Assembly: GCA_964248365.1 (NCBI GenBank)
Contig: CAXTYC010000021.1
Location: 24,412 to 88,411, forward strand
Origin: an uncultured Chroococcidiopsis sp.
Lineage (GTDB): Bacteria > Cyanobacteriota > Cyanobacteriia > Cyanobacteriales > Chroococcidiopsidaceae
DNA length: 64,000 nt
Direction: 5' to 3'
The position numbers and the translations under genes were made by a program. Numbering within the stretch: the first letter of the stretch is position 1; every line of letters starts with the position of its first letter. Shown here piece after piece: positions 1-64,000 of the stretch. The notes under the pieces are model-generated. The model was not told the DNA's origin. It did not search any database and saw only the letters and a program-made list of their open reading frames with translations.

Positions 1-505
1 AAAGTTGAATTTCTTCTTGACCCTGCTTAGCCATTTGCCAGAATGTGCTACCAAAAATAGCAACAAATGATATAAAATAAGCAGTAAATTTATCAAACTT
101 TAATTTTGTAAGTATTTTTAAGCATAGCCAAAAATTGATAGCAAGGCTCAGCCAAAATACTGGAACAGACAAGATAAAATAATAAATTCGTTCTTTTAAC
201 TCAGACTTCAGGGGGAGGTTTTGTGTAAGTACAGTAGCTATAGCATCAAAAGGAAGAAAGAATATTGTTTGACCAATGCCAAATTTAGAAGTATAAGAGC
301 CTTTTTGATCGCGGTAAGTTGACCCATTTCCGTCTTCACCAAATGACTCAACTACAAGCCTTCTTTCCGTGACAAGTTGATGTGCTACTCGCGCTCTATC
401 TTGGGCATCAACTAGGTCTAATAAGCCCGATGCAGACCACAATGATGTTAATAGAATTGCTAAAAAGATAATTGAAGTAAGCTTTTTTTGTTTTTTGTTA
501 CTCAC
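1..505 (-). CDS. Partial multi-TM membrane protein, possibly a GT-C-fold glycosyltransferase (runs off the window edge)
   Basis: Not in the ORF track. Hand translation from GTG at 505 gives MSNKKQKKLTSIIFLAILLTSLWSASGLLDLVDAQDRARVAHQLV...YTSKFGIGQTIFFLPFD..., with hydrophobic segments. It follows a GtrA-fused gene on the same strand. Confidence 0.55.
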   Translation of the reverse strand, partial: MSNKKQKKLTSIIFLAILLTSLWSASGLLDLVDAQDRARVAHQLVTERRLVVESFGEDGNGSTYRDQKGSYTSKFGIGQTIFFLPFDAIATVLTQNLPLKSELKERIYYFILSVPVFWLSLAINFWLCLKILTKLKFDKFTAYFISFVAIFGSTFWQMAKQGQEEIQL

Positions 506-559
506 TTATTTTTTCTCTTAAGTATGTGATACCATTTTGTCAAAAATATGCAACACAAA

Positions 560-609
560 GTAGGGTGGGCAATGCCCACCGTCAATAATTTGGTGGGCGC
601 CCACCCTAC
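560..609. repeat. GTAGGGTGGGCAATGCCCACC-family short palindromic repeat (related copies near 2712-2757, 54895 and 62607)
   Basis: GTAGGGTGGGC...GCCCACCCTAC inverted arms. Confidence 0.7.
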
Positions 610-656
610 TGCAAGATGTCTATTGAAGTTCTAACTATGTGAGAACCATTTGAAGA

Positions 657-2534
657 TCAAAGATTCTGCTTCAGTGAACTTTGATTATTAGAGGCAAAAG
701 AGTACAATTTATGCCCAGTGAAACTGAGCAGAGCAACACAAGCAGCACTCACTAAACGGGCAGTGGTTGCATCCCAGTGCAAATCATTGATCAGTAGTTG
801 CAATAGTCCTAAATTAGCAAGTAAGCTGTTGAGAGCAACTGTTGTGAAAACAGCATATTGAGTTAGCCAGTTATTCCAGTAAACACCGAACACAAAGCGG
901 CGAGACAGCACAAAGTTGGTAGTTAAGCCCATAAAATAGCTGATGCACAGGGCTGAAACATACCACAAGCCCGATCGCGTTAAAATTGAGAAAACCATAA
1001 CATCTACAATCGTAGCAGCGCCACCTGTGAACAGATAGCTAACAAACTGTTGAAATGCTGCGGCTGTCTGTTGTCGCCGAGAGACTCTAGCTGGTTTAGC
1101 AGCAGTAGTCTTGTCATTAGCACTGGCTTCTTCGTGATACTCACTATCAGAATTAACTGTCCATAGATCGTGCTTACCAGGTTCAAGCACATTCTCAGCA
1201 GCTAGAATTCCCATTAATAAGCTGTGATCCTGGTTGTTGTATTTAAACGCACCGTATCGCCCTACTAGTTGCAGATTGGCAAATTGCTTTAGATAGCTTT
1301 GAATGTCTGCTAAAGCAGTTTTATAGTTACCTGCATAAATTGGGTAGGTACGCGGTAAGCGGACAACAAATCCTCCAGAAACCCTTTCGTTATGCAGTAG
1401 TCCAATTTTTCGCAGTTCTTGTTCTGCCCCAGCAATCAGTTCGGCTTCTGGCTGTTGCCACATCGGTTCACCGAAGTTGCACCAATATTCACAACACAAA
1501 GGCGTTTGATGTTGGTTTGGTAGCAGATCTGGCGACCAGTTAGCAAAGTTTGTGACTCGCCCGAACTGCACAGTCGGATCATTAATGTAAAGCCAATTAT
1601 CAGGAAATAAGTTTCTTCCTTCGACGATTAAATACACCAAAATGGTGTTGCGAAACTTTAAAGATTTAGCAGATTCTATCACCTGAATAGGCGGTGGTGA
1701 GGTAATTTGCTGCACCAGCAAACTAATCGGAATTGAAGAAATTACACCGCTACAATTAACGGTATATTCTTCTCCTGTTTGGCGATTTCTCAGGGTTACA
1801 TGAGTAACTTGAAAGTTGTCGTGATGTATTTGCACCACTTCTGTATTCACCAGAACTGGCTGATTATGTTCGTGCAGATAGTCAGCGATTTTTTCATACA
1901 ATTGCCCTGAACCAAGTCGGGGGAATTGAAATTGATCGATCAGTGTCTTGACTTTGCCATCGTTACCCAAAAGTGCGTTTTTTGCTGCTTTCAACAATGA
2001 CAAGCCTTTAATTCTTTGTGCCGCCCAATCTGCACTAATTTCTGTGCAAGGAATGCCCCACAGCTTTTCTGTATAACCCTCAAAAAATATTTCAAATAAC
2101 CGCTTGCCAAATTTACCTTTTACCCACTCGGCAAAGTTGCGGGGATTGCGAAGAGGAAATAATTGCGCTTTGATGTAAGAAGCTATAATTTTAGCGCTCT
2201 CAATTGGACCTACAGCGCGTAGCACTTCTGTTGCTTTGAGCGGATAGCCGAAGTATTTACCGCCATAGTAAATTCGTGTCAGACGGTTAACTGTGACTTG
2301 ATCGTCACCAAGTACTTCATCCCAAAGTTTGAGTACAGGTGCAATTTTGGTGAAAAAGCGGTGAGGTCCAAAATCGAGGATAAAATCTTGGTACTCAATG
2401 CTTTTGGCTAATCCACCTACTCTAGAATCTCTTTCTACAACTACAACTGATTTCCCTTGCTTTGTGAGTTGATAAGCGGCTGCTAACCCAGCTGGTCCTG
2501 CACCCAAAATATATAGTGGGCTAGTTTTGTTCAT
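657..2534 (-). CDS. FAD-dependent oxidoreductase (UDP-galactopyranose mutase/amine oxidase-like) with C-terminal GtrA domain
   Basis: N-terminal GAGPAGL dinucleotide-binding motif, DFGPHRFF, GRYGAFKYNNQDHS; the last ~125 aa form a 4-TM GtrA-like segment (YLFTGGAATIVDV...NFVLSRRFVF). Confidence 0.8.
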   Translation of the reverse strand: MNKTSPLYILGAGPAGLAAAYQLTKQGKSVVVVERDSRVGGLAKSIEYQDFILDFGPHRFFTKIAPVLKLWDEVLGDDQVTVNRLTRIYYGGKYFGYPLKATEVLRAVGPIESAKIIASYIKAQLFPLRNPRNFAEWVKGKFGKRLFEIFFEGYTEKLWGIPCTEISADWAAQRIKGLSLLKAAKNALLGNDGKVKTLIDQFQFPRLGSGQLYEKIADYLHEHNQPVLVNTEVVQIHHDNFQVTHVTLRNRQTGEEYTVNCSGVISSIPISLLVQQITSPPPIQVIESAKSLKFRNTILVYLIVEGRNLFPDNWLYINDPTVQFGRVTNFANWSPDLLPNQHQTPLCCEYWCNFGEPMWQQPEAELIAGAEQELRKIGLLHNERVSGGFVVRLPRTYPIYAGNYKTALADIQSYLKQFANLQLVGRYGAFKYNNQDHSLLMGILAAENVLEPGKHDLWTVNSDSEYHEEASANDKTTAAKPARVSRRQQTAAAFQQFVSYLFTGGAATIVDVMVFSILTRSGLWYVSALCISYFMGLTTNFVLSRRFVFGVYWNNWLTQYAVFTTVALNSLLANLGLLQLLINDLHWDATTARLVSAACVALLSFTGHKLYSFASNNQSSLKQNL

Positions 2535-2760
2535 AGCTATAGCTAAAATTTTAAAATTTGCCTTAACAATATCCCACCCCTTTGGGATGTGACTGTCACA
2601 TCAGTATATTTTCGTATAAACTTCATCAAAATTCAAACTATATGAAGTTTATATGAATTTGGATTGTGTCATACCATTTCGCTGTTAAAGCACATTAAAT
2701 CAGCCGCGTTTGCCACCCATGCCCACCAAATTATTGATGGTGGGCATGGGTGGCAAACTT

Positions 2761-5649
2761 TCATCGTTCAGCCACTGGTGGCGATTCTCGCTTTAAGACA
2801 ACGCGATCGCCGTAATTTAACAGCCTTTCTAGAGTAGCAAGCCGATTTTGCCACATTTGGACTTGATAGGGATTTTCCAGCGCCTGCGATCGCATCCAAA
2901 TTTGAAATCCTGACTGGAATTTATTCAGCGCAGATCTTGCCACTGTCATATTACCAGGAGAAGGTGATTTAGACAACCCATTTAAGGCGCTTTCGAGATC
3001 TTTTGCCTGGGTATTAAAGGCAGAAAGATCTCTCCCCCTAAGCCAAAGTTGGTTATTTGATAGCAGAAAATTCCATTCCTGTTGTAAGGTAGCGTAACGA
3101 ACAGCAGCAGTTTGGAACGGCTGACGGTAAGGAACGAGCGCAGATGGTCTACTGTTAGTAGTGCTTTGGGTGTTATGGAAGATCTTTTGTAGTTCGTCGC
3201 TGAGATTTTCAACGGCGAATAAAGAGTAACCGCTGACAGGCAAATCTCTTACTAGCTGGATTTGATCGAAAGCCTCTAGTGTAGGCAAGTTGAGCAGGCG
3301 AATTCCTGGCAAAATCAAAGCCGAGCCTAATTTAGTTGAGGTGATCCAAGGTTGGGCAAGGCGTTGAAAGCGATAGGTATCCTTTGCATAAGTCATGGGG
3401 ACGACTAAATCGATGTCACCGCGATTTGCCCAAACTTCCCAGTGTTGTTGCAATTTTTGAATGCGATCGTGTTCCGACAGGGGAAAAACGGCAACAGACA
3501 TAATCAGATTGGGGCGCTTTTGGCGTAACCTTTGGGATGCTTCCGCGACAAAGCTATCAATTTGGCTAGTGCGAAAATCTGTCCACTTTTGCCACAGATC
3601 GCGATCGCTTGCTTTAATAGTGGTTGGATCTACTCCTGTCAGTTGTTGAAACTGTTGCCTTGCCGCTATACCATAACCGTAGGTACGATCAGCCCCAGGA
3701 TCTTGAAAAGGATAGCGAATATAGTCTAATTGCAGTCCATCGACTTGATAGCGACTGACAATTTCCTCATATAGTTGTAGTAAATACTGACGGGCTGCTC
3801 TATTCGCCGGATCTAAAAATGGCTTGCCTTGACCTGGCGGAAACAAGCTACCACGATTATCATAACTAGCCCAGTCAGGATGAGCAGTAATTACTGGTCC
3901 TGGGTAATCAGCTGGCGCATTTATGAGGGGATTATGACGCTTATTGCCAACAGCAAAAGTCCAAACCCAGGCGTGTAACTCCATACCCCGCTCATGAGCT
4001 AACTTTACGCCGCTAGCCAGCGGGTCCCAACCTCTAACTAAAGGGTTGAGCTGTACTGCTACTTGACTAGGATAGATGGGAAAACCAGCATTAACTGTTT
4101 CAAAAAAGACAGTATTAATTCCTGCTGCTGCTAGACGGTCAAAAATCTTTGCTAGTCCTTGCTCTGAGCCAGCACGAACAATGCTACCTCGGTCTAACCA
4201 CATTGCCCGAATTTCTGGCTGAGCCATATTCCGATCAGTTGGATATTGTTGCCATAAAAGTTGCTGTGCTTTGAGCCACTGTTGTCGAGCTGAAGTATAG
4301 TCCTTTTGGGCAATCAACTGGGGCAGAGCTTTAGCAATTTCTTTTGCCTGTGCTACAGCTTGTTCTGGAGTGAGACTTGAGAACTGAGGACTAAGTGAAG
4401 CATTAATTTTCTCTCCCTCTGTTCCTTTTTCCCCCTCGCCTCCTCTAACTAAGGCAGCTAGTTGGGCGCTTTCTAATCGACCGATGAGCTTTTCTAGCTC
4501 TTGTTTGAGGGCGATCGCTTGTACTCCTACCAGCGGTTCTGTGGAATTGGGAGCAATTTGTAAACCTGGAGGTACTATGCGTTCGATTGGCTCGTCGGCG
4601 GGAGGTGAAGAGGCTGAGGGAGCTGGGGGAGCTGGGGGAGATGGGGGAGCTGAGGGAGCTGGGGGAGTTGAGGGAGTTGGGGAAGAATTGCTAGTTTGTA
4701 ATTCTCCTGACGTGGGGCTTCTGGCTTCTGACTCCTGACTTTTGGCTCTTGACTGCTGACTTGTGGCGTGGGACGTGGGAGCAGTTGCCATACCATTACA
4801 GTTTTTGGGTGATTCAGTTGTTGTGCTTGCTGGCAGTTGAATATACTGACTGAGTGCTGCTCGTAACCAAGCGTTATCAAACGAGACAGGTGCTACTGTA
4901 TTTATTCCCCAACGCCAACCCAAAACTGTTGACCTTTCGGTTGTTATGACTGCCGCTTGGTTTTCTGTAGGCTGCCAAACCGCAGCGGGTTTACTATTCA
5001 TTCCGGTTGGAATTATTACGCCCCCTGCTATCATTGCGCCGCCACCTGCCCCGCGTACCCATTGCTGAGCATTGGTACGTAGTGGTTGTAAGTTAGTAGG
5101 AGTCGTAAGAGAAAATCCCCAGTAAGCTCCCAAAAGAGAGCCTAACAGCTGACGTACTCCCGGCTGGCTCATATTGCCCACCGGACCACTGGCAATTACC
5201 CTTCCGCCCCGACTCATCCACTCTTCTAGGGCGATCGCTTGTGCTGGTGTGACTTTCTCTACATTGGGCAAAAATACCACTGGGCGATCGCCTAGATCAG
5301 TTGCACTCGTCACAGTAGGCAGATCGATCACACAATAAGCTACCCCAGCTGTCTGTAAGCGTGATGTAATCTCTGTCCATTGCGCGGCATTTTCCTCACT
5401 CTTGACTACTCCTAAAACCGCTGGATCTGCCCCTTGTGCTGGGAGTAGGACTAAACAAGAGGCGAGGGGCAATAGGCTTGAAACGATTTGCAAGTGTGCG
5501 CGAGAAGACACTCGACAATTGGAAAGTGAAACCGAATAATCCTTCCTTTTCCCCTTTACCGAGTCCCTTTTCCCTACCCCAGGCTTAGCCTGTACCAGTG
5601 TTGCTAGTAGAGATGAAAAATTAAATTTATTACGCATTACTATATACAA
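2761..5649 (-). CDS. Glycoside hydrolase-like family 10 (GHL10/DUF187) protein
   Basis: EIRAMWLD, HERGMELHAWVW, FLDPAN, YQVDGLQLDYIRYP motifs; true start may be downstream of the ORF start. Confidence 0.85.
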   Translation of the reverse strand: MYIVMRNKFNFSSLLATLVQAKPGVGKRDSVKGKRKDYSVSLSNCRVSSRAHLQIVSSLLPLASCLVLLPAQGADPAVLGVVKSEENAAQWTEITSRLQTAGVAYCVIDLPTVTSATDLGDRPVVFLPNVEKVTPAQAIALEEWMSRGGRVIASGPVGNMSQPGVRQLLGSLLGAYWGFSLTTPTNLQPLRTNAQQWVRGAGGGAMIAGGVIIPTGMNSKPAAVWQPTENQAAVITTERSTVLGWRWGINTVAPVSFDNAWLRAALSQYIQLPASTTTESPKNCNGMATAPTSHATSQQSRAKSQESEARSPTSGELQTSNSSPTPSTPPAPSAPPSPPAPPAPSASSPPADEPIERIVPPGLQIAPNSTEPLVGVQAIALKQELEKLIGRLESAQLAALVRGGEGEKGTEGEKINASLSPQFSSLTPEQAVAQAKEIAKALPQLIAQKDYTSARQQWLKAQQLLWQQYPTDRNMAQPEIRAMWLDRGSIVRAGSEQGLAKIFDRLAAAGINTVFFETVNAGFPIYPSQVAVQLNPLVRGWDPLASGVKLAHERGMELHAWVWTFAVGNKRHNPLINAPADYPGPVITAHPDWASYDNRGSLFPPGQGKPFLDPANRAARQYLLQLYEEIVSRYQVDGLQLDYIRYPFQDPGADRTYGYGIAARQQFQQLTGVDPTTIKASDRDLWQKWTDFRTSQIDSFVAEASQRLRQKRPNLIMSVAVFPLSEHDRIQKLQQHWEVWANRGDIDLVVPMTYAKDTYRFQRLAQPWITSTKLGSALILPGIRLLNLPTLEAFDQIQLVRDLPVSGYSLFAVENLSDELQKIFHNTQSTTNSRPSALVPYRQPFQTAAVRYATLQQEWNFLLSNNQLWLRGRDLSAFNTQAKDLESALNGLSKSPSPGNMTVARSALNKFQSGFQIWMRSQALENPYQVQMWQNRLATLERLLNYGDRVVLKRESPPVAER

Positions 5650-6962
5650 GCCTCAATTAGCTCTTCAACTGAGCGGACTGGGATAATTGTTGTATCTAGT
5701 TTATGAGCTAATTCTTCTACTGTCATGTCATCAAGAAAACAAGAATCCCCAAGGCGTAGCATCACACCTGGCAACAAAATAGCATTGCCCAATTCCTTGC
5801 CTTGTAATTTTTCTAGCAAATCACAACCTGTCAGCAATCCAGTTACGCTGATCTCCTGACCCCAGTAATTACTACTTAGCGCCTCCATATTTACACGTAG
5901 ACCCCTAACTTGATTCAACTGGTGCAGTATGGGCGCAAATGCTTTTTCCACAGCATTGCCTACTACCCAAGTAAATTGTCGTGGCGGCTCAACTTGTTGC
6001 GGAAGACGTGAGGCGGCGGCAGCAAATTGTTTGAGGAAAGAGCGAATAGAACCTACACCATTGTCAATTTGGGGATAGTCTTCATAGTGAGATTCGGCAG
6101 GTAATTCCTCGCCTGCAATCAAAAACCATTCATCCGCTAGCCAAGCAAAATTAGAACCTAACGCCACGCGAAATTTGTTTTGGAGAGCTTGAACTTGGGA
6201 TATTACTTCAACTGCTTTGTCTGGGTTGACTGGGGTTAATTCATCCTTCGATGGGCGAAATCTTGTCAAGCCTACTGGTACGACTGCAACAGAAGACAGG
6301 GCGGGTATTTCCCCTCGATGAAATTGCGCTAAATCGAGCAAGGTACGTTCGAGATGCACACCATCGTTAATCCCAGGACAAACAACAACCTGAGCATGAA
6401 TTTGTAACCGTCGCTCCTCAAACCACCTAATTTGTGACAAAATTTCACCAGCGCGAGGATTTTTCAATAGCCGAGTTCGTATCTCTGGCTCGGTAGCATG
6501 AACAGAAACGTATAAGGGAGATAGCCGCAGCTGCTCAATTCGCTTCCATTCGCGTTGGGTAAGATTTGTCAGAGTTAGGTAAGAGCCATAAAGAAAGCTC
6601 AGACGATAGTCGTCGTCTTTCAGGTACAAACTTTGTCGTTTACCAGGTGGCTGCTGATCAATGAAGCAAAAAGGGCAGCGATTATTACATTGAATCAAGC
6701 CGTCAAATAAAGCGGTTTCAAATTCTAGCCCTAGATCTTCGTCGTAGTCTTTTTCTATTTCAAGCCGATGAGTTTTACCTGCTGCGTCTAAAACTTCTAG
6801 TTGCAGCACTTCATCAGCGCACAAGAACTGATAATCTATCAAGTCACGGGGTTGGCTGCCGTTAATCGCTACGATCGCATCGCCTGGTTCAAATCCAATC
6901 TCAGCTGCAATTGAATCAGGCAATACATTAGAAATTTTCGCAGGACGAATTGCTTCACTCAT
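5640..6962 (-). CDS. TIGR03279-type putative Fe-S/radical SAM protein (PDZ + DUF512)
   Basis: N-terminal PDZ-like segment, CNNRCPFCFIDQQP motif, KDDDYRLSFLYGSYLTLTN. Confidence 0.85.
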   Translation of the reverse strand: MSEAIRPAKISNVLPDSIAAEIGFEPGDAIVAINGSQPRDLIDYQFLCADEVLQLEVLDAAGKTHRLEIEKDYDEDLGLEFETALFDGLIQCNNRCPFCFIDQQPPGKRQSLYLKDDDYRLSFLYGSYLTLTNLTQREWKRIEQLRLSPLYVSVHATEPEIRTRLLKNPRAGEILSQIRWFEERRLQIHAQVVVCPGINDGVHLERTLLDLAQFHRGEIPALSSVAVVPVGLTRFRPSKDELTPVNPDKAVEVISQVQALQNKFRVALGSNFAWLADEWFLIAGEELPAESHYEDYPQIDNGVGSIRSFLKQFAAAASRLPQQVEPPRQFTWVVGNAVEKAFAPILHQLNQVRGLRVNMEALSSNYWGQEISVTGLLTGCDLLEKLQGKELGNAILLPGVMLRLGDSCFLDDMTVEELAHKLDTTIIPVRSVEELIEACI

Positions 6963-7339
6963 AAGTTGGCGTTTAGGCAGTCGAGCTATAGCTATCTGCT
7001 TTTAAAATTTTCGCCCTTCCAAGCAACTACTGTCCACCAATTGGGTGAATTACAAGCTAGGGGTGAGGGGCTAGAAAAAGAGGTATTGCGGTAAAGAGGT
7101 ATTGCGGTAAACTTATATCTTGCACCATCGCTCTCGACCGCAAGGAAATTAATTTCCACAGCAAGTAACTCAAGTCCATTAAAATGGACCCGATGCCGCG
7201 AGCAATCCTCTTGAGAGGATTTGGGCTATTAGCTTTGGAATTTGAATTCAAAAGCGGGTGAACAGGCAGGTGCAATATGTGAGTAAAGGTAATTTCTCCC
7301 CAGCTCCCGTTTGCTCCCCTACTTCCTACTCCTTACTTA

Positions 7340-8293
7340 TTAGCTATTTTTCAACAATCCAGCTGCGATCGCTCCCAATATCGCCACCCCAAAGGCAAGT
7401 CGATACCAAACAAATATCCAGGTATTTTTGGTTTGGAGGTAGCGCAGCAGCCATGCGATCGCAATGTAGGAAAAAACAGCAGATGAAATTACCCCAACTA
7501 CGATTGACAATATTCCAGCTCCTGCCAATCCTGCTTTTAAAGCATCCTTTAACTCTACCAACCCTGCCAGGGTAATAGATGGGATACCCAGTAAAAACGA
7601 AAATCTAGCAGCAGCAGCCCGTTCTATACCCATAAACAACCCAGCCGTTAGCGTAGAACCGGAGCGAGAGACACCTGGAAATAAAGCTAGCGACTGAGCC
7701 AAACCCATCAAAACTCCATCCCCAATACCTAGATCCTCAAAGTTGCGCTTACGCTTGCCTAGTTTCTCTGCTAGTCCGAGTAAGATAGACATCACAATTG
7801 AGTAGATAGCGATCGCTGCTAAACTCCGCATCGGTGATTTGTCAAAGTTGGGAACAAAAATTTTGATCAGCAACCCAAAAAAAACTATCGGTATTGTTCC
7901 CAACACTATCCCCGCGGCGAGGCGAAATTCGTGTGAGCGGTAATTTGAAGAGGCGATCGCGCGGGCTGCTCCTGTCGTAATTTGTGTCAAATCGCGCCAG
8001 AAGTACCACACAACCGCAGCAATACTACCCAGTTGAATCACAGCCGTATAAGCAACCCCAGGATCGCCCCAACCCAGCACTACTGGCACAACTTTTAAAT
8101 GAGCCGTACTGCTAATAGGCAGAAATTCAGTTACTCCTTGCACTATGCCAAGAATAAAAGATTGAAACAGGTTCATCCCAGTTACAGATCCTGCCGAGTC
8201 TGGCACAGCAGCGAGAACCTTGAGCGGCATCACCGACCAAGCGGCGACACCTGCAACTGCTAGCCTGAACATTTGACGTTGTGATAAAGCCAT
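7340..8293 (-). CDS. uppP: Undecaprenyl-diphosphate phosphatase
   Basis: GIVQGVTEFLPISSTAH and PGVSRSGST signature motifs. Confidence 0.95.
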   Translation of the reverse strand: MALSQRQMFRLAVAGVAAWSVMPLKVLAAVPDSAGSVTGMNLFQSFILGIVQGVTEFLPISSTAHLKVVPVVLGWGDPGVAYTAVIQLGSIAAVVWYFWRDLTQITTGAARAIASSNYRSHEFRLAAGIVLGTIPIVFFGLLIKIFVPNFDKSPMRSLAAIAIYSIVMSILLGLAEKLGKRKRNFEDLGIGDGVLMGLAQSLALFPGVSRSGSTLTAGLFMGIERAAAARFSFLLGIPSITLAGLVELKDALKAGLAGAGILSIVVGVISSAVFSYIAIAWLLRYLQTKNTWIFVWYRLAFGVAILGAIAAGLLKNS

Positions 8294-8657
8294 AATTTTA
8301 ATAATTCGTAAGCGCGTAAGCGCGTAAGCGCGTAATTATTTCTACTCTTGGACGGGTACTTTTAGCAAACATACCTGTAGTCTGTGTGGGTTTTAAAGCT
8401 ATAGGCTCCTACACGACCATATTCTCGCTACAGCATACCTGATTAGAAATTCATAATTCATAAGCGCGTAATTCGTAATTCGTAATTTTTCTTTTCCCCT
8501 TGCGCCCCTTGCGCCCCCCTGCTCAAGATCGCTCTCTACTAGCCAGCTTGTAAAAAATTTAGATATGATAAATATGCCTTCTGGATGCCCCAAGGGGGGA
8601 TACTTTGTTATGATAGATTGAATAAGATTAAGTTAAGTAACAAATATTAACAATCAA

Positions 8658-9431
8658 TTGATTAATAATACCTTGTCTTCATACACCGCTTCTGCCCCTA
8701 CAATCAGCCCAGCCTCTTCTGGGACAAGGAAGGCTATTCATTTATCGGGGCTAGAGACGTTGCCCCAAACGTCTGTAAAGAATTCAAAAGTTACTGTAAA
8801 GCAAACCTGGTTAGTGTTTGCAGCAGCTGTATTTTTAGTATCTGTACCAGTGTTTATTGAAGCGCCCCTAGTGCGATCGCAGAGGCTGCTCAGTTTAGCG
8901 ATGACAATTGGCTTGATATGGCTAAGTTTTAAACTCATGTCTCGCCCATCAAGCTATTTATGGGGAGATATCTTACTGGGGTTTAGCCTCAGTTGGTTAG
9001 CAGGGTCGATTTACTGGGGTTGGTTACGGTGGGAACCCTTATTACATTTACCAGTAGAAGCGATCGGTCTACCATTTGCCCTAGTGTGTTTAAAGCGAGG
9101 TTGGGGCAAGGTAGGAAACTTTTTCTATCTTGGTTCTCTACTAGGGACAGCGATCACAGATGTGTATTTTTATTTAGTTGATTTAATTCCCCACTGGCGA
9201 CAAATCATGCAGGTAGAGCCAGAAAGAGTTTCACCAATTTTGCATAATGCTTTAGCGCAAGTACAAACACCTTGGGGACTAAGCTGGGCGCTGATTTTGG
9301 CAACTGTGCTGCTAACAATAGGAATTTTTCCCTTACGCTCTGGGCAGTGCCATTGGTGGGCATTTAGTGGAGCGGTGTTAAGCACAATCTTAGTAGATAG
9401 CTTATTCTGGCTAGCTGCGGCGGTGGCTTAG
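8658..9431 (+). CDS. DUF3120 family cyanobacterial membrane protein
   Basis: FLVSVPVFIEAPLVR, WLAGSIYWGWLRWEP, FYLGSLLGTAITD motifs. Confidence 0.8.
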   Translation: MINNTLSSYTASAPTISPASSGTRKAIHLSGLETLPQTSVKNSKVTVKQTWLVFAAAVFLVSVPVFIEAPLVRSQRLLSLAMTIGLIWLSFKLMSRPSSYLWGDILLGFSLSWLAGSIYWGWLRWEPLLHLPVEAIGLPFALVCLKRGWGKVGNFFYLGSLLGTAITDVYFYLVDLIPHWRQIMQVEPERVSPILHNALAQVQTPWGLSWALILATVLLTIGIFPLRSGQCHWWAFSGAVLSTILVDSLFWLAAAVA

Positions 9432-9735
9432 TACCAAAGGGAAAAGGGAAAGGGAAATCAGTTACCAGTTACCAGTTACCAGTTAAAAAAAAAGGAAAAG
9501 GGTAAAGAGGTATTGCGGTAAAGGAAATTCGCGCATTCGAAATTGATAATTTTCCCCTTGTCCCCTTGTCCTCACGTGCGCCCCTAGCCCCTTCTTAGAG
9601 GCAATCTGAATTAGGCAAGGGTGTTTTTTCAGTCTTGATAGTAAAGCCTGATATCTAAGAGATCAATTAGCTATATATTAGTTTCTGATACCTGCTGTGT
9701 GCTGATTTGTGTTGGATAAAAGAGGAAAAGAAACT

Positions 9736-10176
9736 GTGAAACGATTAATACGCTTATTAACAGTATTGAGTTTGTTAGTAGGGTTTATGGGATGGCTTGG
9801 AGTGTCCCAACCTGTCTTGGCTGCAAATTTAAGCAATGTTACCTGGCGCTCAGTGCCGATTTTGGCAGTTGAATCACAAGAGACTTTGCGAAACCGAGCA
9901 GATGCCAAGCTAGCAACTGAGTTTGGGAAAAAAATCGATTTGAATAACACCAATGTAAGGGCTTTTCAGAAGTACCCTGGAATGTATCCCACCCTAGCGC
10001 GGAAAATTATTGCAAATGCTCCCTACGAGAATGTAGAGGATGTATTGAATATTCAGGGACTAAGCGATCGCCAAAAAGAAATCCTGCAAGCTAACCTAGA
10101 TAACTTCGCTGTAACTGATGTTGAATCAGCCTTTACCGAAGGCGACGACCGTTATAACAACGGCATCTACAGGTAA
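9736..10176 (+). CDS. psbU: Photosystem II 12 kDa extrinsic protein PsbU
   Basis: Signal peptide, [24 protein letters not shown]-terminal [12 protein letters not shown] at 9736 follows AGAGGA. Confidence 0.95.
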
Positions 10177-10205
10177 TTCACAAGTGAATCCCTAGTTCAG
10201 TCTTC

Positions 10206-10236
10206 AACCCACCCTGTTATAGTGTGGGTTTTTTTT
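10206..10236 (+). terminator. Intrinsic terminator after psbU
   Basis: AACCCAC...GTGGGTT stem followed by a T-run. Confidence 0.65.
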
Positions 10237-10357
10237 ATTAAGGTTGAAATAAAGGCTGAATTATAAAGGATAAAGGGGAAAGGGTAAAGGAGACCCACGA
10301 CCCACGACAGGAGACAGAATATTTAATTCTTTCATCTCCCCTTGTCGGGTTGTCCCC

Positions 10358-12142
10358 TTGTCGGGTTGTCCCCTCTACCCCTTGCGCCCCTTGCCCCTTG
10401 CGCCCCTCACCCCTGATACTTCCTTGCCTGTGATAGATAACCTCTGCCATTTTGATGTTTTAGTTGTAGGAGCTGGCGCTGCTGGACTCTATGCGGCTCT
10501 TTGTCTTCCACCTGATTTACAAGTTGGTTTGATTACCAAAGACAATCTTTCTCTATCCGCCAGTGATTGGGCGCAAGGAGGCATTGCGGCGGCGATCGCC
10601 CCTGATGATTCACCCCTGTTACACATTGAAGATACCCTCAAAGCAGGCGCTGGTTTATGCGATATTGAATCTGTCACATTTCTTGCTAAACAAGCACCCA
10701 GCTGCATTGAGTCGTTGGTAGAAATGGGGGTGGCTTTTGATCGCCACAACAATGATTTAGCTTTGACTCTAGAGGCTGCCCATTCTCGTCGCCGTGTCCT
10801 TCACGCCGAAGATACTACTGGTCGCAAAGTAATCACAACCTTGACAGCCCGTGTATTGGAACGCCAAAATATTCAGGTAATTCCCCAAGCCTTGGCGTTA
10901 AGTTTGTGGCTGCATCCTCAAACTGGACATTGCCAAGGAATTAGCCTGGTTTATCAAGAACAAGTCATTTGGATACCAACTGGGGCAGTAGTTTTGGCAA
11001 CAGGCGGCAGCGGTCAAGTCTTTGCCCAGACAACCAACCCCAGTTTAAGTACAGGCGACGGAGTAGCGATCGCTTGGCGTTCTGGAGCCATCCTAAGGGA
11101 TTTAGAATTTGTCCAGTTCCATCCCACCGCCCTCACAAAACCAGGTGCTGAGAAATTTCTCATTAGTGAAGCAGTACGCGGTGAAGGTGCGCATCTAATT
11201 GACGATCAAGGTAGGCGCTTTGTCTTTGATTACCATCCAGCCGGAGAACTCGCCCCCAGAGATGTCGTCAGTCGAGCTATTTTCAGCTACTTACAAACCA
11301 CTACAACTGATCCAGCCACTGCTCATGTTTGGTTAGATTTGCGACCCATCCCACAACAGAAAATTCGTCAGCGGTTTCCTAACATTATTCAAGTCTGTCA
11401 GCACTGGGGTATTGATGTCTTCTCTGAACCGATTCCCGTTGCTCCAGCTGCTCATTACTGGATGGGTGGAATTCTCACAGATTTGATGAACCGCACCTCT
11501 ATCCCTGGTTTGTATGCATTAGGGGAAACAGCCAGTACCGGAGTACATGGAGCAAATCGTTTAGCTAGTAATTCTCTGCTTGAATGTATTGTATTCGGCG
11601 CACAGATGGCAAATCTAAAGGTTGAAGTCGGAAGTATCAAGGATGAAACCGAATCTAACTTCACCCTTGAGCCGAAGGCAAGGGGGAAGCAAGCTACATC
11701 TTTTATCCTTTCAAAGAGTGATTGGGAAAGCCAGCAAGCGAAGATAAAAGCCATCCGTGAAGATTTACCGCGTTTAGTATGGCAAGGCGCTGGTATTTGC
11801 CGAGAACAGAAAGCATTGGAGGCGGCGTTAGATCAGGTGATAATCTGGCAACAAGAATTTGCTGCCTTACCTCTGTCGCAATTTTTGCTGGAATTACCCC
11901 CAGCACAGCCAGCTATTTTCAACTTACCCGATACAACGCAGCAATTAAGGCTGTGGGGAGAAACCCGCAACTTGCTTGATATTGCCTACCTAATTCTCAA
12001 AAGTGCTGCTTTTCGCACTGAAAGCCGAGGTGGGCATTACCGACTAGACTATCCTCAGCCAAACCCTAACTGGCAAGTTCATACCTTAGTGCAGCATGAC
12101 AACTGGTATAAATCTCATTCTAGTGGAACCAGTGACTGGTGA
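10358..12142 (+). CDS. nadB: L-aspartate oxidase
   Basis: GAGAAGL, ASDWAQGGIAAA, EAAHSRRRVLH, QFHPT, HYWMGG, GVHGANRLASNSLLEC, ESRGGHYR; real start probably ~20 codons downstream of the ORF start. Confidence 0.95.
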   Translation: MSGCPLYPLRPLPLAPLTPDTSLPVIDNLCHFDVLVVGAGAAGLYAALCLPPDLQVGLITKDNLSLSASDWAQGGIAAAIAPDDSPLLHIEDTLKAGAGLCDIESVTFLAKQAPSCIESLVEMGVAFDRHNNDLALTLEAAHSRRRVLHAEDTTGRKVITTLTARVLERQNIQVIPQALALSLWLHPQTGHCQGISLVYQEQVIWIPTGAVVLATGGSGQVFAQTTNPSLSTGDGVAIAWRSGAILRDLEFVQFHPTALTKPGAEKFLISEAVRGEGAHLIDDQGRRFVFDYHPAGELAPRDVVSRAIFSYLQTTTTDPATAHVWLDLRPIPQQKIRQRFPNIIQVCQHWGIDVFSEPIPVAPAAHYWMGGILTDLMNRTSIPGLYALGETASTGVHGANRLASNSLLECIVFGAQMANLKVEVGSIKDETESNFTLEPKARGKQATSFILSKSDWESQQAKIKAIREDLPRLVWQGAGICREQKALEAALDQVIIWQQEFAALPLSQFLLELPPAQPAIFNLPDTTQQLRLWGETRNLLDIAYLILKSAAFRTESRGGHYRLDYPQPNPNWQVHTLVQHDNWYKSHSSGTSDW

Positions 12143-12245
12143 CTAGTGACTAGAAGACAGCAGGGGGGCGCAAGGAGCAGGGGAGAGTGGGAGATAAATA
12201 TAATTACGAATTATCCTTTTCCCTTTTCCCTTTTCCTTTTCCCCT

Positions 12246-12449
12246 TTATCTAGTTCCAGAACCCAGGCTACTAATAGGACTGCCGATGGTACTTGGTGGT
12301 TGATAGCCTTGATTTATAGCCGTACTAAAGTGGGATTGACTATTAGAGGAAACCGCTAACCCAGTTACTGTACCAACAATTCCCAAGGCAATTAGCTGCA
12401 CTCCCACAACAAGTGTGACGTTAAATATAAGTTTTAAGCGAATATACAT
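12246..12449 (-). CDS. Small putative secreted peptide ending ...YQPPSTIGSPISSLGSGTR
   Basis: ATG start, hydrophobic N-terminal half, Pro/Gly-rich C-terminus; co-oriented with and downstream of a CHASE2 gene. Confidence 0.5.
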   Translation of the reverse strand: MYIRLKLIFNVTLVVGVQLIALGIVGTVTGLAVSSNSQSHFSTAINQGYQPPSTIGSPISSLGSGTR

Positions 12450-12854
12450 AGGTATTGCCCAATTGCTATATATAGCAGTATTTCAAATCACATTTGTTTT
12501 TTCAGTATATTTACTTAAGCTTAATTATAAATTTACACATTTTTTACTAATACTATCCATACTAAGTTCTCACCTAGTAATAGCTGAAATTAGCTAAGTA
12601 ATAATACTTTTAACATAGTAAATATTTCTAATTCACCTGTCTAATTTAGTGTGAAATTAGAGACATCTTTTTATATCTATAGTTATATTTTTATATTTAC
12701 AGAAAGCCCTTACAAGCTTAATGTTAAATTTAGATTGACTTAACATATCTTAGAACTAATAGACCTCCTGCATGAATATATCTGTAAACCCGCCCTTGCG
12801 AAATAGAGTTAAAATTGAGGTTCCTTTTGGTAAACCCTGAGCTACACCTAATGA

Positions 12855-13030
12855 ATGAAATCGGAGTGGGGTTACAACATCTCTTGGGCAAAAATGGCGG
12901 TTTGATGATTGGAACGAGAGATTTGCCTCGAATGATTCGAGGCAAACTCTCTCGGATATCTGTTAGTGTCGCGGATCTTTGTTGAAGGAGCGCCATTTTT
13001 GTCCAGGATATCCTTCGGGGCAGGAGGTCT
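12855..13030 (+). ncRNA. ssrS: Probable 6S RNA (cyanobacterial SsaA); ends approximate
   Basis: ~180-nt intergenic rod. CTTGGGCAAAAATGGCG pairs with CGCCATTTTTGTCCAGG, with G-U pairs only on the + strand. Large internal bubble and apical stem GAGAGATTTGCCTCGAAT/ATTCGAGGCAAACTCTCTC. Family assignment is from recognition, not a covariance-model search. Confidence 0.6.
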
Positions 13031-13104
13031 AATAAAATATACCTTAAGATTGAGGTGTAAAAAAGACTATTTGATAATGAAAAGAATGTTAAAGTTAATT
13101 GTAG

Positions 13105-15285
13105 TTAAGCTAACTGATAACAGTTTTTTCCCGATTGCTTAGCCTGATACATAGCTGTATCAGCTTGCTTGACTAGGCTTTCTCTAGAAGCACTGTGAAT
13201 TGGGTAGACGCTAATACCAACACTGGCAGTAATTAACAAAGTCTGTCCTTCTAAAACAAAAGCCTCTGACAGCGTTGCCAAAATCTTGTTTGCCACTTGC
13301 ACGGCAACTTTTACGTCTGGAATTGCTGGGAGGATGACAGTAAATTCATCACCACCCAGCCGAGAGATAATATCACTGTGGCGTAAGCAGCCAGATAGCC
13401 TTTGGGCAACAGCAATCAGCAAGCGATCGCCCCAGTCGTGTCCCAAAGTATCATTAACTTGTTTAAAACCATCCAAGTCGATAAATAATAGACCTACTAA
13501 TACTTGATTGCTTTGCGCCCAAGCTAGAGACTGATCGAGATGTTCGTAGAACAAATATCGATTGGGTAGACTTGTAAGTGCGTCATGATGGGCAAGATAG
13601 CGCAAACGTTTTTCTGAAATTTGTAATTCGGTGTTAGACCGGACTAGCTCAGCAGTAGTACGCTTAAGTTCATCCTCCTTCCGCTTACGTTCAGTAATAT
13701 CTCGAATTACCCCAACTAAAAAAAGATTACCAGCAGCATCTTTGTGTAGCGATCGCTTAGTAGCAATTAGATGAGTCTTGCCCCTCGCATCAGTAAATTT
13801 TTCTTCGTGTTCCATAGCTAGACCGCTACTGAACACCAAATCATCTTGTTGTCGAAAAATATCCGCTTCCTGTTTAGAAAAAAACTCAGAGTCCGACTTT
13901 TCAATTAACATCTGGTACGGATAACCAATTAATTGACAATAAGCCTGGTTCAAAACAATCCATCGATATTCTTTGTTTTTGACAAAAATTGGATCTGGAA
14001 TAGTATTAATCACTCCCTGCAAAAATTCTTTGGAGCGTTTAAACTCTTCTTGCACCTGGGCAATGTAAGCACTGATCGCAGCTACGCCACCGAACAAAGC
14101 TAGCAGCGATGGTACATAGGGCAGCCACCAACCATAGAAGAAAGCAAGATAAGAACCACCAATCAGGGCAGAGGTGGCAACCATTATACTGAGGAATGAT
14201 TGGCAAGGCGATCGCGCTCGCCAACCCACAATAGCTCCGACAAAAGCCCAGCCAACAATCCAGAAATCTTCCCAAAAGTCTGACCAAATGTGAATTAAAG
14301 GGCGACCTTCGAGAGCAGCACTAATAATCTGACTGATAAAATTGGCGTGTAGTTCAACTCCACTAAGCGGTTGCGCTACCTGTAAAAGCTGCCTACCACT
14401 GTCAGAAGTGTAAAAAACATCCTTGAGGCTGGGAGCAGTAGAACCAATCAAAACAATGCGATCACGTATTTCTTTTGCAGGTACACGATCAGCCAAGACA
14501 TCTGCCATCGACACTTTGCGAAAGCTAGTACTTGGACGGCGAAAATTTGCCAAAATTTGATAACCACCAGCATCCGCTCGCACATAACCACCATCATTCG
14601 GTTCAAAGCGGCGAAACACACTCGCTCCTAGCTGTAAATATTGCGGATTGTCTTTTGCTGCGTGAGGGGTAATACCTTTTGCCTGGAGATAAATCAAAGC
14701 CAACTTCAGGTCAAAACTTTCATGCACTTTCTGTTTTGTCGTCCAATAAAGCATCCCTCGACGTACCTTGCCATCAGCATCGAGGACGATATTATTAAAA
14801 CCGACTCGATTAAGTCGGCTTAGTGTAGGTGGAGGTAAAACACCAGAACTGCTTTGATCTGCCAGTTGCTCTATCCCGATCAAATTGGGAATAGATTCTA
14901 TAGCTTCGCTCAGTTCTCTATTACCAGGCGGTACGGGCAAATCTCGATAGATATCCAGACCAATAGCACCAGGTTGAGAGGAATACAATTTTTGTAACAA
15001 TTGGGCGAGCGCTGTATCTGGCAGGGGCCATTTTCCTACTTTCCATAAAGAAGCTTCATCAATTGCTACAATGACGACTCGCTCGTCTGTTGGTTCTGTT
15101 GGCAGTAGGCGAAAAAAAGAGTCCAGAGCCGCCCACTCTAAAGGCTGCATTACCCCTACCGAGCGCAAAAGTAGCAGACAAACAGCAACTCCTCCTGCTA
15201 TAATAACTGCCCAATTTTTGCGAGATAAGAGTTGCGAGAGTCTTAACCATAGCCTTTGAATACTTGTGCCTAGCTGCCCATTCAT
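13105..15285 (-). CDS. CHASE2-PAS-GGDEF diguanylate cyclase
   Basis: CHASE2 (AIGLDIYRDLPV, DADGKVRR, SGVELHA), three TMs, PAS, HDALTSLPNR, DLDGFKQVNDTLGH, RLGGDEF. Confidence 0.92.
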   Translation of the reverse strand: MNGQLGTSIQRLWLRLSQLLSRKNWAVIIAGGVAVCLLLLRSVGVMQPLEWAALDSFFRLLPTEPTDERVVIVAIDEASLWKVGKWPLPDTALAQLLQKLYSSQPGAIGLDIYRDLPVPPGNRELSEAIESIPNLIGIEQLADQSSSGVLPPPTLSRLNRVGFNNIVLDADGKVRRGMLYWTTKQKVHESFDLKLALIYLQAKGITPHAAKDNPQYLQLGASVFRRFEPNDGGYVRADAGGYQILANFRRPSTSFRKVSMADVLADRVPAKEIRDRIVLIGSTAPSLKDVFYTSDSGRQLLQVAQPLSGVELHANFISQIISAALEGRPLIHIWSDFWEDFWIVGWAFVGAIVGWRARSPCQSFLSIMVATSALIGGSYLAFFYGWWLPYVPSLLALFGGVAAISAYIAQVQEEFKRSKEFLQGVINTIPDPIFVKNKEYRWIVLNQAYCQLIGYPYQMLIEKSDSEFFSKQEADIFRQQDDLVFSSGLAMEHEEKFTDARGKTHLIATKRSLHKDAAGNLFLVGVIRDITERKRKEDELKRTTAELVRSNTELQISEKRLRYLAHHDALTSLPNRYLFYEHLDQSLAWAQSNQVLVGLLFIDLDGFKQVNDTLGHDWGDRLLIAVAQRLSGCLRHSDIISRLGGDEFTVILPAIPDVKVAVQVANKILATLSEAFVLEGQTLLITASVGISVYPIHSASRESLVKQADTAMYQAKQSGKNCYQLA

Positions 15286-15496
15286 TGCGATCGCGCTCTA
15301 TTGGAGGTATGCCAAAATTCCTATATTGCCCAAATGCCCCAGCAATACAGGAATTGATTAATGACGGCTATTTATACTAGCAAACAAATCCAACTACATT
15401 ACATAGGAATTCGGAATTTTCCCCCTCTCCCCCTATTCCCCTCTTCCCTTCTAGTCCCTAGCCCCTAGCCCCTAGCCCCTTGATCACGATCAAGTC

Positions 15497-16471
15497 CTAA
15501 AACCTATCGGCAAAATTCTTAAAGTTGCTAGGACCTTTGTAACCTGAGATCTGGGCTAGGTTCTTCAAAGACTGAACACCGGAATATTGCTTACCGTTAA
15601 TCTCCCAGGTAGGAAAACTTTGGATCTTTGCCGCTTGGCATAAGTCAGGACGCGGATCTTTGCCTTGAGGAGCGCACTCAACGCGATTAATGTAACTATA
15701 AGCCTCTTTACCAAATAGCTGCTTTTGTTCGTGGCAGTGAGGACACCACCAAGCCACATATTCCTTTGCCCCAATTTGTTTGAGATGACGTGCTAGGGCG
15801 ATTTCTGATTCCCCAGAGGTAGTAGTGATTGCCCAACCAACTCCAGGTGTAGGCTGTCCTGATGGCTCCAAACTAGCTGTTTGTTCAGTATTCGCCCCAC
15901 CACTGACCCCTGTTGGTTTATTTACGTCAGCATAGACAGCAAGTGTACCAATCAGCGTCACCATACCCACCACAATGGCGGTAAAGAAAATTTGCCCCAT
16001 ATCTTCCCAAGAACGACCAAGTAGCGTCAGTACTAATAGGCTAACCGAGAATATAGCTGACGCAACACAGTACAGACAAAGTGCTTGAATTTTAAATAAC
16101 AGCAGATAAATTAGGTAGCCGCTGAAGACTGACATGGCGATCGCCCCACACAGCAGTAGCAACCAAGTCCAATTTTCTAACTGGGAGCGCAGTTCTTTGT
16201 TTTGAGTTGATTTAACTACCAAAGGAGCTAAGGCAAACGCTGCCATACCTGCGTAAGCTAGGAAGCCAAACAGAGCCAGAGGTAGTCCGAATACCTGAGC
16301 ATAGTCGCTCGAAAGTACTAAATCACAACTTTTAGTAGGACAAGCAGCAGAACTTTGTGTAAATTTGACAAAGGTTAGATAAGCTGTTGTCAGCGCTCCA
16401 AGTCCCGCGATCGCACCAATCAGCGGACGGGACCAACGATATATCCAAGGCACAGAACGTCGGCGAATCAT
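15497..16471 (-). CDS. Vitamin K epoxide reductase family protein fused to a thioredoxin-like domain
   Basis: CPTKSCDLVLSSDYA, CLYC in the VKOR domain, WWCPHC in the Trx domain. Confidence 0.92.
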   Translation of the reverse strand: MIRRRSVPWIYRWSRPLIGAIAGLGALTTAYLTFVKFTQSSAACPTKSCDLVLSSDYAQVFGLPLALFGFLAYAGMAAFALAPLVVKSTQNKELRSQLENWTWLLLLCGAIAMSVFSGYLIYLLLFKIQALCLYCVASAIFSVSLLVLTLLGRSWEDMGQIFFTAIVVGMVTLIGTLAVYADVNKPTGVSGGANTEQTASLEPSGQPTPGVGWAITTTSGESEIALARHLKQIGAKEYVAWWCPHCHEQKQLFGKEAYSYINRVECAPQGKDPRPDLCQAAKIQSFPTWEINGKQYSGVQSLKNLAQISGYKGPSNFKNFADRF

Positions 16472-16799
16472 TGATTTAACCTGCTCTTTAAAAGCAATTA
16501 GCTGTTAGCGATTAGCTGTTAGCTTTTAGTAGTCATTTGTCATTGGTTTTGGACACACGACAAAGGACTAAAAGCTTTGTCAATAATAACGGAAGCTTGC
16601 TGATACGCTTGAGTAACCACGCATATCCGTTATATTCATTTAATTATCCTTGATGACAAGTTTGCATTTTCACAAGTCGAAAGACAGGGCCAGAGGCGCT
16701 TAAGCGCTCTTGCGAGAGGCTAGGGGCGAGAAAAGTGTGAAGTGTGAAGTGTGAAGGTAGAAGTATGAAGTAAGAAGGGTAGGGGTAGAGGGTTTACGG

Positions 16800-16930
16800 G
16801 TAGGGGGAAATTACCCTTTTACCCTCTTACCCTTTTACCCTTTTACCGTTTATCCTTCAACCTTTATCCTTTATCCTTTTCCCTTTTCCCTTTTCCCTTT
16901 TCCCTTTTTTCTAGCCCCTAGCCCCTAATG
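16800..16930. repeat. Heptamer STRR-type tandem repeats (TTTTCCC, TAGCCCC, etc.), representative of many intergenic copies
   Basis: Visible tandem 7-mers; similar tracts near 8307, 9460, 15455, 21310, 31885, 41880, 45510 and 51460. Confidence 0.8.
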
Positions 16931-17780
16931 ATGAAGGCGTTACCTTTATTGCCTGGGTATTACTGCGCCGTACTGCTTCGACAAATTGGCTGACACGAAT
17001 TGGATCGATCGGTTGTTCGCGGCGACCGTGACGCTTAAGTGAACTGGAAACAATAACCCCATCAGCTGCTTGCATCAGAGTAGAAATATTTTCCCAGTTT
17101 GCCCCACTGCCAATAAATACCGGAGTTCCGTTAGCTGCTGACGAAGCTAGTTCGAGATCTTCTAGGTTGGGAGGGCTACCCGTAGACCAGCCAGACAAAA
17201 TCACAGCGTCTGCTAGACCCCGTTCAATTGTATCTTGCACAGCAGTGGTAAGATTAGGGGAACCCAGAGGACGGGCGTGTTTGACTAAGACATCAGCTAA
17301 GATTTTGACATCGCTGCCTAATTCCCGTCGATAGCGTAGCAAACTATGTGCCTGTCCCTCAATGATTCCCTGATCGGTTGCCATCACACCTGTGAGGACA
17401 TTGACGCGGATGAATTGCGCCTTTACACAGCTAGCGATCGCTATTGCACTGTGGGCATCATTACGCAAAACATTAATCCCAATCGGTAGTGTCACTAGCT
17501 GCATCAGTTGCTGCACAACTAGACTCATGGCACTGACTACGGCTGGATCTACTCGCTCCTTCGCAAAGGGCGCATCAAAAAAATTTTCTACAATAATACC
17601 ATCTACCCCACCGCAAGCCAATGCTGTAGCTTCCTGTTCTGCCCTGTCAACTACGGCTTTTAAACTTCCTCCCCAGCGAGGAGAAGTAGGCAAAGGCAGT
17701 AAATGTACAACTCCTAAGATCGGATTATGGGTTTTGAATATCTGATTTAAGTCCACGTCTTTAACAATATTTGGACGCAT
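16911..17780 (-). CDS. btpA: Photosystem I biogenesis protein BtpA
   Basis: GVVHLLPLPTSPRWGG, IVENFFDAPF, GINVLRND, ADVLVKH; likely start is GTG at 17756. Confidence 0.92.
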   Translation of the reverse strand: MRPNIVKDVDLNQIFKTHNPILGVVHLLPLPTSPRWGGSLKAVVDRAEQEATALACGGVDGIIVENFFDAPFAKERVDPAVVSAMSLVVQQLMQLVTLPIGINVLRNDAHSAIAIASCVKAQFIRVNVLTGVMATDQGIIEGQAHSLLRYRRELGSDVKILADVLVKHARPLGSPNLTTAVQDTIERGLADAVILSGWSTGSPPNLEDLELASSAANGTPVFIGSGANWENISTLMQAADGVIVSSSLKRHGRREQPIDPIRVSQFVEAVRRSNTQAIKVTPSSLGARG

Positions 17781-18461
17781 CTATAAAAGTACGTTACCAA
17801 AATCATAACTTCTTACCGTGCCTGTATTAATCAGGAAAGGGGAAAGGGGAACTTGGGTTCACTCGCGTTGTGGGGATTAGGGGCAAGGGGAAAGCGGTAT
17901 TGCGGTATTGCGGTATTGCGGTAATATTAAGATGCCGTTCGAGCTACCCTTGGGGGAAACCACAAGAAAATTGGGCAATCGGGCGCAAAAAAGTGGACCG
18001 CTAATTTGTCAATAAGCCAGATTAATTGTAAATATGGCAACTTTTTTGCCCACTAGACTAGTTCCTGCCCTCGTCCAAACGTTAACCGCATTTGAGGATT
18101 GCCCAATTTTCTATAATTTCACGATTACCCTTCATCCTTCATTGTTCATCCAAGGTTTTAAGGTTTGGATTAAGAGCAAATTAAACTAAAATATCCCCCA
18201 GCCTCCCCAGATCCAATCTTGTGCTGCGAGCGAATTCGTTTCTAAATAAAAATTTATTTTTGTAAATTATCGTAATATTTTTGAATTTACGCTAAGATAG
18301 AGATCGCTATAATTGAGCGATTGCGTTTGAGGGCATCCCAAGCAGAGAGCCATGAGGGTGTAGTAGTGAGTGGGTAAGACCGCTTACGCGAGAGCGATCG
18401 CTACAATATCACGACCGACATACCCTATCTCTACTAAAGAACCTTATTGAACAATTACTTC

Positions 18462-19784
18462 ATGGGCAACAAGCCGACAATTGCTATTTCTCATTTAGGT
18501 TGCGAAAAAAACAGAATAGACACTGAACATATGCTAGGACTGCTCGTACAGGCAGGGTACGAGGTAGATAGCAACGAAGAATTAGCAGACTACGTTATCG
18601 TTAATACCTGTAGTTTTATCCAAGCAGCACGGGAAGAATCTGTCCGTACTTTGGTGGAACTGGCTGAGGCTAATAAAAAGATTGTAATCACAGGCTGCAT
18701 GGCGCAGCACTTTCAGGAGCAATTACTAGAGGAACTACCAGAAGCGGTAGCCGTAGTAGGTACTGGCGATTATCACAAAATTACCAATGTGATGGCGCGG
18801 GTACAAGAGGGAGAACGAGTAAAACTTGTATCCCCAGAACCAACATATATCGCGGACGAAACTACACCGCGTTATCGTACCACGACCGAAGGTGTTGCTT
18901 ACCTGCGAGTTGCTGAAGGATGTGATTATCGCTGTGCGTTTTGCATTATACCTCACCTGAGAGGAAACCAGCGATCGCGCACAATTGAATCTATCAGCGC
19001 CGAAGCTGAACAACTAGCCAACCAGGGTGTACAGGAAATTATTCTAATTTCCCAGATCACAACCAACTATGGGCTAGATATATATGGTGAACCGAAGATA
19101 GCCGAACTACTACACGCCTTGGGTAAAGTAGATGTTCCTTGGATTCGGATGCACTACGCTTATCCGACTGGACTTACGCCAAAAGTTATCCAGTCAATTC
19201 AACAAACGCCCAATGTTCTACCATATTTGGATCTGCCCCTACAACACTCCCACCCAGAAATTCTGCGGGCAATGAACCGCCCCTGGCAAGGACAGGTAAA
19301 CGACAGTATCATTGAGCGGATTAAGAAGGCGCTACCTGGGGCAGTTTTGCGGACAACTTTTATCGTTGGGTTTCCTGGCGAGACAGATGAACATTTTGAG
19401 CATCTGATGCAGTTTGTAAAACGCCATGAATTCGATCATGTAGGTGTGTTTACGTTTTCGCCAGAAGAGGAAACCCCTGCATACTCGCTGCCAAAACAGA
19501 TTCCACAAGCGGTTATGGACGCGCGGCGGGATGCTTTAATGGCAATCCAGCAACCGATTTCTCTCAAGAAAAATCAGGCAGAAGTAGGCAAGGTAGTAGA
19601 TGTTCTGATTGAGCAAGAGAATCCAGAAACTGGAGAATTAGTTGGAAGATCTGCTCGTTTTTCACCCGAAGTAGATGGTTTAGTATATGTCGAGGGCGAA
19701 GCTACGTTAGGTTCAATAGTTCCAGTTAAGATTACTCACGCTCAGCCATACGATTTGTATGGTCAAGTCGTCAGCAGCAATTAG
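18462..19784 (+). CDS. rimO: Ribosomal protein S12 methylthiotransferase
   Basis: [18 protein letters not shown], radical [12 protein letters not shown]-terminal TRAM domain; ATG at 18462. Confidence 0.95.
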
Positions 19785-19840
19785 CTAAGCAATAAACGCT
19801 AATCAATAAAAGACAAACAAAAAACAGATTAGGAGATTAA

Positions 19841-21313
19841 ATGAATTTGTCATTTGAAAGTCTAGGTCTTTCAGAAGCTCGGATTGGGCAATTAGAAAAA
19901 CTAGGATTTACCACACCGACAAACATCCAAGCACAAGCAATTCCTCAGTTACTGGCGGGACGAGATGTTGTAGGACAATCACAAACAGGAACGGGTAAAA
20001 CAGCAGCATTTTCGTTACCGATATTAGAGCAAATTGATATTGAGAAAAAGGCAGTACAAGCTCTTGTTCTTACTCCTACCCGTGAGCTAGCGGTGCAAGT
20101 TTGTACAGCGATCAAAAGTTTTGTTGGTAAACAAGATTTAAGAGTTTTGCCAATCTACGGTGGTCAATCAATCGACCGTCAGATCATGCAACTCAATCGC
20201 GGTGTGCAGATTGTTGTAGGAACACCAGGACGAGTAATAGATTTGCTAGAGCGAGGTAACTTGCAGCTAGATCAAGTCAGATTTGTCGTACTCGATGAAG
20301 CCGATGAAATGTTGAGCATGGGCTTTATTGATGATGTCGAGAAAATTCTCGCATCTGCACCAAAAGAGCGCCAAACTGCTTTATTTTCAGCGACAATGCC
20401 GCTATCGATTCGGCTGTTGGTGAAGAGATTTTTGCGATCGCCTGTTACAGTTACTGTTGAGCAGCCTAAAGCCGCACCTGCAAAAATTAACCAGGTGGCT
20501 TACGTAATACCGCGTAACTGGACAAAAGCCAAAGCTTTGCAGCCAATATTGGAATTGGAAGATCCAGAAACAGCTATCATATTTGTCAAAACTCGGCGAA
20601 CCGCAGCTGAGTTGACCGGACAATTACAAGCCTCTGGTTACAGTGTTGACGAGTATCACGGTGATTTGACTCAACAAGCAAGAGAGCGGTTGTTATCCAG
20701 GTTCCGCAATAAGCAAGTGCGGTGGGTAATTGCTACAGATATCGCGGCGCGGGGTTTAGATGTAGATCACTTAACTCATGTGATCAACTACGACTTGCCA
20801 GATAGTGTGGAAACCTATGTTCACCGAATTGGACGTACAGGTAGAGCGGGTAAAGAAGGAACTGCTATTTCTCTGGTGCAGCCTTTTGAGCGGCGCAAGC
20901 AGCAGCAAATTGAGCGTCATGTGCGTCTAAGTTTGAAAGTGAACTATGTTCCCACCAGAGCGCAAATAGAAGCGCGGCAACTGGAAAAACTGCAAGTTCA
21001 GGTAAAAGAAATTTTAGCTGGGGAACGCTTGGCATCATTCTTGCCAATTGTGCGAGAGCTAAGTGAAGAGTACGATGCTCATGCGATCGCAGCAGCAGCC
21101 TTGCAAATGGCGTATGATAAAACTCGTCCAGCTTGGCTCGAATCAGATGCAGCGTTTAGCGAAGAAGAAAGACCGCATAATCCTAAACCCAACAAATTGA
21201 TGAAACGCAATCAAGCTTCCGTAGACGTGGTAGCACAAGAAGAAGAAAGACACCATAGTTCAAAACCCAAGCTAGCTAAGCGTTCTGAAACTTCTATGTC
21301 GAACAACAATTAG
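19841..21313 (+). CDS. DEAD-box RNA helicase (CrhR/DeaD-like)
   Basis: QTGTGKT, PTRELA, LDEADEM, SAT, ARGLD, HRIGRTGRAG motifs. Confidence 0.95.
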   Translation: MNLSFESLGLSEARIGQLEKLGFTTPTNIQAQAIPQLLAGRDVVGQSQTGTGKTAAFSLPILEQIDIEKKAVQALVLTPTRELAVQVCTAIKSFVGKQDLRVLPIYGGQSIDRQIMQLNRGVQIVVGTPGRVIDLLERGNLQLDQVRFVVLDEADEMLSMGFIDDVEKILASAPKERQTALFSATMPLSIRLLVKRFLRSPVTVTVEQPKAAPAKINQVAYVIPRNWTKAKALQPILELEDPETAIIFVKTRRTAAELTGQLQASGYSVDEYHGDLTQQARERLLSRFRNKQVRWVIATDIAARGLDVDHLTHVINYDLPDSVETYVHRIGRTGRAGKEGTAISLVQPFERRKQQQIERHVRLSLKVNYVPTRAQIEARQLEKLQVQVKEILAGERLASFLPIVRELSEEYDAHAIAAAALQMAYDKTRPAWLESDAAFSEEERPHNPKPNKLMKRNQASVDVVAQEEERHHSSKPKLAKRSETSMSNNN

Positions 21314-21469
21314 GGGCTAGGGGCTAGGGGCTAGAGGATAGGGAAAGGATGAAGTGTAAAGTGTGAAGTATGAAGGAGTCAGGAGTCAGAAGTCAGAATA
21401 TTAATTCTTTGCCTTTTCCGTTCATCCTTCATCCTTCATCCTTTTTGCCTTTTCCCTTTTCCCTCTTCC

Positions 21470-22417
21470 CTAGTTAAGCCAAGGACGAGTAACTTGTTCT
21501 AGCTGAGCAATTTCATCATCACTCAATTTCCAGCCCAAGGCTCCGGCATTCTGTCGGACTTGGGCTGCTGTTTTTGCTCCTGCGATCGCCACTACGTTAC
21601 CTTGGGCAATTAACCAGTTGAGGGCGACTTGAGCGATCGTGCGATCGTGCTTTTCTCCCAATTGTCGCAGTAAAGATATTACTGGGGCGTATTTTTGCAA
21701 TCCTTCTTTACTAAAGCGAGTGTCTAACCGACGCGCTCCGGTGGGTGAGTCTGAGCTATCTGGTGTATATTTACCAGTCAGTAGCCCTTGTGCTAATGGA
21801 CTGTAAGCCAGAATAGTTACACCTAATTGTCGAGCCGTAGCGAATATTCCGTTAGATTCGATTTGCCGAGTTATCAGGGAGTAGCGTACTTGATTACTTG
21901 CCAACTTTACGCCACGATCTGCTAAAATTTGGTGTGCTTGCCGCATTTGCTCGGCTGAGTAGTTACTCACTCCTACTGCCTCAATTCTGCCTCGCTTTAC
22001 TTCATCAGCTAAAGCATTCATCAGTGTTTGTTGGCTCATGAAGAAACTGAAAGGCCAATGTACCTGATAGAGAGTAACTCGTTCTAATCGTAAGCGTTTC
22101 AAGCTGGCTGTTAAAGCATCCGCAACAGATTGACTTGTAAAACGCCAGGGCGCAGGACCAAATTTGGTAGCAATTTGCACGGGTGTGTCGCTTTGTTGCA
22201 TGAATTGCCCTAGAAATTCCTCTGATTGACCAAAACCGTAAACTTCGGCAGTGTCAAAGAAAGTGGTTCCTGTCTCCAGTGCGGCTTGAAAGGCTTCTCT
22301 TAGCTGCTTGTCGTCGTAGTCACTGCCATAATTCCAAAAAAGTTTGTCTCCCCAAGCCCATGTGCCGATGCATAAGGGTGTAACAGAGGGACCATTGTGT
22401 CCTAGTTTGAGTTCCAC
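21470..22417 (-). CDS. Aldo/keto reductase
   Basis: GTWAWG, DTAEVYG, IATK, LYQVHWP, GVSNY, AYSPLAQGLLTGKY. Confidence 0.93.
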   Translation of the reverse strand: MELKLGHNGPSVTPLCIGTWAWGDKLFWNYGSDYDDKQLREAFQAALETGTTFFDTAEVYGFGQSEEFLGQFMQQSDTPVQIATKFGPAPWRFTSQSVADALTASLKRLRLERVTLYQVHWPFSFFMSQQTLMNALADEVKRGRIEAVGVSNYSAEQMRQAHQILADRGVKLASNQVRYSLITRQIESNGIFATARQLGVTILAYSPLAQGLLTGKYTPDSSDSPTGARRLDTRFSKEGLQKYAPVISLLRQLGEKHDRTIAQVALNWLIAQGNVVAIAGAKTAAQVRQNAGALGWKLSDDEIAQLEQVTRPWLN

Positions 22418-22650
22418 TTTTACAGAAGTTAATTTATTTTGATATTTCTTTACTATTACAGTGTAGCTTTATAGAAAAGTCTATCTTTTGGAGTGGCTTA
22501 GAGAATTTTGGATTGATGTCACGCAAAGACGCAAAGGCGCGAAGAAGAGAAGATAAGAAGAGAAGAAAATAAGAGATTAAGGGAATTTGGGGTTTGTAGG
22601 TTTTATCTTTAGAAATACGTAGACTAAATCGTATATTCTTTTGAAGTACT

Positions 22651-24126
22651 ATGGCTGCTAGTATTCCAACTTCTGGAGCGGGTAAATCGCTTAGTTCTAA
22701 GCCAAAGCCGAAAATTAATCTACTAACTATGTTCCGGCTCGGTTTGTTTCAAATGGGGCTGGGGATAATGTCGGTTTTGACTTTGGGTGTGTTGAACCGG
22801 ATCATGATTAAGGAGCTTGCGATTCCAGCTACATTTGTAGCAGGAACGATCGCTATGCATCAGTTTGTCGCTCCGTCAAGGCTGTGGTTTGGGCAGTTGT
22901 CGGATGCTAAAACGATTCGGGGTTATCACCGTACTGGTTATGTTTGGATTGGTGCGGCGTTATTTGCGATCGCTTCGTTTTTAGCTGTACAAGTAACTTG
23001 GCGACTTGGTAGCACTTTATATAGCCAAGGTTGGACGACTCCAACTTACGGCTGGGTGGCTCTGCTGGCTGGGATTTTTGCATTATATGGGCTAGCGCTC
23101 AGTTCTAGTTCTACGCCTTTCGCTGCCTTGCTGGTGGATGTTTCCGATGAAGACAATCGTTCTAAACTTGTCGGTATCGTCTGGTCGATGTTGATGGTGG
23201 GGATTGTGATCGGGGCAATCATTAGCTCTAAATTACTGCCAGCAGCAACAAGTTGCCAAGAGGCGACAGTAAGCACAATATCCTTATATAATCAGCCTGA
23301 ACAACTTGCAGCATTGCAAAGTTCGATTAACCGCCTATTTTTAATCCTCCCCGCTGCTGTCTTTGGGCTAGGTTTGCTGTCAACTATAGGGGTGGAAAAA
23401 AAATATTCCCGTTATGCTTCCCGTTCTACATTGGTAGACAGGGAAGATAAAATTACTCTATCGGGGGCGTTGAAAGTCCTGACTGCTAGCCGCCAAACTG
23501 GGTTATTTTTCACTTTTTTACTGGTGATGACAATCAGCCTGTTTATGCAAGAGGCTGTCATGGAACCCTATGGAGGTGAAGTATTTGGGATGTGTGTTTC
23601 TGATACCACCCGGTTAAATGCTTTTTGGGGTACGGGGACACTACTTGGAATTAGCAGCACAGGCTTTTTAATTGTGCCTCGTTTGGGGAAACAAAAAACT
23701 GCTCAGTTAGGTTGTGTCACGGTTGCTATCAGTTTGGGATTTGTCATATTATCTGGGTTTAGTGCTAATCCTCGGATGTTACAGTCCGCATTAGTGTTGT
23801 TCGGTTTAGCTTCTGGTGTTACGACAACAGGAGCAATTAGTTTGATGTTAGATCTAACAGCTGCCCAAACGGCTGGTACATTTATCGGTGCTTGGGGGTT
23901 AGCTCAAGCATTGGCTAGGGCTTTGGCGACAGTAAGCGGTGGAGCTATGCTAGATGTGGGTAGACAACTGTTTTCCTCGCCAGTGTTGGCTTATGGCTTG
24001 GTGTTTGCGCTGCAAGCTGTGGGAATGATTTTGGCAGTTTTGTTGCTGGGTCGAGTAAATGTGTCAGAATTTCAGACAAATGCACAACAAGCGATCGCCT
24101 CAGTGCTTGAAAGTGAACTAGACTAA
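22651..24126 (+). CDS. PucC/BCD family MFS transporter
   Basis: FRLGLFQMGLG, LNRIMIKEL, EPYGGEVFGM, AGTFIGAWGLAQA. Confidence 0.88.
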   Translation: MAASIPTSGAGKSLSSKPKPKINLLTMFRLGLFQMGLGIMSVLTLGVLNRIMIKELAIPATFVAGTIAMHQFVAPSRLWFGQLSDAKTIRGYHRTGYVWIGAALFAIASFLAVQVTWRLGSTLYSQGWTTPTYGWVALLAGIFALYGLALSSSSTPFAALLVDVSDEDNRSKLVGIVWSMLMVGIVIGAIISSKLLPAATSCQEATVSTISLYNQPEQLAALQSSINRLFLILPAAVFGLGLLSTIGVEKKYSRYASRSTLVDREDKITLSGALKVLTASRQTGLFFTFLLVMTISLFMQEAVMEPYGGEVFGMCVSDTTRLNAFWGTGTLLGISSTGFLIVPRLGKQKTAQLGCVTVAISLGFVILSGFSANPRMLQSALVLFGLASGVTTTGAISLMLDLTAAQTAGTFIGAWGLAQALARALATVSGGAMLDVGRQLFSSPVLAYGLVFALQAVGMILAVLLLGRVNVSEFQTNAQQAIASVLESELD

Positions 24127-24300
24127 TGACAACAAAGCTATTAGCTGTTAGCTAGCGCGCTGTTAGCTTTTTGTCCTTTATTAATAATTAATGACTAATG
24201 ACTGCTAATCGCTAAAAAATAATCGAAGATTCTAAAAGCTACTCCTTACGTACAGACGTAGCAATGCTACTCCCTACTCCCTACTCCCTACTCCCTATCA

Positions 24301-25107
24301 ATGACAGATTTTTGGACATCAATTCTCGATTTTGCCAATACCACTACTATCAGAGTGGGAACCCAGCTATTAAAAGATTTTGGGCAAGTGCAAGCTGACC
24401 AAAAGGCTGATGGTAGTCTAGTAACACAAGCGGATAAGTGGGCAGATCAGGTTATTCAAGATGCGATCGCTTCCACGTTTGATGGTTATGGCATTTTAAG
24501 CGAAGAGGGCGAACACTCTTTCCCTAATACCGAGTGGTGCTGGGTGATCGATCCTCTTGATGGGACAACCAATTTTACACGCGGGATTCCCATTTGGGCA
24601 ATTTCTTTGGGATTGCTTTACCGAGGTACACCCGTCTTTGGTTATGTCTATGCACCGCCACTGGCACAAAGCTTTCACGGCTTTTGGGCTGGTGATTCTG
24701 GGCTAGCAACGCCAGAAGGAGCTTTTCTCAATCACCGCCCAATTTATACCAGTGCTGATGCTCCTAGCAATAATCACTTTTTTAACCTTTGTTCCCGTAG
24801 TACTGCTGTTATCCAGCCTGGGTTTCCCTGCAAAGTTAGGATGCTAGGAGTTGCTAGCTACAACTTTCTTGCCGTCGCTGCTGGGGCAACTCTAGGCGGT
24901 GTCGAGAGAAACCCTAAAATTTGGGATCTGGCTGCTGCTTGGGCGATCATTCAAGCAGCAGGAGGAAGCTGGATATCTCTAGATTCAGAACCTGTGTTTC
25001 CTTTGATACCAGGCATTGATTATGGCGCTCGCTCTTTCCCTACCCTAGTCGTCAGCCGTTCTGAACTAGTGTCAGTATTTAAACCGTTTTTACAAGCTTT
25101 AGCTTAG
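24301..25107 (+). CDS. Inositol monophosphatase family protein
   Basis: KADGSLVTQAD, LSEE, WVIDPLDGTTNF, WDLAA. Confidence 0.92.
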   Translation: MTDFWTSILDFANTTTIRVGTQLLKDFGQVQADQKADGSLVTQADKWADQVIQDAIASTFDGYGILSEEGEHSFPNTEWCWVIDPLDGTTNFTRGIPIWAISLGLLYRGTPVFGYVYAPPLAQSFHGFWAGDSGLATPEGAFLNHRPIYTSADAPSNNHFFNLCSRSTAVIQPGFPCKVRMLGVASYNFLAVAAGATLGGVERNPKIWDLAAAWAIIQAAGGSWISLDSEPVFPLIPGIDYGARSFPTLVVSRSELVSVFKPFLQALA

Positions 25108-25144
25108 GTTTCCTGTTGGCACAGAAGAAAGACAAAATTAATTC

Positions 25145-26680
25145 ATGAGTCCCCCCCAGCCTATTAATAAGTCCTCTGCAACCCATTTGAATCAACTGAT
25201 TTTCAAATTCGCTCCTCAAATAGTTATTTGCAGTATTCTAATAGTACTATTAGCTACACTATATCCCTTTGATTTTTCCTTTGAAAATGGGATTTCTATT
25301 ACAGAGATTATTAGTAAATTCAAACAAACAAGCACTCATTTAAGCGACCAGATAAAAAATTTATTTTTGTTCCTACCTTTAGGGTTCGGGCTAATGTGTT
25401 TATTGCAGAACACCAGGGTAAGAACAACAGCAAAACCTATTATAGTTTTGTTATTTAGTTTTAGTTTATCATTATTTGTAGAAGTTTTACAAGCATTTAC
25501 ACCTTCAAGAGAACCAACGATTGCTGATATTATTAATAATACTTTTAGTGGTTTTTTAGGAGTTATCTGTTTTTATTTATGGAAATCGCAAATTATTAGT
25601 TACGTCGCCCAGGTTATAGAAAAAAATAAAGGAGTTATTTCTAATAAACAGCTTACAGCAATATTTATTGGTTACATTGCCCTAGCTTTTATCATTCCAT
25701 TTGGGTTGCACAGTACTACAAATCTTAGCAATTGGAGCTTGGATTATCCCCTGCTACTGGGTAATGAAAGAACAGGTAGTAGACCTTGGCGAGGAGCTAT
25801 TTCTGATGTCTATATTGCTGATAGAGCTATTTCAAAAGAAGAAGTAGCAAAGGTATTTGCTGACAAAAACTTATTAAATAATTTAGGCAATTCTCTTGTA
25901 GCTTACTATCCCTTGCATGGTGAAGACGGCTTGGGCGATCGCACAGGAAACTTACCAAATTTAAACTGGCGAGGAAGATTTTTAAACTTTCAAGGTAGGA
26001 TTGTGTTTCTGAATGCTTATCAATGGCTAGAAACAGCAGAACCTGTCACATTTTTGAACCAGCGGCTACGGATGGCAAATCAGTTTACTCTAGGAGCTAC
26101 TATTGCAACTGCTAGGGCAAATCAGACACGCCCTGGTCGCATTATTTCAATTTCAAATAGTACCACCAAGCGCAATTTGTCTTTAGAGCAGCGAGACTCG
26201 AAACTAGTTGTTCGGCTCAGAACACCGCTTGGGGGAGAAAATGCAACATACATCATGAACTATGTCTTTGATGTGTTTACCGATAATACTCCCCATCAAA
26301 TAGTTATTACCTATACTGGCTCAGTGCTTCAGGTATATATAGATCAAATACAAAATTTGCATGATTTCAACTACCTTGAAATAATTCCAAAGATTGACAA
26401 ATTTATGTATTATGGGCTGCTGTTTATTCCTTTAAGTATTGTGTTAGGAATTATCACAACCCTTGCTCAAGGTCGGTTTATTTTCTATCCTTTCCTTTAT
26501 ATTGGAATATTATTACCTTCTTTGATAGTAGAAGTTATTTTGGCAACTGACAGCGGTAGAAGCATCCTGGTAGAAAATATATTACTAGGCATATTAATTA
26601 CAGCTTTTACCGTTTTGATATTAAAAATGCAAATCCCTAATGGGTTGAGAAGCACTACGCCTCATCCACCTGGAACTTAA
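25145..26680 (+). CDS. VanZ-like membrane protein with a LamG/concanavalin-like extracytoplasmic domain
   Basis: NLFLFLPLGFG...SLFVEVLQAFTPSREPTIADIINN (VanZ); PGRIISIS and HQIVITY segments; more AT-rich than its neighbours. Confidence 0.7.
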   Translation: MSPPQPINKSSATHLNQLIFKFAPQIVICSILIVLLATLYPFDFSFENGISITEIISKFKQTSTHLSDQIKNLFLFLPLGFGLMCLLQNTRVRTTAKPIIVLLFSFSLSLFVEVLQAFTPSREPTIADIINNTFSGFLGVICFYLWKSQIISYVAQVIEKNKGVISNKQLTAIFIGYIALAFIIPFGLHSTTNLSNWSLDYPLLLGNERTGSRPWRGAISDVYIADRAISKEEVAKVFADKNLLNNLGNSLVAYYPLHGEDGLGDRTGNLPNLNWRGRFLNFQGRIVFLNAYQWLETAEPVTFLNQRLRMANQFTLGATIATARANQTRPGRIISISNSTTKRNLSLEQRDSKLVVRLRTPLGGENATYIMNYVFDVFTDNTPHQIVITYTGSVLQVYIDQIQNLHDFNYLEIIPKIDKFMYYGLLFIPLSIVLGIITTLAQGRFIFYPFLYIGILLPSLIVEVILATDSGRSILVENILLGILITAFTVLILKMQIPNGLRSTTPHPPGT

Positions 26681-26760
26681 GTTCCAGGTTAGCTCAAGTG
26701 CGTTCAAACGCACTCATAGAGTCAAACAAAAGATACTCACAAGCTAATAGCTAACAAGCT

Positions 26761-27723
26761 TTATTGCTGCCAAACAAAATCTGCGATCGCGTTCTTACTA
26801 TCAACTGACTTATCTTTGACTGGATTCAGTAAGACGGAACGTTGAACTAATCGTTTATTTTGCAGTCTTCGCGCAACGCGGCTAGGAATTCCATACCCGT
26901 AGATAATATGTCCTTGCCCAGCAAGCACTACTACCAGGTAATTTGGGTTAGCTTTGAGAAATTTAGTAACAGAGGCTGCCATAGTTTCATCCCATAGTAC
27001 CTGAGCTAGAAAAAATTTCTCGAAATTGGCACTATTACCATGCCCAGAATGTTGATGCAGCTTAAAAGTATTTGCTAAAAGTTGGCGATATGGAGCATTG
27101 TCGGTGCGAATTTCACAGAAAGGAGGAATCAATTTTCTCTGCTGCGGCGAAAGACTTTCTAAGCCAGAACGGGTAACTCGGCGTGTGATTTCTATAGGAA
27201 TATTTAATGCAATGACAGGCAGTTGTTTTTCCTGGGCGAATCGCAAGATGGGGGCGTAATATTCCCAAGGGTAGCCCCACTGGTTATAATTGCTTTGTTC
27301 TACCAATTCTTGCTCACTCAATTTTCCTGCTAGATAGCGATTGAGGATATTTTGGTAGGGTTGCTGAAACATTTCCATTGCGATCGCTATTTTACGATTT
27401 CGCTGCTGGAGTTCCTGAATAATTTGCAACTGTATTTTGTGATCTTCTGGGTTGTCATGAGTTTCTCCCAGATACACTACATTTGCCGATTCTAATTCCT
27501 GTAAGGCGTTTTGCAAAGTAGTACAGATATTTTTACAAGTGATACTCTCTTCGCATTCGTAGCCCATTGCCGAAATAACTTGAGGACGGCAGGAACTAGG
27601 AATTTTCTGGGCATTAACCGAGCCAGTGCAAAATAGAATAATTCCCACACAAGCAAGCAAGATCAGTAGGCGCGTAAATGCATACACTAGCCTATTTGTC
27701 AACCGCCTAATAAACGGTTTCAT
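26761..27723 (-). CDS. ChaN/DUF399 family protein
   Basis: VVYLGETHDNPEDH, AMEMF, AQVLWDETMA, LAGQGHI; likely start is ATG at 27723 (MKPFIRR). Confidence 0.85.
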   Translation of the reverse strand: MKPFIRRLTNRLVYAFTRLLILLACVGIILFCTGSVNAQKIPSSCRPQVISAMGYECEESITCKNICTTLQNALQELESANVVYLGETHDNPEDHKIQLQIIQELQQRNRKIAIAMEMFQQPYQNILNRYLAGKLSEQELVEQSNYNQWGYPWEYYAPILRFAQEKQLPVIALNIPIEITRRVTRSGLESLSPQQRKLIPPFCEIRTDNAPYRQLLANTFKLHQHSGHGNSANFEKFFLAQVLWDETMAASVTKFLKANPNYLVVVLAGQGHIIYGYGIPSRVARRLQNKRLVQRSVLLNPVKDKSVDSKNAIADFVWQQ

Positions 27724-28072
27724 CTTCTTTGCGCCAAGCAGGGTCAACGATACAGATAAACACCAACGGTTCGTCACCACAGCTACGAATAAATTGTCGC
27801 GCATTGGGGGGAATATATACTGCATCCCCTGGTTCTACTATTTGGGTTTCATCTTCAATATGCATTTCTCCCCTACCACTCAAAATGTAGTAAACCTCTG
27901 AAGTTTTCAGTGAGTGAGGTTGAGACGTTTCCCCAACTGCTAAAGTCGCATGAGCTAAACTGTAACGTAATGCAATTGGCTGCTTATCTGGGTGTAGTAG
28001 TTCTCGCAGACGGGTGCTGTCTCCAGCAATAAATTCAGCACAGGCGTTGAGCTTTTGCACTAGCATTGGCAC
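27707..28072 (-). CDS. Cupin domain protein
   Basis: PHSLKTSEVYYILSGRGEM...PGDAVYIPP cupin motifs. Confidence 0.85.
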   Translation of the reverse strand: MPMLVQKLNACAEFIAGDSTRLRELLHPDKQPIALRYSLAHATLAVGETSQPHSLKTSEVYYILSGRGEMHIEDETQIVEPGDAVYIPPNARQFIRSCGDEPLVFICIVDPAWRKEDETVY

Positions 28073-28160
28073 TTTAGTAGACCATTCGTGGTATTTTATT
28101 TAGCAATTATGCCACCCATGCCCACCATTGATTAAATCTTACCCCCTTGCCCCTTTCTAC

Positions 28161-28478
28161 CTAGTAAAGCATAGGATTAGTCTTTGCTTGGTAGTCAGTG
28201 CAGTTAACCGCTTCTTCCGTGTTAGCAATTGTTGGTCGCACCGTGCATTTAAGACGGTAATCGCCTGTAAAATATTGACAATCGGCACAGGGTATTCTAT
28301 GCATTTTCTCGCTTGTAGCTACACTGTCTCTAACGGCGCTATAAATGCTCCAAGTAGCAAGCGTAATTATCGTCCAGGCAGATAAAAAGCAAATTGGTAC
28401 TAAAAACGGTTGGATGGTTTGAATTAGGATATATATTATTTGCAACACGGCAATTCCTTCAAACGATGTAGAATACAA
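28161..28478 (-). CDS. Conserved cyanobacterial small membrane protein with Cys-rich C-terminus
   Basis: TM helix followed by MHRIPCADCQYFTGDYRLKCTVRP...CTDY. Confidence 0.7.
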   Translation of the reverse strand: MYSTSFEGIAVLQIIYILIQTIQPFLVPICFLSAWTIITLATWSIYSAVRDSVATSEKMHRIPCADCQYFTGDYRLKCTVRPTIANTEEAVNCTDYQAKTNPMLY

Positions 28479-29229
28479 ATCAACACATTAATATTTCTAG
28501 TGAAACTTAGTTTATTAACTTGCTTGCTCTCAAAATTCAGTAAAATGCATAGTTGCGTAAGATAAAACAAATCATGTTCCTATTCATACTTATATCTTAC
28601 AATCACCGAACTTGTAGACATCCATAGTAATATAACTTATGACATAATAAAATATCAAAAGTATAATTAACAAAGATAAAATTGATACAATGCCAAAAGA
28701 ATTAGCTATGATGCTAATTAGGTAGATGTATAGCAGTCATATACTGTTCACGAATGTTTTAGGATTGCTATAGATAACCTAAAAATAATATATCAGGACT
28801 TACGCAACATAAGTTCGCGTGTAAGGGCATGATATGCTCAGCCCCAACGCTAGAATCTACATCTCGACCTCAACGGGCATAAGTTCTAAATTACCATCTA
28901 GCCCACTTCCCCCTTTCAAGTAGAGCCAGGGAACAAGAGAAAACGCCTCTACAAGTTAGTTTTAACCAGGTAGAGACGTAACAAGCCTTGTCTGTACAGA
29001 CAGGAAGATTATTCTTGCAACAGATGTAAAAGAAAATAAATCAATCCTGCTTCATTCTAAAGGCAATACATTACCCATAAGTCTTGAAATACACTCTAGC
29101 AGGGATTTATAGCTTATGCAAGGTTTGATAGCAGGCGCACCTCAAACTAGCAATTAGTAGTTTGAGGTATAAATAACTTGATCTCAAGAGTTGGGGTTAA
29201 ATAATCACGAGAAGATTATCTTTGTTTGA

Positions 29230-29305
29230 CTTTGCGCCTTTGCGCGGACACTTTGCCTCCTGTCGGGGAACCCGCTATCGCTTGTGTCCAAGTCTATTGC
29301 GTGAC
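29230..29305. repeat. Short dispersed repeat (CTTTGCG...GGACACTTTGCCTCCTGTCGGGGAACCCG); reverse-complement copy near 45297-45340, related copy near 48316-48390
   Basis: Direct sequence match between 29240-29275 and the reverse complement of ~45300-45338. Confidence 0.65.
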
Positions 29306-29349
29306 ATTAACCTTTAATTTGTGAATTGCGCGCTTCCGAATTGATTTGC

Positions 29350-29880
29350 TCATTTCTTAGGAGAAATCAACATCATCATATTTCGCCCTTCTTTTTTCGG
29401 CGCTTGCTGCACTTCCCCAAATTCCCGTAAATCGGTCGCCATGCGGTTGAGCAGCGTTTCTGCCAAGTCACTGTGTTGAATCTCTCGTCCCCGAAACATG
29501 ACCGTTGCTTTTACCTTGTCGCCATCCTTCAGGAAGCGCTCAGCTTGATTGACTCGCACTTTGTAGTCATGCTCTTCAATTTTGTAGCGCATCTTGACTT
29601 CTTTAACGTCAGCGGTGTGCTGCTTTTTACGGGCTTCCCGCGCTTTCTTTTCTTGCTCAAACTTATATTTGCCGTAGTCCATGATGCGGCAAACAGGCGG
29701 GTCGGCTTTATCACTGAGCAGAACTAAGTCTAGTTCTTTTTCTTCCGCTAAACGTATCGCTTCGGAGGGGGTTAAAATTCCCAACTGAGCGCCGTCAGTA
29801 TCAATTACCCGAATTTTCGGGAAGCGAATTCGTTCGTTAATTTGGGGTAGGTCGCGGGGAGGTCTTCTTTTCTCTATCAC
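29350..29880 (-). CDS. infC: Translation initiation factor IF-3
   Basis: [45 protein letters not shown]. Confidence 0.97.
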
Positions 29881-30239
29881 AGGCGTTATAAATCAAGGGC
29901 AACTGTTTGTTGACAAACTGGTTTTACCAGCTTGAGCGATTAATTGACGACATCAACTACCATAATCTTCAATCAGGCTGGGTAGCTTTTAGGAAGAAAT
30001 AGGTATCTTTGTCTTAAATCGATAGCAAACAGCAGGCTTTCTTTGCACTTGCAATTCACGATAGCATTTTTTTTGGCGGAACTGGGGTAGGGAAATTCCT
30101 CTATTTGCGAACATTGATCGTGTAATGCTAATTGTGAACTGTCTTGTTTACCAGCATAATCATAAACTGACGCTTGTAATTGACACAAATTGTTAAAATA
30201 AATGGGAGATTCTGTTAAAGATTTATATTAAAGGCAAGC

Positions 30240-31196
30240 GTGATTACCTCCCAGCACTGGCAGCAACGAGTCGGCAATCAAAGAGACTGGGTTTGGCGGG
30301 GCTGGCTAACTCGCTACACATACATTCGTCCCGTCCAGCCAGACCAAAACACAACACCGTTGATTTTGTTGCACGGCTTTGGTACGTCAATTGGACACTG
30401 GCGACAAAATTTATCGGTTCTGGGTGAGCATCACACGGTTTATGCCCTAGATATGCTGGGGTTTGGCGCTTCACAGAAAGCTCCTGTCAGCTATCAAGTG
30501 GATTTGTGGGTAGAACAAGTTTATGACTTCTGGCGCACTTTTATCCGGCATCGGGTGGTATTAGTTGGCAATTCGATTGGCTCACTAGTAACGATCGCAG
30601 CTGCTGCGAAACATCCAGACATGGTGCAGGGTATAGTTATGCTCAGTCTACCCGATTTGTCAGTTCGACAGGAGGCTATACCTAAATTATTACGTCCGGC
30701 GATCGCTACAATTGAAAATCTCGTTGCTTCGCCATTATTACTCAAAACTGTGTTTCGGTTTGTGCGACGACCAAAAGTAGTAAAACGTTGGGCTGGACTA
30801 GCTTATGCCAACAAAGATGCTGTGACAGATGAATTGGTAGATATTTTAGTCACTCCTGCTCAAGATCGAGGTTCGGCGCAAGCCTTTTCTGCCATTCTCA
30901 AAGCGATGATTGGTTCTCAATTTAGTCAGCCAGTTAAAACATTGCTGCCAAGTTTGGAGATACCCGTACTACTGATTTGGGGACAACAAGACCGAATGGT
31001 TCCCCCAGCTTTTGCGCGTCAGTTCGCTGCATATAATCCCAAAGTGCAACTTTTGACCCTAGAAAATGCTGGTCATTGTCCCCATGATGAGTGTCCAGAA
31101 GAAGTGAATGGGGCTATTTTGGCATGGATGGAAAGTCTAGCTAACTCTAATGATTCTTCTGAACTCCCAGTTCACTCTATAGTCGAACTGGGGTAA
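30240..31196 (+). CDS. Alpha/beta fold hydrolase
   Basis: LLHGFG, DMLGFGAS, GNSIG nucleophile elbow, GHCPHDE. Confidence 0.9.
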   Translation: MITSQHWQQRVGNQRDWVWRGWLTRYTYIRPVQPDQNTTPLILLHGFGTSIGHWRQNLSVLGEHHTVYALDMLGFGASQKAPVSYQVDLWVEQVYDFWRTFIRHRVVLVGNSIGSLVTIAAAAKHPDMVQGIVMLSLPDLSVRQEAIPKLLRPAIATIENLVASPLLLKTVFRFVRRPKVVKRWAGLAYANKDAVTDELVDILVTPAQDRGSAQAFSAILKAMIGSQFSQPVKTLLPSLEIPVLLIWGQQDRMVPPAFARQFAAYNPKVQLLTLENAGHCPHDECPEEVNGAILAWMESLANSNDSSELPVHSIVELG

Positions 31197-31292
31197 TTAG
31201 CTAGACTTACTAGACTCAGTGGTAATTGGTAGTTGGTAGTTGGTAGTTGGTAACTGGTAATTCCCCTACTCCAAAACGAACTACTCTCTTAT

Positions 31293-31652
31293 TTACCCAA
31301 CCTCAACTTGGTCAGTCTCAACACTTGTTGCGCCATTGACGCTTCTCGCCACAGAAACCATTCTTTGTAGAATGTCTTGACTAGGTACTGAGCCTTTCAA
31401 AACTACCGTACCACCTGTTTGAGCAACGTATAGCGTATCAATATCATCTAAGCTAGAATCTTGATCGAATGCTAAGGCAACTCGCTTTGCCAATCCACTC
31501 TGGTCGTATTCGCCATTTAGTCCTACGCGCTCTGGAGGAATTGACTCGGCAGTAGGTGCAGGAGCGTCGCTGGTAGGTTCACTCGCAGGAGCAGGATTTA
31601 CTTGTGCGTCTTCAGGCTTTTCTAAACCAAACAGTCTTTTTAGCCAACCCAT
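31293..31652 (-). CDS. BON domain protein
   Basis: GEYDQSGLAKRVALAF...VVLKGSVP...ARSVNGATSV. Confidence 0.8.
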   Translation of the reverse strand: MGWLKRLFGLEKPEDAQVNPAPASEPTSDAPAPTAESIPPERVGLNGEYDQSGLAKRVALAFDQDSSLDDIDTLYVAQTGGTVVLKGSVPSQDILQRMVSVARSVNGATSVETDQVEVG

Positions 31653-32067
31653 AAATGTTTTTCCCAGTTATTTTTAACAACTCTTATTTTTAAACTGGTT
31701 TTTCCGATGAAAACACCTATCTATAAGAAGATATATTGATAAATTACTAACTATCTGAATATATTGCTAGGCATACCGTCAATTTAGCTCTTTTTAACTT
31801 TTTAAAGCTATTTTTTAATATTTCATTCTTGTTAAGTCTTCAAAACAGTGAAAAGTAGAACAGAAAAGCTTCCATTGCACAAAAGGTAACTGGTAACTGG
31901 TAGTTGGTAGTTGGTGGTTGGTAAAGAGTAACAACGCGCCAGCTAACCGCGCGCCTGATAACTGATAACTGATAACTGGTAACTGGTAACTGTAAAAGAC
32001 TAAAATAGTAAGGCTTTAAGTAGTAAACGCCTCACGAATGACAGCGCCCTAGCTCCAGTTGGCAACA

Positions 32068-32595
32068 ATGAAACATACCCTTTCAGTTTTAGTGGAAGAT
32101 GAAGCGGGAGTTCTCACCCGTATTGCAGGTTTATTTGCCCGTCGCGGCTTCAATATTGAAAGTCTGGCTGTAGGTCAAGCGGAGCAAAGTGGAGTTTCCC
32201 GAATTACGATGGTTGTGCCTGGTGATGACAGGATAATTGAACAACTGACCAAACATCTTTACAAATTAGTCAACGTCCTGAAGGTACAGGACATTACAGA
32301 AATTCCTTGCGTAGAGCGGGAATTGATGCTGTTGAAGGTAAATGCAGCCGGAGCAACTCGTTCAGAAATTGTGGAACTGGCGGGGATATTCCGCGCACGA
32401 GTGGTAGATGTGGCTGAGGATTCGCTTACCTTGGAAGTAGTTGGCGATCCTGGTAAAATGGTAGCGATCGTGCAGGTATTACAAAAGTTTGGGCTGCGCG
32501 AAGTTGCCCGAACTGGTAAAATTGCTCTGACGCGCGAATCGGGTGTGAATACTGAGTATCTTAAGTCGCAAGAAGCAAAAGAAGTAAAAGTTTAG
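32068..32595 (+). CDS. ilvN: Acetolactate synthase small (regulatory) subunit
   Basis: [36 protein letters not shown] domain. Confidence 0.95.
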
Positions 32596-32608
32596 ATAAT
32601 ATCTCTAG

Positions 32609-32908
32609 ATGGCTTCGAGTTCAGAAAATAAAGAACAGCAGCATCCTCAGTACAATAGTGATCGCGCGATCGTCAATAGCCTATTGGCAGCAGCAATCAC
32701 TGATTACAATTTAGCAGAACTTGCTCGTTTGCGGATTCGTTATCACGGCTTTCCTGGTGCTAGAGATATCCAAGCGGACTTGGATAAAGTAATGCTTGCA
32801 TGGGGTTTGACTGAAACGACTCTTTACGAACAGACTCGCCTTCTTCATGCCAATGGCTCAGTTTATACCACTAGAGCTAGCAAATCAGATGCAGAAGACT
32901 GGAGTTAG
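32609..32908 (+). CDS. DUF3288 family protein
   Basis: QQHPQY, NLAELARLRIRYHGFPGARDIQ. Confidence 0.8.
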   Translation: MASSSENKEQQHPQYNSDRAIVNSLLAAAITDYNLAELARLRIRYHGFPGARDIQADLDKVMLAWGLTETTLYEQTRLLHANGSVYTTRASKSDAEDWS

Positions 32909-32926
32909 GGAAGGGTAAAAGCGCAC

Positions 32927-34132
32927 CTAGAGTGAATAAACAGGTAAGGTGAAGTGAAAACAACTGCCACCATCACAGGTAGAATCTACCCAGATTTGCC
33001 CATAGTGCGCTCTAATAATCCTTTGGCATAAGGCTAGACCAATACCATAACCATCTTTAGCTTCATCTCGTTCTAGCCGAAATCGCTCTTCAAAGATGCG
33101 CTCGTGGTTTTCTTCAGGAATACCAAGACCAGTATCGCACACACTCACTTGCACTTTCTGGGTAGTACGGTGGAGACAGGAGAAGCGAATCGTGCCACCT
33201 GCGGGGGTATACTTGATTGCATTGTCCAGAAGGTTGATCAGCACTTGCCGCACTCGTTCATGATCGGCATAGACTAAGGGCAGATCGTTAGGGATATCTG
33301 ATTCTATGTGCAAAGATTTTGACATTGCGCGATCGCACACCTGAGCAAGTACATCTTGGTAGAGTGCAACTAATTCTAGCTTCTGGGGTTGAATTTGCAA
33401 TTGGGCGCTAGAACCACGAGCTACCTGCAAAAGCCCTGTGATCATGCGGTCAATGGTTTTAGCTTGAGTGCGGGCTTGTTTGAATAACTGGGCGGTTAAA
33501 GCTGGTGTGAGGGGTGATTTCCCTTTTGGAGATATTATATTTGTCTCTAAGGTTTCTATAGCGATCGAAACAGCGGTTAGAGGATTGCGTAGATCATGCG
33601 CCAACATCGAGATTACCTTGTCCTTGAACTGAAGCTGTTCAAGTAACTTCTCTTGTTCCCGTTTGAGGCGAAAAATTTCATCTGAAAGTTGAATCAGTTC
33701 AACAGAATCAGCAACAGAACGAATTGGAGGTTTGGTTGCAGAAGGGATACAATGCTCGTCCAAGCTTTCTGGTAGTTCATCGTTGGGTGATTGCAGTTGA
33801 TCTTCTACCACTTGTACCCAGCGGAACCACCAATTTTTTAATTGCTCGATTAAATTACTCCCAGCAAGTGTTTGCCTGGGTTCTGGATAGATTTTGATTA
33901 AAGCAGGTGTAGCCACCAGTTTAAATTGTTCCGCTAAATAAGGCTGTTCCCCCACATCGACAATCTGCAACTCAAATGGGTAGTCAGCCTGTAAATCATT
34001 TAGGTAACGGCGAATTTGCTGAACTTGTTGTCGGGAACTTGGACGTTCATCGACAAACAGTAACAGCTGAAGCTTAGCTTCAGAAGACGTTGGCTGTTGA
34101 GAAAAAACCTGCATCCAATCTTGTTTCAGCAC
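32927..34132 (-). CDS. sasA: Circadian clock output histidine kinase SasA
   Basis: N-terminal KaiB-like domain (LQLLLFVD...[18 protein letters not shown]), HDLRNPLT H-box, HATPase. Confidence 0.9.
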
Positions 34133-34317
34133 GGGGAACCAACAGGTAACACTTGAAGAAAAGTAAAAACAGTCAATGCCGCTTAAATTAGCTTCCTCTT
34201 AAATTTAATATCAATTTTAGATTTTGCATACTATACTAACCTGCTAATACGCTATATTCCTCAGACTTATGTGAATTTGCGTTAGCGTAAGAATAATAGT
34301 ATATTTACTAAATTGTT

Positions 34318-35742
34318 GTGCTGTCCTCTAAAAGTGCTAAATTGATTAGTTTAGCCGTTTTACTGACTGCGTTGACTGCTTGTGCCAACAGTCCGAATGG
34401 CAAGAATCTTGAGCAAATCCTGGCTGCTGATCCCAAGCTGAAAGACAACCAGGTTTTTGGTACTTCTGGTGCAAGTGGGCAACCACAAGCAGTTCCTGCC
34501 AGTCCGCCATCAGGAACGCCAGCGAAGGTGGCACAGTTGCCAGCGGATTTCCCTAATGAAATTCCTAGATATCCCAATGCCCAGCTAAAGGAAGTAGCAC
34601 AACCAACAAGTCAAAACCCATCGGAAAATAATAATTCTGCGTCAACGAATCAATCTCAACAGACTCGTTGGGTTAGTTCTGATCCTAGTAACTTAATTCA
34701 GAGCTTTTATATACAACAGTTTCAGGCAAATAAGTGGGAGATTTTAAATCAACCAACCACCCAAACACAAACAAACACTATACAAGCTCGTCTGAATGAT
34801 TTGCACGTTACTGTATCAATCGTGCCAAATACAGGAACTGCAACTCGTCAACCTGGAGTAGTCACAGAATTTACCATTGGGTACAATCGCAACACACAAA
34901 CAGCCGCTTCTCCAACCGAACCTGGCGTTGTTGGTTCTACGCCGCAAATAGCAATCGAGCGATCGCCAGCATCTGAGAACCCACAGAGTACCACAACCAA
35001 CCCTATCACAGATCTAAACAATGCACCGCAAGAGTTGCGGCAATACATTATAGACTTAGCAACCTTGGGTGTCTTGCCCGAATCTACTGGCTCTAAAAGT
35101 AACAAAACTGACATAGTAAACTCTTTTGAGCCTGGTAAAACTATCAGCCGCCGTGAGTTTGCCCGTTTGCTAGTAGCGGCAAATAATCAAATTCACGCCA
35201 ACCGCCCATCCCTACAAATCCGTGCAGCATCACCAACAGCTCAGCCAGCTTTTGGGGATGTACCTACTACAGACCCAGATTTTCCAATAATTCAGGGATT
35301 AGCTGAAGCAGGCTTAATTCCCAGTCGCTTATCGGGAGATGCAACAGCGGTTTTGTTTCGTCCAGATACGCCCCTAACGCGAGAGCAGCTAATTCTCTGG
35401 AAAGTGCCTTTAGATACCCGTCAAGCCTTACCAAATGCTTCCGTAGAAGCTGTACGAGAATCTTGGGGCTTTCAGGATGTAGCTCGAATTGAGCCTACAG
35501 CATTACGAGCCGTCTTGGCAGATTTCCAAAATGGTGAACAGTCGAATATTCGCCGAGCGTTTGGGTATACAACGTTGTTTCAGCCAAAAAAACCAGTTAC
35601 AAGGGCAGAAGCAGCAGCAGCTGTTTGGTACTTTGGTAGTGCTGGGGAGGGAATATCTGCTAGGGAGGCTCTTGGGCTAAAACAGCAACCGAGTCAGCAA
35701 GAGCAACCAGCCGCTTCACCACAGCCATCAGCTACACCGTAG
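34318..35742 (+). CDS. S-layer homology (SLH) domain lipoprotein
   Basis: Lipobox LTAC; SLH-like FEPGKTISRREFA, FRPDTPLTREQ, FQPKKPVTRAEAA. Confidence 0.85.
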   Translation: MLSSKSAKLISLAVLLTALTACANSPNGKNLEQILAADPKLKDNQVFGTSGASGQPQAVPASPPSGTPAKVAQLPADFPNEIPRYPNAQLKEVAQPTSQNPSENNNSASTNQSQQTRWVSSDPSNLIQSFYIQQFQANKWEILNQPTTQTQTNTIQARLNDLHVTVSIVPNTGTATRQPGVVTEFTIGYNRNTQTAASPTEPGVVGSTPQIAIERSPASENPQSTTTNPITDLNNAPQELRQYIIDLATLGVLPESTGSKSNKTDIVNSFEPGKTISRREFARLLVAANNQIHANRPSLQIRAASPTAQPAFGDVPTTDPDFPIIQGLAEAGLIPSRLSGDATAVLFRPDTPLTREQLILWKVPLDTRQALPNASVEAVRESWGFQDVARIEPTALRAVLADFQNGEQSNIRRAFGYTTLFQPKKPVTRAEAAAAVWYFGSAGEGISAREALGLKQQPSQQEQPAASPQPSATP

Positions 35743-35755
35743 CTGGACTACGCCT

Positions 35756-35820
35756 GTACGGGCGGGTTTATCTCAAAATCTATGCCACCAACAAAATATG
35801 TTGGTTAAACCCGCCTCTAC
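35756..35820. repeat. REP-like palindromic repeat (GTAG/CGGGCGGGTTT...AAACCCGCCYCTAC family)
   Basis: Terminal inverted arms; same family as the copies at 38861-39094, 39522, 39745 and 56426. Confidence 0.8.
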
Positions 35821-35932
35821 GTTGGCTTTACAGAAGCTTCACATACTTATAGGACAATTATTTGATATCTTTAAACGTTAAAAGATTCAGTTAGTGCTTA
35901 TAAGTTTCAAAGTTTTTTTGGAAAAAATTAAT

Positions 35933-36871
35933 ATGAAAAAACAAATTGTCACTACAGGATTTGTTTTGTTTTCTTTCATGTTGCCACTCAAGGCAACGGC
36001 GGCGACTTTTAGTCAGATTTATGTTTTTGGTGACAGCCTTTCGGATACTGGTAATTCGTTCAACGCTACAGGAATTCCCCCTAGTCCACCCTACTTTCAA
36101 GGACGTTCTTCTAATGGTCCAGTTTGGTCAGAATATCTAGCAGATGATCTGGGATTAACCCCCCAGCAGCAAACTAATTATGCCTTTGGTGGGGCAAATA
36201 GTGGAAGCGATAACACTTTAGTTCCTGGGTTACAGGGTTTGCCTGGATTGCAGCAGCAAATTGATAGTTACAAAGCAACACATACGTCTGCTGATCCGAA
36301 TGCGCTATATGCACTCTGGGCTGGTGCGAATGATTATCTTAGTGGTAGTACCACTAACCCTGCTGTACCAGTTAATAATGTATCAACGGCAGTGAATTCG
36401 CTGGCAGACTTGGGCGCTAAAAATATCATGGTGCTTAACTTGCCAGATTTAGGAAAGCTTCCAGGGACAAGCGGTAATACTCAAGTTTCTAGTGGTCTTA
36501 GTGCTTTGTCACAGGCGCATAACCAGGGCTTAGCAGCTAACTTCAATTTGTTGAGCCAACAATCCAACGTTAACATTATACCTGTTGATGTTAATTCTTT
36601 ATTTGAGCAGGCGATCGCCCAACCGCAGCAATTCGGTTTCACCAATGTCACTAACTCTTGCCTGACTCAAACTGGTGTATGTAGTAATCCAGACGAATAT
36701 TTGTTCTGGGACAGCATTCATCCAACAACAGCTAGTCATGAACTAGTGGGAGATTTAGCCTTTTCATCTCTAGAGTCTAAAGCTGTTCCTGAACCTGCTG
36801 CTACTTTGGGTATATTGACAATAGGAAGTTTAGGTGTCTTAGCGCTGCACAAACGACGAGTAAAGGTTTAG
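35933..36871 (+). CDS. SGNH/GDSL hydrolase with PEP-CTERM sorting signal
   Basis: Signal peptide, FGDSLSD, GRSSNG, GANDY, FWDSIHPT, VPEP + TM + KRR; ATG at 35933. Confidence 0.9.
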   Translation: MKKQIVTTGFVLFSFMLPLKATAATFSQIYVFGDSLSDTGNSFNATGIPPSPPYFQGRSSNGPVWSEYLADDLGLTPQQQTNYAFGGANSGSDNTLVPGLQGLPGLQQQIDSYKATHTSADPNALYALWAGANDYLSGSTTNPAVPVNNVSTAVNSLADLGAKNIMVLNLPDLGKLPGTSGNTQVSSGLSALSQAHNQGLAANFNLLSQQSNVNIIPVDVNSLFEQAIAQPQQFGFTNVTNSCLTQTGVCSNPDEYLFWDSIHPTTASHELVGDLAFSSLESKAVPEPAATLGILTIGSLGVLALHKRRVKV

Positions 36872-36904
36872 TTGCAAGTGGCAATTAATGATATACCATA
36901 AAAA

Positions 36905-37012
36905 CGGCGGGTGCGGGACTTGAACCCGCAATCCCCAAGATGGTGGAGATGTTACCGATAACCCTAAATTCTTCGTCCCCTAAAGGCAAGGATTGAATCA
37001 GGGAACCCGCCA
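36905..37012 (-). ncRNA. tRNA-like / Y-RNA-like unit 0 (downstream of Ro gene; no D-arm, no encoded CCA)
   Basis: Minus strand: acceptor TGGCGGGT/ACCCGCCG, T-arm GCGGG-TTCAAGT-CCCGC, core CTTG-CCTTTAGGGG-ACGAAGAATTTAGGGTTATCG. Confidence 0.75.
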
Positions 37013-37129
37013 TATTTTAAGAAAGCAGGGGGATCTGGGGGAGCTGGGGTAGCTGGGGGAGAGTTATCAGTGACCAGTAACTCCTGACCAGTGACCCAAT
37101 CCCAACGCCTCTAGCCCCTAGCCCCTCTT

Positions 37130-38740
37130 TCAGAGTTCGTCTGTCGCCAGCATCTGGATAATGCGAGGTATGCCAGGATCGAACCCTCCCAAATCCCAAG
37201 AAAGTGGATCTTTTGGATCTACGGGGGTAATTTGGTAAGGTGCAAGGGTAACATACACCGCCTTGATGTTGGGATTCACTTTTTCGCGGTACTTTGCTAG
37301 TGCTTGACACGGATGTTGATAACTATTTCCCCAGCTTTCAGAATCAGTCCAGAAGCAGATGACATCTGCCTTGAACTTGTTGTTAATCATCCAGTCGTAA
37401 GCTACAGATGCATCTGTACCGCCGAAGTTTTGGTTACTAGCTTTCTTCACAGCTGAACTGAAACTATCTTTGCGGGTAATGCCCAAGTCGCGGAAGTCAG
37501 TAGCAAAACCACGAATTATATAGTTTTTCTCGGCTTTGGCTGTAGCAAGTGCCATTGTGGTAACAATCTCACAGCAACTAAGTCCTACTGACTGCACAAC
37601 GCCGCAAGACATTGAACCAGAGACATCAACAGCGTGCATAAACACTTTGCCTGTTGGTTCTACAACGTCGAAAGACATCTCTAGTGCTTTTTCGAGGATG
37701 TCCACGATGCGGGGTACTGGTGTCCAGGTTTTCTGGCTACGTCCTAGCTTACCGCCAGACTGATAAGTCTTGAGTGCCTTGAGGACATCAATAGGGTGAA
37801 TTCGCCCTTTACGCAGATGTTCTCTGTTGTTGAGGACAGATTCAACTCGATCTAAGTTGCCACACATATTTGCAACTTGCAATACACCTAGTTCAGTCAA
37901 GGAACCAAGGTTTCGTAGCATGGCCGTAATGGGCATTTCTAGAAATAGCAACTCCCAAGCCTGCTTGTCCATTTTAGCAACGGGTGCAGCCATTTCATGG
38001 GTTAAGCGTCCTTTGGCGATCGCTTCATGCACTTGATTCGGATTTCGCTTCAGCCACTCATACCACCAAATCTGCGCCAAAGCTTCATTTGGAATTTGGG
38101 CGGGTAATTCCTCCCAGCCTTTAATTACCCACTCAAATAGCTGTTGGTGATCATAGGTAGGTGGTTTGACATGGAACAAGCGCAAAGCATCGCGGTGGGA
38201 AAAGTCTAGACGTTGCTGATATTTCAACAACTGATAAGCCAAACCTTTGACATCTTCCCTTGATAACCAACTTTTACCCGCCTCCCGTACAATTTTGCCA
38301 AATCCGCGTAGAGATTTGGTGTAGTTCAGCCATTCGTAAAAGTGGATACCAGTACGGACAACTTGTGAGAAGATTTCGGTAAAAGCTTTTTTGGCTGCTG
38401 GGGAATCTCCCATCGATAGCAGTACTAAAGCGAATATCGGCGCACTGTTGTTAATGGCGCGTCCATCGCTAGCATAGAGGATTTCTTGGGCTACACGGGC
38501 AGGATCGAGAGCGATCGCTTCTCTTAAAACCGAGACAAAATCATCTGTTAATTCCTGTTTACCAGCGTAGTATGTGCTTTTTGCTGTACCAATCAATAAG
38601 CAGCGCCGCAGCATCTGCCATATACCAGCATCAAACATGAAACCGCCAGAACGTCCCTGGATCATTTCAGCTTCCCGTCCAGGGATGGGCTGAGTTTGGG
38701 GCATACCAGTATTTTTTTTATTGAAGAATTTGTAATTCAT
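37130..38740 (-). CDS. rsr: Ro60-like RNA-binding protein (TROVE + vWA domain)
   Basis: N-terminal PQTQPIPGREAEMIQGRSGGFMF, LRRCLLIGT..TYYA, MPITAMLRNLGSLT, IHPIDVL, vWA MIDAS AVDVSGSM, GGTDAS, WTDSE. The start is ATG 38740 (MNYKFF); the ORF-track extension to 38827 runs into RNA unit 1. Confidence 0.93.
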   Translation of the reverse strand: MNYKFFNKKNTGMPQTQPIPGREAEMIQGRSGGFMFDAGIWQMLRRCLLIGTAKSTYYAGKQELTDDFVSVLREAIALDPARVAQEILYASDGRAINNSAPIFALVLLSMGDSPAAKKAFTEIFSQVVRTGIHFYEWLNYTKSLRGFGKIVREAGKSWLSREDVKGLAYQLLKYQQRLDFSHRDALRLFHVKPPTYDHQQLFEWVIKGWEELPAQIPNEALAQIWWYEWLKRNPNQVHEAIAKGRLTHEMAAPVAKMDKQAWELLFLEMPITAMLRNLGSLTELGVLQVANMCGNLDRVESVLNNREHLRKGRIHPIDVLKALKTYQSGGKLGRSQKTWTPVPRIVDILEKALEMSFDVVEPTGKVFMHAVDVSGSMSCGVVQSVGLSCCEIVTTMALATAKAEKNYIIRGFATDFRDLGITRKDSFSSAVKKASNQNFGGTDASVAYDWMINNKFKADVICFWTDSESWGNSYQHPCQALAKYREKVNPNIKAVYVTLAPYQITPVDPKDPLSWDLGGFDPGIPRIIQMLATDEL

Positions 38741-38744
38741 TTGC

Positions 38745-38770
38745 TTTTCTCGTCCCTTTCGGGCAAAAAT
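38745..38770 (-). promoter_or_regulatory. Ro-binding-like hairpin in the 5' leader of the Ro gene
   Basis: Minus strand ATTTTTG-CCC-GAAA-GGG-ACGAGAAAAG then CAAATG; same architecture as CTTG-CCT-GCAA-AGG-ACGAAG in the array units. Confidence 0.6.
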
Positions 38771-38775
38771 GAAAG

Positions 38776-38931
38776 ATGGCAGGGCAGGAATTGAACCCGC
38801 GACCAGTGGATTAACGATAACCCTCAATTCTTCGTCCTTTGCAGGCTAGGTTGTGAACTAGTAGGGGCGGGTTTAAGAAAAATACTTGTAGCCACACAGA
38901 AAATTCAGCCAAACCCGCCCCTACCTGCCAC
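38776..38931 (-). ncRNA. tRNA-like / Y-RNA-like unit 1 (D-arm region occupied by a REP hairpin; no encoded CCA)
   Basis: Acceptor GTGGCAGG/CCTGCCAT, T-arm GCGGG-TTCAATT-CCTGC, core CTAG-CCT-GCAA-AGG-ACGAAGAATTGAGGGTTATCG. Confidence 0.65.
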
Positions 38932-39094
38932 ATGAATGGTTTTGTATAGGGGTGGGTTTAATAGAGATATCTGTAGCCACACAGAAAATTCAGCCAAACT
39001 CGCCCCTACCTGCCACATGAATGGTTTTGTGTAGGGGTGGGTTTAATAGAGATATCTGTAGCTACACAGAAAATTCAGCCAAACCCGCCCCTAC
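38861..39094. repeat. Tandem repeat, 85-bp period (2.75 copies), of a REP hairpin plus the 5' end of unit 1
   Basis: Units start at 38861, 38946 and 39031; each is (G/A)TAGGGG(C/T)GGGTTT...AAAC(C/T)CGCCCCTAC, the first two followed by CTGCCACATGAATGGTTTTGT. Confidence 0.85.
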
Positions 39095-39112
39095 AGGGTT
39101 TTGGAAATAACT

Positions 39113-39285
39113 TGGTGTAGCGGGGCGGGATTTGAACCCGCGACCTCTCGAACCCTAATCGATAACCCTCATTCTTCGTCCTTTGCAGGCTAGGGAGCGA
39201 GTTTGCGGTGTAGCTGTGCTTCCCGCAAAACTCGCGTGGTGAACAAGGATGTTTTAGCGCTCTACCAAACTGAGCTACCCGCCAC
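39113..39285 (-). ncRNA. tRNA-like / Y-RNA-like unit 2 (class I-type D-arm, encoded ACCA)
   Basis: GTGGCGGG-TA-GCTC-AGTTTGGTA-GAGC D-arm; T-arm GCGGG-TTCAAAT-CCCGC; 3' CCCGCTAC-ACCA; core CTAG-CCT-GCAA-AGG-ACGAAGAATGAGGGTTATCG. Confidence 0.85.
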
Positions 39286-39363
39286 ATAACAATTTTGGAT
39301 GTGTAGATTTTGGATTGAATTTCTCGCTACGATGCGATCGCCTAATAGTAAGTTGAAGGAATT

Positions 39364-39508
39364 TGGTGTGGCGAGGCGGGATTCGAACCCGCGATCAAGT
39401 TTCCTCGATACTGCTTTTCGATAACCCTCAATTCGTCGTCCTTTGCAGGCAAGGTATGAATAAAGGATGTTTTGAAGTTGCGCTTTCAACCACTCAGCCA
39501 CTCGCCAC
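39364..39508 (-). ncRNA. tRNA-like / Y-RNA-like unit 3 (class II, Ser-like D-arm and long variable arm, encoded ACCA)
   Basis: Perfect acceptor GTGGCGAG/CTCGCCAC-ACCA; D-arm GCT-GAGTGGTTGAA-AGC; variable arm ATCGAG-GAAA-CTTGAT; T-arm GCGGG-TTCGAAT-CCCGC; core CTTG-CCT-GCAA-AGG-ACGACGAATTGAGGGTTATCG. Confidence 0.85.
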
Positions 39509-39521
39509 ATGGATTGTTTTT

Positions 39522-39585
39522 GTAGGGGCGGGTTTAATAGGGATCTGTGCGGTTACACAGAAAATTTAGAAAAACCTACCCTTAC
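39522..39585. repeat. REP-like hairpin in the spacer between units 4 and 3
   Basis: GTAGGGGCGGGTTT...AAACCTACCCTTAC. Confidence 0.75.
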
Positions 39586-39599
39586 AGGGTTTTGAATTA

Positions 39600-39731
39600 T
39601 GGTGTGGCAGGGCAGGAGTTGAACCTGCGACTTTTCGGTAAAAACCGACTACTCTTACCGATAACCCTCAATTCTTCAGCCTTTTCAGACAAGTTAGCGA
39701 TCAAGGGATTTGCTACTGAGTTACCCGCCAC
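39600..39731 (-). ncRNA. tRNA-like / Y-RNA-like unit 4 (degenerate D-arm, encoded ACCA)
   Basis: GTGGCGGG/CCTGCCAC-ACCA; T-arm GCAGG-TTCAACT-CCTGC; variable hairpin TCGGT-TTTT-ACCGA; degenerate core CTTGTCTGAAAAGGCTGAAGAATTGAGGGTTATCG. Confidence 0.8.
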
Positions 39732-39744
39732 ATAAATTGCTTTT

Positions 39745-39809
39745 GTCGCGGCGGGTTTAATAGGGATATCTGCGGTTACACAGACAATACCCGAAAAACC
39801 CGCACAGAC
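39745..39809. repeat. Diverged REP-like hairpin in the spacer between units 5 and 4
   Basis: GTCGCGGCGGGTTT...AAACCCGCACAGAC. Confidence 0.7.
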
Positions 39810-39827
39810 AGGGTTTTGAAAATAATT

Positions 39828-39973
39828 TGGTGTAGCAGGGCGGGATTTGAACCCGCGTCTCCCGCGTGATAGGCGATAACCCTCAACTCTTCGTCCCTTA
39901 GGGGTCGTCCCGTTTGGGCAAGGTTTGAATCAAGGATGTTTTTGGTGTTCTGAGCCTCTAAACTACCTGCCAC
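39828..39973 (-). ncRNA. tRNA-like / Y-RNA-like unit 5 (first in the array, encoded ACCA, duplicated Ro-like hairpin)
   Basis: GTGGCAGG/CCTGCTAC-ACCA; D-arm GTTT-AGAGGCTCA-GAAC; T-arm GCGGG-TTCAAAT-CCCGC; 11-bp stem ATCCTTGATTC/GAGTTGAGGGT. Confidence 0.85.
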
Positions 39974-40140
39974 ATAATTTTTTAACCCAAGTTGAATCTA
40001 TAAGGACTTACGCTATTTACTCCGATTAAATAGTTAGCTTTCCTATAAATTTGATATCTATTTGTTGGCTGGTTGGTCATCGGTGTAACTGCGTAAATCA
40101 TGTCTACAAAACTGATAATTTGTCTTCATGACATCTTGTA

Positions 40141-40193
40141 CTTGGGGAGGTTCTACCTCCCCAAGCTAGTTCCCAGGCTGAGCCTGGGAACTA
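40141..40193. repeat. Two adjacent palindromes between the nucleotidyltransferase gene and the RNA array
   Basis: CTTGGGGAGG-TTCTA-CCTCCCCAAG and TAGTTCCCAGGC-TGA-GCCTGGGAACTA. Confidence 0.6.
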
Positions 40194-40284
40194 TAAGAGC
40201 TAGGCTCAAACGAGGTTCTCTACTAGTGCAAGACTAGAAGAAGTGATTGGTGAATTGCTTTGTATTATTAATGTAGTATATGTA

Positions 40285-41538
40285 TTATTGAATGTCAAGT
40301 AGTTGGGAAGCAAATGCGATCGCTTCCTCTACTGTCGAAATTTTGCCTTCAATTTGTGCCAATTGAATTTGCAGCAAAAGTTCGCCTACAAGGGGACTAG
40401 ATGGCAATTTCAAGGCTTGCATTAAGTATTTACCAGTAATTAGCGGTGTGGGATGAGCGATTGGATCATTGGGGGTTAGATAGCGGTTAATCAGAGGGGA
40501 AATTGCGTATTGTGACACCCCAGCCGCTAGTGCTAGCACTACTACAACACAGAAAACTACTCCGGCTGTACGAAAGAAGAAAAATTGCTCGGCTAAAGTC
40601 ATCCGTTCTGGTGCAACTGTTTGTAGTTGCGGTAAAAGTTTAAGAGTTGTAGTTACACCTTTAATTTCAGCCCGACTGTAGGTTAAATTGATTAACTCAA
40701 GTTCTGCTATTTCTGGATTTGGGTTGACAAGTGTTGCAAGTTTTGCTACAGCTAACCAAGTTGTTTTGACGGTATCGCGCACTGCTTGGCAGAGTTCTGC
40801 ACTTAGTTGAGGATAGGTTTGTGTAAGTGTGGCTGCTGCACAGTCAACGGCTGCTAGTAGAATAAGATGCGATCGCGTTGCACTGGGAAACCATGTTGCA
40901 AGTAACCCATCTTCCCAAGCAGCTTGTATCCAAGGTGTTCCCTTAGCACTACTCAGGAGATACCCTAGTTCTACTCTTACTCTTTCAGCTGCAACGTTTG
41001 CCAAAAGAGGCGCAAGCTTGCGAATAACTGAGTGTGTATCCGGTTCGATGAGAAAATTTAACTGCCCAGCTTGGCGATATGCTCGTAATAGTCGTAAGGG
41101 ATCATCTTGCAGATTTGTAGGTGATATCATCCGCAGTAAACCCTGTTGCAAATCGGCGTAACCTTGCAGCGGATCGATAATTTCTCCGGTGTGAGGGTTG
41201 TAAGCGATCGCATTAATTGTATAATCTCGTCTTTGTAAATCAGTTTCTAGGCTAGATCCTACTGCTAGAGCAAAATCAACGGTTGCGTGTTTGAATACAA
41301 CTCTGGCAATCTGCCGCTGGGCATCAAGCAAGACAAAACCAGCTTTATAATGATGAGCGATCGCATGGGCTGTCTTTACTGCATTACTTAGAAGTACAAA
41401 ATCTAGATCCAAATACTCAGATTTTCTGCCCAGTAATGCATCGCGCACTGCACCACCTACCAGGTAAGCTGGTTGTGGTAGCCATTCGAGGCTAAAACAC
41501 CAAGTTGCAGGAGATAATGCAGTTAGAGAGTTAGACAT
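40285..41538 (-). CDS. tRNA nucleotidyltransferase (CCA/CC-adding enzyme family)
   Basis: AYLVGGAVRDALL, DLDF, DLQRRDYTINAIA, DDPLRLLRAYR; ATG at 41538. Confidence 0.92.
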   Translation of the reverse strand: MSNSLTALSPATWCFSLEWLPQPAYLVGGAVRDALLGRKSEYLDLDFVLLSNAVKTAHAIAHHYKAGFVLLDAQRQIARVVFKHATVDFALAVGSSLETDLQRRDYTINAIAYNPHTGEIIDPLQGYADLQQGLLRMISPTNLQDDPLRLLRAYRQAGQLNFLIEPDTHSVIRKLAPLLANVAAERVRVELGYLLSSAKGTPWIQAAWEDGLLATWFPSATRSHLILLAAVDCAAATLTQTYPQLSAELCQAVRDTVKTTWLAVAKLATLVNPNPEIAELELINLTYSRAEIKGVTTTLKLLPQLQTVAPERMTLAEQFFFFRTAGVVFCVVVVLALAAGVSQYAISPLINRYLTPNDPIAHPTPLITGKYLMQALKLPSSPLVGELLLQIQLAQIEGKISTVEEAIAFASQLLDIQ

Positions 41539-41621
41539 TGCAATAAAAATCAACCCAGCAGCTAACTAATAACTACCATAGGTAAGCTAAATTAGCATCA
41601 ATAGCCTCTGGAATCGGTTCT

Positions 41622-41870
41622 ATGTGTATTTGCGTGAACTGCCATTATGTAGATCGTTGCATGACCTATCATGCAGTAGAATACCAACATCAACAGCCCC
41701 ACTTAACTGAAACACCAGATTTTGAGCCAAATGAACCCAGCATTAATGTAAACATCCGCCCTATGGAGGATGTAATCGAGATGGAATGGGATGTAGTGGG
41801 TTGTCTTAGCTTTAAACGTGAGACGGGCAAATGGGCGAAGCTGCGACCTGGTGAGTTAGTGCCTACTTGA
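41622..41870 (+). CDS. ycf34: Ycf34 family Fe-S protein
   Basis: MCICVNCHYVDRCMTYHAVE...EWDVVGCLSF. Confidence 0.92.
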   Translation: MCICVNCHYVDRCMTYHAVEYQHQQPHLTETPDFEPNEPSINVNIRPMEDVIEMEWDVVGCLSFKRETGKWAKLRPGELVPT

Positions 41871-42031
41871 GAGGGGCTAGGGGCTAGAAAGGGGAAAAGG
41901 GAAAAGGGAAAAAGGTAAAGGGTAAAGGTAATTCGTAATTTGTAATTCGTAATTAATCATTCTCCCCTGATTCCCCCTCTCCCCTCTCCCATTCTCCCCA
42001 GCCCCCAGCCCCCAACCCCTAGCCCCTAATT

Positions 42032-42637
42032 ATGAAATACGGTCTTGCTATCCACACTACTAGTCCCGAACTAGGACTTGCTCTGAGCAATGAGGCAGGT
42101 GACTCGCGCTGTTCTACCTGGGAGTTGGGGCGATCGCTTGCTAGTCATTTGCACCACCATCTAGCTGAATTTATCCAGCCTCAAACTTGGTCAGATCTAG
42201 CTTTCATTGCTGTTGCAAAGGGACCTGGTGGATTTACTGGAACTAGAATCGGTGTTGTCACTGCCCGTACTCTGGCTCAACAGTTGGAGATTCCTCTGTT
42301 TACTGTTTCCACCTTGGCGGCTGTAGCTTGGTCGAATTGTCAAGAGGAAACCGTTGCTGTCCAAATGCCTGCCCAACGCGGTCAGCTATTTACAGCTATC
42401 TATCAAGTAATCCCAGGTGCGGGTTTAAATCCGTTGTTGCCTGATACAGTCATGATACCCCAGAAGTGGCAACAAACTCTCAACTCATGGTCTACTGGAT
42501 ATCAGCTAATTCAAGCCGAAGGTGGACTGGGTAGATCAGTTACGAGCTTGTTAGAACTAGCATACCTAGATTGGCAACAAGGAAAGCGCCTCTTTTGGTC
42601 GGAAGCACTGCCCTTTTACGGTCAACATCCAGTTTAG
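42032..42637 (+). CDS. tsaB: tRNA threonylcarbamoyladenosine biosynthesis protein TsaB
   Basis: LAIHTT, AVAKGPGGFTGTRIG. Confidence 0.9.
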   Translation: MKYGLAIHTTSPELGLALSNEAGDSRCSTWELGRSLASHLHHHLAEFIQPQTWSDLAFIAVAKGPGGFTGTRIGVVTARTLAQQLEIPLFTVSTLAAVAWSNCQEETVAVQMPAQRGQLFTAIYQVIPGAGLNPLLPDTVMIPQKWQQTLNSWSTGYQLIQAEGGLGRSVTSLLELAYLDWQQGKRLFWSEALPFYGQHPV

Positions 42638-42765
42638 TCAATTATCAGTTATCCATTATCGCGTTTTCGACACAATATCTCTGTTTTTATTGTTCATTGA
42701 TAATTATTTATTGATAATTGTTTCCCCTTTTCCCTTTTCCCTTTTCCCTAGCTTAAGTGGTATAA

Positions 42766-44796
42766 TTAGACAAAAGTAGTTTGTTTGGAAAGGTTAGCGA
42801 TCGCCTCTACCAATTGGGTAAAGTCAACTGGTTTGGACAGATGAAGCCCAAAGCCTGCACTGATAGCTTTGTCGCGGTCTGATTCTCTGGCATATCCAGA
42901 TAAAGCTATGGCAGGGGTATTACTGCCTTGCTCTGCTTCGAGCATTCTGATTTGGTGAATCAGACTATAGCCGTCTTCACCTGGCATTCCTAAATCACTA
43001 ACTAAGACATCTGGTTTGAAATATTTGAATGCTTTGAGTGCTTCATCAGCACACTGGGCTGCTATCACATCAGCTCCAGAGGCGCTTAGGGCGACAACTA
43101 AAAGATCGCGGTTGTCAGGATCATCATCAACGACTAGAATTTGTAAACCGTCCAGAGGCAAGGAGTAAGCTTGGGAAGCATCCCCATTGGCTCCTGTGTG
43201 AGATTGCTTCTTATCTTTTGCCTGCACAAGTGGCAGATGGACTGTGAAAGTCGTGCCTTTTCCTTCACCTGGACTATCAACGTGAAGCGTTCCACCATGA
43301 AATTCTACCAAGTGACGCGCGATCGCAAGTCCCAGCCCTAAACCACCATATGCCCTTGTGGTTGAGCTATTCTGCTGGCGAAAGCGGTCAAATACATAGG
43401 GTAAAAACTCAGGAGGAATGCCGATACCTGTGTCGATTACTTGAATTTGCGCGTAGCTGGTAATTGGTAAAGAGTAATTGGTGGTTGTTTTTTTAATTTC
43501 CACCTGATTACTTACTATCTTTGATAGTCTGATTTCGACTCGTCCCCCTGCTGGTGTGAACTTGACAGCATTGGAGAGGAGATTCCACACAACTTGCTGT
43601 AAGCGGCTAGGATCACCATTGACCAATCCTACCGAATTATCCACAATAGCCCTTAAGTGAATTGCTTTTGCCTCAGCAGCAGCTCGTATCGTCTCAATCG
43701 ATTCCTTAATGATGGGTACAAGATTAGTTGGGGACACATTTATGCTGAACTTACCCTGAATCATAGAGGATATATCCAACAAATCTTCTACTAAATGCTT
43801 TTGCACTTTAGCATTGCGCTCAATTGTCTCCAAGGCGCGATCTATGGTAGATTGCTCAAACTTAGAGCTACGAAGTATCTGAGACCAACCTAAGATAGCA
43901 TTGAGGGGAGTGCGAAGTTCGTGGGAGAGGACTGCCAAAAACTCATCTTTCAGGCGGTTTGCTTGGTGCAAACTTTCTGCTTGTTGGCGCAGTGTCGCTT
44001 CCATTTGCTTGGTGGAAGTGATATCTGTATGGGAACCTACCATCCTAGTAGGGTTTCCGGCTGCGTCCCATAGTGCCTTACCCCGTGACAAAATCCATTT
44101 ATAGTCACCGTCCTTAGATTGCATCCGAAACTCTGCTCTGTAAAACTCGGTTTTTTTGGCAAAATGGTCTTGAATCGCTTGATTTACCCAAGCCAAATCA
44201 TCTGAATATACTAAGTCTGACCAGGCATCTAATCTATTGGCAACTTCGTGATCTTCGTAACCGAGCATTTCCTTCCATCGAGCTGAGAAGAAAACTTCAT
44301 TGGTTTTGACATTCCAGTCCCAAATACCATCATTTGTCCCAGACAAAGCTAATTGCCAACGGTCTTGACTGTCTTTGAGTTCTGATTGTATCAGAGTGCG
44401 ATCGCGTCGGCTTGCTGCTTCTTGTAATTCTCGCTCAATTGCAGGTACTAGCCGCGACAAATTCCCTTTCATTAAATAGTCGTGCGCCCCTGCTTTCATT
44501 GCGCCAACTGCAATTTCGTCGTTGATATTGCCTGAAACAATAATAAACGGCAAGTCCTGCCCTTTTTCCTGCAACAATGCTAAGGCGGTAGTAGCGTCAA
44601 ACCGAGGTAGAGAATGATCGGCAAGCACAACATCCCACTGTTGTTGCTCTAAAGCTGTAGTCATGGTAACTGCATTGTCTACCCGCTGATATATTGGAGC
44701 GTACCCGCCACGTTCTAGCTGGTTCAAAATTAACTCAGTATCGTCCTCTGAGTCTTCAACTATCAAAACACGTAGGGGTTTACTCATGCCAATCAA
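42766..44796 (-). CDS. Hybrid sensor histidine kinase (REC-PAS-HisKA-HATPase-REC)
   Basis: N-terminal REC, DGIWDWN PAS, SHELRTPLNAILGW, GLGLGLAI, C-terminal REC. Confidence 0.92.
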   Translation of the reverse strand: MIGMSKPLRVLIVEDSEDDTELILNQLERGGYAPIYQRVDNAVTMTTALEQQQWDVVLADHSLPRFDATTALALLQEKGQDLPFIIVSGNINDEIAVGAMKAGAHDYLMKGNLSRLVPAIERELQEAASRRDRTLIQSELKDSQDRWQLALSGTNDGIWDWNVKTNEVFFSARWKEMLGYEDHEVANRLDAWSDLVYSDDLAWVNQAIQDHFAKKTEFYRAEFRMQSKDGDYKWILSRGKALWDAAGNPTRMVGSHTDITSTKQMEATLRQQAESLHQANRLKDEFLAVLSHELRTPLNAILGWSQILRSSKFEQSTIDRALETIERNAKVQKHLVEDLLDISSMIQGKFSINVSPTNLVPIIKESIETIRAAAEAKAIHLRAIVDNSVGLVNGDPSRLQQVVWNLLSNAVKFTPAGGRVEIRLSKIVSNQVEIKKTTTNYSLPITSYAQIQVIDTGIGIPPEFLPYVFDRFRQQNSSTTRAYGGLGLGLAIARHLVEFHGGTLHVDSPGEGKGTTFTVHLPLVQAKDKKQSHTGANGDASQAYSLPLDGLQILVVDDDPDNRDLLVVALSASGADVIAAQCADEALKAFKYFKPDVLVSDLGMPGEDGYSLIHQIRMLEAEQGSNTPAIALSGYARESDRDKAISAGFGLHLSKPVDFTQLVEAIANLSKQTTFV

Positions 44797-44799
44797 TTA

Positions 44800-45237
44800 T
44801 CAATCAGGTAGAGCTTGATTTAAACTAAGCCAGTAGACTCCTAGTTGCTCTGTTGCTTCGAGAAATTCGGTAAAGTCTACAGGTTTACGAACATAGCTAT
44901 TGCAGCCTAGCTTGTAGCTATTAACAATGTCTTGATCCTCCTTTGATGTAGTCAGAACAACGACGGGAAGCAGCCCAGTTCGTTCATCACTACGTAAGCG
45001 GCGTAATACCTCTAATCCACTAATTTTGGGCAGTTTTAAATCTAGCAAAATTACAGCAGGCTTGTCACTAATATCACGATTAGCGTAGATACCAGTGCCA
45101 AATAAATAGTCTAGCGCTTCCGCACCATCCCTTACTACTTTTATCTCGCTATCAATGCCTTTTTGCTCGAATGCCATTATAGTTAGTTCTTCATCGTCAC
45201 GATTGTCTTCTACCAAAAGAATGAATTTTTTAGCCAT
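44800..45237 (-). CDS. Single-domain response regulator (Rcp-like)
   Basis: ILLVEDN, ILLDLKLPK, VVVLTTS, NSYVRKPVDF; start ATG 45237, as the ORF-track extension lies in a repeat. Confidence 0.92.
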   Translation of the reverse strand: MAKKFILLVEDNRDDEELTIMAFEQKGIDSEIKVVRDGAEALDYLFGTGIYANRDISDKPAVILLDLKLPKISGLEVLRRLRSDERTGLLPVVVLTTSKEDQDIVNSYKLGCNSYVRKPVDFTEFLEATEQLGVYWLSLNQALPD

Positions 45238-45562
45238 ATAAATTAGACCTGTTGCACTCGTTTTTTTGTTTCTCGCAATAGACTTGGACACCCAGGTGGG
45301 CGGGTTTCCCGACAGGAGGCAAAGTGTCCGCGCAAAGCCGCGATCGTTCGGACGCAAAAAGTCTCGCTAAGCTTCTTATGCAATACGTCTATTGATGAAA
45401 ACTAGATTTTTAAAGTCCCTTGAATTCCTCTTAATTGGTTAGTTAGGAGGTGAGGAGTCAGGAGTTGTGAAGGTAAAAAGGTGAGGAAGTGAGGAGTTAT
45501 GAATATATAATTTCCCTTTTCCCTTTTCCCTTTGCCCTTTTCCCTTTCCCCTTTCCCCTAAG

Positions 45563-48223
45563 TTATAGTGTGAAGTAAAATGTAGCGCCTTGCTCAACCG
45601 CACTTTCTGCCCACAATTGACCACCATGTCGGTGGATGATACGCTTAACTGTTGCCAATCCAATGCCAGTACCTGGAAATTCATCTACGGTATGCAGACG
45701 CTGAAAGGCTCCAAATAATTTGTCAGCATATGCCATGTCAAAACCTGCTCCATTGTCGCTCACAAAGTAGACCGTTGTGCCGTCGGGCTGTAAAAAAGTG
45801 CCAAATTCTATCTTTGAATATAATTTTTTTGATGTAAATTTCCAAGCATTGTTAAGTAGATTCTCGAACACCACTTTTAACAGCCGCGAATCTCCCTGCG
45901 TCACTACGTTAGGAGCAATGATAAATTCAACTTGACGTTCGGGTTGTGTGTGTGAGAGATTTTGTGCGATCGCTTCCACCATTCGACTCAAATCCACAGT
46001 CTGATATTCCATCTGACTGCGCGTTACTCTGGAAAGATTAAGCAAATCGTCAATCAGTTCCCCCATTCGCTGACTAGCAGTACGCACTCGTTGCAAATAG
46101 TGTTTGCCTTTGTCATCAAGTTGTGAATCATAGCGTTCTAGTAGTGCCAAACTAAAGCCGTCAATAGTGCGTAGTGGGGCGCGTAAGTCATGAGACACTG
46201 AATAGGAAAACGCTTCGAGTTCCTTATTTGCTGCTTCGAGTTGTGCTGTACGTTCTTCTACGCGGCGTTCTAAGTTTTGATTTAGTTCTTTAATTTGTTC
46301 TTCGGCTTGCTTGCGTTCTGTAATATCACGACCAATGCCGACAACACCTATCGCTTCACCTCGTTCGTTGCGACAGAGTGTTTTTACAGTTAAAAAAGTT
46401 CGTAATTCGCCTCGCTCTGAAACAATGTCCTCATAGGTCTGATTATCTCCAGAAGCAATTATTTCCCGTTCGTTTTGCATAATCGCCAATCCGATTTCGT
46501 AGGGAAATATTTCTGTGTCATCCTTACCGACAATTTCCTCTTGGGGCTTTCCAACCACATTTGCACCAGCCGAGTTGATGAACAGATAGCGACTTTGTAG
46601 ATCCTTCATGAAGATAGCATCCATCGTGCCTTCAATCACAGCCCGTAATATACTATTGCTTTCTTGCAGCGCTGTTTGTGCAAACTTGCGATCGCTAATA
46701 TCGTCACAAATGCCAACCCATTCTCGAACAGAACCATCTGCATTCAGAACTGGCACTCCGCGTACTGTAAAGTAGCCATAGCTGCCATCGTAGCGCCGTA
46801 TTCGGTATTCAGTCTCATAAACGCTTTTGGTTTCAACTGCATCCATCCAAAGTTTTGCTGTCTTTTCGCGGTCATCTGGATGCAGTGCTGACAACCAGCC
46901 CCGACCTTGAATTTCTGTTTCAGTCTGACCAGTAATAGCTCTCCACAGGGGGATGTCACTGACAACTTCGCCTTGAGCGTTCGTAGTCCAAACATTCTGT
47001 GCAAAGGCAAACACCAAAGAGCGATAACGTTGATTGCTTACTAATAGCTCTTGCTCTTTTTGAGTCAGCGAACGAACTAGCTTGCTTAAGGAATGGGAGA
47101 GAATGGCGATTTCATCCTTTCCCCGAACTAGGGGAATCTTGATAGTTGTATCGCCTTTTTGAATGCAATCTGCTGCCCGTGCGATCGCTAGCATAGGCTT
47201 AGTTATTTGGTCGGCAATCATCCAGCCGATGATTGCCAACAGTACGCCCAATCCGTTAGTGAGAATGAATATCTGCCGTTCGAGTTGTCTAGCGGGAGCA
47301 AAGGCAATATTGCTTTTTTGCCGCACCAGCACAAGCCAACCTAACCCAGGATATTGACGGTAGCCCTTACTTCGAGCAAATCCAGTTAGATAAGATTTTC
47401 CGTCGCCCCAAGTCTCAACCACATAGCGATTTTGACCAGCTAGGGCTGCCTTAACGCTCTTTAGACTCAGCTTTTGTGATTCTAGCGCTCCTAACAATAC
47501 AGTACCATCTTGACTGAGAACTAGCACTTCCACAGAATCATTCCCAGTTGCTTGCCGAAGCGATTTTTCCACCTCCCGCGCCCATGTCCAGTTGAGATGA
47601 GCGCCCAAAACACCCTGGAACTTACCGCTATCGCTCACAGGTGCAGCCACATCGACCAGACGCAGCGGTTCTTGGGTAGGATTGGGGAGAACCGCCAAAA
47701 ACTTGGCTGGATGGACATCACCCACATAATTACCAGTTTGTCCTTTTTGAAACCAAGGACGCGATCGCACATCTTTGCCTTCCAACACTTTACCCGTACT
47801 GACTAATACTTTCCCCTGTTGGTCAGTCAACCCAATCCAGGCATAGTCAGGATAAGTGGTACTTTGCAGCTTCTCCAGCAACGAACGCTTGGCAGACACT
47901 GGCTCGTCTGGATTTTGAATCAAATCGATTGTGGTGATAATTTGAATATCCCGATAGCGCTCAAACATTCCCCGATCAAGTTTATCAGTCATCTGGTAAG
48001 CTAAAGAAGCCAGATCTTGTCCGATGATGGCTTCCATTTGGCAACTGGCCACAATGCCGACAATCGAACTTGCCAAAATTGAGAAAATCAAGGCGATACC
48101 ACCAATTGCTAATCCTAATCTCGCTTTGAGGCTGCGATCGGGATTAATTGCCTTGGCAGAGCGGAAGAATGCAAGCATATTGACCAAGAAATTGTCTCCT
48201 AACACAGGAGATGACAAAACCAA
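45563..48223 (-). CDS. Cache-HAMP-PAS-PAS sensor histidine kinase
   Basis: Two TMs flanking a Cache domain, HAMP, two PAS, FSYSVSHDLRAPLR, DNGAGFD, GTGIGLA. Confidence 0.92.
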   Translation of the reverse strand: MVLSSPVLGDNFLVNMLAFFRSAKAINPDRSLKARLGLAIGGIALIFSILASSIVGIVASCQMEAIIGQDLASLAYQMTDKLDRGMFERYRDIQIITTIDLIQNPDEPVSAKRSLLEKLQSTTYPDYAWIGLTDQQGKVLVSTGKVLEGKDVRSRPWFQKGQTGNYVGDVHPAKFLAVLPNPTQEPLRLVDVAAPVSDSGKFQGVLGAHLNWTWAREVEKSLRQATGNDSVEVLVLSQDGTVLLGALESQKLSLKSVKAALAGQNRYVVETWGDGKSYLTGFARSKGYRQYPGLGWLVLVRQKSNIAFAPARQLERQIFILTNGLGVLLAIIGWMIADQITKPMLAIARAADCIQKGDTTIKIPLVRGKDEIAILSHSLSKLVRSLTQKEQELLVSNQRYRSLVFAFAQNVWTTNAQGEVVSDIPLWRAITGQTETEIQGRGWLSALHPDDREKTAKLWMDAVETKSVYETEYRIRRYDGSYGYFTVRGVPVLNADGSVREWVGICDDISDRKFAQTALQESNSILRAVIEGTMDAIFMKDLQSRYLFINSAGANVVGKPQEEIVGKDDTEIFPYEIGLAIMQNEREIIASGDNQTYEDIVSERGELRTFLTVKTLCRNERGEAIGVVGIGRDITERKQAEEQIKELNQNLERRVEERTAQLEAANKELEAFSYSVSHDLRAPLRTIDGFSLALLERYDSQLDDKGKHYLQRVRTASQRMGELIDDLLNLSRVTRSQMEYQTVDLSRMVEAIAQNLSHTQPERQVEFIIAPNVVTQGDSRLLKVVFENLLNNAWKFTSKKLYSKIEFGTFLQPDGTTVYFVSDNGAGFDMAYADKLFGAFQRLHTVDEFPGTGIGLATVKRIIHRHGGQLWAESAVEQGATFYFTL

Positions 48224-48754
48224 AATTGAATTAGCGCATATATAATTTATCCGTTAGTCCCACAAATAACATTACTTATTTTTGCTGGTGTTGCAAAAAG
48301 ACAAAAATGATCGTGTCACGCAAAGACGAGGACACTTGCGTGCGGGGGTTCCCCCGCCCACGCAAAGTGTCCGGTGCAAAGGCGCTAAGGTAATAAGTTT
48401 CACTTATTGTCACTTCGAGTTGAATTCTGGTTTTGCTTATGTAAGCAGCACTGCCATTGCAATAATTCTTTATAACCACCCGAAAATTGTAATATTAGGC
48501 AATAAAACGACCCTTAACTGCAATTAATTCTCAGTTATTTGACGAATTTGCGCTGTTTGAGGACTTGACCAATTTTAGTATTTTTGATATTTTCAAATTC
48601 TAGGTATATGATTAGCGAATCCTATTACCTTTTTTAGGTAAGCTTTAAATTAAATAAAATACTTCACCCAACTCATGTTGGCACAAAACTTATAATAATT
48701 TTTCTTATCACCTTAGCGTCTTTGCGCCTTTGCGTGAAACTATAACCTAAACAC

Positions 48755-49870
48755 CTAACGCCGGACACTACGGGGGTCGAGTGCATCTCGTAGACCATCA
48801 CCCAACAAATTAAAAGCTAGGACGGTCAAGATAATTAACAAAGCCGGAGGCCAAACTAGCCAGGGTTGCAGCACTAAAATTGATGCATTCGTTGCTAGAG
48901 ATAGCATATTTCCCCACGAGGGGTCTGGCTGTTGGATTCCCAGACCAATTAGGCTCAAGACCGATTCTGCCACGATGAAACCTGGAATTGCCAGAGTCGC
49001 CGTGATAATTATATATGTAGCTGTTTGCGGTAAAACGTGACGGACGATAATGTAAAAAGCATTCGCCCCCATTGCTTTAGCTGCTTGCACAAATTCTCGC
49101 TCTTTAATGGATAAAACTTGTCCTCGAATTACCCTGGCAAGTCCTGCCCAACCAATAAACGAAGTAATCAAAATAATTAGCCCGAAACGTTGGGCGCTGG
49201 TTAGTCCTGGTGGTAAAACTGCGGCTAAGGCTACAAGCAGATAAATACTGGGAATGGTCATGATCACTTCGACAAAGCGCATTATAACGCTATCAATCCA
49301 GCCGCCGAAGTAGCCTGAGATGCCACCAATTAGCATACCAAGGGGAAATTGAATTGCAATTCCGATTAAACCAATGCTCAGACTAATGCGTCCGCCATGT
49401 AACAGGCGACTAAATTGATCGCGCCCTTGCTCGTCGGTTCCCAACAGGTTAAATTTAGCCCCTCCAGTTGTGCCGAACAAGTGTAGATTACAAGGAATGC
49501 CTGGGAATATTTCCACTTCGTCAAAGTTGGAACCTACGGGCAAAGTTAGCCCAAATAGATTGTAGGTGGAACCAGTCACAAAAAAGCGAAGCTTGTCAGG
49601 CTTTTGACGGTTTACAATTAGCAAGCGATCGCCCGTTTTTAAGTCAGTCTTTCCCTGAGTGGTGGGATAAACGTGTGGTCCTATAAACTCTCCTGCTGCG
49701 TTACGCCAATAAATTTGCGTTGGTGGTAGCAATGAACCATTGAGCTGAGAGTCATAAGGGTCGTAAGGGGCAACAAAATCAGCTGCAATCACTGCCAGGT
49801 AAAAGATTAACAGCAACACAGCCCCGAACTTTGCCAATGGGTTCTTTTTGAGTCGCTGCCACCAATTCAT
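48755..49870 (-). CDS. Peptide ABC transporter permease (OppC/DppC family)
   Basis: LGTDEQGRDQFSRL, EAA-like loop EFVQAAKAMGA, FNLLGDGLRDALDPR. Confidence 0.92.
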   Translation of the reverse strand: MNWWQRLKKNPLAKFGAVLLLIFYLAVIAADFVAPYDPYDSQLNGSLLPPTQIYWRNAAGEFIGPHVYPTTQGKTDLKTGDRLLIVNRQKPDKLRFFVTGSTYNLFGLTLPVGSNFDEVEIFPGIPCNLHLFGTTGGAKFNLLGTDEQGRDQFSRLLHGGRISLSIGLIGIAIQFPLGMLIGGISGYFGGWIDSVIMRFVEVIMTIPSIYLLVALAAVLPPGLTSAQRFGLIILITSFIGWAGLARVIRGQVLSIKEREFVQAAKAMGANAFYIIVRHVLPQTATYIIITATLAIPGFIVAESVLSLIGLGIQQPDPSWGNMLSLATNASILVLQPWLVWPPALLIILTVLAFNLLGDGLRDALDPRSVRR

Positions 49871-50082
49871 ATTTGCTCCTAAAAGTCAAGACTTCTGAAT
49901 TTGAACGGCTAAGTAATCTAGGCTACACTAGCTGTGCCTAGATAAAATGTGTTTATTCTTACTTTAGTCTTAGCTAGCCACAACCGGAATGTTTCATCAT
50001 AAAATAAAGGATAGTAAATAATTGTAAAGTTTATTAATCAGGAACTAACTAAGGTTGTGGCTGGTCGTGGAGACATACCCCT

Positions 50083-51384
50083 GTGCGTAAATTTGTGGAA
50101 GAATCAGAAAAATTCGAGACTGATCAAGATCTAGATATTGAGCGGGAAATTCCCAGACAGCACAAGGGTAAGCAGTTACCTGGCTGGTTACTACCTTTGT
50201 TGGTTGGTACTGGTTTAGGGATAGCGATCGCTCTTGGTGGAACTCGTCTGCTACCTCGTCCGGTTGCCAATCCGAATCAAACTAAGCCCCTACAAGCTCA
50301 ACTTGCACCGAGTATGAGCGTTACACTTGCACCTGTTGAAAGGACGCTGGTAGTCCGTAAGCTCAACGTAACAGGTACAGTAGCCGCTCAAAATCTAATA
50401 GCTGTTTTGCCCCAAGTAACAGGCTTACAGATCAGGCAAATCCTGGTCGATGAAGGAGATTTTGTTAAAGCCGGACAAGTGATGGCGGTGCTAGATAATT
50501 CTGTCCTACAAGCTCAAATCGGGCAGGCAAAGGCAGATGTAGAATCAAAATCTGCTGTTGTCAAGCAAAGACTTGCTGCCTTGGCGCAAGCCCGTGCAAC
50601 ATTGGCAGACGCACAACGCACGTTTGAGCGAAATGTGCAGCTAGCAAATGCTGGCGCAATCAGTCGTCAAGAATTGGATACTCGTACTACAACAGTTGCC
50701 ACAGCAAGAGAAGCAGTCCGTGTTGCCCAGGCTAATATTAACAGCGCCGAGGCAGATGTCCGCAGTAGCATTGCCCGTGTGCAACAACTGCAAACTCAGC
50801 TAGAACAAACAACAATTCGCGCTCCTGGTGCGGGAATTGTAGCACAGAAAAACGTTGAAATTGGTAATGTTGCAGGAACGCAACAACTGTTTTCGATTAT
50901 TCAAAACGGGCAATTGGAACTGCTTGCTCAAGTTCCCGCCACCCAACTGCCACAAGTACGAATTGGGGCGATCGCTAAAATTACCTCGGATACCGATCAG
51001 CGTGTGCGCTTGCAGGGGAAAGTGAGAGAAATAGCGCCCCTGATTAATGAGCAAAGCCGTCAAGCAACGGTGAAAATTAATATACCACAAACCGAGTTGC
51101 TACGACCTGGAATGTTTGCTCGTGCCGCAATCAATACTACAACAGTGCCAGGGATAGCCGTTCCTGCTAAAGCAGTTGTACCTCAACCCGATGGCAGTTC
51201 AGCTGTCTTCCTGCTAACGAATGAGGATAGAGTTCAAGCGAAACTCGTAGAAGTGGGAGACGTTCTGATCGATGGCAAAGTGGAAATTAGAAAAGGTTTA
51301 AAACCTGGTGAGCGCGTTGTTGTCGCAGGTGCAGGATATCTTAAGGATGGCGATCGCATCCGCATTGTAGGGGCTGGAGGCTAG
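50083..51384 (+). CDS. RND efflux periplasmic adaptor (membrane fusion protein)
   Basis: VDEGDFVKAGQV, coiled coil, IRAPGAG, LRPGMFA, GLKPGERVV. Confidence 0.92.
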   Translation: MRKFVEESEKFETDQDLDIEREIPRQHKGKQLPGWLLPLLVGTGLGIAIALGGTRLLPRPVANPNQTKPLQAQLAPSMSVTLAPVERTLVVRKLNVTGTVAAQNLIAVLPQVTGLQIRQILVDEGDFVKAGQVMAVLDNSVLQAQIGQAKADVESKSAVVKQRLAALAQARATLADAQRTFERNVQLANAGAISRQELDTRTTTVATAREAVRVAQANINSAEADVRSSIARVQQLQTQLEQTTIRAPGAGIVAQKNVEIGNVAGTQQLFSIIQNGQLELLAQVPATQLPQVRIGAIAKITSDTDQRVRLQGKVREIAPLINEQSRQATVKINIPQTELLRPGMFARAAINTTTVPGIAVPAKAVVPQPDGSSAVFLLTNEDRVQAKLVEVGDVLIDGKVEIRKGLKPGERVVVAGAGYLKDGDRIRIVGAGG

Positions 51385-51530
51385 AAGAGGGCAGGGGGGC
51401 AGAGGGGAAAATTGTTAATTTATACTTGCTGCTTTACATCCTTTTCCCTTTCTCCTTTCTAGCCCCAGCGCCCCTAGCCCCTAACCCCTAACCCCAACGC
51501 CCCTAACCCCTAGCCCCTAGCCCCTCACTT

Positions 51531-54500
51531 ATGTCCTTCAACCTCTCCTCCTGGTCGATTCGTCGCCCTGTTCCAACAATAGTCTTGTTCTTAGTTTTGA
51601 CCGTCTTGGGTTGGATGTCCTTTACCCAGCTAGGAATTGATAACAACCCAAATATTGATATTCCAGCGGTACAAGTTACGGTAACACAGCCAGGAGCAGG
51701 ACCAACGGAATTGGAAACTCAGGTGACAAAGGAAATTGAAGATACCGTCGCTGGTTTAGGCAATATTGATAATATTATCTCGACGGTAACTGACGGAGTT
51801 TCCACTACAACAGTCAACTTTATTTTAGGGACAAATAGCGATCGCGCTACCAACGATGTTCGCAATGCTGTTGCCCAAATCCGCCAAAACCTTCCCCAAG
51901 ACATCAACGAGCCAATTGTGCAGCGACTGGAGTTTGCCGGAGGTCCAATTATGACCTACGCTGTAACTTCAGAGCGTCAATCTGTAGAACAGCTAAGTAA
52001 CCTTGTTGACCAGACAATTAGCCGCCGCCTGTTATCTGTGCCTGGAGTTGCTCAAATTCGGCGTGTCGGCGGCGTTGACCGCGAAATTCGGGTAAATTTA
52101 GCTCCAGATAGATTACAAGCACTTGGCATTACCGCTACACAAGTAAACGACCAAATTCGCGCCTTCAACACTAACTTACCTGGCGGAAGAGCCGAAATAG
52201 GTAACAGCGAACAAAGCATTCGGACTTTGGGCAGCGCGGCAAATGTGGAGCAGCTAAGAAACTATCAAATTGTCCTGCCAAGCGGTGGTTTTGTGCCTTT
52301 GTCCAGCTTGGGGGAAGTAAGCGATAGCTCTGCTGACGTGCGGCAATCAGCGCTACTCAATGGTAAACCTGTTGTAGCTTTTCAAGTTTTGCGTAGCACT
52401 GGTAGTACCCTAGTTACCGTCGAAGAGGCAGTAAGAAAGGCAGTAGATGAGTTGCCAAAAATATTGCCAGCAGATGTGAAGCTACAACTAATTTTCACCC
52501 GCGCTGACTTTATTCGAGAATCTTACCATAGCACCATAGATGATTTGATCCTTGCCTCCGTGCTAGCCGTAGTGACGATTCTGCTATTTTTGCGGAACTG
52601 GCGAGCTACCATAATTGCTGCCGTCGCTTTGCCACTGTCGATCATTCCCACCTTTGCCGTCCAAAAGTTATTAGGGTACACCCTCAATAACATGACTTTG
52701 CTAGCTTTGGCACTAGCGGTGGGTAACTTGGTGGATGATGCCGTCGTGGAAATTGAGAACATGGAGCGCCACCTAGAAATGGGCAAAAAGCCCTTTCAGG
52801 CTGCTATAGATTCTTCGGCAGAAGTTGGTCTAGCAGTGATAGCTTGCTCAGCCACAATTGTCGGCGTATTTTTGCCTGTAGCTTTTATGGGCGGCGTTCC
52901 AGGGCAGTTTTTTCAACCCTTTGGTTTTACAGTCGCTATCTCTACTATCTTCTCTACCTTGGTAGCACGGATGGTAACACCATTGATGGGGGCGTTTTTG
53001 CTCAAAGAAAAAGGCAAGAGGCAAGAGGTAAAAAAAGGACAAGAGGGACAATTACCAATTACCACTCGCTCCTCCAAAAGGTTTCAGCCCTATCGTCAGT
53101 TGCTTTCCTGGTCATTACGCCACAGGTTAACAACAATAGCGATCGCACTAGCTTTTTTCATTAGCAGTCTCATGTTGATTCCCTTGATTCCCAAGGGATT
53201 TGTTGATAGCGGCGACTTGGGAATTTCAACTGTTAATATCGAACTACCACCAGGTGCGACGTTGCAAGATACCCAACAAGTTGCTCAACAAGCAACTCAA
53301 ATCATCCGCCAAAACCCAGCAGTCAATAGTGTATTAGCAACCGCAGGAGCAACAGGACAAGCAACGGGGGGAGTGAATACAGCCACACTCACTATTAAAC
53401 TCAAACCCAAACAAGAACGATCCATCTCTCAGGCACAGTTCGAGCAGCAGTTGCGTCCACATTTTGCCCAAATTCCAGGGGCTAGAATCAGTTTCCAAAC
53501 TCAAGGATCTGGTGGGGGTAAGAAAGATTTGTCCATCGTGCTTAAGAGTGAAAATCCTCAAGCTCTAACAGCGGCGGCAAATGCCTTGGAACAGCAGATG
53601 AGAACGATACCTGGTTTAGTGGAAGTGGCTTCGAGTGCCTCTCTTGCCAAGCCAGAAGTTTTGATCCTCCCCGATCCAGCCCGTGCCGGAGATTTAGGGG
53701 TGACGGTGCAAGCGATCGCTCGTACTGCATCTCTTGCCACCATCGGCGACACTGACGCGAATTTGGCTAAATTTAATCTGACTGACCGCCAAATCCCCAT
53801 TCGCGTCCAAATAGAACCCGTAGCGCGAGATAACATCGACACATTCAGAAATCTGCGGGTTCCAGGCAAAAATAATACCCTTGTACCCTTGGAGGCTGTA
53901 GCAGATATCCGTTTTGGTAGTGGTCCGGCGCGGATTGACCGCTACGATCGCTCTCGTCAAGTTTCGGTAGAAGCCAATTTGCAAGGAATTTCCTTGGGAG
54001 AAGCATTTCAAGCTGCGCAGAAACTCCCAGCCATGAATCCTTTACCCCCAGGAGTATTACAGCAATCCGCTGGTGATGCCAAGATTATGCAAGAGATTTT
54101 TGGTCGCTTTGGTGGCGCTTTGGCACTAGGGGTAATGTGTATTTATACCGTCCTTGTTCTGCTGTATAACGATTTTCTCCACCCCTTGACAATTATGGCG
54201 GCATTGCCCTTTTCTCTAGGTGGCGCACTGCTGGGCTTAATGATTGCTCAAAAGGCTTTGGGTATATATGCGCTGATTGGAATTGTGTTGTTGATGGGAA
54301 TTGTGACGAAAAACTCGATTCTGCTAGTTGACTATACGTTAATCAACCTACAAGAAGGTAAGACACAACGACAAGCTTTAATAGAGGCTGGGGTGTCTCG
54401 ACTGCGACCAATTTTGATGACTTCCCTAGCAACAGTGGCTGGTACAATACCACTAGCATTAGGAATTGGCGCAGGGTCTGAAGTCCGTCAACCAATGGGA

Positions 54501-54725
54501 ATTGCAACTATGGGCGGCTTCACCACCTCCACCCTCTTAACTTTGCTAGTCGTACCAGTGCTGTTTACCTATATTGATAATTTCCAGCATAGGATTACCC
54601 ACTTCATGCAGCAAAGGTTTGGCAAAAAACAGGCAAGCTATAGAGTTGAGGAGAATGGTAATCCTACAAATGGGTTCCATAACCCTGATGAAACACCTCA
54701 ATCCCAATTCCCCATCCGCAAGTAG
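51531..54725 (+). CDS. RND efflux transporter permease (AcrB/AcrD/AcrF family)
   Basis: SIRRPV, LVDDAVVEIEN, GIVTKNSILLVD, RLRPILMTS. Confidence 0.95.
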   Translation: MSFNLSSWSIRRPVPTIVLFLVLTVLGWMSFTQLGIDNNPNIDIPAVQVTVTQPGAGPTELETQVTKEIEDTVAGLGNIDNIISTVTDGVSTTTVNFILGTNSDRATNDVRNAVAQIRQNLPQDINEPIVQRLEFAGGPIMTYAVTSERQSVEQLSNLVDQTISRRLLSVPGVAQIRRVGGVDREIRVNLAPDRLQALGITATQVNDQIRAFNTNLPGGRAEIGNSEQSIRTLGSAANVEQLRNYQIVLPSGGFVPLSSLGEVSDSSADVRQSALLNGKPVVAFQVLRSTGSTLVTVEEAVRKAVDELPKILPADVKLQLIFTRADFIRESYHSTIDDLILASVLAVVTILLFLRNWRATIIAAVALPLSIIPTFAVQKLLGYTLNNMTLLALALAVGNLVDDAVVEIENMERHLEMGKKPFQAAIDSSAEVGLAVIACSATIVGVFLPVAFMGGVPGQFFQPFGFTVAISTIFSTLVARMVTPLMGAFLLKEKGKRQEVKKGQEGQLPITTRSSKRFQPYRQLLSWSLRHRLTTIAIALAFFISSLMLIPLIPKGFVDSGDLGISTVNIELPPGATLQDTQQVAQQATQIIRQNPAVNSVLATAGATGQATGGVNTATLTIKLKPKQERSISQAQFEQQLRPHFAQIPGARISFQTQGSGGGKKDLSIVLKSENPQALTAAANALEQQMRTIPGLVEVASSASLAKPEVLILPDPARAGDLGVTVQAIARTASLATIGDTDANLAKFNLTDRQIPIRVQIEPVARDNIDTFRNLRVPGKNNTLVPLEAVADIRFGSGPARIDRYDRSRQVSVEANLQGISLGEAFQAAQKLPAMNPLPPGVLQQSAGDAKIMQEIFGRFGGALALGVMCIYTVLVLLYNDFLHPLTIMAALPFSLGGALLGLMIAQKALGIYALIGIVLLMGIVTKNSILLVDYTLINLQEGKTQRQALIEAGVSRLRPILMTSLATVAGTIPLALGIGAGSEVRQPMGIATMGGFTTSTLLTLLVVPVLFTYIDNFQHRITHFMQQRFGKKQASYRVEENGNPTNGFHNPDETPQSQFPIRK

Positions 54726-54783
54726 TTATATAATGTAATATGCACTAGCTTTCAGATCAGCTATGATTACTGAAAGCCTAGTT

Positions 54784-54855
54784 GCGGGTGTAATTCAGTG
54801 GTAGAATGTCACCTTCCCAAGGTGAACGTCGTGGGTTCGAGTCCCATCACCCGCT
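54784..54855 (+). tRNA. tRNA-Gly (CCC), CCA not encoded
   Basis: GCGGGTG/CACCCGC acceptor, anticodon arm TCACC-TTCCCAA-GGTGA, T-arm GTGGG-TTCGAGT-CCCAT, U discriminator. Confidence 0.95.
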
Positions 54856-54952
54856 TTGAGAAAGAATTTACAATTGGTAGTGATATAACCGTATGCCACC
54901 CATGCCTACCCTACAATGCTGCTAAGGCGATCGCCTTCAAACAACATTCGCA

Positions 54953-55888
54953 CTAATCTTTACAACCCGTATCTTGCAAAAACTCAACAATAGCTGCATT
55001 GACTGCAACTGAAGCACCAGATGAAGCATCATGCCCACAGTTGGGGATAATTTTTAATTGAGAATTGGGAATAAGCGATCGCAATCTTTCCCCATCGCTT
55101 GGTGGATACCAACCGTCTTGTTCACCCCACAAAATCAAAGTAGGACACTTGATTTTACCTAGATGATGTTGAATTTTACCGATTATATTTGGCTTCTTCT
55201 CTTGCGCCTGCTCAATTTCCCAAGCTGCAATTTGTAAATCTTCAGCTACTTTGGCTATAGTGCCAGGAAATTCAATAAACGGGTAACTAATCCAGTAGAC
55301 ATTCTCGTCTGTAAGGATTGATGGATCGTATAGCACAGTTCGCCGCTCTGCCCGCATCACTTCTCGAACCAGCGGTGCTAACCAAGAAGTCAAACGAACA
55401 TTGTCAATTGCTTGCACCAAATCTAGTGGGATTTGAGATAGCAACCACATCCCCCAATGGGGCAACCGTTCAGGAAAAATTGGCACATTTACCACCACCA
55501 ACCGTTCGATTAACTTGGGATAAGCTAAAGCCACCCCAAGGCTAACCAACGCCCCTAGTGATTCTGCTACAACAATAGCAGGCTCATCACACAAAGCGCT
55601 AATAATCCGCTCTAACTCAATCAATTGATGATCGTGCCTTTCTCGGTACAAAGGTTTTTCAGAAAACCCGTAGCCCTTGGCATCAAAACAAATTACTCGA
55701 AAGTATTTTGATAATGGCTCAACGCTATTACGCCAATTGTAACTCCAGCTGCCAACTCCATGAACTAAGAACAGTGGTTTTCCAGATCCTTTCTCGCCAT
55801 AGGCAATTGAAACTGGATACCCATTGGCATCAATAATTTTAACAGTTTGTCTCCCTTTAGGAAATGTTGCTTGCCACCAGTCCTGCAT
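54953..55888 (-). CDS. Alpha/beta fold hydrolase
   Basis: LVHGVG, DAKGYGFS, AESLG, PTLILWGEQD, CGH. Confidence 0.88.
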   Translation of the reverse strand: MQDWWQATFPKGRQTVKIIDANGYPVSIAYGEKGSGKPLFLVHGVGSWSYNWRNSVEPLSKYFRVICFDAKGYGFSEKPLYRERHDHQLIELERIISALCDEPAIVVAESLGALVSLGVALAYPKLIERLVVVNVPIFPERLPHWGMWLLSQIPLDLVQAIDNVRLTSWLAPLVREVMRAERRTVLYDPSILTDENVYWISYPFIEFPGTIAKVAEDLQIAAWEIEQAQEKKPNIIGKIQHHLGKIKCPTLILWGEQDGWYPPSDGERLRSLIPNSQLKIIPNCGHDASSGASVAVNAAIVEFLQDTGCKD

Positions 55889-55909
55889 TTCTTCTGTCGG
55901 TACTTCTAG

Positions 55910-56413
55910 TTAGCTATTCACTGCATTCAACAGCAGTCTAATTAGTAGCACACCCAAGGCAAGAATTCCTATACTCACAGCAAATAACCCAGCCACTAGT
56001 AGGAATATAAACCACCGATTTGTCTTGCTATCCTGGGTAACACCTAAGTGCGTTTCTAGCAGTTCGATATTTTTAGTGTTGACTTTCCACGCAAAATCAA
56101 ACCAGTCTCCCAACACAGGGATAGTACCTACTACACTTTCCAGCAAAATGTTGGAAACCATTTTTCCCAAAGTAGATCTAGGTATTCCCAGCCGCGCCGC
56201 TTCGATTACAATATAAGCAGAAAAAGCCGTTCCGATTAAATCACCCGCACCTGGTATCAAACCGAGAATTGGATCTAGCCCAACCCGAAATTTTGTACCA
56301 GGAATAGCGATCGCATTATCAAGCAAGCGACTGAGCTTACCCAGGCGCTGTATAGTATTTAACTTGGGGTGCATTGCAGGGGAGGAAAGTTGAGATAACT
56401 CAGACACGATCAA
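55910..56413 (-). CDS. DUF4112 family membrane protein
   Basis: LLDNAIAIPGTKFRVGLDPILGLIPGAGD, GTIPVLGDWFDFAWK. Confidence 0.88.
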   Translation of the reverse strand: MIVSELSQLSSPAMHPKLNTIQRLGKLSRLLDNAIAIPGTKFRVGLDPILGLIPGAGDLIGTAFSAYIVIEAARLGIPRSTLGKMVSNILLESVVGTIPVLGDWFDFAWKVNTKNIELLETHLGVTQDSKTNRWFIFLLVAGLFAVSIGILALGVLLIRLLLNAVNS

Positions 56414-56425
56414 TTACCAATTACC

Positions 56426-56489
56426 GTACGGGCGGGTTTATCAGACATACTTGTGAACCAACAGAAAACTCATTTAAACCCGCCCCTAC
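56426..56489. repeat. REP-like palindromic repeat
   Basis: GTACGGGCGGGTTT...AAACCCGCCCCTAC. Confidence 0.8.
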
Positions 56490-56537
56490 CAATTATCAAT
56501 TATCAACTATTAATTTCCCTAGCCCCTAAAGCGTATT

Positions 56538-57443
56538 TCACAACTTAGGTGGTGCATTTGGATTTTTAGCTCTCTTGGAGCGTTCGCGCATTGCTTCACC
56601 CACACACACATTCAACTGATCCCCTACCAAAACAACTAACGCGCTCATATAAAGCCACAGCATTAAAACAATTACAGCCCCAACCGCCCCATAAACTTTG
56701 TTAAAGTTGCCAAAATTAGCTACATATAGCCGAAACAGAGCACTGGCGATCGCCCATGCAATAGCTGCCAATACCGCTCCTGGCATCATCGGTGTACCAG
56801 AATCCCAGCGACTAGGTCCATAGCGATAGACAAAGGCAAAGGCAGTAGCAACAATTGCCAAGGCTAAAGGCCAGCTCAACAGTCGCCAAATCCTCAGTAC
56901 TAGATAAAAGCCACTTTCACGCACAAAAAATTGCAAAATTAAGTCGCTGATAAACACTACAAAAGAAGCTGTCATTAGCAGCACAATTGTACCGATGGTT
57001 AGCCCTAATGATACGAGCTTGGCTTTCCAAAATGGGCGAGTATGCTTGGGTGGAATTTGATGAATTTGATCGAGAGCAGTCATTGCTGCACTGAGCGCCG
57101 CAGAAGCAGTCCAAATCGCCAGTACAAAACTGATAGAAAATAAACCCGTGTTTTGTGTGTGGGTAATTTGTTTGGCAAAATCACGAATCAGAACCATCGC
57201 CTCTTCAGGTGCAACCCTACCCAGTCGATCTGCTATATCTCTGAAAGTTGGTTGCAGAGCTTCTCCTAACAGACCGATCGCCGTTAAAACAGCGATAATG
57301 GCAGGAAACAGCGATAACATAGCATTGTAGGCGATTTCCGCAGATAGCCCTGGCAATCTGCGTTTAGCAACACGAGCAATTGTTTTCTTCAGGGTGATCC
57401 AATTGAGGTGACGAAAGAAGCGGATAAAGCGATTTGATAACAT
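56538..57443 (-). CDS. YihY/virulence factor BrkB family membrane protein
   Basis: LSAEIAYNAMLSLFP, YRYGP, YGAVGAVIVLMLWLY. Confidence 0.9.
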   Translation of the reverse strand: MLSNRFIRFFRHLNWITLKKTIARVAKRRLPGLSAEIAYNAMLSLFPAIIAVLTAIGLLGEALQPTFRDIADRLGRVAPEEAMVLIRDFAKQITHTQNTGLFSISFVLAIWTASAALSAAMTALDQIHQIPPKHTRPFWKAKLVSLGLTIGTIVLLMTASFVVFISDLILQFFVRESGFYLVLRIWRLLSWPLALAIVATAFAFVYRYGPSRWDSGTPMMPGAVLAAIAWAIASALFRLYVANFGNFNKVYGAVGAVIVLMLWLYMSALVVLVGDQLNVCVGEAMRERSKRAKNPNAPPKL

Positions 57444-57528
57444 AATTGGTCATTAGTCATTGGTCATTGATCAAGAGTCAGTAGCTATTCACAAATGACG
57501 AATGACAAAGGACAATTGACAAATCAAT

Positions 57529-58635
57529 CTAAAACCCCATTGCCCCAGCTACTGCTGCTAAACTCGGCTCTATGCCAGCTTTGAAAGAATTCTGACTGTG
57601 TTTAATCGCTGTATCTGGATCTTTGAGTCCATTGCCAGTCAGAACACAAACCACTGTTGCCCCATTGGGAATTTGGTCTTTCACCTTTAACATTCCAGCA
57701 ACAGAAGCAGCACTAGCTGGTTCACAGAAAATGCCTTCTTGGGATGCTAAAATTTGATATGCTGACAAAATTTCCTCATCAGTGACGGCGTTGAATTGTC
57801 CCTGACTTGCTGATTGCACAGCGATCGCTCGTTCCCAATTAGCCGGATTGCCGATCCGAATTGCCGTTGCTATCGTGTCAGGATTGGTTACAGGCTTACC
57901 CGTAATTAAAGGAGATGCCCCAGCAGCTTGAAACCCCATCATTCGGGGTAGGCGAGCGCATTTACCTGCTGTATGGTACTGGCAAAATCCCATCCAATAA
58001 GCCGTAATATTCCCAGCATTACCCACAGGGATACATAGCCAATCTGGTGCATCACCCAGCGCCTCCACAATCTCAAAAGCAGCCGTTTTCTGCCCTTCCA
58101 GTCGATAAGGATTAACTGAATTCACCAAAGTGACTGGATAAAGTGTTGCCATCTCGCGCACAATTTCCAAAGCGCGGTCAAAATTACCTTTAATTGCCAA
58201 AATTTCTGCACCGTACAGCAAAGCTTGTGCCAACTTCCCCAGCGCTACATAACCTTCTGGTATTAGCACAAAACAACGCATTGAGCCACGTTTAGCATAT
58301 GCCGCCGCCGCCGCTGAAGTATTGCCCGTACTGGCACAAATTACCGCCTTAGCTCCCGCTTCTTTTGCCTTAGAGATTGCCATTGTCATCCCCCGATCTT
58401 TAAAGCTTCCAGTCGGGTTAAGCCCGTCGTATTTTACCAAGACGCGCACAGATCTGCCGATCAGCTGGGAAATAGCTGGAACTGGAATTAGGGGAGTATT
58501 ACCCTCTAAGAGCGTTACAACTGGTGTTGTTTGGGTAACAGGCAGATATTGCCGATAGGCTTCTATCAGTCCAGACCAAGTTTGTTGATTAGATGTAACA
58601 GCAGGTGGGCTTAGAGTCACGGATTTTGTAAACAA
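57529..58635 (-). CDS. thrC: Threonine synthase
   Basis: [20 protein letters not shown] lysine, [28 protein letters not shown]. Confidence 0.95.
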
Positions 58636-58842
58636 TTATCGTTAACTTTTACACAAAAAGGCAATCTTGCACAAGGCAGATTTAAGGCAACACACTACTA
58701 GTCTACCCTGACGATAGCTGCTCCACCATGCTAAATTACAAGCTGCCACTTTTCAAAGCGACACAGATAATTTTACTCATGTGACAGTTGAGTATAGAAT
58801 TGAATGTGGTGTGAGTAGGCAAAAATAACTACTGAGCTAGAA

Positions 58843-59085
58843 ATGTTAACCAGTTCGTCTAGTATTACTATGTCTCGTTCTCAACTGTTGGTGGGCGATC
58901 GCCAGATAGAAAGTGAATCAGTTACGACTAATAGCCCAGGCTGTAACGATTCGAAGAAGCCGCCCTATCAAGCCCTTGTGCAAGTAAAGTTTCTGCATCT
59001 GGAAGCCGAGGTAGAATCGCTGTTGCAGCAACTACGAAACCTAAAACAGCAGCGTCTAGCTACTACTAGCAAAGAAAGGGAGTAG
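58843..59085 (+). CDS. Small hypothetical protein with C-terminal coiled coil
   Basis: YQALVQVKFLHLEAEVESLLQQLRNLKQQR; ATG start. Confidence 0.55.
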   Translation: MLTSSSSITMSRSQLLVGDRQIESESVTTNSPGCNDSKKPPYQALVQVKFLHLEAEVESLLQQLRNLKQQRLATTSKERE

Positions 59086-59750
59086 GGATTGGGGAGAGCA
59101 AAAGGAAGTTGAGGATCTGAGGATCTGAGGGGCAGGGGAGCAATTATCAATGAACAATAAACAATTATCAATGAATAATGAACAATTGATAATTGTTTAC
59201 CCTTTTCCCTTGTTTCATCTTTTGGGTGACTAAATGAGCCATGCTGGTAAGTACAAAAACATAAAAAAATGGCTCTTTGTGTATTGTCGGAGTCTTTAGT
59301 GCAACAAGGGTTATCTAGTAAAGGCGCTACACGCATTGGGGATAAGAAAATAGGGACTGTGTAAAAAGTGCGCAAACTCCCACGCTTGTATAACAGATAA
59401 TTCACAAAAGCTTAGGCTACACCTTATATATGTTTGAATACAACATCCGCGCCGCTTCTGTATTGGGTGTAGTGGGAGCAGCTGGGATTGGCTTTGAGTT
59501 GGTTAGCTACATTCGTGGTTTCGAGTACACGAAGGCAACAACTATGATAAGTACAACGACATAAATAAACAGCAGACCGTGTGTTGTCGGAGTCTTTAGT
59601 GCATCTAGGGTTATCTAGTTTGACGTGGGCTGTTTATTTAAGAGTTTCTGCTTACTAGTGCTATTGGTATTTGTGACTGCAATAGATGCCTTGAGTAGCC
59701 AATTACGTCGCCGCCTGGATGTGATGTAAAAACGTTGTATTTCACGTCAT

Positions 59751-59778
59751 GTAGAGACGTAGCTTGCTACGTCTCTAC
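59751..59778. repeat. GTAGAGACG-family REP-like palindrome
   Basis: GTAGAGACGTAGC-TT-GCTACGTCTCTAC; related copy near 24250. Confidence 0.7.
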
Positions 59779-59781
59779 CGA

Positions 59782-59810
59782 TTGACGAAATGGGGATGAA
59801 AATATATAAT
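59782..59810 (+). promoter_or_regulatory. Sigma70-type promoter of the MarR gene
   Basis: TTGACG (59782-59787), 17-bp spacer, TATAAT (59805-59810). Confidence 0.75.
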
Positions 59811-59840
59811 GATATTAAATAATTTGATGTAAAATTATTA

Positions 59841-60287
59841 ATGGCTACACGATACATCGGGACACAAGATGAAGTCCTAGCCCTGGATACGTATATTAAA
59901 TTAGTCCGTGCGGCAGAGACAGTCTCAAATCGAATCCACCGTCAGTTAGCTGATAGTGACTTAACCGTTAGTCAGTTTGGTGTGCTAGAAGCGCTGCTTC
60001 ACCTGGGATCACTATACCAACGGGATTTAGCAGAGAAACTGCTTAAAAGCGGCGGTAATATGACGTTAGTAATTGACAACCTGGAAAAGCGGGAATTAGT
60101 TAAACGCGAACGGGAAGTTGAGGATCGTCGCTGTATCAAGGTTTGCTTGACACCCAAAGGTCATCAACTCATTAGCGAGATTTTCCCCTCTCATGTAGCA
60201 GCAGTCGTTGAGGAGATGAGCATTCTTACGCCCAATGAGCAACAAGAACTGGGGCGTTTGTGTCGGCGGTTAGGGAAAAAGGAATAG
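59841..60287 (+). CDS. MarR family transcriptional regulator (MhqR-like)
   Basis: LTVSQFGVLEALLH, SGGNMTLVIDNLEKRELV, DRRCIKVCLTPKG. Confidence 0.92.
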   Translation: MATRYIGTQDEVLALDTYIKLVRAAETVSNRIHRQLADSDLTVSQFGVLEALLHLGSLYQRDLAEKLLKSGGNMTLVIDNLEKRELVKREREVEDRRCIKVCLTPKGHQLISEIFPSHVAAVVEEMSILTPNEQQELGRLCRRLGKKE

Positions 60288-60379
60288 ATAGGTAGAAGCT
60301 CTATTTTTTTACTTATTTAGTTCGATATTAAACTATCTGATGTTAAAATAAAAGGAGTTCAAGCAAGAGGTAAGGATAA

Positions 60380-61078
60380 ATGATTACACTAAGACATAGC
60401 AGCGATCGCGGTCATGCCAATCATGGCTGGCTAGACAGTTACCATACATTCTCTTTTGCCAATTACTACGACCCGAATCACATGGGTTTTCGGGCGCTGC
60501 GGGTGATAAATGAGGATCGGGTACAGCCAGGTAGAGGCTTTGGTACTCATGGTCATCGAGACATGGAGATTCTCACTTATGTCCTCGAAGGCGCACTAGA
60601 ACACAAAGACAGCTTGGGGAATGGGCAAGTAATTACCCCAGGTGAAGTACAGCGCATGAGTGCTGGAACGGGGATTATGCATAGTGAATTTAATCCCTCC
60701 AAGACAGAACCAGTTCATCTTCTGCAAATTTGGCTTCTTCCCCTTCAGCAAGGATTGCAACCGAGTTACGAACAACGTGCTTTTTCCCAAGAACAGAGAC
60801 TGGGAAAATTACGGTTGATTGCGGCTAAAGATGGGCGCGACGGTGCTGTAACAATTCATTCTGACGTGGATTTGTATAGTGGTATATTGCAAAAAGGCGA
60901 TCGCGTATCCTATCAATTGCAAGCAAACCGCTACGGCTGGCTACAAGTAGCGCGTGGTGAAGCTTCCTTGAATGGTTATAACCTGAAAGCTGGTGATGGA
61001 GTGGCATTGAGTGAAGCACAGACACTCAAAATCAGCACAGATACAGGTGCAGAAATCTTACTGTTTGATCTGGCGTGA
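60380..61078 (+). CDS. Pirin family protein (YhhW-like)
   Basis: [43 protein letters not shown]. Confidence 0.93.
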
Positions 61079-61292
61079 TAGAAGCCACGACTATACAAAT
61101 AAATCAAGGTGGGCAGAGTCCCACCTACATCAGCTTTGTTGTTCGACTGTTAGTTTAAATCAAGGTTCTACTAAACCTAGAAAAATGGCTAGTACTGCCT
61201 TTGACATCAATGATGCTAAGATGCTTGAAATTTTGATGTGCAACTAACTAGCTTCATAATCCTGGCTAACTAGTACAAAATGAGGTATCAAA

Positions 61293-61445
61293 ATGCCCAC
61301 TATTGCCAAGCATAATGATGTGATTACAGTAATCATCATCTTTGCAGTAGAACCGGAACGACAGCAGGAACTAATCGATCATCTTTGTGTCTTTGCGACT
61401 TTGCGCGACATTATCATTCAGACTCTTTGCAACATCACTATTTAA
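61293..61445 (+). pseudogene. Truncated antibiotic biosynthesis monooxygenase (ABM)-like gene fragment
   Basis: RBS GAGGT then MPTIAKHNDVITVIIIFAVEPERQQELID, an ABM-like N-terminus. The sequence then switches to a CTTTG(C/T)G repeat and stops after 50 codons. Confidence 0.55.
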
Positions 61446-61481
61446 AGGATTGACGTTGCTACAACTATTCTGACACATCTA

Positions 61482-62594
61482 TTGGAGATTAAGCCAGTGA
61501 ATGCAGACATCAATCTTTTTTCACCAGTGCAGCTTGGTTCCTACACCCTGCCAAACCGCATAGTAATGGCTCCAATGACTCGTTTACGGGCAATTGACAG
61601 CATACCAAACTCGTTAATGGCAACTTACTACGCTCAGCGAGCATCCTGCCAGTTGATTGTTAGTGAATGCACAATGGTTTCACCTCTGAGCTTGGGCTAT
61701 ATGAACTGTCCAGGTATTTACTCACCAGAACAAATCGAGGGATGGCGGCTGGTAACTGATGCTGTGCATGAGCGTGGGGGACGAATCTTCCTGCAACTAT
61801 GGCATTGTGGGCGGCTTTCACATCCATCTCTACTTGGTGGAGAATTACCAGTTGCACCCTCCGCCATTGCAGCACCAGGAGAACTGCACACTCCTATAGG
61901 CAAGGTGCAAATGGAGACACCCCGCGCTTTAGAAATCCACGAAATTCCAGAGATTGTCGAGCAGTTCCGCAAGGGTGCTGAAAATGCACGGTTGGCGGGT
62001 TTCGATGGTGTTGAACTGCACGGCGCATTCGGCTACCTCATCGATCAATTTCTCCAAGATGGTTCAAACAAACGCACAGATGAATATGGTGGAACCATTG
62101 AGAACAGGGCTAGATTTTTGCTGGAAGTTGTTGCAGCAGTTGCGAGTGTGTGGGGTGCTGATAGAGTGGGAATCAAGCTTTCACCCAGTAACACCTACTA
62201 CGGAATGTACGACTCAAATCCACAAGCAACCTTTAGCTATGTAATAGATGCTCTTAATCGCTTTGGTCTTGCCTATCTCCATTTAATGGAACCAAATGAA
62301 ACAGATTTAGCCACCCGCGATGTACTAAGTCCCGTCTTACCATATTTTCGTCCAATTTTCAAGGGGACTTTAATCACAAATGGCGGTTATGACCATTCAA
62401 AGGGAGATAGTATTCTTGCTAGTGGTAATGCTGATTTAGTCTCCTTTGGTAAATTGTTCATTGCTAATCCTGATTTACCAAAGCGCTTTGAACTGAATGC
62501 ACCGTTGAACAATCCAGATCCGAAAACATTCTACAGCTCTGATGAGAAAGGCTATATCGACTATCCTTTTCTTGCACAGGAATCTGTTGCATAA
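61482..62594 (+). CDS. Old yellow enzyme family alkene reductase (NemA-like)
   Basis: NRIVMAPMTRLRA, YYAQRAS, QLWHCGR, GFDGVELHGAFGYLIDQF, RTDEYGG; start likely GTG at 61497. Confidence 0.93.
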   Translation: MEIKPVNADINLFSPVQLGSYTLPNRIVMAPMTRLRAIDSIPNSLMATYYAQRASCQLIVSECTMVSPLSLGYMNCPGIYSPEQIEGWRLVTDAVHERGGRIFLQLWHCGRLSHPSLLGGELPVAPSAIAAPGELHTPIGKVQMETPRALEIHEIPEIVEQFRKGAENARLAGFDGVELHGAFGYLIDQFLQDGSNKRTDEYGGTIENRARFLLEVVAAVASVWGADRVGIKLSPSNTYYGMYDSNPQATFSYVIDALNRFGLAYLHLMEPNETDLATRDVLSPVLPYFRPIFKGTLITNGGYDHSKGDSILASGNADLVSFGKLFIANPDLPKRFELNAPLNNPDPKTFYSSDEKGYIDYPFLAQESVA

Positions 62595-62650
62595 AAGCTT
62601 TGGTAAGGTGGGCAATGCCCACCTTACGTATTAACATTAATCACAATTAA

Positions 62651-62840
62651 TAAATAAATCAAGTTTATGCAGCCAAGCCAAGCGAGGGTAATGTGGGCAA
62701 TGCCCTACAATTAACTAGTGTTTCATTTGATAAATAAATCAAGTTTATGCAACCAAACCAAACGAGGGTAAGGTGGGCATGGGTGGCAACAATTAATATT
62801 AATCATAATTGATAAAATCAAGTTTATGCAACCAAGCCAA
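62651..62840 (+). repeat. Three copies of the MFS gene start (AAATCAAGTTTATGCA(A/G)CCAA(A/G)CCAA) separated by REP-like remnants
   Basis: Copies near 62656, 62736 and 62815, about 80 bp apart. Confidence 0.75.
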
Positions 62841-63959
62841 GACAATAATCAACAGAATAACCAACAGCAACTTTATCGAGATAGAAATCTTCAACTGATT
62901 TTTGCAATTTCGCTGATGGCGGTTCTGGGAGTTGCTACTGTGACTCCGGCTTTTCCTCAGTTAGCTGAAGCTTTAGAAGTACCTGCGAGAAATCTTGGTT
63001 TGCTTGTCACGGCTTTTACATTTCCCACTGTTATTTTAGGTCCCATTATTGGGATAGTTGCAGATCGATTTGGTAGAAAGAAAATAGTTGTTCCCTCTTT
63101 ATTTATATTTGGAATTGCAGGCACAGCTTGTGCCTTTGTGCGTGATTTTAATCTTTTAATTTTGTTGCGTTTCTTGCAAGGAATTGGTGCTGCTTCTTTA
63201 CTTTCTCTTAGCACAACACTAATTGGAGATTTGTATACAGAAAGGCGGCGTACTACAGCGATGGGCTACAACGCCAGTGTTACTAGTATCGGCACAGCAT
63301 TTTATCCCACAATTGGCGGTGCATTGGCAACGCTCGGCTGGTATTATCCGTTTATGCTGCCGTTGGTAGCTATTCCTATAGGTTTGCTGGTGTTGTTTTT
63401 CCTCAAAAATCCCGAACCCAAAGGCGATCGCAATCTAAAAGCCTATTTACAAAATGCCTTAAAAGTGCTAATAAATCGCCAGATTGTAGGACTTTTCATT
63501 GCCAGTGGTGCTAATTTTATTCTCTTGTATGGAGCGCACGTAACTTATTTACCAATTCTACTGAAAAATTCATTTCAAGTCTCACCTTTTACCATTGGAT
63601 TGTTTCTTTCTAGTGTTTCTGTAGCGATTACACTGGCATCTTCACAGTTAGGAAGACTAGCAAGACGTTTTTCTGAAACGGTTTTGATTAGAGCATCTTT
63701 TGTTTTCTATGCTGTAGCCTTATTAATTATTCCATTTATCCGCAATCTATCGCTAATATTAATTCCTACTACGCTTATAGGTGTTGGTCTTGGTATTGGT
63801 TTTCCTAGTATTCAGACTCTTTTAGCAGCGTTAGCACCAAAAGAATATTTAGCAACAGTTATATCTGTAAATGGCACATTCTTTGGCTTAGGACAAACAC
63901 TGGGACCGCTGCTAATGGGATTAGCCTATGGTATTGGTGGGATAAATACAGCGGATTGA
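62826..63959 (+). CDS. MFS transporter (possibly truncated at the C-terminus)
   Basis: GIVADRFGRKK motif A, LRFLQGIG; ends abruptly at ...GGINTAD. Confidence 0.85.
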   Translation: MQPSQDNNQQNNQQQLYRDRNLQLIFAISLMAVLGVATVTPAFPQLAEALEVPARNLGLLVTAFTFPTVILGPIIGIVADRFGRKKIVVPSLFIFGIAGTACAFVRDFNLLILLRFLQGIGAASLLSLSTTLIGDLYTERRRTTAMGYNASVTSIGTAFYPTIGGALATLGWYYPFMLPLVAIPIGLLVLFFLKNPEPKGDRNLKAYLQNALKVLINRQIVGLFIASGANFILLYGAHVTYLPILLKNSFQVSPFTIGLFLSSVSVAITLASSQLGRLARRFSETVLIRASFVFYAVALLIIPFIRNLSLILIPTTLIGVGLGIGFPSIQTLLAALAPKEYLATVISVNGTFFGLGQTLGPLLMGLAYGIGGINTAD

Positions 63960-64000
63960 AGGTTTATGAGGTACAGTAACAACAGTTTGTAAACCAGTTT

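Follow-up and report, generated by a model that had tools for sequence, protein, structure and literature searches.

CsrA/RsmA is a repressor that acts at the Shine-Dalgarno sequence, reads GGA in hairpin loops and is sequestered by multi-site small RNAs of the CsrB type. Autogenous operators that work by mimicry, as in ribosomal-protein leaders and E. coli thrS, are described as carrying a reduced copy of the protein's primary RNA site in the 5′ UTR, at the ribosome-binding region (PMC8058203). In the published view, bacterial Ro60 is a ring for RNA quality control that Y RNAs tether to nucleases, and Rsr free of Y RNA is reported to have activities that Y RNA inhibits, which makes the balance between protein and RNA a real question (PMC4201824). 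The main contact of Ro60 is reported to be with the GGUCCGA strand (PMC4201824). In Salmonella, RtcR and sigma-54 are reported to control production of both Rsr and Y RNA from rsr-yrlBA-rtcBA (PMC7790460), and annotation suggests RtcR control at one locus in our set (L054).

We found neither a ro leader element nor Ro60 autoregulation in Rfam or in the literature searched; subscription papers and some supplements, where mentions are possible, lay outside that search. Here we describe a hairpin in the leader of the Ro60 gene (ro) in an uncultured Chroococcidiopsis sp., within the whole 64,000-nt stretch that was analysed (the window). The hairpin is a real, conserved element that crosses phyla, and comparison among leaders makes it a candidate regulator.

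The Ro60 gene and its leader hairpin

37130–38740, minus strand: Ro60/Rsr gene, 536 aa, with TROVE and vWA_Ro60 domains, from domain and structure-homologue matches
38747–38769, minus strand: leader hairpin UUUUUG-CCC-GAAA-GGG-[A]-CGAGAA, from fold, conservation and covariation; candidate operator
38748–38751, minus strand: weak Shine-Dalgarno-like GAGA (−11 to −8) in the 3′ strand of the hairpin, where orthologues have GGAG, GAGG or AGGA

Both domains of the 536-residue protein score above the Pfam cut-off (PF05731, 63 bits; PF25045, 110 bits), and the protein matches X. laevis Ro60 (1yvp, E = 1e-65) and Rsr (2nvo, E = 1.7e-66). Residues K173, R177, D184, R187 and H190 align with K170, R174, D181, R184 and H187 of the X. 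laevis protein. The four residues near H187 (K170, R174, D181 and R184) presumably have roles alongside the histidine that contacts Y RNA. H187 itself is reported to be indispensable for contact with Y RNA (PMC4030889). The ATG at 38740 is the real start, since the aligned orthologues also begin at residue 1 and, in some of them, an in-frame stop lies shortly before it (open frames of 534 aa); a longer TTG frame from 38827 was rejected as not conserved.

The 30 nt 5′ of this ATG on the minus strand are AUUUUUGCCCGAAAGGGACGAGAAAAGCAA, and the leader reads UUUUUG-CCC-GAAA-GGG-A-CGAGAA-AAGCAA-AUG, confirming at 38769–38747 the hairpin that the first-pass annotation had placed just upstream of the gene. 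It folds with a minimum free energy of −8.7 kcal/mol and A13 bulged, is closed by a short loop, has neither a T nor a D arm, and runs on to the start codon. Folded within its native surroundings, it forms its five core pairs with probabilities of 0.97–0.99 each. The GGGACGA strand pairs with UUGCCC with one base bulged, the arrangement of the Ro-binding helix of Y RNAs. At gathering thresholds, Rfam returned only tRNA-Gly over the window, and at E ≤ 5 over 36800–40100 it returned no match for the leader hairpin, RF02553 included.

Taken alone, the hairpin is not significantly stable (z = −1.59; 19/200 shuffles equally stable), and similar short motifs occur 44–269 times per genome, as a chance hairpin would have it. 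A loose descriptor has 269 matches in the 11.16 Mnt of both strands of its own genome, three of them before a plausible ATG, one of which is ro. An intrinsic terminator at the leader was rejected: none is called on either strand, and the U run lies 5′ of the stem, not 3′.

An array of Y-like RNAs next to ro

40258–40298, minus strand: sigma-70-like promoter region before the array, TTGACA-17-TACATT (40298–40270) plus WACA direct repeats
39828–39973, minus strand: unit A, tRNA-shaped gene of a Y-like RNA, which encodes its CCA and holds two nested Ro-type helices
39600–39731, minus strand: unit B, CUUGUCU-GAAA-AGGCUGAAG, encoded CCA
39364–39508, minus strand: unit C, CUUGCCU-GCAA-AGGACGACG, encoded CCA, tRNA score 38.8 bits
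39113–39285, minus strand: unit D, CUAGCCU-GCAA-AGGACGAAG, encoded CCA
38856–39103, unstranded: three tandem REP-like 70-nt palindromic elements inserted in the array
38775–38931, minus strand: unit E, D arm replaced by a REP-like insertion, no encoded CCA; its 3′ end lies 5 nt before the leader hairpin
36905–37012, minus strand: unit F, acceptor stem, Ro-type helix and T arm, no D arm; downstream of ro

Five tRNA-shaped units stand upstream of ro (39973–38775) and one D-arm-less unit downstream (37012–36905), a position where many orthologues also have a D-arm-less unit. In each unit a YUWG-YCY-loop-RGG-N-YG helix replaces the anticodon arm and is followed by a GAGGGUUAUCG-like sequence; GNCGAAG is present in most of them. 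Units A–D have 7-bp acceptor stems with the encoded CCA, and unit E has an intact counterpart in a relative of the same genus (L002). In unit A, at 39922–39885 on the minus strand, the GGGACG motif strand occurs in two nested copies. The leader hairpin is a strand-swapped, stand-alone copy of the putative Ro-binding bulged helix with GNCGAAG in the array. This bears out the earlier reading of it as the array helix without a tRNA scaffold, since the same helix recurs in all six tRNA-like units and the leader has no T or D arm.

In layout the array RNAs resemble non-permuted tRNAs in which a Ro-type helix serves as the anticodon arm, the reverse of the published YrlA connectivity. In the model of Chen et al. 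(2014), the RNAs of cyanobacteria are YrlA in permuted form, and their acceptor stems are long (PMC4201824). The Rfam YrlA model gives a weak match that spans two adjacent units (35.6 bits against a cut-off of 69). A GNCGAAG-type motif was proposed by Chen et al. for Rsr recognition, and is similar to the GGUCCGA strand that X. laevis Ro60 contacts (PMC4201824); from this motif we infer that the cyanobacterial array helix binds Ro.

The promoter match alone is no evidence, since three such sites were found against 4.8 expected by chance. Seen by eye, TTGACA together with direct repeats of the TAMTACA/WATACA type, two or three of them spanning the −10 element, also precedes orthologous arrays (L007, L008, L013, L016, L020, L021, L022, L026, L035 and L036). 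These direct repeats look like the site of a transcription regulator of the ro locus. The promoter is the likely start of one transcript holding array, leader and ro, a putative single precursor. Directly upstream of it, on the same strand, lies a gene of the CCA-adding/poly(A) polymerase family (41553–40285). Two more REP-like elements stand at 39517–39594 and 39740–39817, giving five GTAG...CTAC palindromes in the array overall; an orphan 5′ acceptor strand at 39015 is the remnant of a tandem duplication, and one element took the place of the D arm in unit E.

For one relative (L038), a single raw RNA run gave 91 reads, mostly in the orientation expected for the ro strand if the library was stranded. 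Its leader is covered at a depth of 2–4 by 12 reads, all in one orientation and with no ends called; a same-strand upstream gene could read through.

The hairpin is conserved at cyanobacterial ro starts

Ro was found in 18/61 relatives and 41/301 genomes of the phylum. From these, 39 cyanobacterial loci with more than 60% identity and a start codon were kept, our own included, and L018, which has no start, was dropped. A strict descriptor, composed after the leaders had been viewed and applied to related loci that are not independent, matches 34/39 ro leaders, with the final G of the motif 9–15 nt before the start. This spacing does not move in steps of three, and the element is therefore not coding. 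With identical leaders merged, 34/38 match, against a mean of 0.88 and a maximum of 4 in 100 shuffles; shuffles that keep the last 16 nt of the leader reach a mean of 5.2 and a maximum of 12. The strict hairpin precedes none of 32 other ORFs. Among the five misses, L019, L038 and L039 have visible variants, L002 lacks the motif G and L034 is degenerate. L019, whose protein is shorter than 400 aa, is absent from the tree and from the covariation, motif and Shine-Dalgarno analyses, so that the 34 leaders of the last two include L012 instead. Among named records, plasmid pAQ7 of Picosynechococcus sp. PCC 7002 (L048) carries ro with three units and a variant of the hairpin.

In an unselected MAFFT alignment of 38 leaders, 88.7% of cells are paired, against 65–67% with the partners shifted by one position. 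The pair that closes the loop is C-G in 23 rows, U-A in nine and U.G in three, with nine both-side changes, a number that 0/500 shuffles reach, and its U-A state requires four changes on the protein tree. Both-side change is limited to this one pair in cyanobacteria, and the overall covariation score is reached by 19/500 shuffles. The G.U and U.G states suggest pairing in the sense RNA rather than a DNA palindrome. RNAalifold predicts only the upper 3-bp stem.

The letters that stay fixed are UUG, CC/GG and N-Y-G, while the loop varies freely over 3–5 nt. The two letters after RGG are CU in 19 leaders, CC in 12, AC in 3 and AU in none of the 34, so that the invariant G always has a C partner. 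Two details that the first-pass annotation had offered as features turn out to be local: the loop is often not GNRA in orthologues, this type being lineage-specific, and the nucleotide after RGG is C in 31/34 cyanobacterial leaders and A in only 3, the bulged A of the window among them. Between leader and array, the bulge letter shows no tracking outside the window's clade (L015, L020, L030), and the motif letters equal those of a Y-like RNA of the same locus in 13/34 cyanobacterial leaders.

Orthologue conservation, shuffle controls and covariation together rule out chance for the leader hairpin. Of the group formed by a chance hairpin, an intrinsic terminator and a DNA operator we therefore think almost nothing, even though 121/128 matches of the protein-blind scan described below do not lie at ro: shuffled leaders reach at most 4 of the 34/38 matches, no terminator is called around a stem that follows its U tract, and the G.U variants fit sense RNA only.

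The hairpin follows the start codon, not the array

The last T loop usually lies 54–62 nt upstream of ro. It lies 116–393 nt upstream in L004, L015, L032, L036 and L037, and L031 and L040 have no T loop within 1.5 kb upstream; in all seven of these loci, where the array is displaced or absent nearby, the hairpin is kept at −25 to −31. Two genomes with interrupted loci agree: in one (G091) the array stands 5.4 kb upstream behind several inserted ORFs, and in the other (G157) a 321-aa gene separates array and ro, and both keep the hairpin at the ro start. The position of the hairpin thus goes with the ro start codon and not with the array.

This bears on the idea that Ro binds the leader and acts on mRNA fate, the hairpin being the mRNA 5′ end after the last tRNA-like unit is cut, and bound Ro shielding it or recruiting a nuclease (PNPase, as in RYPER). 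The hairpin does begin 5 nt after the 3′ end of unit E, most orthologues have it start some 30 nt past the last T loop, and Rsr is reported to stabilise Y RNAs and to tether PNPase (PMC4201824). Where the array is displaced, however, the hairpin stays 9–15 nt from the start codon and not at the array end, and a Shine-Dalgarno sequence is built into its motif strand, which a stability element would not need. We consider this account unlikely, while giving it some weight.

In most leaders a Shine-Dalgarno sequence starts within or next to the motif strand

The first letter of a GGAG, GAGG or AGGA word falls within the 3′ strand of the hairpin or adjoins it in 26/34 cyanobacterial and 19/31 other leaders. 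For the window, GGGA had been placed in the expected ribosome-binding region; it lies at −16 to −13, 12 nt from the ATG, and the Shine-Dalgarno position of orthologues corresponds instead to GAGA at −11 to −8. Both tetramers are weak candidates, with a duplex of about −3 kcal/mol.

The proposed likeness to the array's Ro site holds for the helix and fails for the full published GNCGAAN0-1G motif, of which the window matches GNCGA only. The full motif occurs in 0/34 cyanobacterial leaders (the window has GACGAGA) and in 9/31 others, and GNCGA itself is present in only 2/34 cyanobacterial leaders. U replaces the conserved C in 19/34 leaders and 7/143 array sites, and G replaces the following A in 24/34 leaders and 1/143 array sites. 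These changes predict a weaker Ro site in the leader, as a titration switch needs.

The upper four pairs of the hairpin are predicted in most leaders (median P 0.96), and the U.G pair below the bulge (P > 0.5) in 2/34 cyanobacterial leaders, 2/31 other leaders and 11/126 array sites. Rsr binding is reported to stabilise the stem in Yrn1 (PMC4201824), which makes a lower helix zipped by Ro over the Shine-Dalgarno sequence plausible. The cost of opening −17 to +5 does not separate non-cyanobacterial leaders with the hairpin from those without it (7.2 against 9.4 kcal/mol).

Control in the opposite direction would have the free hairpin hide the Shine-Dalgarno sequence and Ro open it, a feed-forward induction. 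In the window, the whole helix, GAGA strand included, is predicted to be paired without protein, and a crystal structure is described in which X. laevis Ro60 enters the Y RNA stem and parts its strands (PMC12135203). Against this, the strand that holds the Shine-Dalgarno sequence is the one that Ro is reported to contact (PMC4201824), and in most orthologues the Shine-Dalgarno half is predicted to be open without Ro; we regard positive control as very improbable.

The hairpin recurs in other phyla and in phages

For loci outside the cyanobacteria we used a looser descriptor, composed after those leaders had been viewed; L067, L070, L095, five partial viral loci and L204 were dropped, and identical leaders were merged. 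It matches 23/77 genome loci of other phyla (shuffle mean 1.7, maximum 5), two of six annotated records (Streptomyces phage Belfort and Nonomuraea) and 5/63 viral loci, the last a marginal excess over shuffles (mean 0.8, maximum 4). The matching phyla are Myxococcota, Chloroflexota, Armatimonadota, Actinomycetota and Thermodesulfobacteriota. The hairpin is absent from 54/77 other-phylum loci, 58/63 viral loci and all six distant Cyanobacteriota. Two wider sets, of 301 genomes around G345 and 351 around G346, held few ro loci (one, L240, without a start), and 2/4 actinobacterial leaders in them match, one a repeat of L113. Conservation at orthologous ro leaders, which the first-pass annotation had suggested checking, thus holds in 34/39 cyanobacteria, with covariation and linkage to the start, and reaches other phyla and phages too.

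Matches are most frequent close to the start: the final 20 nt hold 29, and no other bin holds more than 9. Outside cyanobacteria the stem also appears as CUC/GAG, UCU/AGA and UCC/GGA, variants that illustrate the pairing and are no covariation test, since the descriptor forces it. Before other ORFs the descriptor matches 10/263 times at genome loci and 4/189 at viral loci; by eye these were mostly spurious frames or neighbouring Y RNAs, and no regulon was found among them. The 6-nt motif is identical to a Y-like RNA of the same locus in 22/31 non-cyanobacterial leaders. As seen by eye, the Y RNA stem in these lineages is of the usual end-paired kind, and as a rule the leader has a strand pair of its own, separate from the upstream RNA.

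A scan blind to protein, for the hairpin plus GGAG with 18/64 parts of the metagenome covered, placed 6/118 metagenome matches and 1/10 viral matches at a ro start; the other 121 of 128 lie elsewhere. One of its matches stands at the start of an ORF that we take to read like ribosomal protein S15 (L306), probably by chance. In E. coli, rpsO is reported to be co-transcribed with pnp, the gene of Ro's partner nuclease (PMC5029454). L256 and L314 share length and range, which leaves six distinct loci at ro. Seven of 128 at ro starts is far above chance, given that ro is a single gene, present in about 5% of genomes (PMC4201824).

The hairpin label requires 15 changes on a tree of 191 rows, at least 12 of them forced, so that the hairpin was gained or kept many times. 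This weighs on a Ro-independent reading, in which a relic half-unit serves as a 5′-stabilising, processing-boundary or translation-dampening hairpin and resembles a Ro site by ancestry. Tandem arrays are an easy source of such copies, the leader lacks the AAG...GGUUAUCG continuation of the array, and in most leaders thermodynamics predicts only an upper stem of 3–4 bp. Yet the UUG, CC/GG and N-Y-G letters are fixed beyond what pairing asks while the loop is free, and the hairpin is also present in lineages whose Y RNAs have their strands in the other order, and at loci that lack a neighbouring Y RNA (L050, L161, L168, L174). Together with the repeated changes on the tree, this leaves ancestry without Ro a distinctly unlikely explanation.

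The proteobacterial ro loci with a start have the hairpin in 0/17 cases, including 0/13 in a divergent rsr clade (L227–L239). In that clade, a sigma-54-like TGGCAC often stands just upstream, as noted by eye. Transcriptional and translational control of ro may be alternatives between lineages. In five loci without the hairpin (L045, L144, L151, L173, L181), a complete end-paired Y-like RNA was seen by eye to end about 10–25 nt before the Shine-Dalgarno sequence; such an RNA could provide the same feedback for as long as it is joined to the mRNA.

A candidate autogenous operator

A conserved Ro-site-like hairpin at the ro start suggests that spare Ro60 likely binds its own message, and we are fairly confident that Ro binds the leader hairpin at all. 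The leader hairpin is probably an autogenous translational operator of ro that is titrated by the Y-like RNAs. One transcript would carry array, leader and ro. Ro would first occupy the RGG-N-YG-R strand of the array RNAs, whose GNCGAAG motif is fuller than that of the leader. Surplus Ro would then take the weaker leader copy, zipping the marginal U.G/U.R pairs below the bulge, and would cover the Shine-Dalgarno sequence and the 30S footprint, blocking ro translation. Ro would be drawn away from the leader by newly made Y-like RNA, or by some other Ro substrate, and translation would resume, so that Ro is matched to its RNAs.

More broadly, we lean slightly towards the view that Ro60 is controlled in many bacteria and phages by a strand-swapped Y-RNA mimic of minimal size, joined to the Shine-Dalgarno sequence of ro. 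If true, Ro60 would be a sequence-specific translational repressor, mRNA regulation would join its functions, and Y RNAs would gain a new job as titrating antirepressors. The 23-nt hairpin would be the smallest natural Ro60 site, useful for structural work, and would lend indirect support to the tRNA-shaped cyanobacterial array RNAs binding Ro via a loop-closed helix. In other lineages it may also take the place of RtcR control.

Comparison with known systems

The leader hairpin meets Y RNAs in its stem. As in the published stems of vertebrate Y RNA, D. radiodurans Yrn1/Yrn2 and YrlA/YrlB (RF02553; PMC4201824), GG-N-C-G-A stands opposite UUG-CC with a single-nucleotide bulge, here beside ro, and the window's GGGACGA is identical to the Y RNA GGUCCGA at 5/7 positions. 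A Y RNA stem is formed by the RNA's own 5′ and 3′ ends, whereas the leader stem is closed by a 3–5-nt loop and would be part of an mRNA. Unlike YrlA/YrlB, the leader has no effector or tRNA-like module, and a Shine-Dalgarno sequence replaces the AAN0-1G tail. Lacking the full motif and the features of an independent RNA, the leader hairpin is not a member of YrlA/YrlB. Five published cyanobacterial YrlA calls in Table S1 of PMC4201824 exclude it as well, since four of them end 104–138 nt from ro and the fifth 512 nt.

The RtcR system of Salmonella is described as transcriptional and triggered by tRNA fragments (PMC7790460), whereas the proposed ro operator would be translational. As a proposed operator it would work like the mimicry operators: the ro hairpin lies in the 5′ UTR of its own gene and overlaps the initiation region, mimics the helix of 143 array sites whose binding by Ro is predicted, and is conserved and gene-specific, with covariation in one pair within cyanobacteria. 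It differs from thrS and the ribosomal-protein leaders in that the proposed titrating RNAs are small Y-like RNAs of the same locus rather than an rRNA or tRNA substrate, and in that the mimic is only 23 nt long, with its two strands in swapped order. Like the CsrA/RsmA scheme, Ro would repress at the Shine-Dalgarno sequence and be titrated by multi-site small RNAs; unlike CsrA operators, the ro hairpin leaves its loop free and keeps its conserved letters in the stem.

What the first reader, a model, noticed from the sequence alone, without database searches (positions are those of the whole stretch)
39113..39973. 8-bp acceptor stems, ACCA ends and a G3-U wobble: the array RNAs may be aminoacylated without an anticodon
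Seen: units 2-5 all begin GTGGC, form an 8-bp acceptor stacked on a 5-bp T-stem and end in A-CCA. Units 2 and 5 have a G-U pair at acceptor position 3 (GTG.../...TAC-ACCA). Unit 3 has a Ser-type D-loop and a long variable arm. Established: canonical tRNAs are 7/5 and bacterial tRNA-Sec is 8/5. G3-U70 with A73 is the AlaRS identity set, also used by tmRNA. AlaRS and SerRS do not read the anticodon. Inference: some units may be charged or act as synthetase/EF-Tu decoys. The U2-A pair and the extra base pair may instead block charging. The window's true tRNA-Gly does not encode CCA, so the encoded CCA here is notable.
Basis: partly seen in the sequence, partly recalled or inferred. Interest (0 to 1): 0.72.

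Follow-up and report, generated by a model that had tools for sequence, protein, structure and literature searches.

The report
tRNA-shaped Y RNA array with anticodons
Next to a cyanobacterial Ro60 gene lies a row of small RNAs, each a different transfer-RNA body with a Ro60-binding handle inserted into it; they belong to a known family but appear to be cut and folded differently from the published picture, and some may carry alanine.

Summary
In detail: four minus-strand units have an 8-bp acceptor on a 5-bp T-stem and encoded ACCA, and two have G3·U. Only 2 of 42 tRNA calls in this genome encode CCA. The units are the cyanobacterial YrlA-type Y RNAs upstream of rsr (Ro60), a family listed by Chen et al. 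2014 but drawn there as permuted RNAs with a long closed acceptor. Homologues favour ordinary tRNA order: within-unit acceptor pairing beats the permuted pairing in 41 of 52 neighbour pairs (1 against). A GNRA-capped Ro hairpin is inserted into Glu-, Lys-, Ser- and Pro-like bodies. 'Without an anticodon' is largely wrong: 42 distinct 7-nt loops at the anticodon position obey tRNA rules (U33 41/42; G37 after G36). The promoter carries TrcR-type boxes, and one more Ro hairpin sits at the rsr start. Best reading: stress-induced, Rsr-tethered tRNA decoys (inferred). Alanylation is open, about 0.3: G3·U travels with ACCA (89/92), but none of 240 units has the full Ala set (U2-A replaces G2-C). No read data show ends or charging. 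The scan noted other Ro60/Y-RNA arrays before, not this family.

The parts
40261..40298 (-). Promoter (TTGACA-17-TACATT) overlapped by three TAHTACA repeats; the middle one is the reverse complement of the TrcR box TGTAGTAT
   Evidence: -35/-10 in 75 of 80 loci, with box plus repeat in 69 of 80; box sequence from PMC10272220
   Evidence: (103 bits)
39600..39731 (-). uB (unit 4): Lys-like body, Ro module inside the D loop, anticodon arm with a 6-nt loop, G3-C, ACCA
   Evidence: (80 bits)
39364..39508 (-). uC (unit 3): Ser-like D arm and long variable arm, Ro module in place of the anticodon loop, G3-C, ACCA
   Evidence: Rfam tRNA 38.8 bits; 102 bits
39113..39285 (-). uD (unit 2): generic D arm, Ro module with an extra hairpin, Pro-type loop UU-AGG-GU, canonical AGGUC variable loop, G3·U, ACCA
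   Evidence: (103 bits)
38772..38931 (-). uE: damaged last unit; its D arm is replaced by palindromic repeats and it has no encoded CCA (the last unit usually ends C-UUU in homologues)
   Evidence: (56.5 bits)
38856..39103 (.). Three ~85-nt palindromic repeats (two more copies lie in the spacers); a dispersed family in this genome
   Evidence: 15 blastn hits, 10 of them outside the array
38747..38769 (-). Extra Ro-type hairpin (UUGCCC-GAAA-GGGACGAG) ending 6 nt before the rsr start codon; candidate autoregulatory site
   Evidence: z -2.3; 3 of 200 shuffles fold as well; seen in the 40 commonest 5' UTR types printed for 81 loci
37130..38740 (-). rsr: Ro60/TROVE protein, 536 aa
   Evidence: Pfam TROVE and vWA_Ro60 over their cut-offs; NCBIfam Rsr E 2e-84 but under its cut-off
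36900..37013 (-). Sixth unit downstream of rsr: Ro module and T arm, no D arm, no CCA, followed by a U run; conserved in homologues

Best explanation
The locus is one transcription unit: promoter, Y-RNA array, rsr, terminal RNA. Shown from sequence and homologues: each unit is a tRNA body in normal order (acceptor 5' strand, D arm, anticodon arm, variable loop, T arm, acceptor 3' strand). A ~45-nt Ro-type module is inserted into it: a 10-bp stem plus a bulged helix whose two strands are joined by a GNRA tetraloop. The insertion site varies (anticodon stem, anticodon loop, D loop, or with the anticodon loop capping the module). Inferred: (1) TrcR represses the promoter and translation stress lifts this; (2) RNase P and 3' trimming release 125-175-nt RNAs with free acceptor ends; (3) Rsr binds each module, and surplus Rsr binds the copy at its own start codon and limits its synthesis; (4) the particles present a small panel of different tRNA faces (elbow, anticodon loop, CCA end) as baits for tRNA-attacking or tRNA-processing enzymes, and tether them to Rsr. 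The uniform 13-bp acceptor branch, whose sequence does not follow the anticodon, keeps them out of normal decoding. Step odds: Rsr-bound Y RNAs 0.9; tRNA-order mature form 0.75; TrcR control 0.75; bait or decoy as main role 0.45.
For: Context: same strand and directly upstream of a TROVE/vWA gene. All 12 of 151 genomes hit by the RNA model at E<=1e-12 are among the Rsr-positive handles. Order: within-unit acceptor pairing wins 41, ties 10 and loses 1 of 52 distinct neighbour pairs; positions 27-29/41-43 win 14, tie 5 and lose 1 of 20. The 5' and 3' halves of uA, uB and uC each pick the same tRNA type as top or tied-top score (Glu, Lys, Ser). The Ro hairpin loop is GNRA in 202 of 207 matched units (7 of 214 unmatched). 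The published permuted seeds pair only 4 of 8 (Calothrix) and 6 of 8 (Stanieria) across the would-be acceptor (read by hand). Anticodon loops: 157 of 214 units have exactly the canonical 24-nt spacing. Of 42 distinct loops, U33 occurs in 41 and purine 37 in 39; G37 follows G36 in 9 of 11 against 1 of 31 otherwise; 9 are identical to loops of the genome's own tRNAs; 0 of 2000 column shuffles come as close. 77 of 78 arrays with two or more loops show all-different amino-acid types. Regulation: the genome has a 112-aa ORF with Leu44 behind the exact published trcR promoter motif and two RtcB genes. A decoy role was proposed for YrlA in PMC7790460.
Against: No data on expression, ends, binding or charging: the four runs found are contigs with 5-6% shared words. 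Most loci are Nostoc relatives, so counts overstate independence. In one search, 119 of 362 3' halves had no detected 5' half and were dropped. An earlier, cruder parse gave 42:10:5 of 57. Folding the whole precursor gives weak within-unit acceptor pairing for uB (0.00) and uD (0.18). uD's two halves do not agree on one tRNA type. The tandem TAHTACA pattern is not clearly enriched genome-wide (10 against 2-8 in shuffles), and the promoter scan finds no more sites than chance. Salmonella YrlA was not cut by the anticodon nuclease tested. The loops could be vestiges of recent tRNA capture.
Confidence: 0.55

Rival explanations
1. One reading: the G3·U/ACCA units (uA, uD) are alanylated by AlaRS, and uC possibly by SerRS or LeuRS. 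Charging protects the 3' end or lets the particle engage EF-Tu or the ribosome. This is compatible with Rsr binding.
For: uA and uD have A73, G3·U70 and G4-C69, three of the four acceptor elements listed for bacterial Ala. G3·U goes with ACCA in 89 of 92 units (10 of 13 distinct types), against 2 of 131 for G3-C. Among 27 units with the second module layout, 11 of 13 G3·U units keep ACCA against 3 of 12 A3-U units. G3·U+ACCA occurs in 6 of 12 families. Allo-tRNAs with 8- or 9-bp acceptor stems and G3·U70 were active suppressors in E. coli (PMC5389517, passages). SerRS charges 8/5 tRNA-Sec.
Against: G2-C71 is replaced by U2-A in 218 of 240 units, and the full set occurs in 0 of 240, whereas all three tRNA-Ala calls of this genome have it. 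Most units (148 of 240) and 6 of 12 families lack the combination. The coupling could be one 3' string spread by duplication or gene conversion. The branch is 13 bp, not the 12 bp that EF-Tu reads. tRNA-Sec is serylated at about 1% of tRNA-Ser and relies on G73, which uC lacks.
Confidence: 0.3
2. Plain RYPER-type tether: the tRNA fold is only a nuclease-resistant scaffold linking Rsr to PNPase, and the loops and CCA ends are vestiges of the tRNA genes into which the module inserted.
For: This is the shown role of Y RNA in Deinococcus, and YrlA co-purifies with Rsr and PNPase in Salmonella. Many units have decayed loops or ends.
Against: Loop rules (U33, R37, G36-G37) are kept across families while the wobble base varies within Pro-, Gly- and Lys-type units. 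Arrays keep different types side by side.
Confidence: 0.3
3. Published parse: the mature RNAs are permuted YrlAs running from the Ro motif of one unit through the spacer to the D arm of the next, with a long closed acceptor.
For: This is how Chen et al. drew and listed them. Rfam YrlA hits 39240-39408 in this register (35.6 bits). The units are alike enough that the permuted pairing still averages 6.3 of 8.
Against: Three separate pairing or type tests favour within-unit pairing. The supposed ends are joined by a conserved GNRA loop. Arrays begin with an acceptor 5' strand and end with a 3' strand. The spacers are variable, repeat-rich DNA. The Rfam score is below the gathering score of 69.
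Confidence: 0.1
4. Interrupted true tRNA genes: the module is cut out and RtcB rejoins the halves into working tRNAs.
For: The bodies resemble real tRNA types, and RtcB is present.
Against: The acceptor is the same GUGG type whatever the anticodon, so the identity sets do not match. The insertion site varies, and part of the anticodon stem is supplied by the module. The lay of reads showed no joint that removes just a module, though coverage was too thin to test this.
Confidence: 0.04

Closest known systems
YrlA Y RNAs with Rsr (Chen et al. 2014, PMC4201824: parts 1-4 of 5 of the text, supplements 1 and 3 whole, rows of Table S1; Wang et al. 2018, 10.1101/312249: passages, sections 7 and 9; Rfam RF02553)
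   Same: Next to rsr on the same strand; GNCGAA(N)G motif, YUAY, conserved T and D arms. The YrlA-II seed holds Calothrix, Stanieria and Gloeocapsa sequences with the same GAGGGUUAUCG core, so this family is already on record.
   Different: Published as permuted, with a closed acceptor, no free CCA, no anticodon loop, and only the 5' strand of the Ro site recognisable. Here the order is that of tRNA, the CCA is often encoded, both Ro strands are present and joined by a GNRA loop, and the 'V arm' is an anticodon hairpin. There are 4-6 units per locus in the arrays displayed.
M. smegmatis YrlA (Chen et al. 2014)
   Same: Cut by RNase P and given CCA in vivo; aminoacylation was raised there as a possibility.
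   Different: It has a 7-bp stem and becomes a two-piece RNA. The units here have 8 bp and would be continuous.
tRNA-Ala and tmRNA acceptor identity (PMC9976931, passages)
   Same: G1-C72, G3·U70, G4-C69 and A73 in uA and uD.
   Different: U2-A instead of G2-C, an 8-bp stem, and no reading frame of the tmRNA type.
tRNA-Sec (8/5), tRNA-His (G-1:C73) and allo-tRNAs (8/4, 9/3) (PMC5389517 and PMC9976931, passages)
   Same: An extra acceptor pair. 33 of 240 homologous units end 8 bp + CCA, in the His-like register. Allo-tRNAs also mix Ala or Ser identity with unrelated anticodons.
   Different: No G73, no UCA anticodon, a 13-bp rather than 12-bp branch, and an inserted Ro module.
TrcR regulon of Anabaena PCC 7120: trn operon, rtcB (PMC10272220: passages and section 8; PMC8421152: passages and section 22)
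   Same: Tandem boxes over the -10 element and the start site.
   Different: Neither main text mentions TROVE, Ro60 or Y RNA; their supplements were not read.

Membership tests
YrlA Y RNA | Within 4 kb of rsr, on the same strand | tested here: met
YrlA Y RNA | GNCGAAN0-1G motif and YUAY | tested here: met
   Exact in uA, uD and uE; one-base variants in uB and uC; UUAU in all
YrlA Y RNA | tRNA-like T and D arms | tested here: met
   uB's D loop is split by the module and uE's D arm is lost
YrlA Y RNA | Permuted order: T arm 5' of D arm, acceptor closed by a loop | tested here: not met
   Within-unit pairing 41:10:1 of 52 and 14:5:1 of 20; halves agree in type
YrlA Y RNA | Rfam RF02553 gathering score | tested here: not met
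   35.6 against 69 bits; no YrlA hit in 6 homologous loci
YrlA Y RNA | Bound by Rsr in vivo | not testable with these tools
   needs a pull-down
Rsr/Ro60 protein | TROVE plus Ro60 vWA domain | tested here: met
   Pfam over cut-offs; NCBIfam NF041674 284 bits against cut-off 900
AlaRS substrate | G3·U70, A73, G4-C69 | tested here: met
   uA and uD only
AlaRS substrate | G2-C71 | tested here: not met
   U2-A in all four window units; full set in 0 of 240 homologues
AlaRS substrate | G20 | tested here: inconclusive
   Absent in uA and uD, but the genome's own tRNA-Ala calls have U20 as well
AlaRS substrate | Is alanylated | not testable with these tools
   needs a charging assay
tRNA-Sec / SerRS substrate | 8/5 branch, long variable arm, G73 | tested here: not met
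   8/5 in all four, long arm only in uC, A73 in all
allo-tRNA | 12-bp branch (8/4 or 9/3) | tested here: not met
   13 bp here
TrcR regulon | Tandem boxes at -10/start site and TrcR in the genome | tested here: met
   the TrcR call rests on the promoter motif and Leu44, not on a protein alignment
TrcR regulon | TrcR binding and derepression | not testable with these tools
   needs EMSA and a knockout

The most novel reading that the evidence does not exclude
The G3·U/ACCA units are stress-induced, alanine-charged tRNAs with Pro-, Gly-, Cys- or Asp-type anticodon loops. Released or gated by Ro60, they enter ribosomes stalled on those codons and insert alanine: a Ro60-controlled, codon-specific rescue by deliberate mistranslation. 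A weaker form is that they are simply aminoacylated Y RNAs (about 0.3).
Probability: 0.08. Interest if true: 0.92.

Novelty: new variant of a known kind. Interest (0 to 1): 0.64.

Why it matters
Wang et al. state that the role of YrlA and its effector are unknown. If this parse is right, the cyanobacterial members are unpermuted tRNA bodies with a Ro handle inserted, and their 'variable arm' is an anticodon arm. The same 7-nt loops can be read in several published seed rows (Streptosporangium, Mycobacterium, Gordonia, phage ET08). That bears directly on the proposed origin of YrlA from tandem tRNAs. It also gives testable handles: defined ends, a panel of anticodons, an inducer (translation stress or trcR loss), a candidate autoregulatory site, and a natural G3·U versus G3-C contrast for charging.

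Tried and rejected
Reads: four runs shared 5-6% of words and were contigs only, so they say nothing on ends, level or charging. The first RNA model was built on a structure out of register (shown) and was not used; R2 replaced it. My first placement of the insert, between positions 26 and 27, was dropped when positions 27-29 proved to pair with 41-43 (24 of 32 Watson-Crick pairs at 27-28 against 12.7 in shuffles). The upstream CCA-type nucleotidyltransferase gene is adjacent in only 3 of 80 loci, so it is not counted as part of the system. A genome-wide count of tandem TrcR-like repeats was uninformative. No Rsr relative was found in viral contigs with this single query. Short ORFs over the array are treated as chance. 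MicroRNA hits at 41868-42022 come from low-complexity sequence. Literature: searches found no description of the tRNA-order parse, the anticodon loops, or a link between TrcR and Rsr. Sim and Wolin 2018, Sim et al. 2020 and Burroughs and Aravind 2016 are not held and may contain part of this. The 2026 tRNA-mimic preprint names YrlA once and cyanobacteria not at all (passages). PMC12135203 (passages) and PMC6333295 (one passage) do not bear on the parse.

Full report
Observation. Each has an 8-bp acceptor directly on a 5-bp T-stem and ends ACCA; uA and uD have G3·U. ARAGORN without introns calls none of them. Only 2 of 42 tRNA calls in the genome encode CCA, so four of four is notable.

Context. 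The array runs into a 536-aa TROVE plus vWA gene, rsr. A damaged fifth unit lies just before rsr, and a sixth unit without D arm or CCA lies just after it. One scan returned the best 80 of 348 related loci, mostly Nostocales. Rsr was found in 42 of 401 genomes of the phylum. A covariance model built from 22 units hit 12 of 151 genomes at E<=1e-12, all among the Rsr-positive handles; the converse was not counted.

Known family. Chen et al. 2014 list these loci as YrlA. Their second model was built because some cyanobacterial RNAs seemed to have a longer acceptor stem, and its seed holds Calothrix, Stanieria and Gloeocapsa rows with the same core. Wang et al. repeat the long closed stem and state that YrlA lacks a free CCA and an anticodon loop. 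So the family is on record, and the question is how to parse it.

Parse. I compared pairing within a unit against pairing with the next unit, as the permuted reading requires. The two halves were detected without using acceptor pairing. Of 362 3' halves in 112 of 122 loci, 243 had a detected 5' half; 227 of these pair 8 of 8 and 240 at least 7 of 8. The 119 others (D-less units, D-loop insertions, missed D arms) were dropped. Over 52 distinct neighbour pairs that passed a symmetric filter, within-unit pairing won 41, tied 10 and lost 1. For positions 27-29 with 41-43 it won 14, tied 5 and lost 1 of 20. A cruder first pass gave 42:10:5 of 57. The 5' and 3' halves of uA, uB and uC each score best, or tie for best, against the same tRNA type (Glu, Lys, Ser); uD's halves do not agree. 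The place where a permuted RNA would have its ends is a hairpin with a GNRA loop in 202 of 207 matched units. Its bulged helix resembles the vertebrate Ro site as drawn in Figure S4 (my reading). On the 22-unit alignment 95.4% of cells pair and 16 pairs change on both sides, beyond all 500 shuffles, though kin inflate this. Thermodynamic folding of the whole precursor is mixed: 0.72 and 0.78 for uA and uC, 0.00 and 0.18 for uB and uD.

Anticodons. After UUAUC, 157 of 214 units have exactly the length of an anticodon arm plus a 5-nt variable loop. Among 198 of 208 such units with at least 3 of 4 stem pairs there are 42 distinct loops. U33 occurs in 41 and a purine at 37 in 39. G37 follows G36 in 9 of 11 loops and in 1 of 31 others. 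Nine loops match the genome's own tRNA loops exactly; the mean distance is 1.05 against 1.61 in column shuffles, with 0 of 2000 as close. Within Pro-, Gly- and Lys-type units the wobble base varies. 77 of 78 arrays with two or more loops show all-different types (kin not independent). The module sits at different places in different units: the anticodon stem (uA, uD), the D loop (uB), the anticodon loop (uC and Leu- or His-like homologues), or with the loop capping the module stem. The acceptor stays GUGG-like whatever the loop, so identity sets do not match the anticodon.

Charging. The bacterial Ala set is A73, G2-C71, G3·U70 and G4-C69 with G20. uA and uD have three of the four acceptor elements. 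U2-A occurs in 218 of 240 units, and the full set in none. G3·U occurs in 92 of 240 units and 13 of 77 distinct types; 89 of the 92 end ACCA, against 2 of 131 G3-C units, which mostly end in C or directly in CCA like tRNA-His. G3·U+ACCA was seen in 6 of 12 families, and in the second module layout A3-U units have mostly decayed ends. This pattern fits selection for AlaRS recognition in a subclass, but it also fits one 3' string spreading by duplication; I did not run a tree-aware test. For uC, the Ser-type arm is real, but G73 and G2-C71 are missing. I put alanylation of the subclass at about 0.3.

Regulation. A TTGACA-17-TACATT promoter at 40298-40270 is overlapped by three TAHTACA repeats. 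The middle one is the reverse complement of the TrcR box, and tandem repeats over the -10 element and start site confer induction by translation stress in Anabaena. The -35, box and repeat arrangement occurs in 69 of 80 loci. The genome has a 112-aa ORF behind the exact published trcR promoter motif and two RtcB genes elsewhere. The pattern is not clearly enriched genome-wide, so the case rests on conservation. A further Ro-type hairpin ends 6 nt before the rsr start and covers the GGGAG in most homologues shown; autoregulation is my inference.

Mechanism. Most likely a stress-induced precursor is cut into tRNA-order Y RNAs that tether Rsr to a panel of tRNA faces, which serve as baits for tRNA-attacking or repair enzymes (0.55 overall). 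Rivals are a charged subclass (0.3, compatible with this), a plain PNPase tether with vestigial loops (0.3), the published permuted form (0.1), and spliced tRNAs (0.04). No read data could test ends or charging.

Verdict. A new variant of a known kind; interest 0.64. The tRNA-order parse, anticodon panel, TrcR link and start-codon hairpin were not found in the searches. Three relevant reviews or papers could not be read, and the supplements of the TrcR papers were not examined.

Noticed in passing
window 40285-41553 (-): CCA-type tRNA nucleotidyltransferase gene directly upstream of the array promoter; adjacent in only 3 of 80 homologous loci; a second, 32%-identical paralogue lies on contig C12.
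   Followed up: partly
G000:C8:27684 onward (+): TrcR-like 112-aa ORF behind the exact published autoregulatory motif.
   Followed up: partly
L123 (G000:C20) and L124 (G000:C64): Two RtcB genes, neither next to rsr; a tandem TAATACA repeat lies about 400 nt upstream of the C64 copy, pointing the other way.
   Followed up: partly
window 38856-39103, 39517-39594, 39740-39817: Palindromic ~85-nt repeat family in the spacers; it has destroyed the D arm of the last unit, and 10 more hits lie elsewhere in the genome.
   Followed up: partly
G000:C19:83933-84083: Two abutting, odd tRNA calls (Leu-CAA and 'Ile-TAT'), the second with encoded CCA; possibly a remnant of a tRNA array.
   Followed up: no
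L122 (G208): A distant Rsr (33%) beside a tRNA cluster; its last RNA is a permuted YrlA with a closed acceptor and a CU-UAU-AA loop after UUAUCG.
   Followed up: no
L116-L121: Distant Rsr loci (33-37%) in other classes of the phylum have short Ro-type motifs upstream but no tRNA-order unit by the model, apart from one tRNA-sized hit in L118.
   Followed up: partly
G038:C1:5202356-5202485: Array unit about 5.5 kb from rsr, further than the 4-kb limit used in the published survey.
   Followed up: no
window 42032-42637 (+): tsaB (t6A37 biosynthesis) lies near the array; conservation of this neighbourhood was not checked.
   Followed up: no
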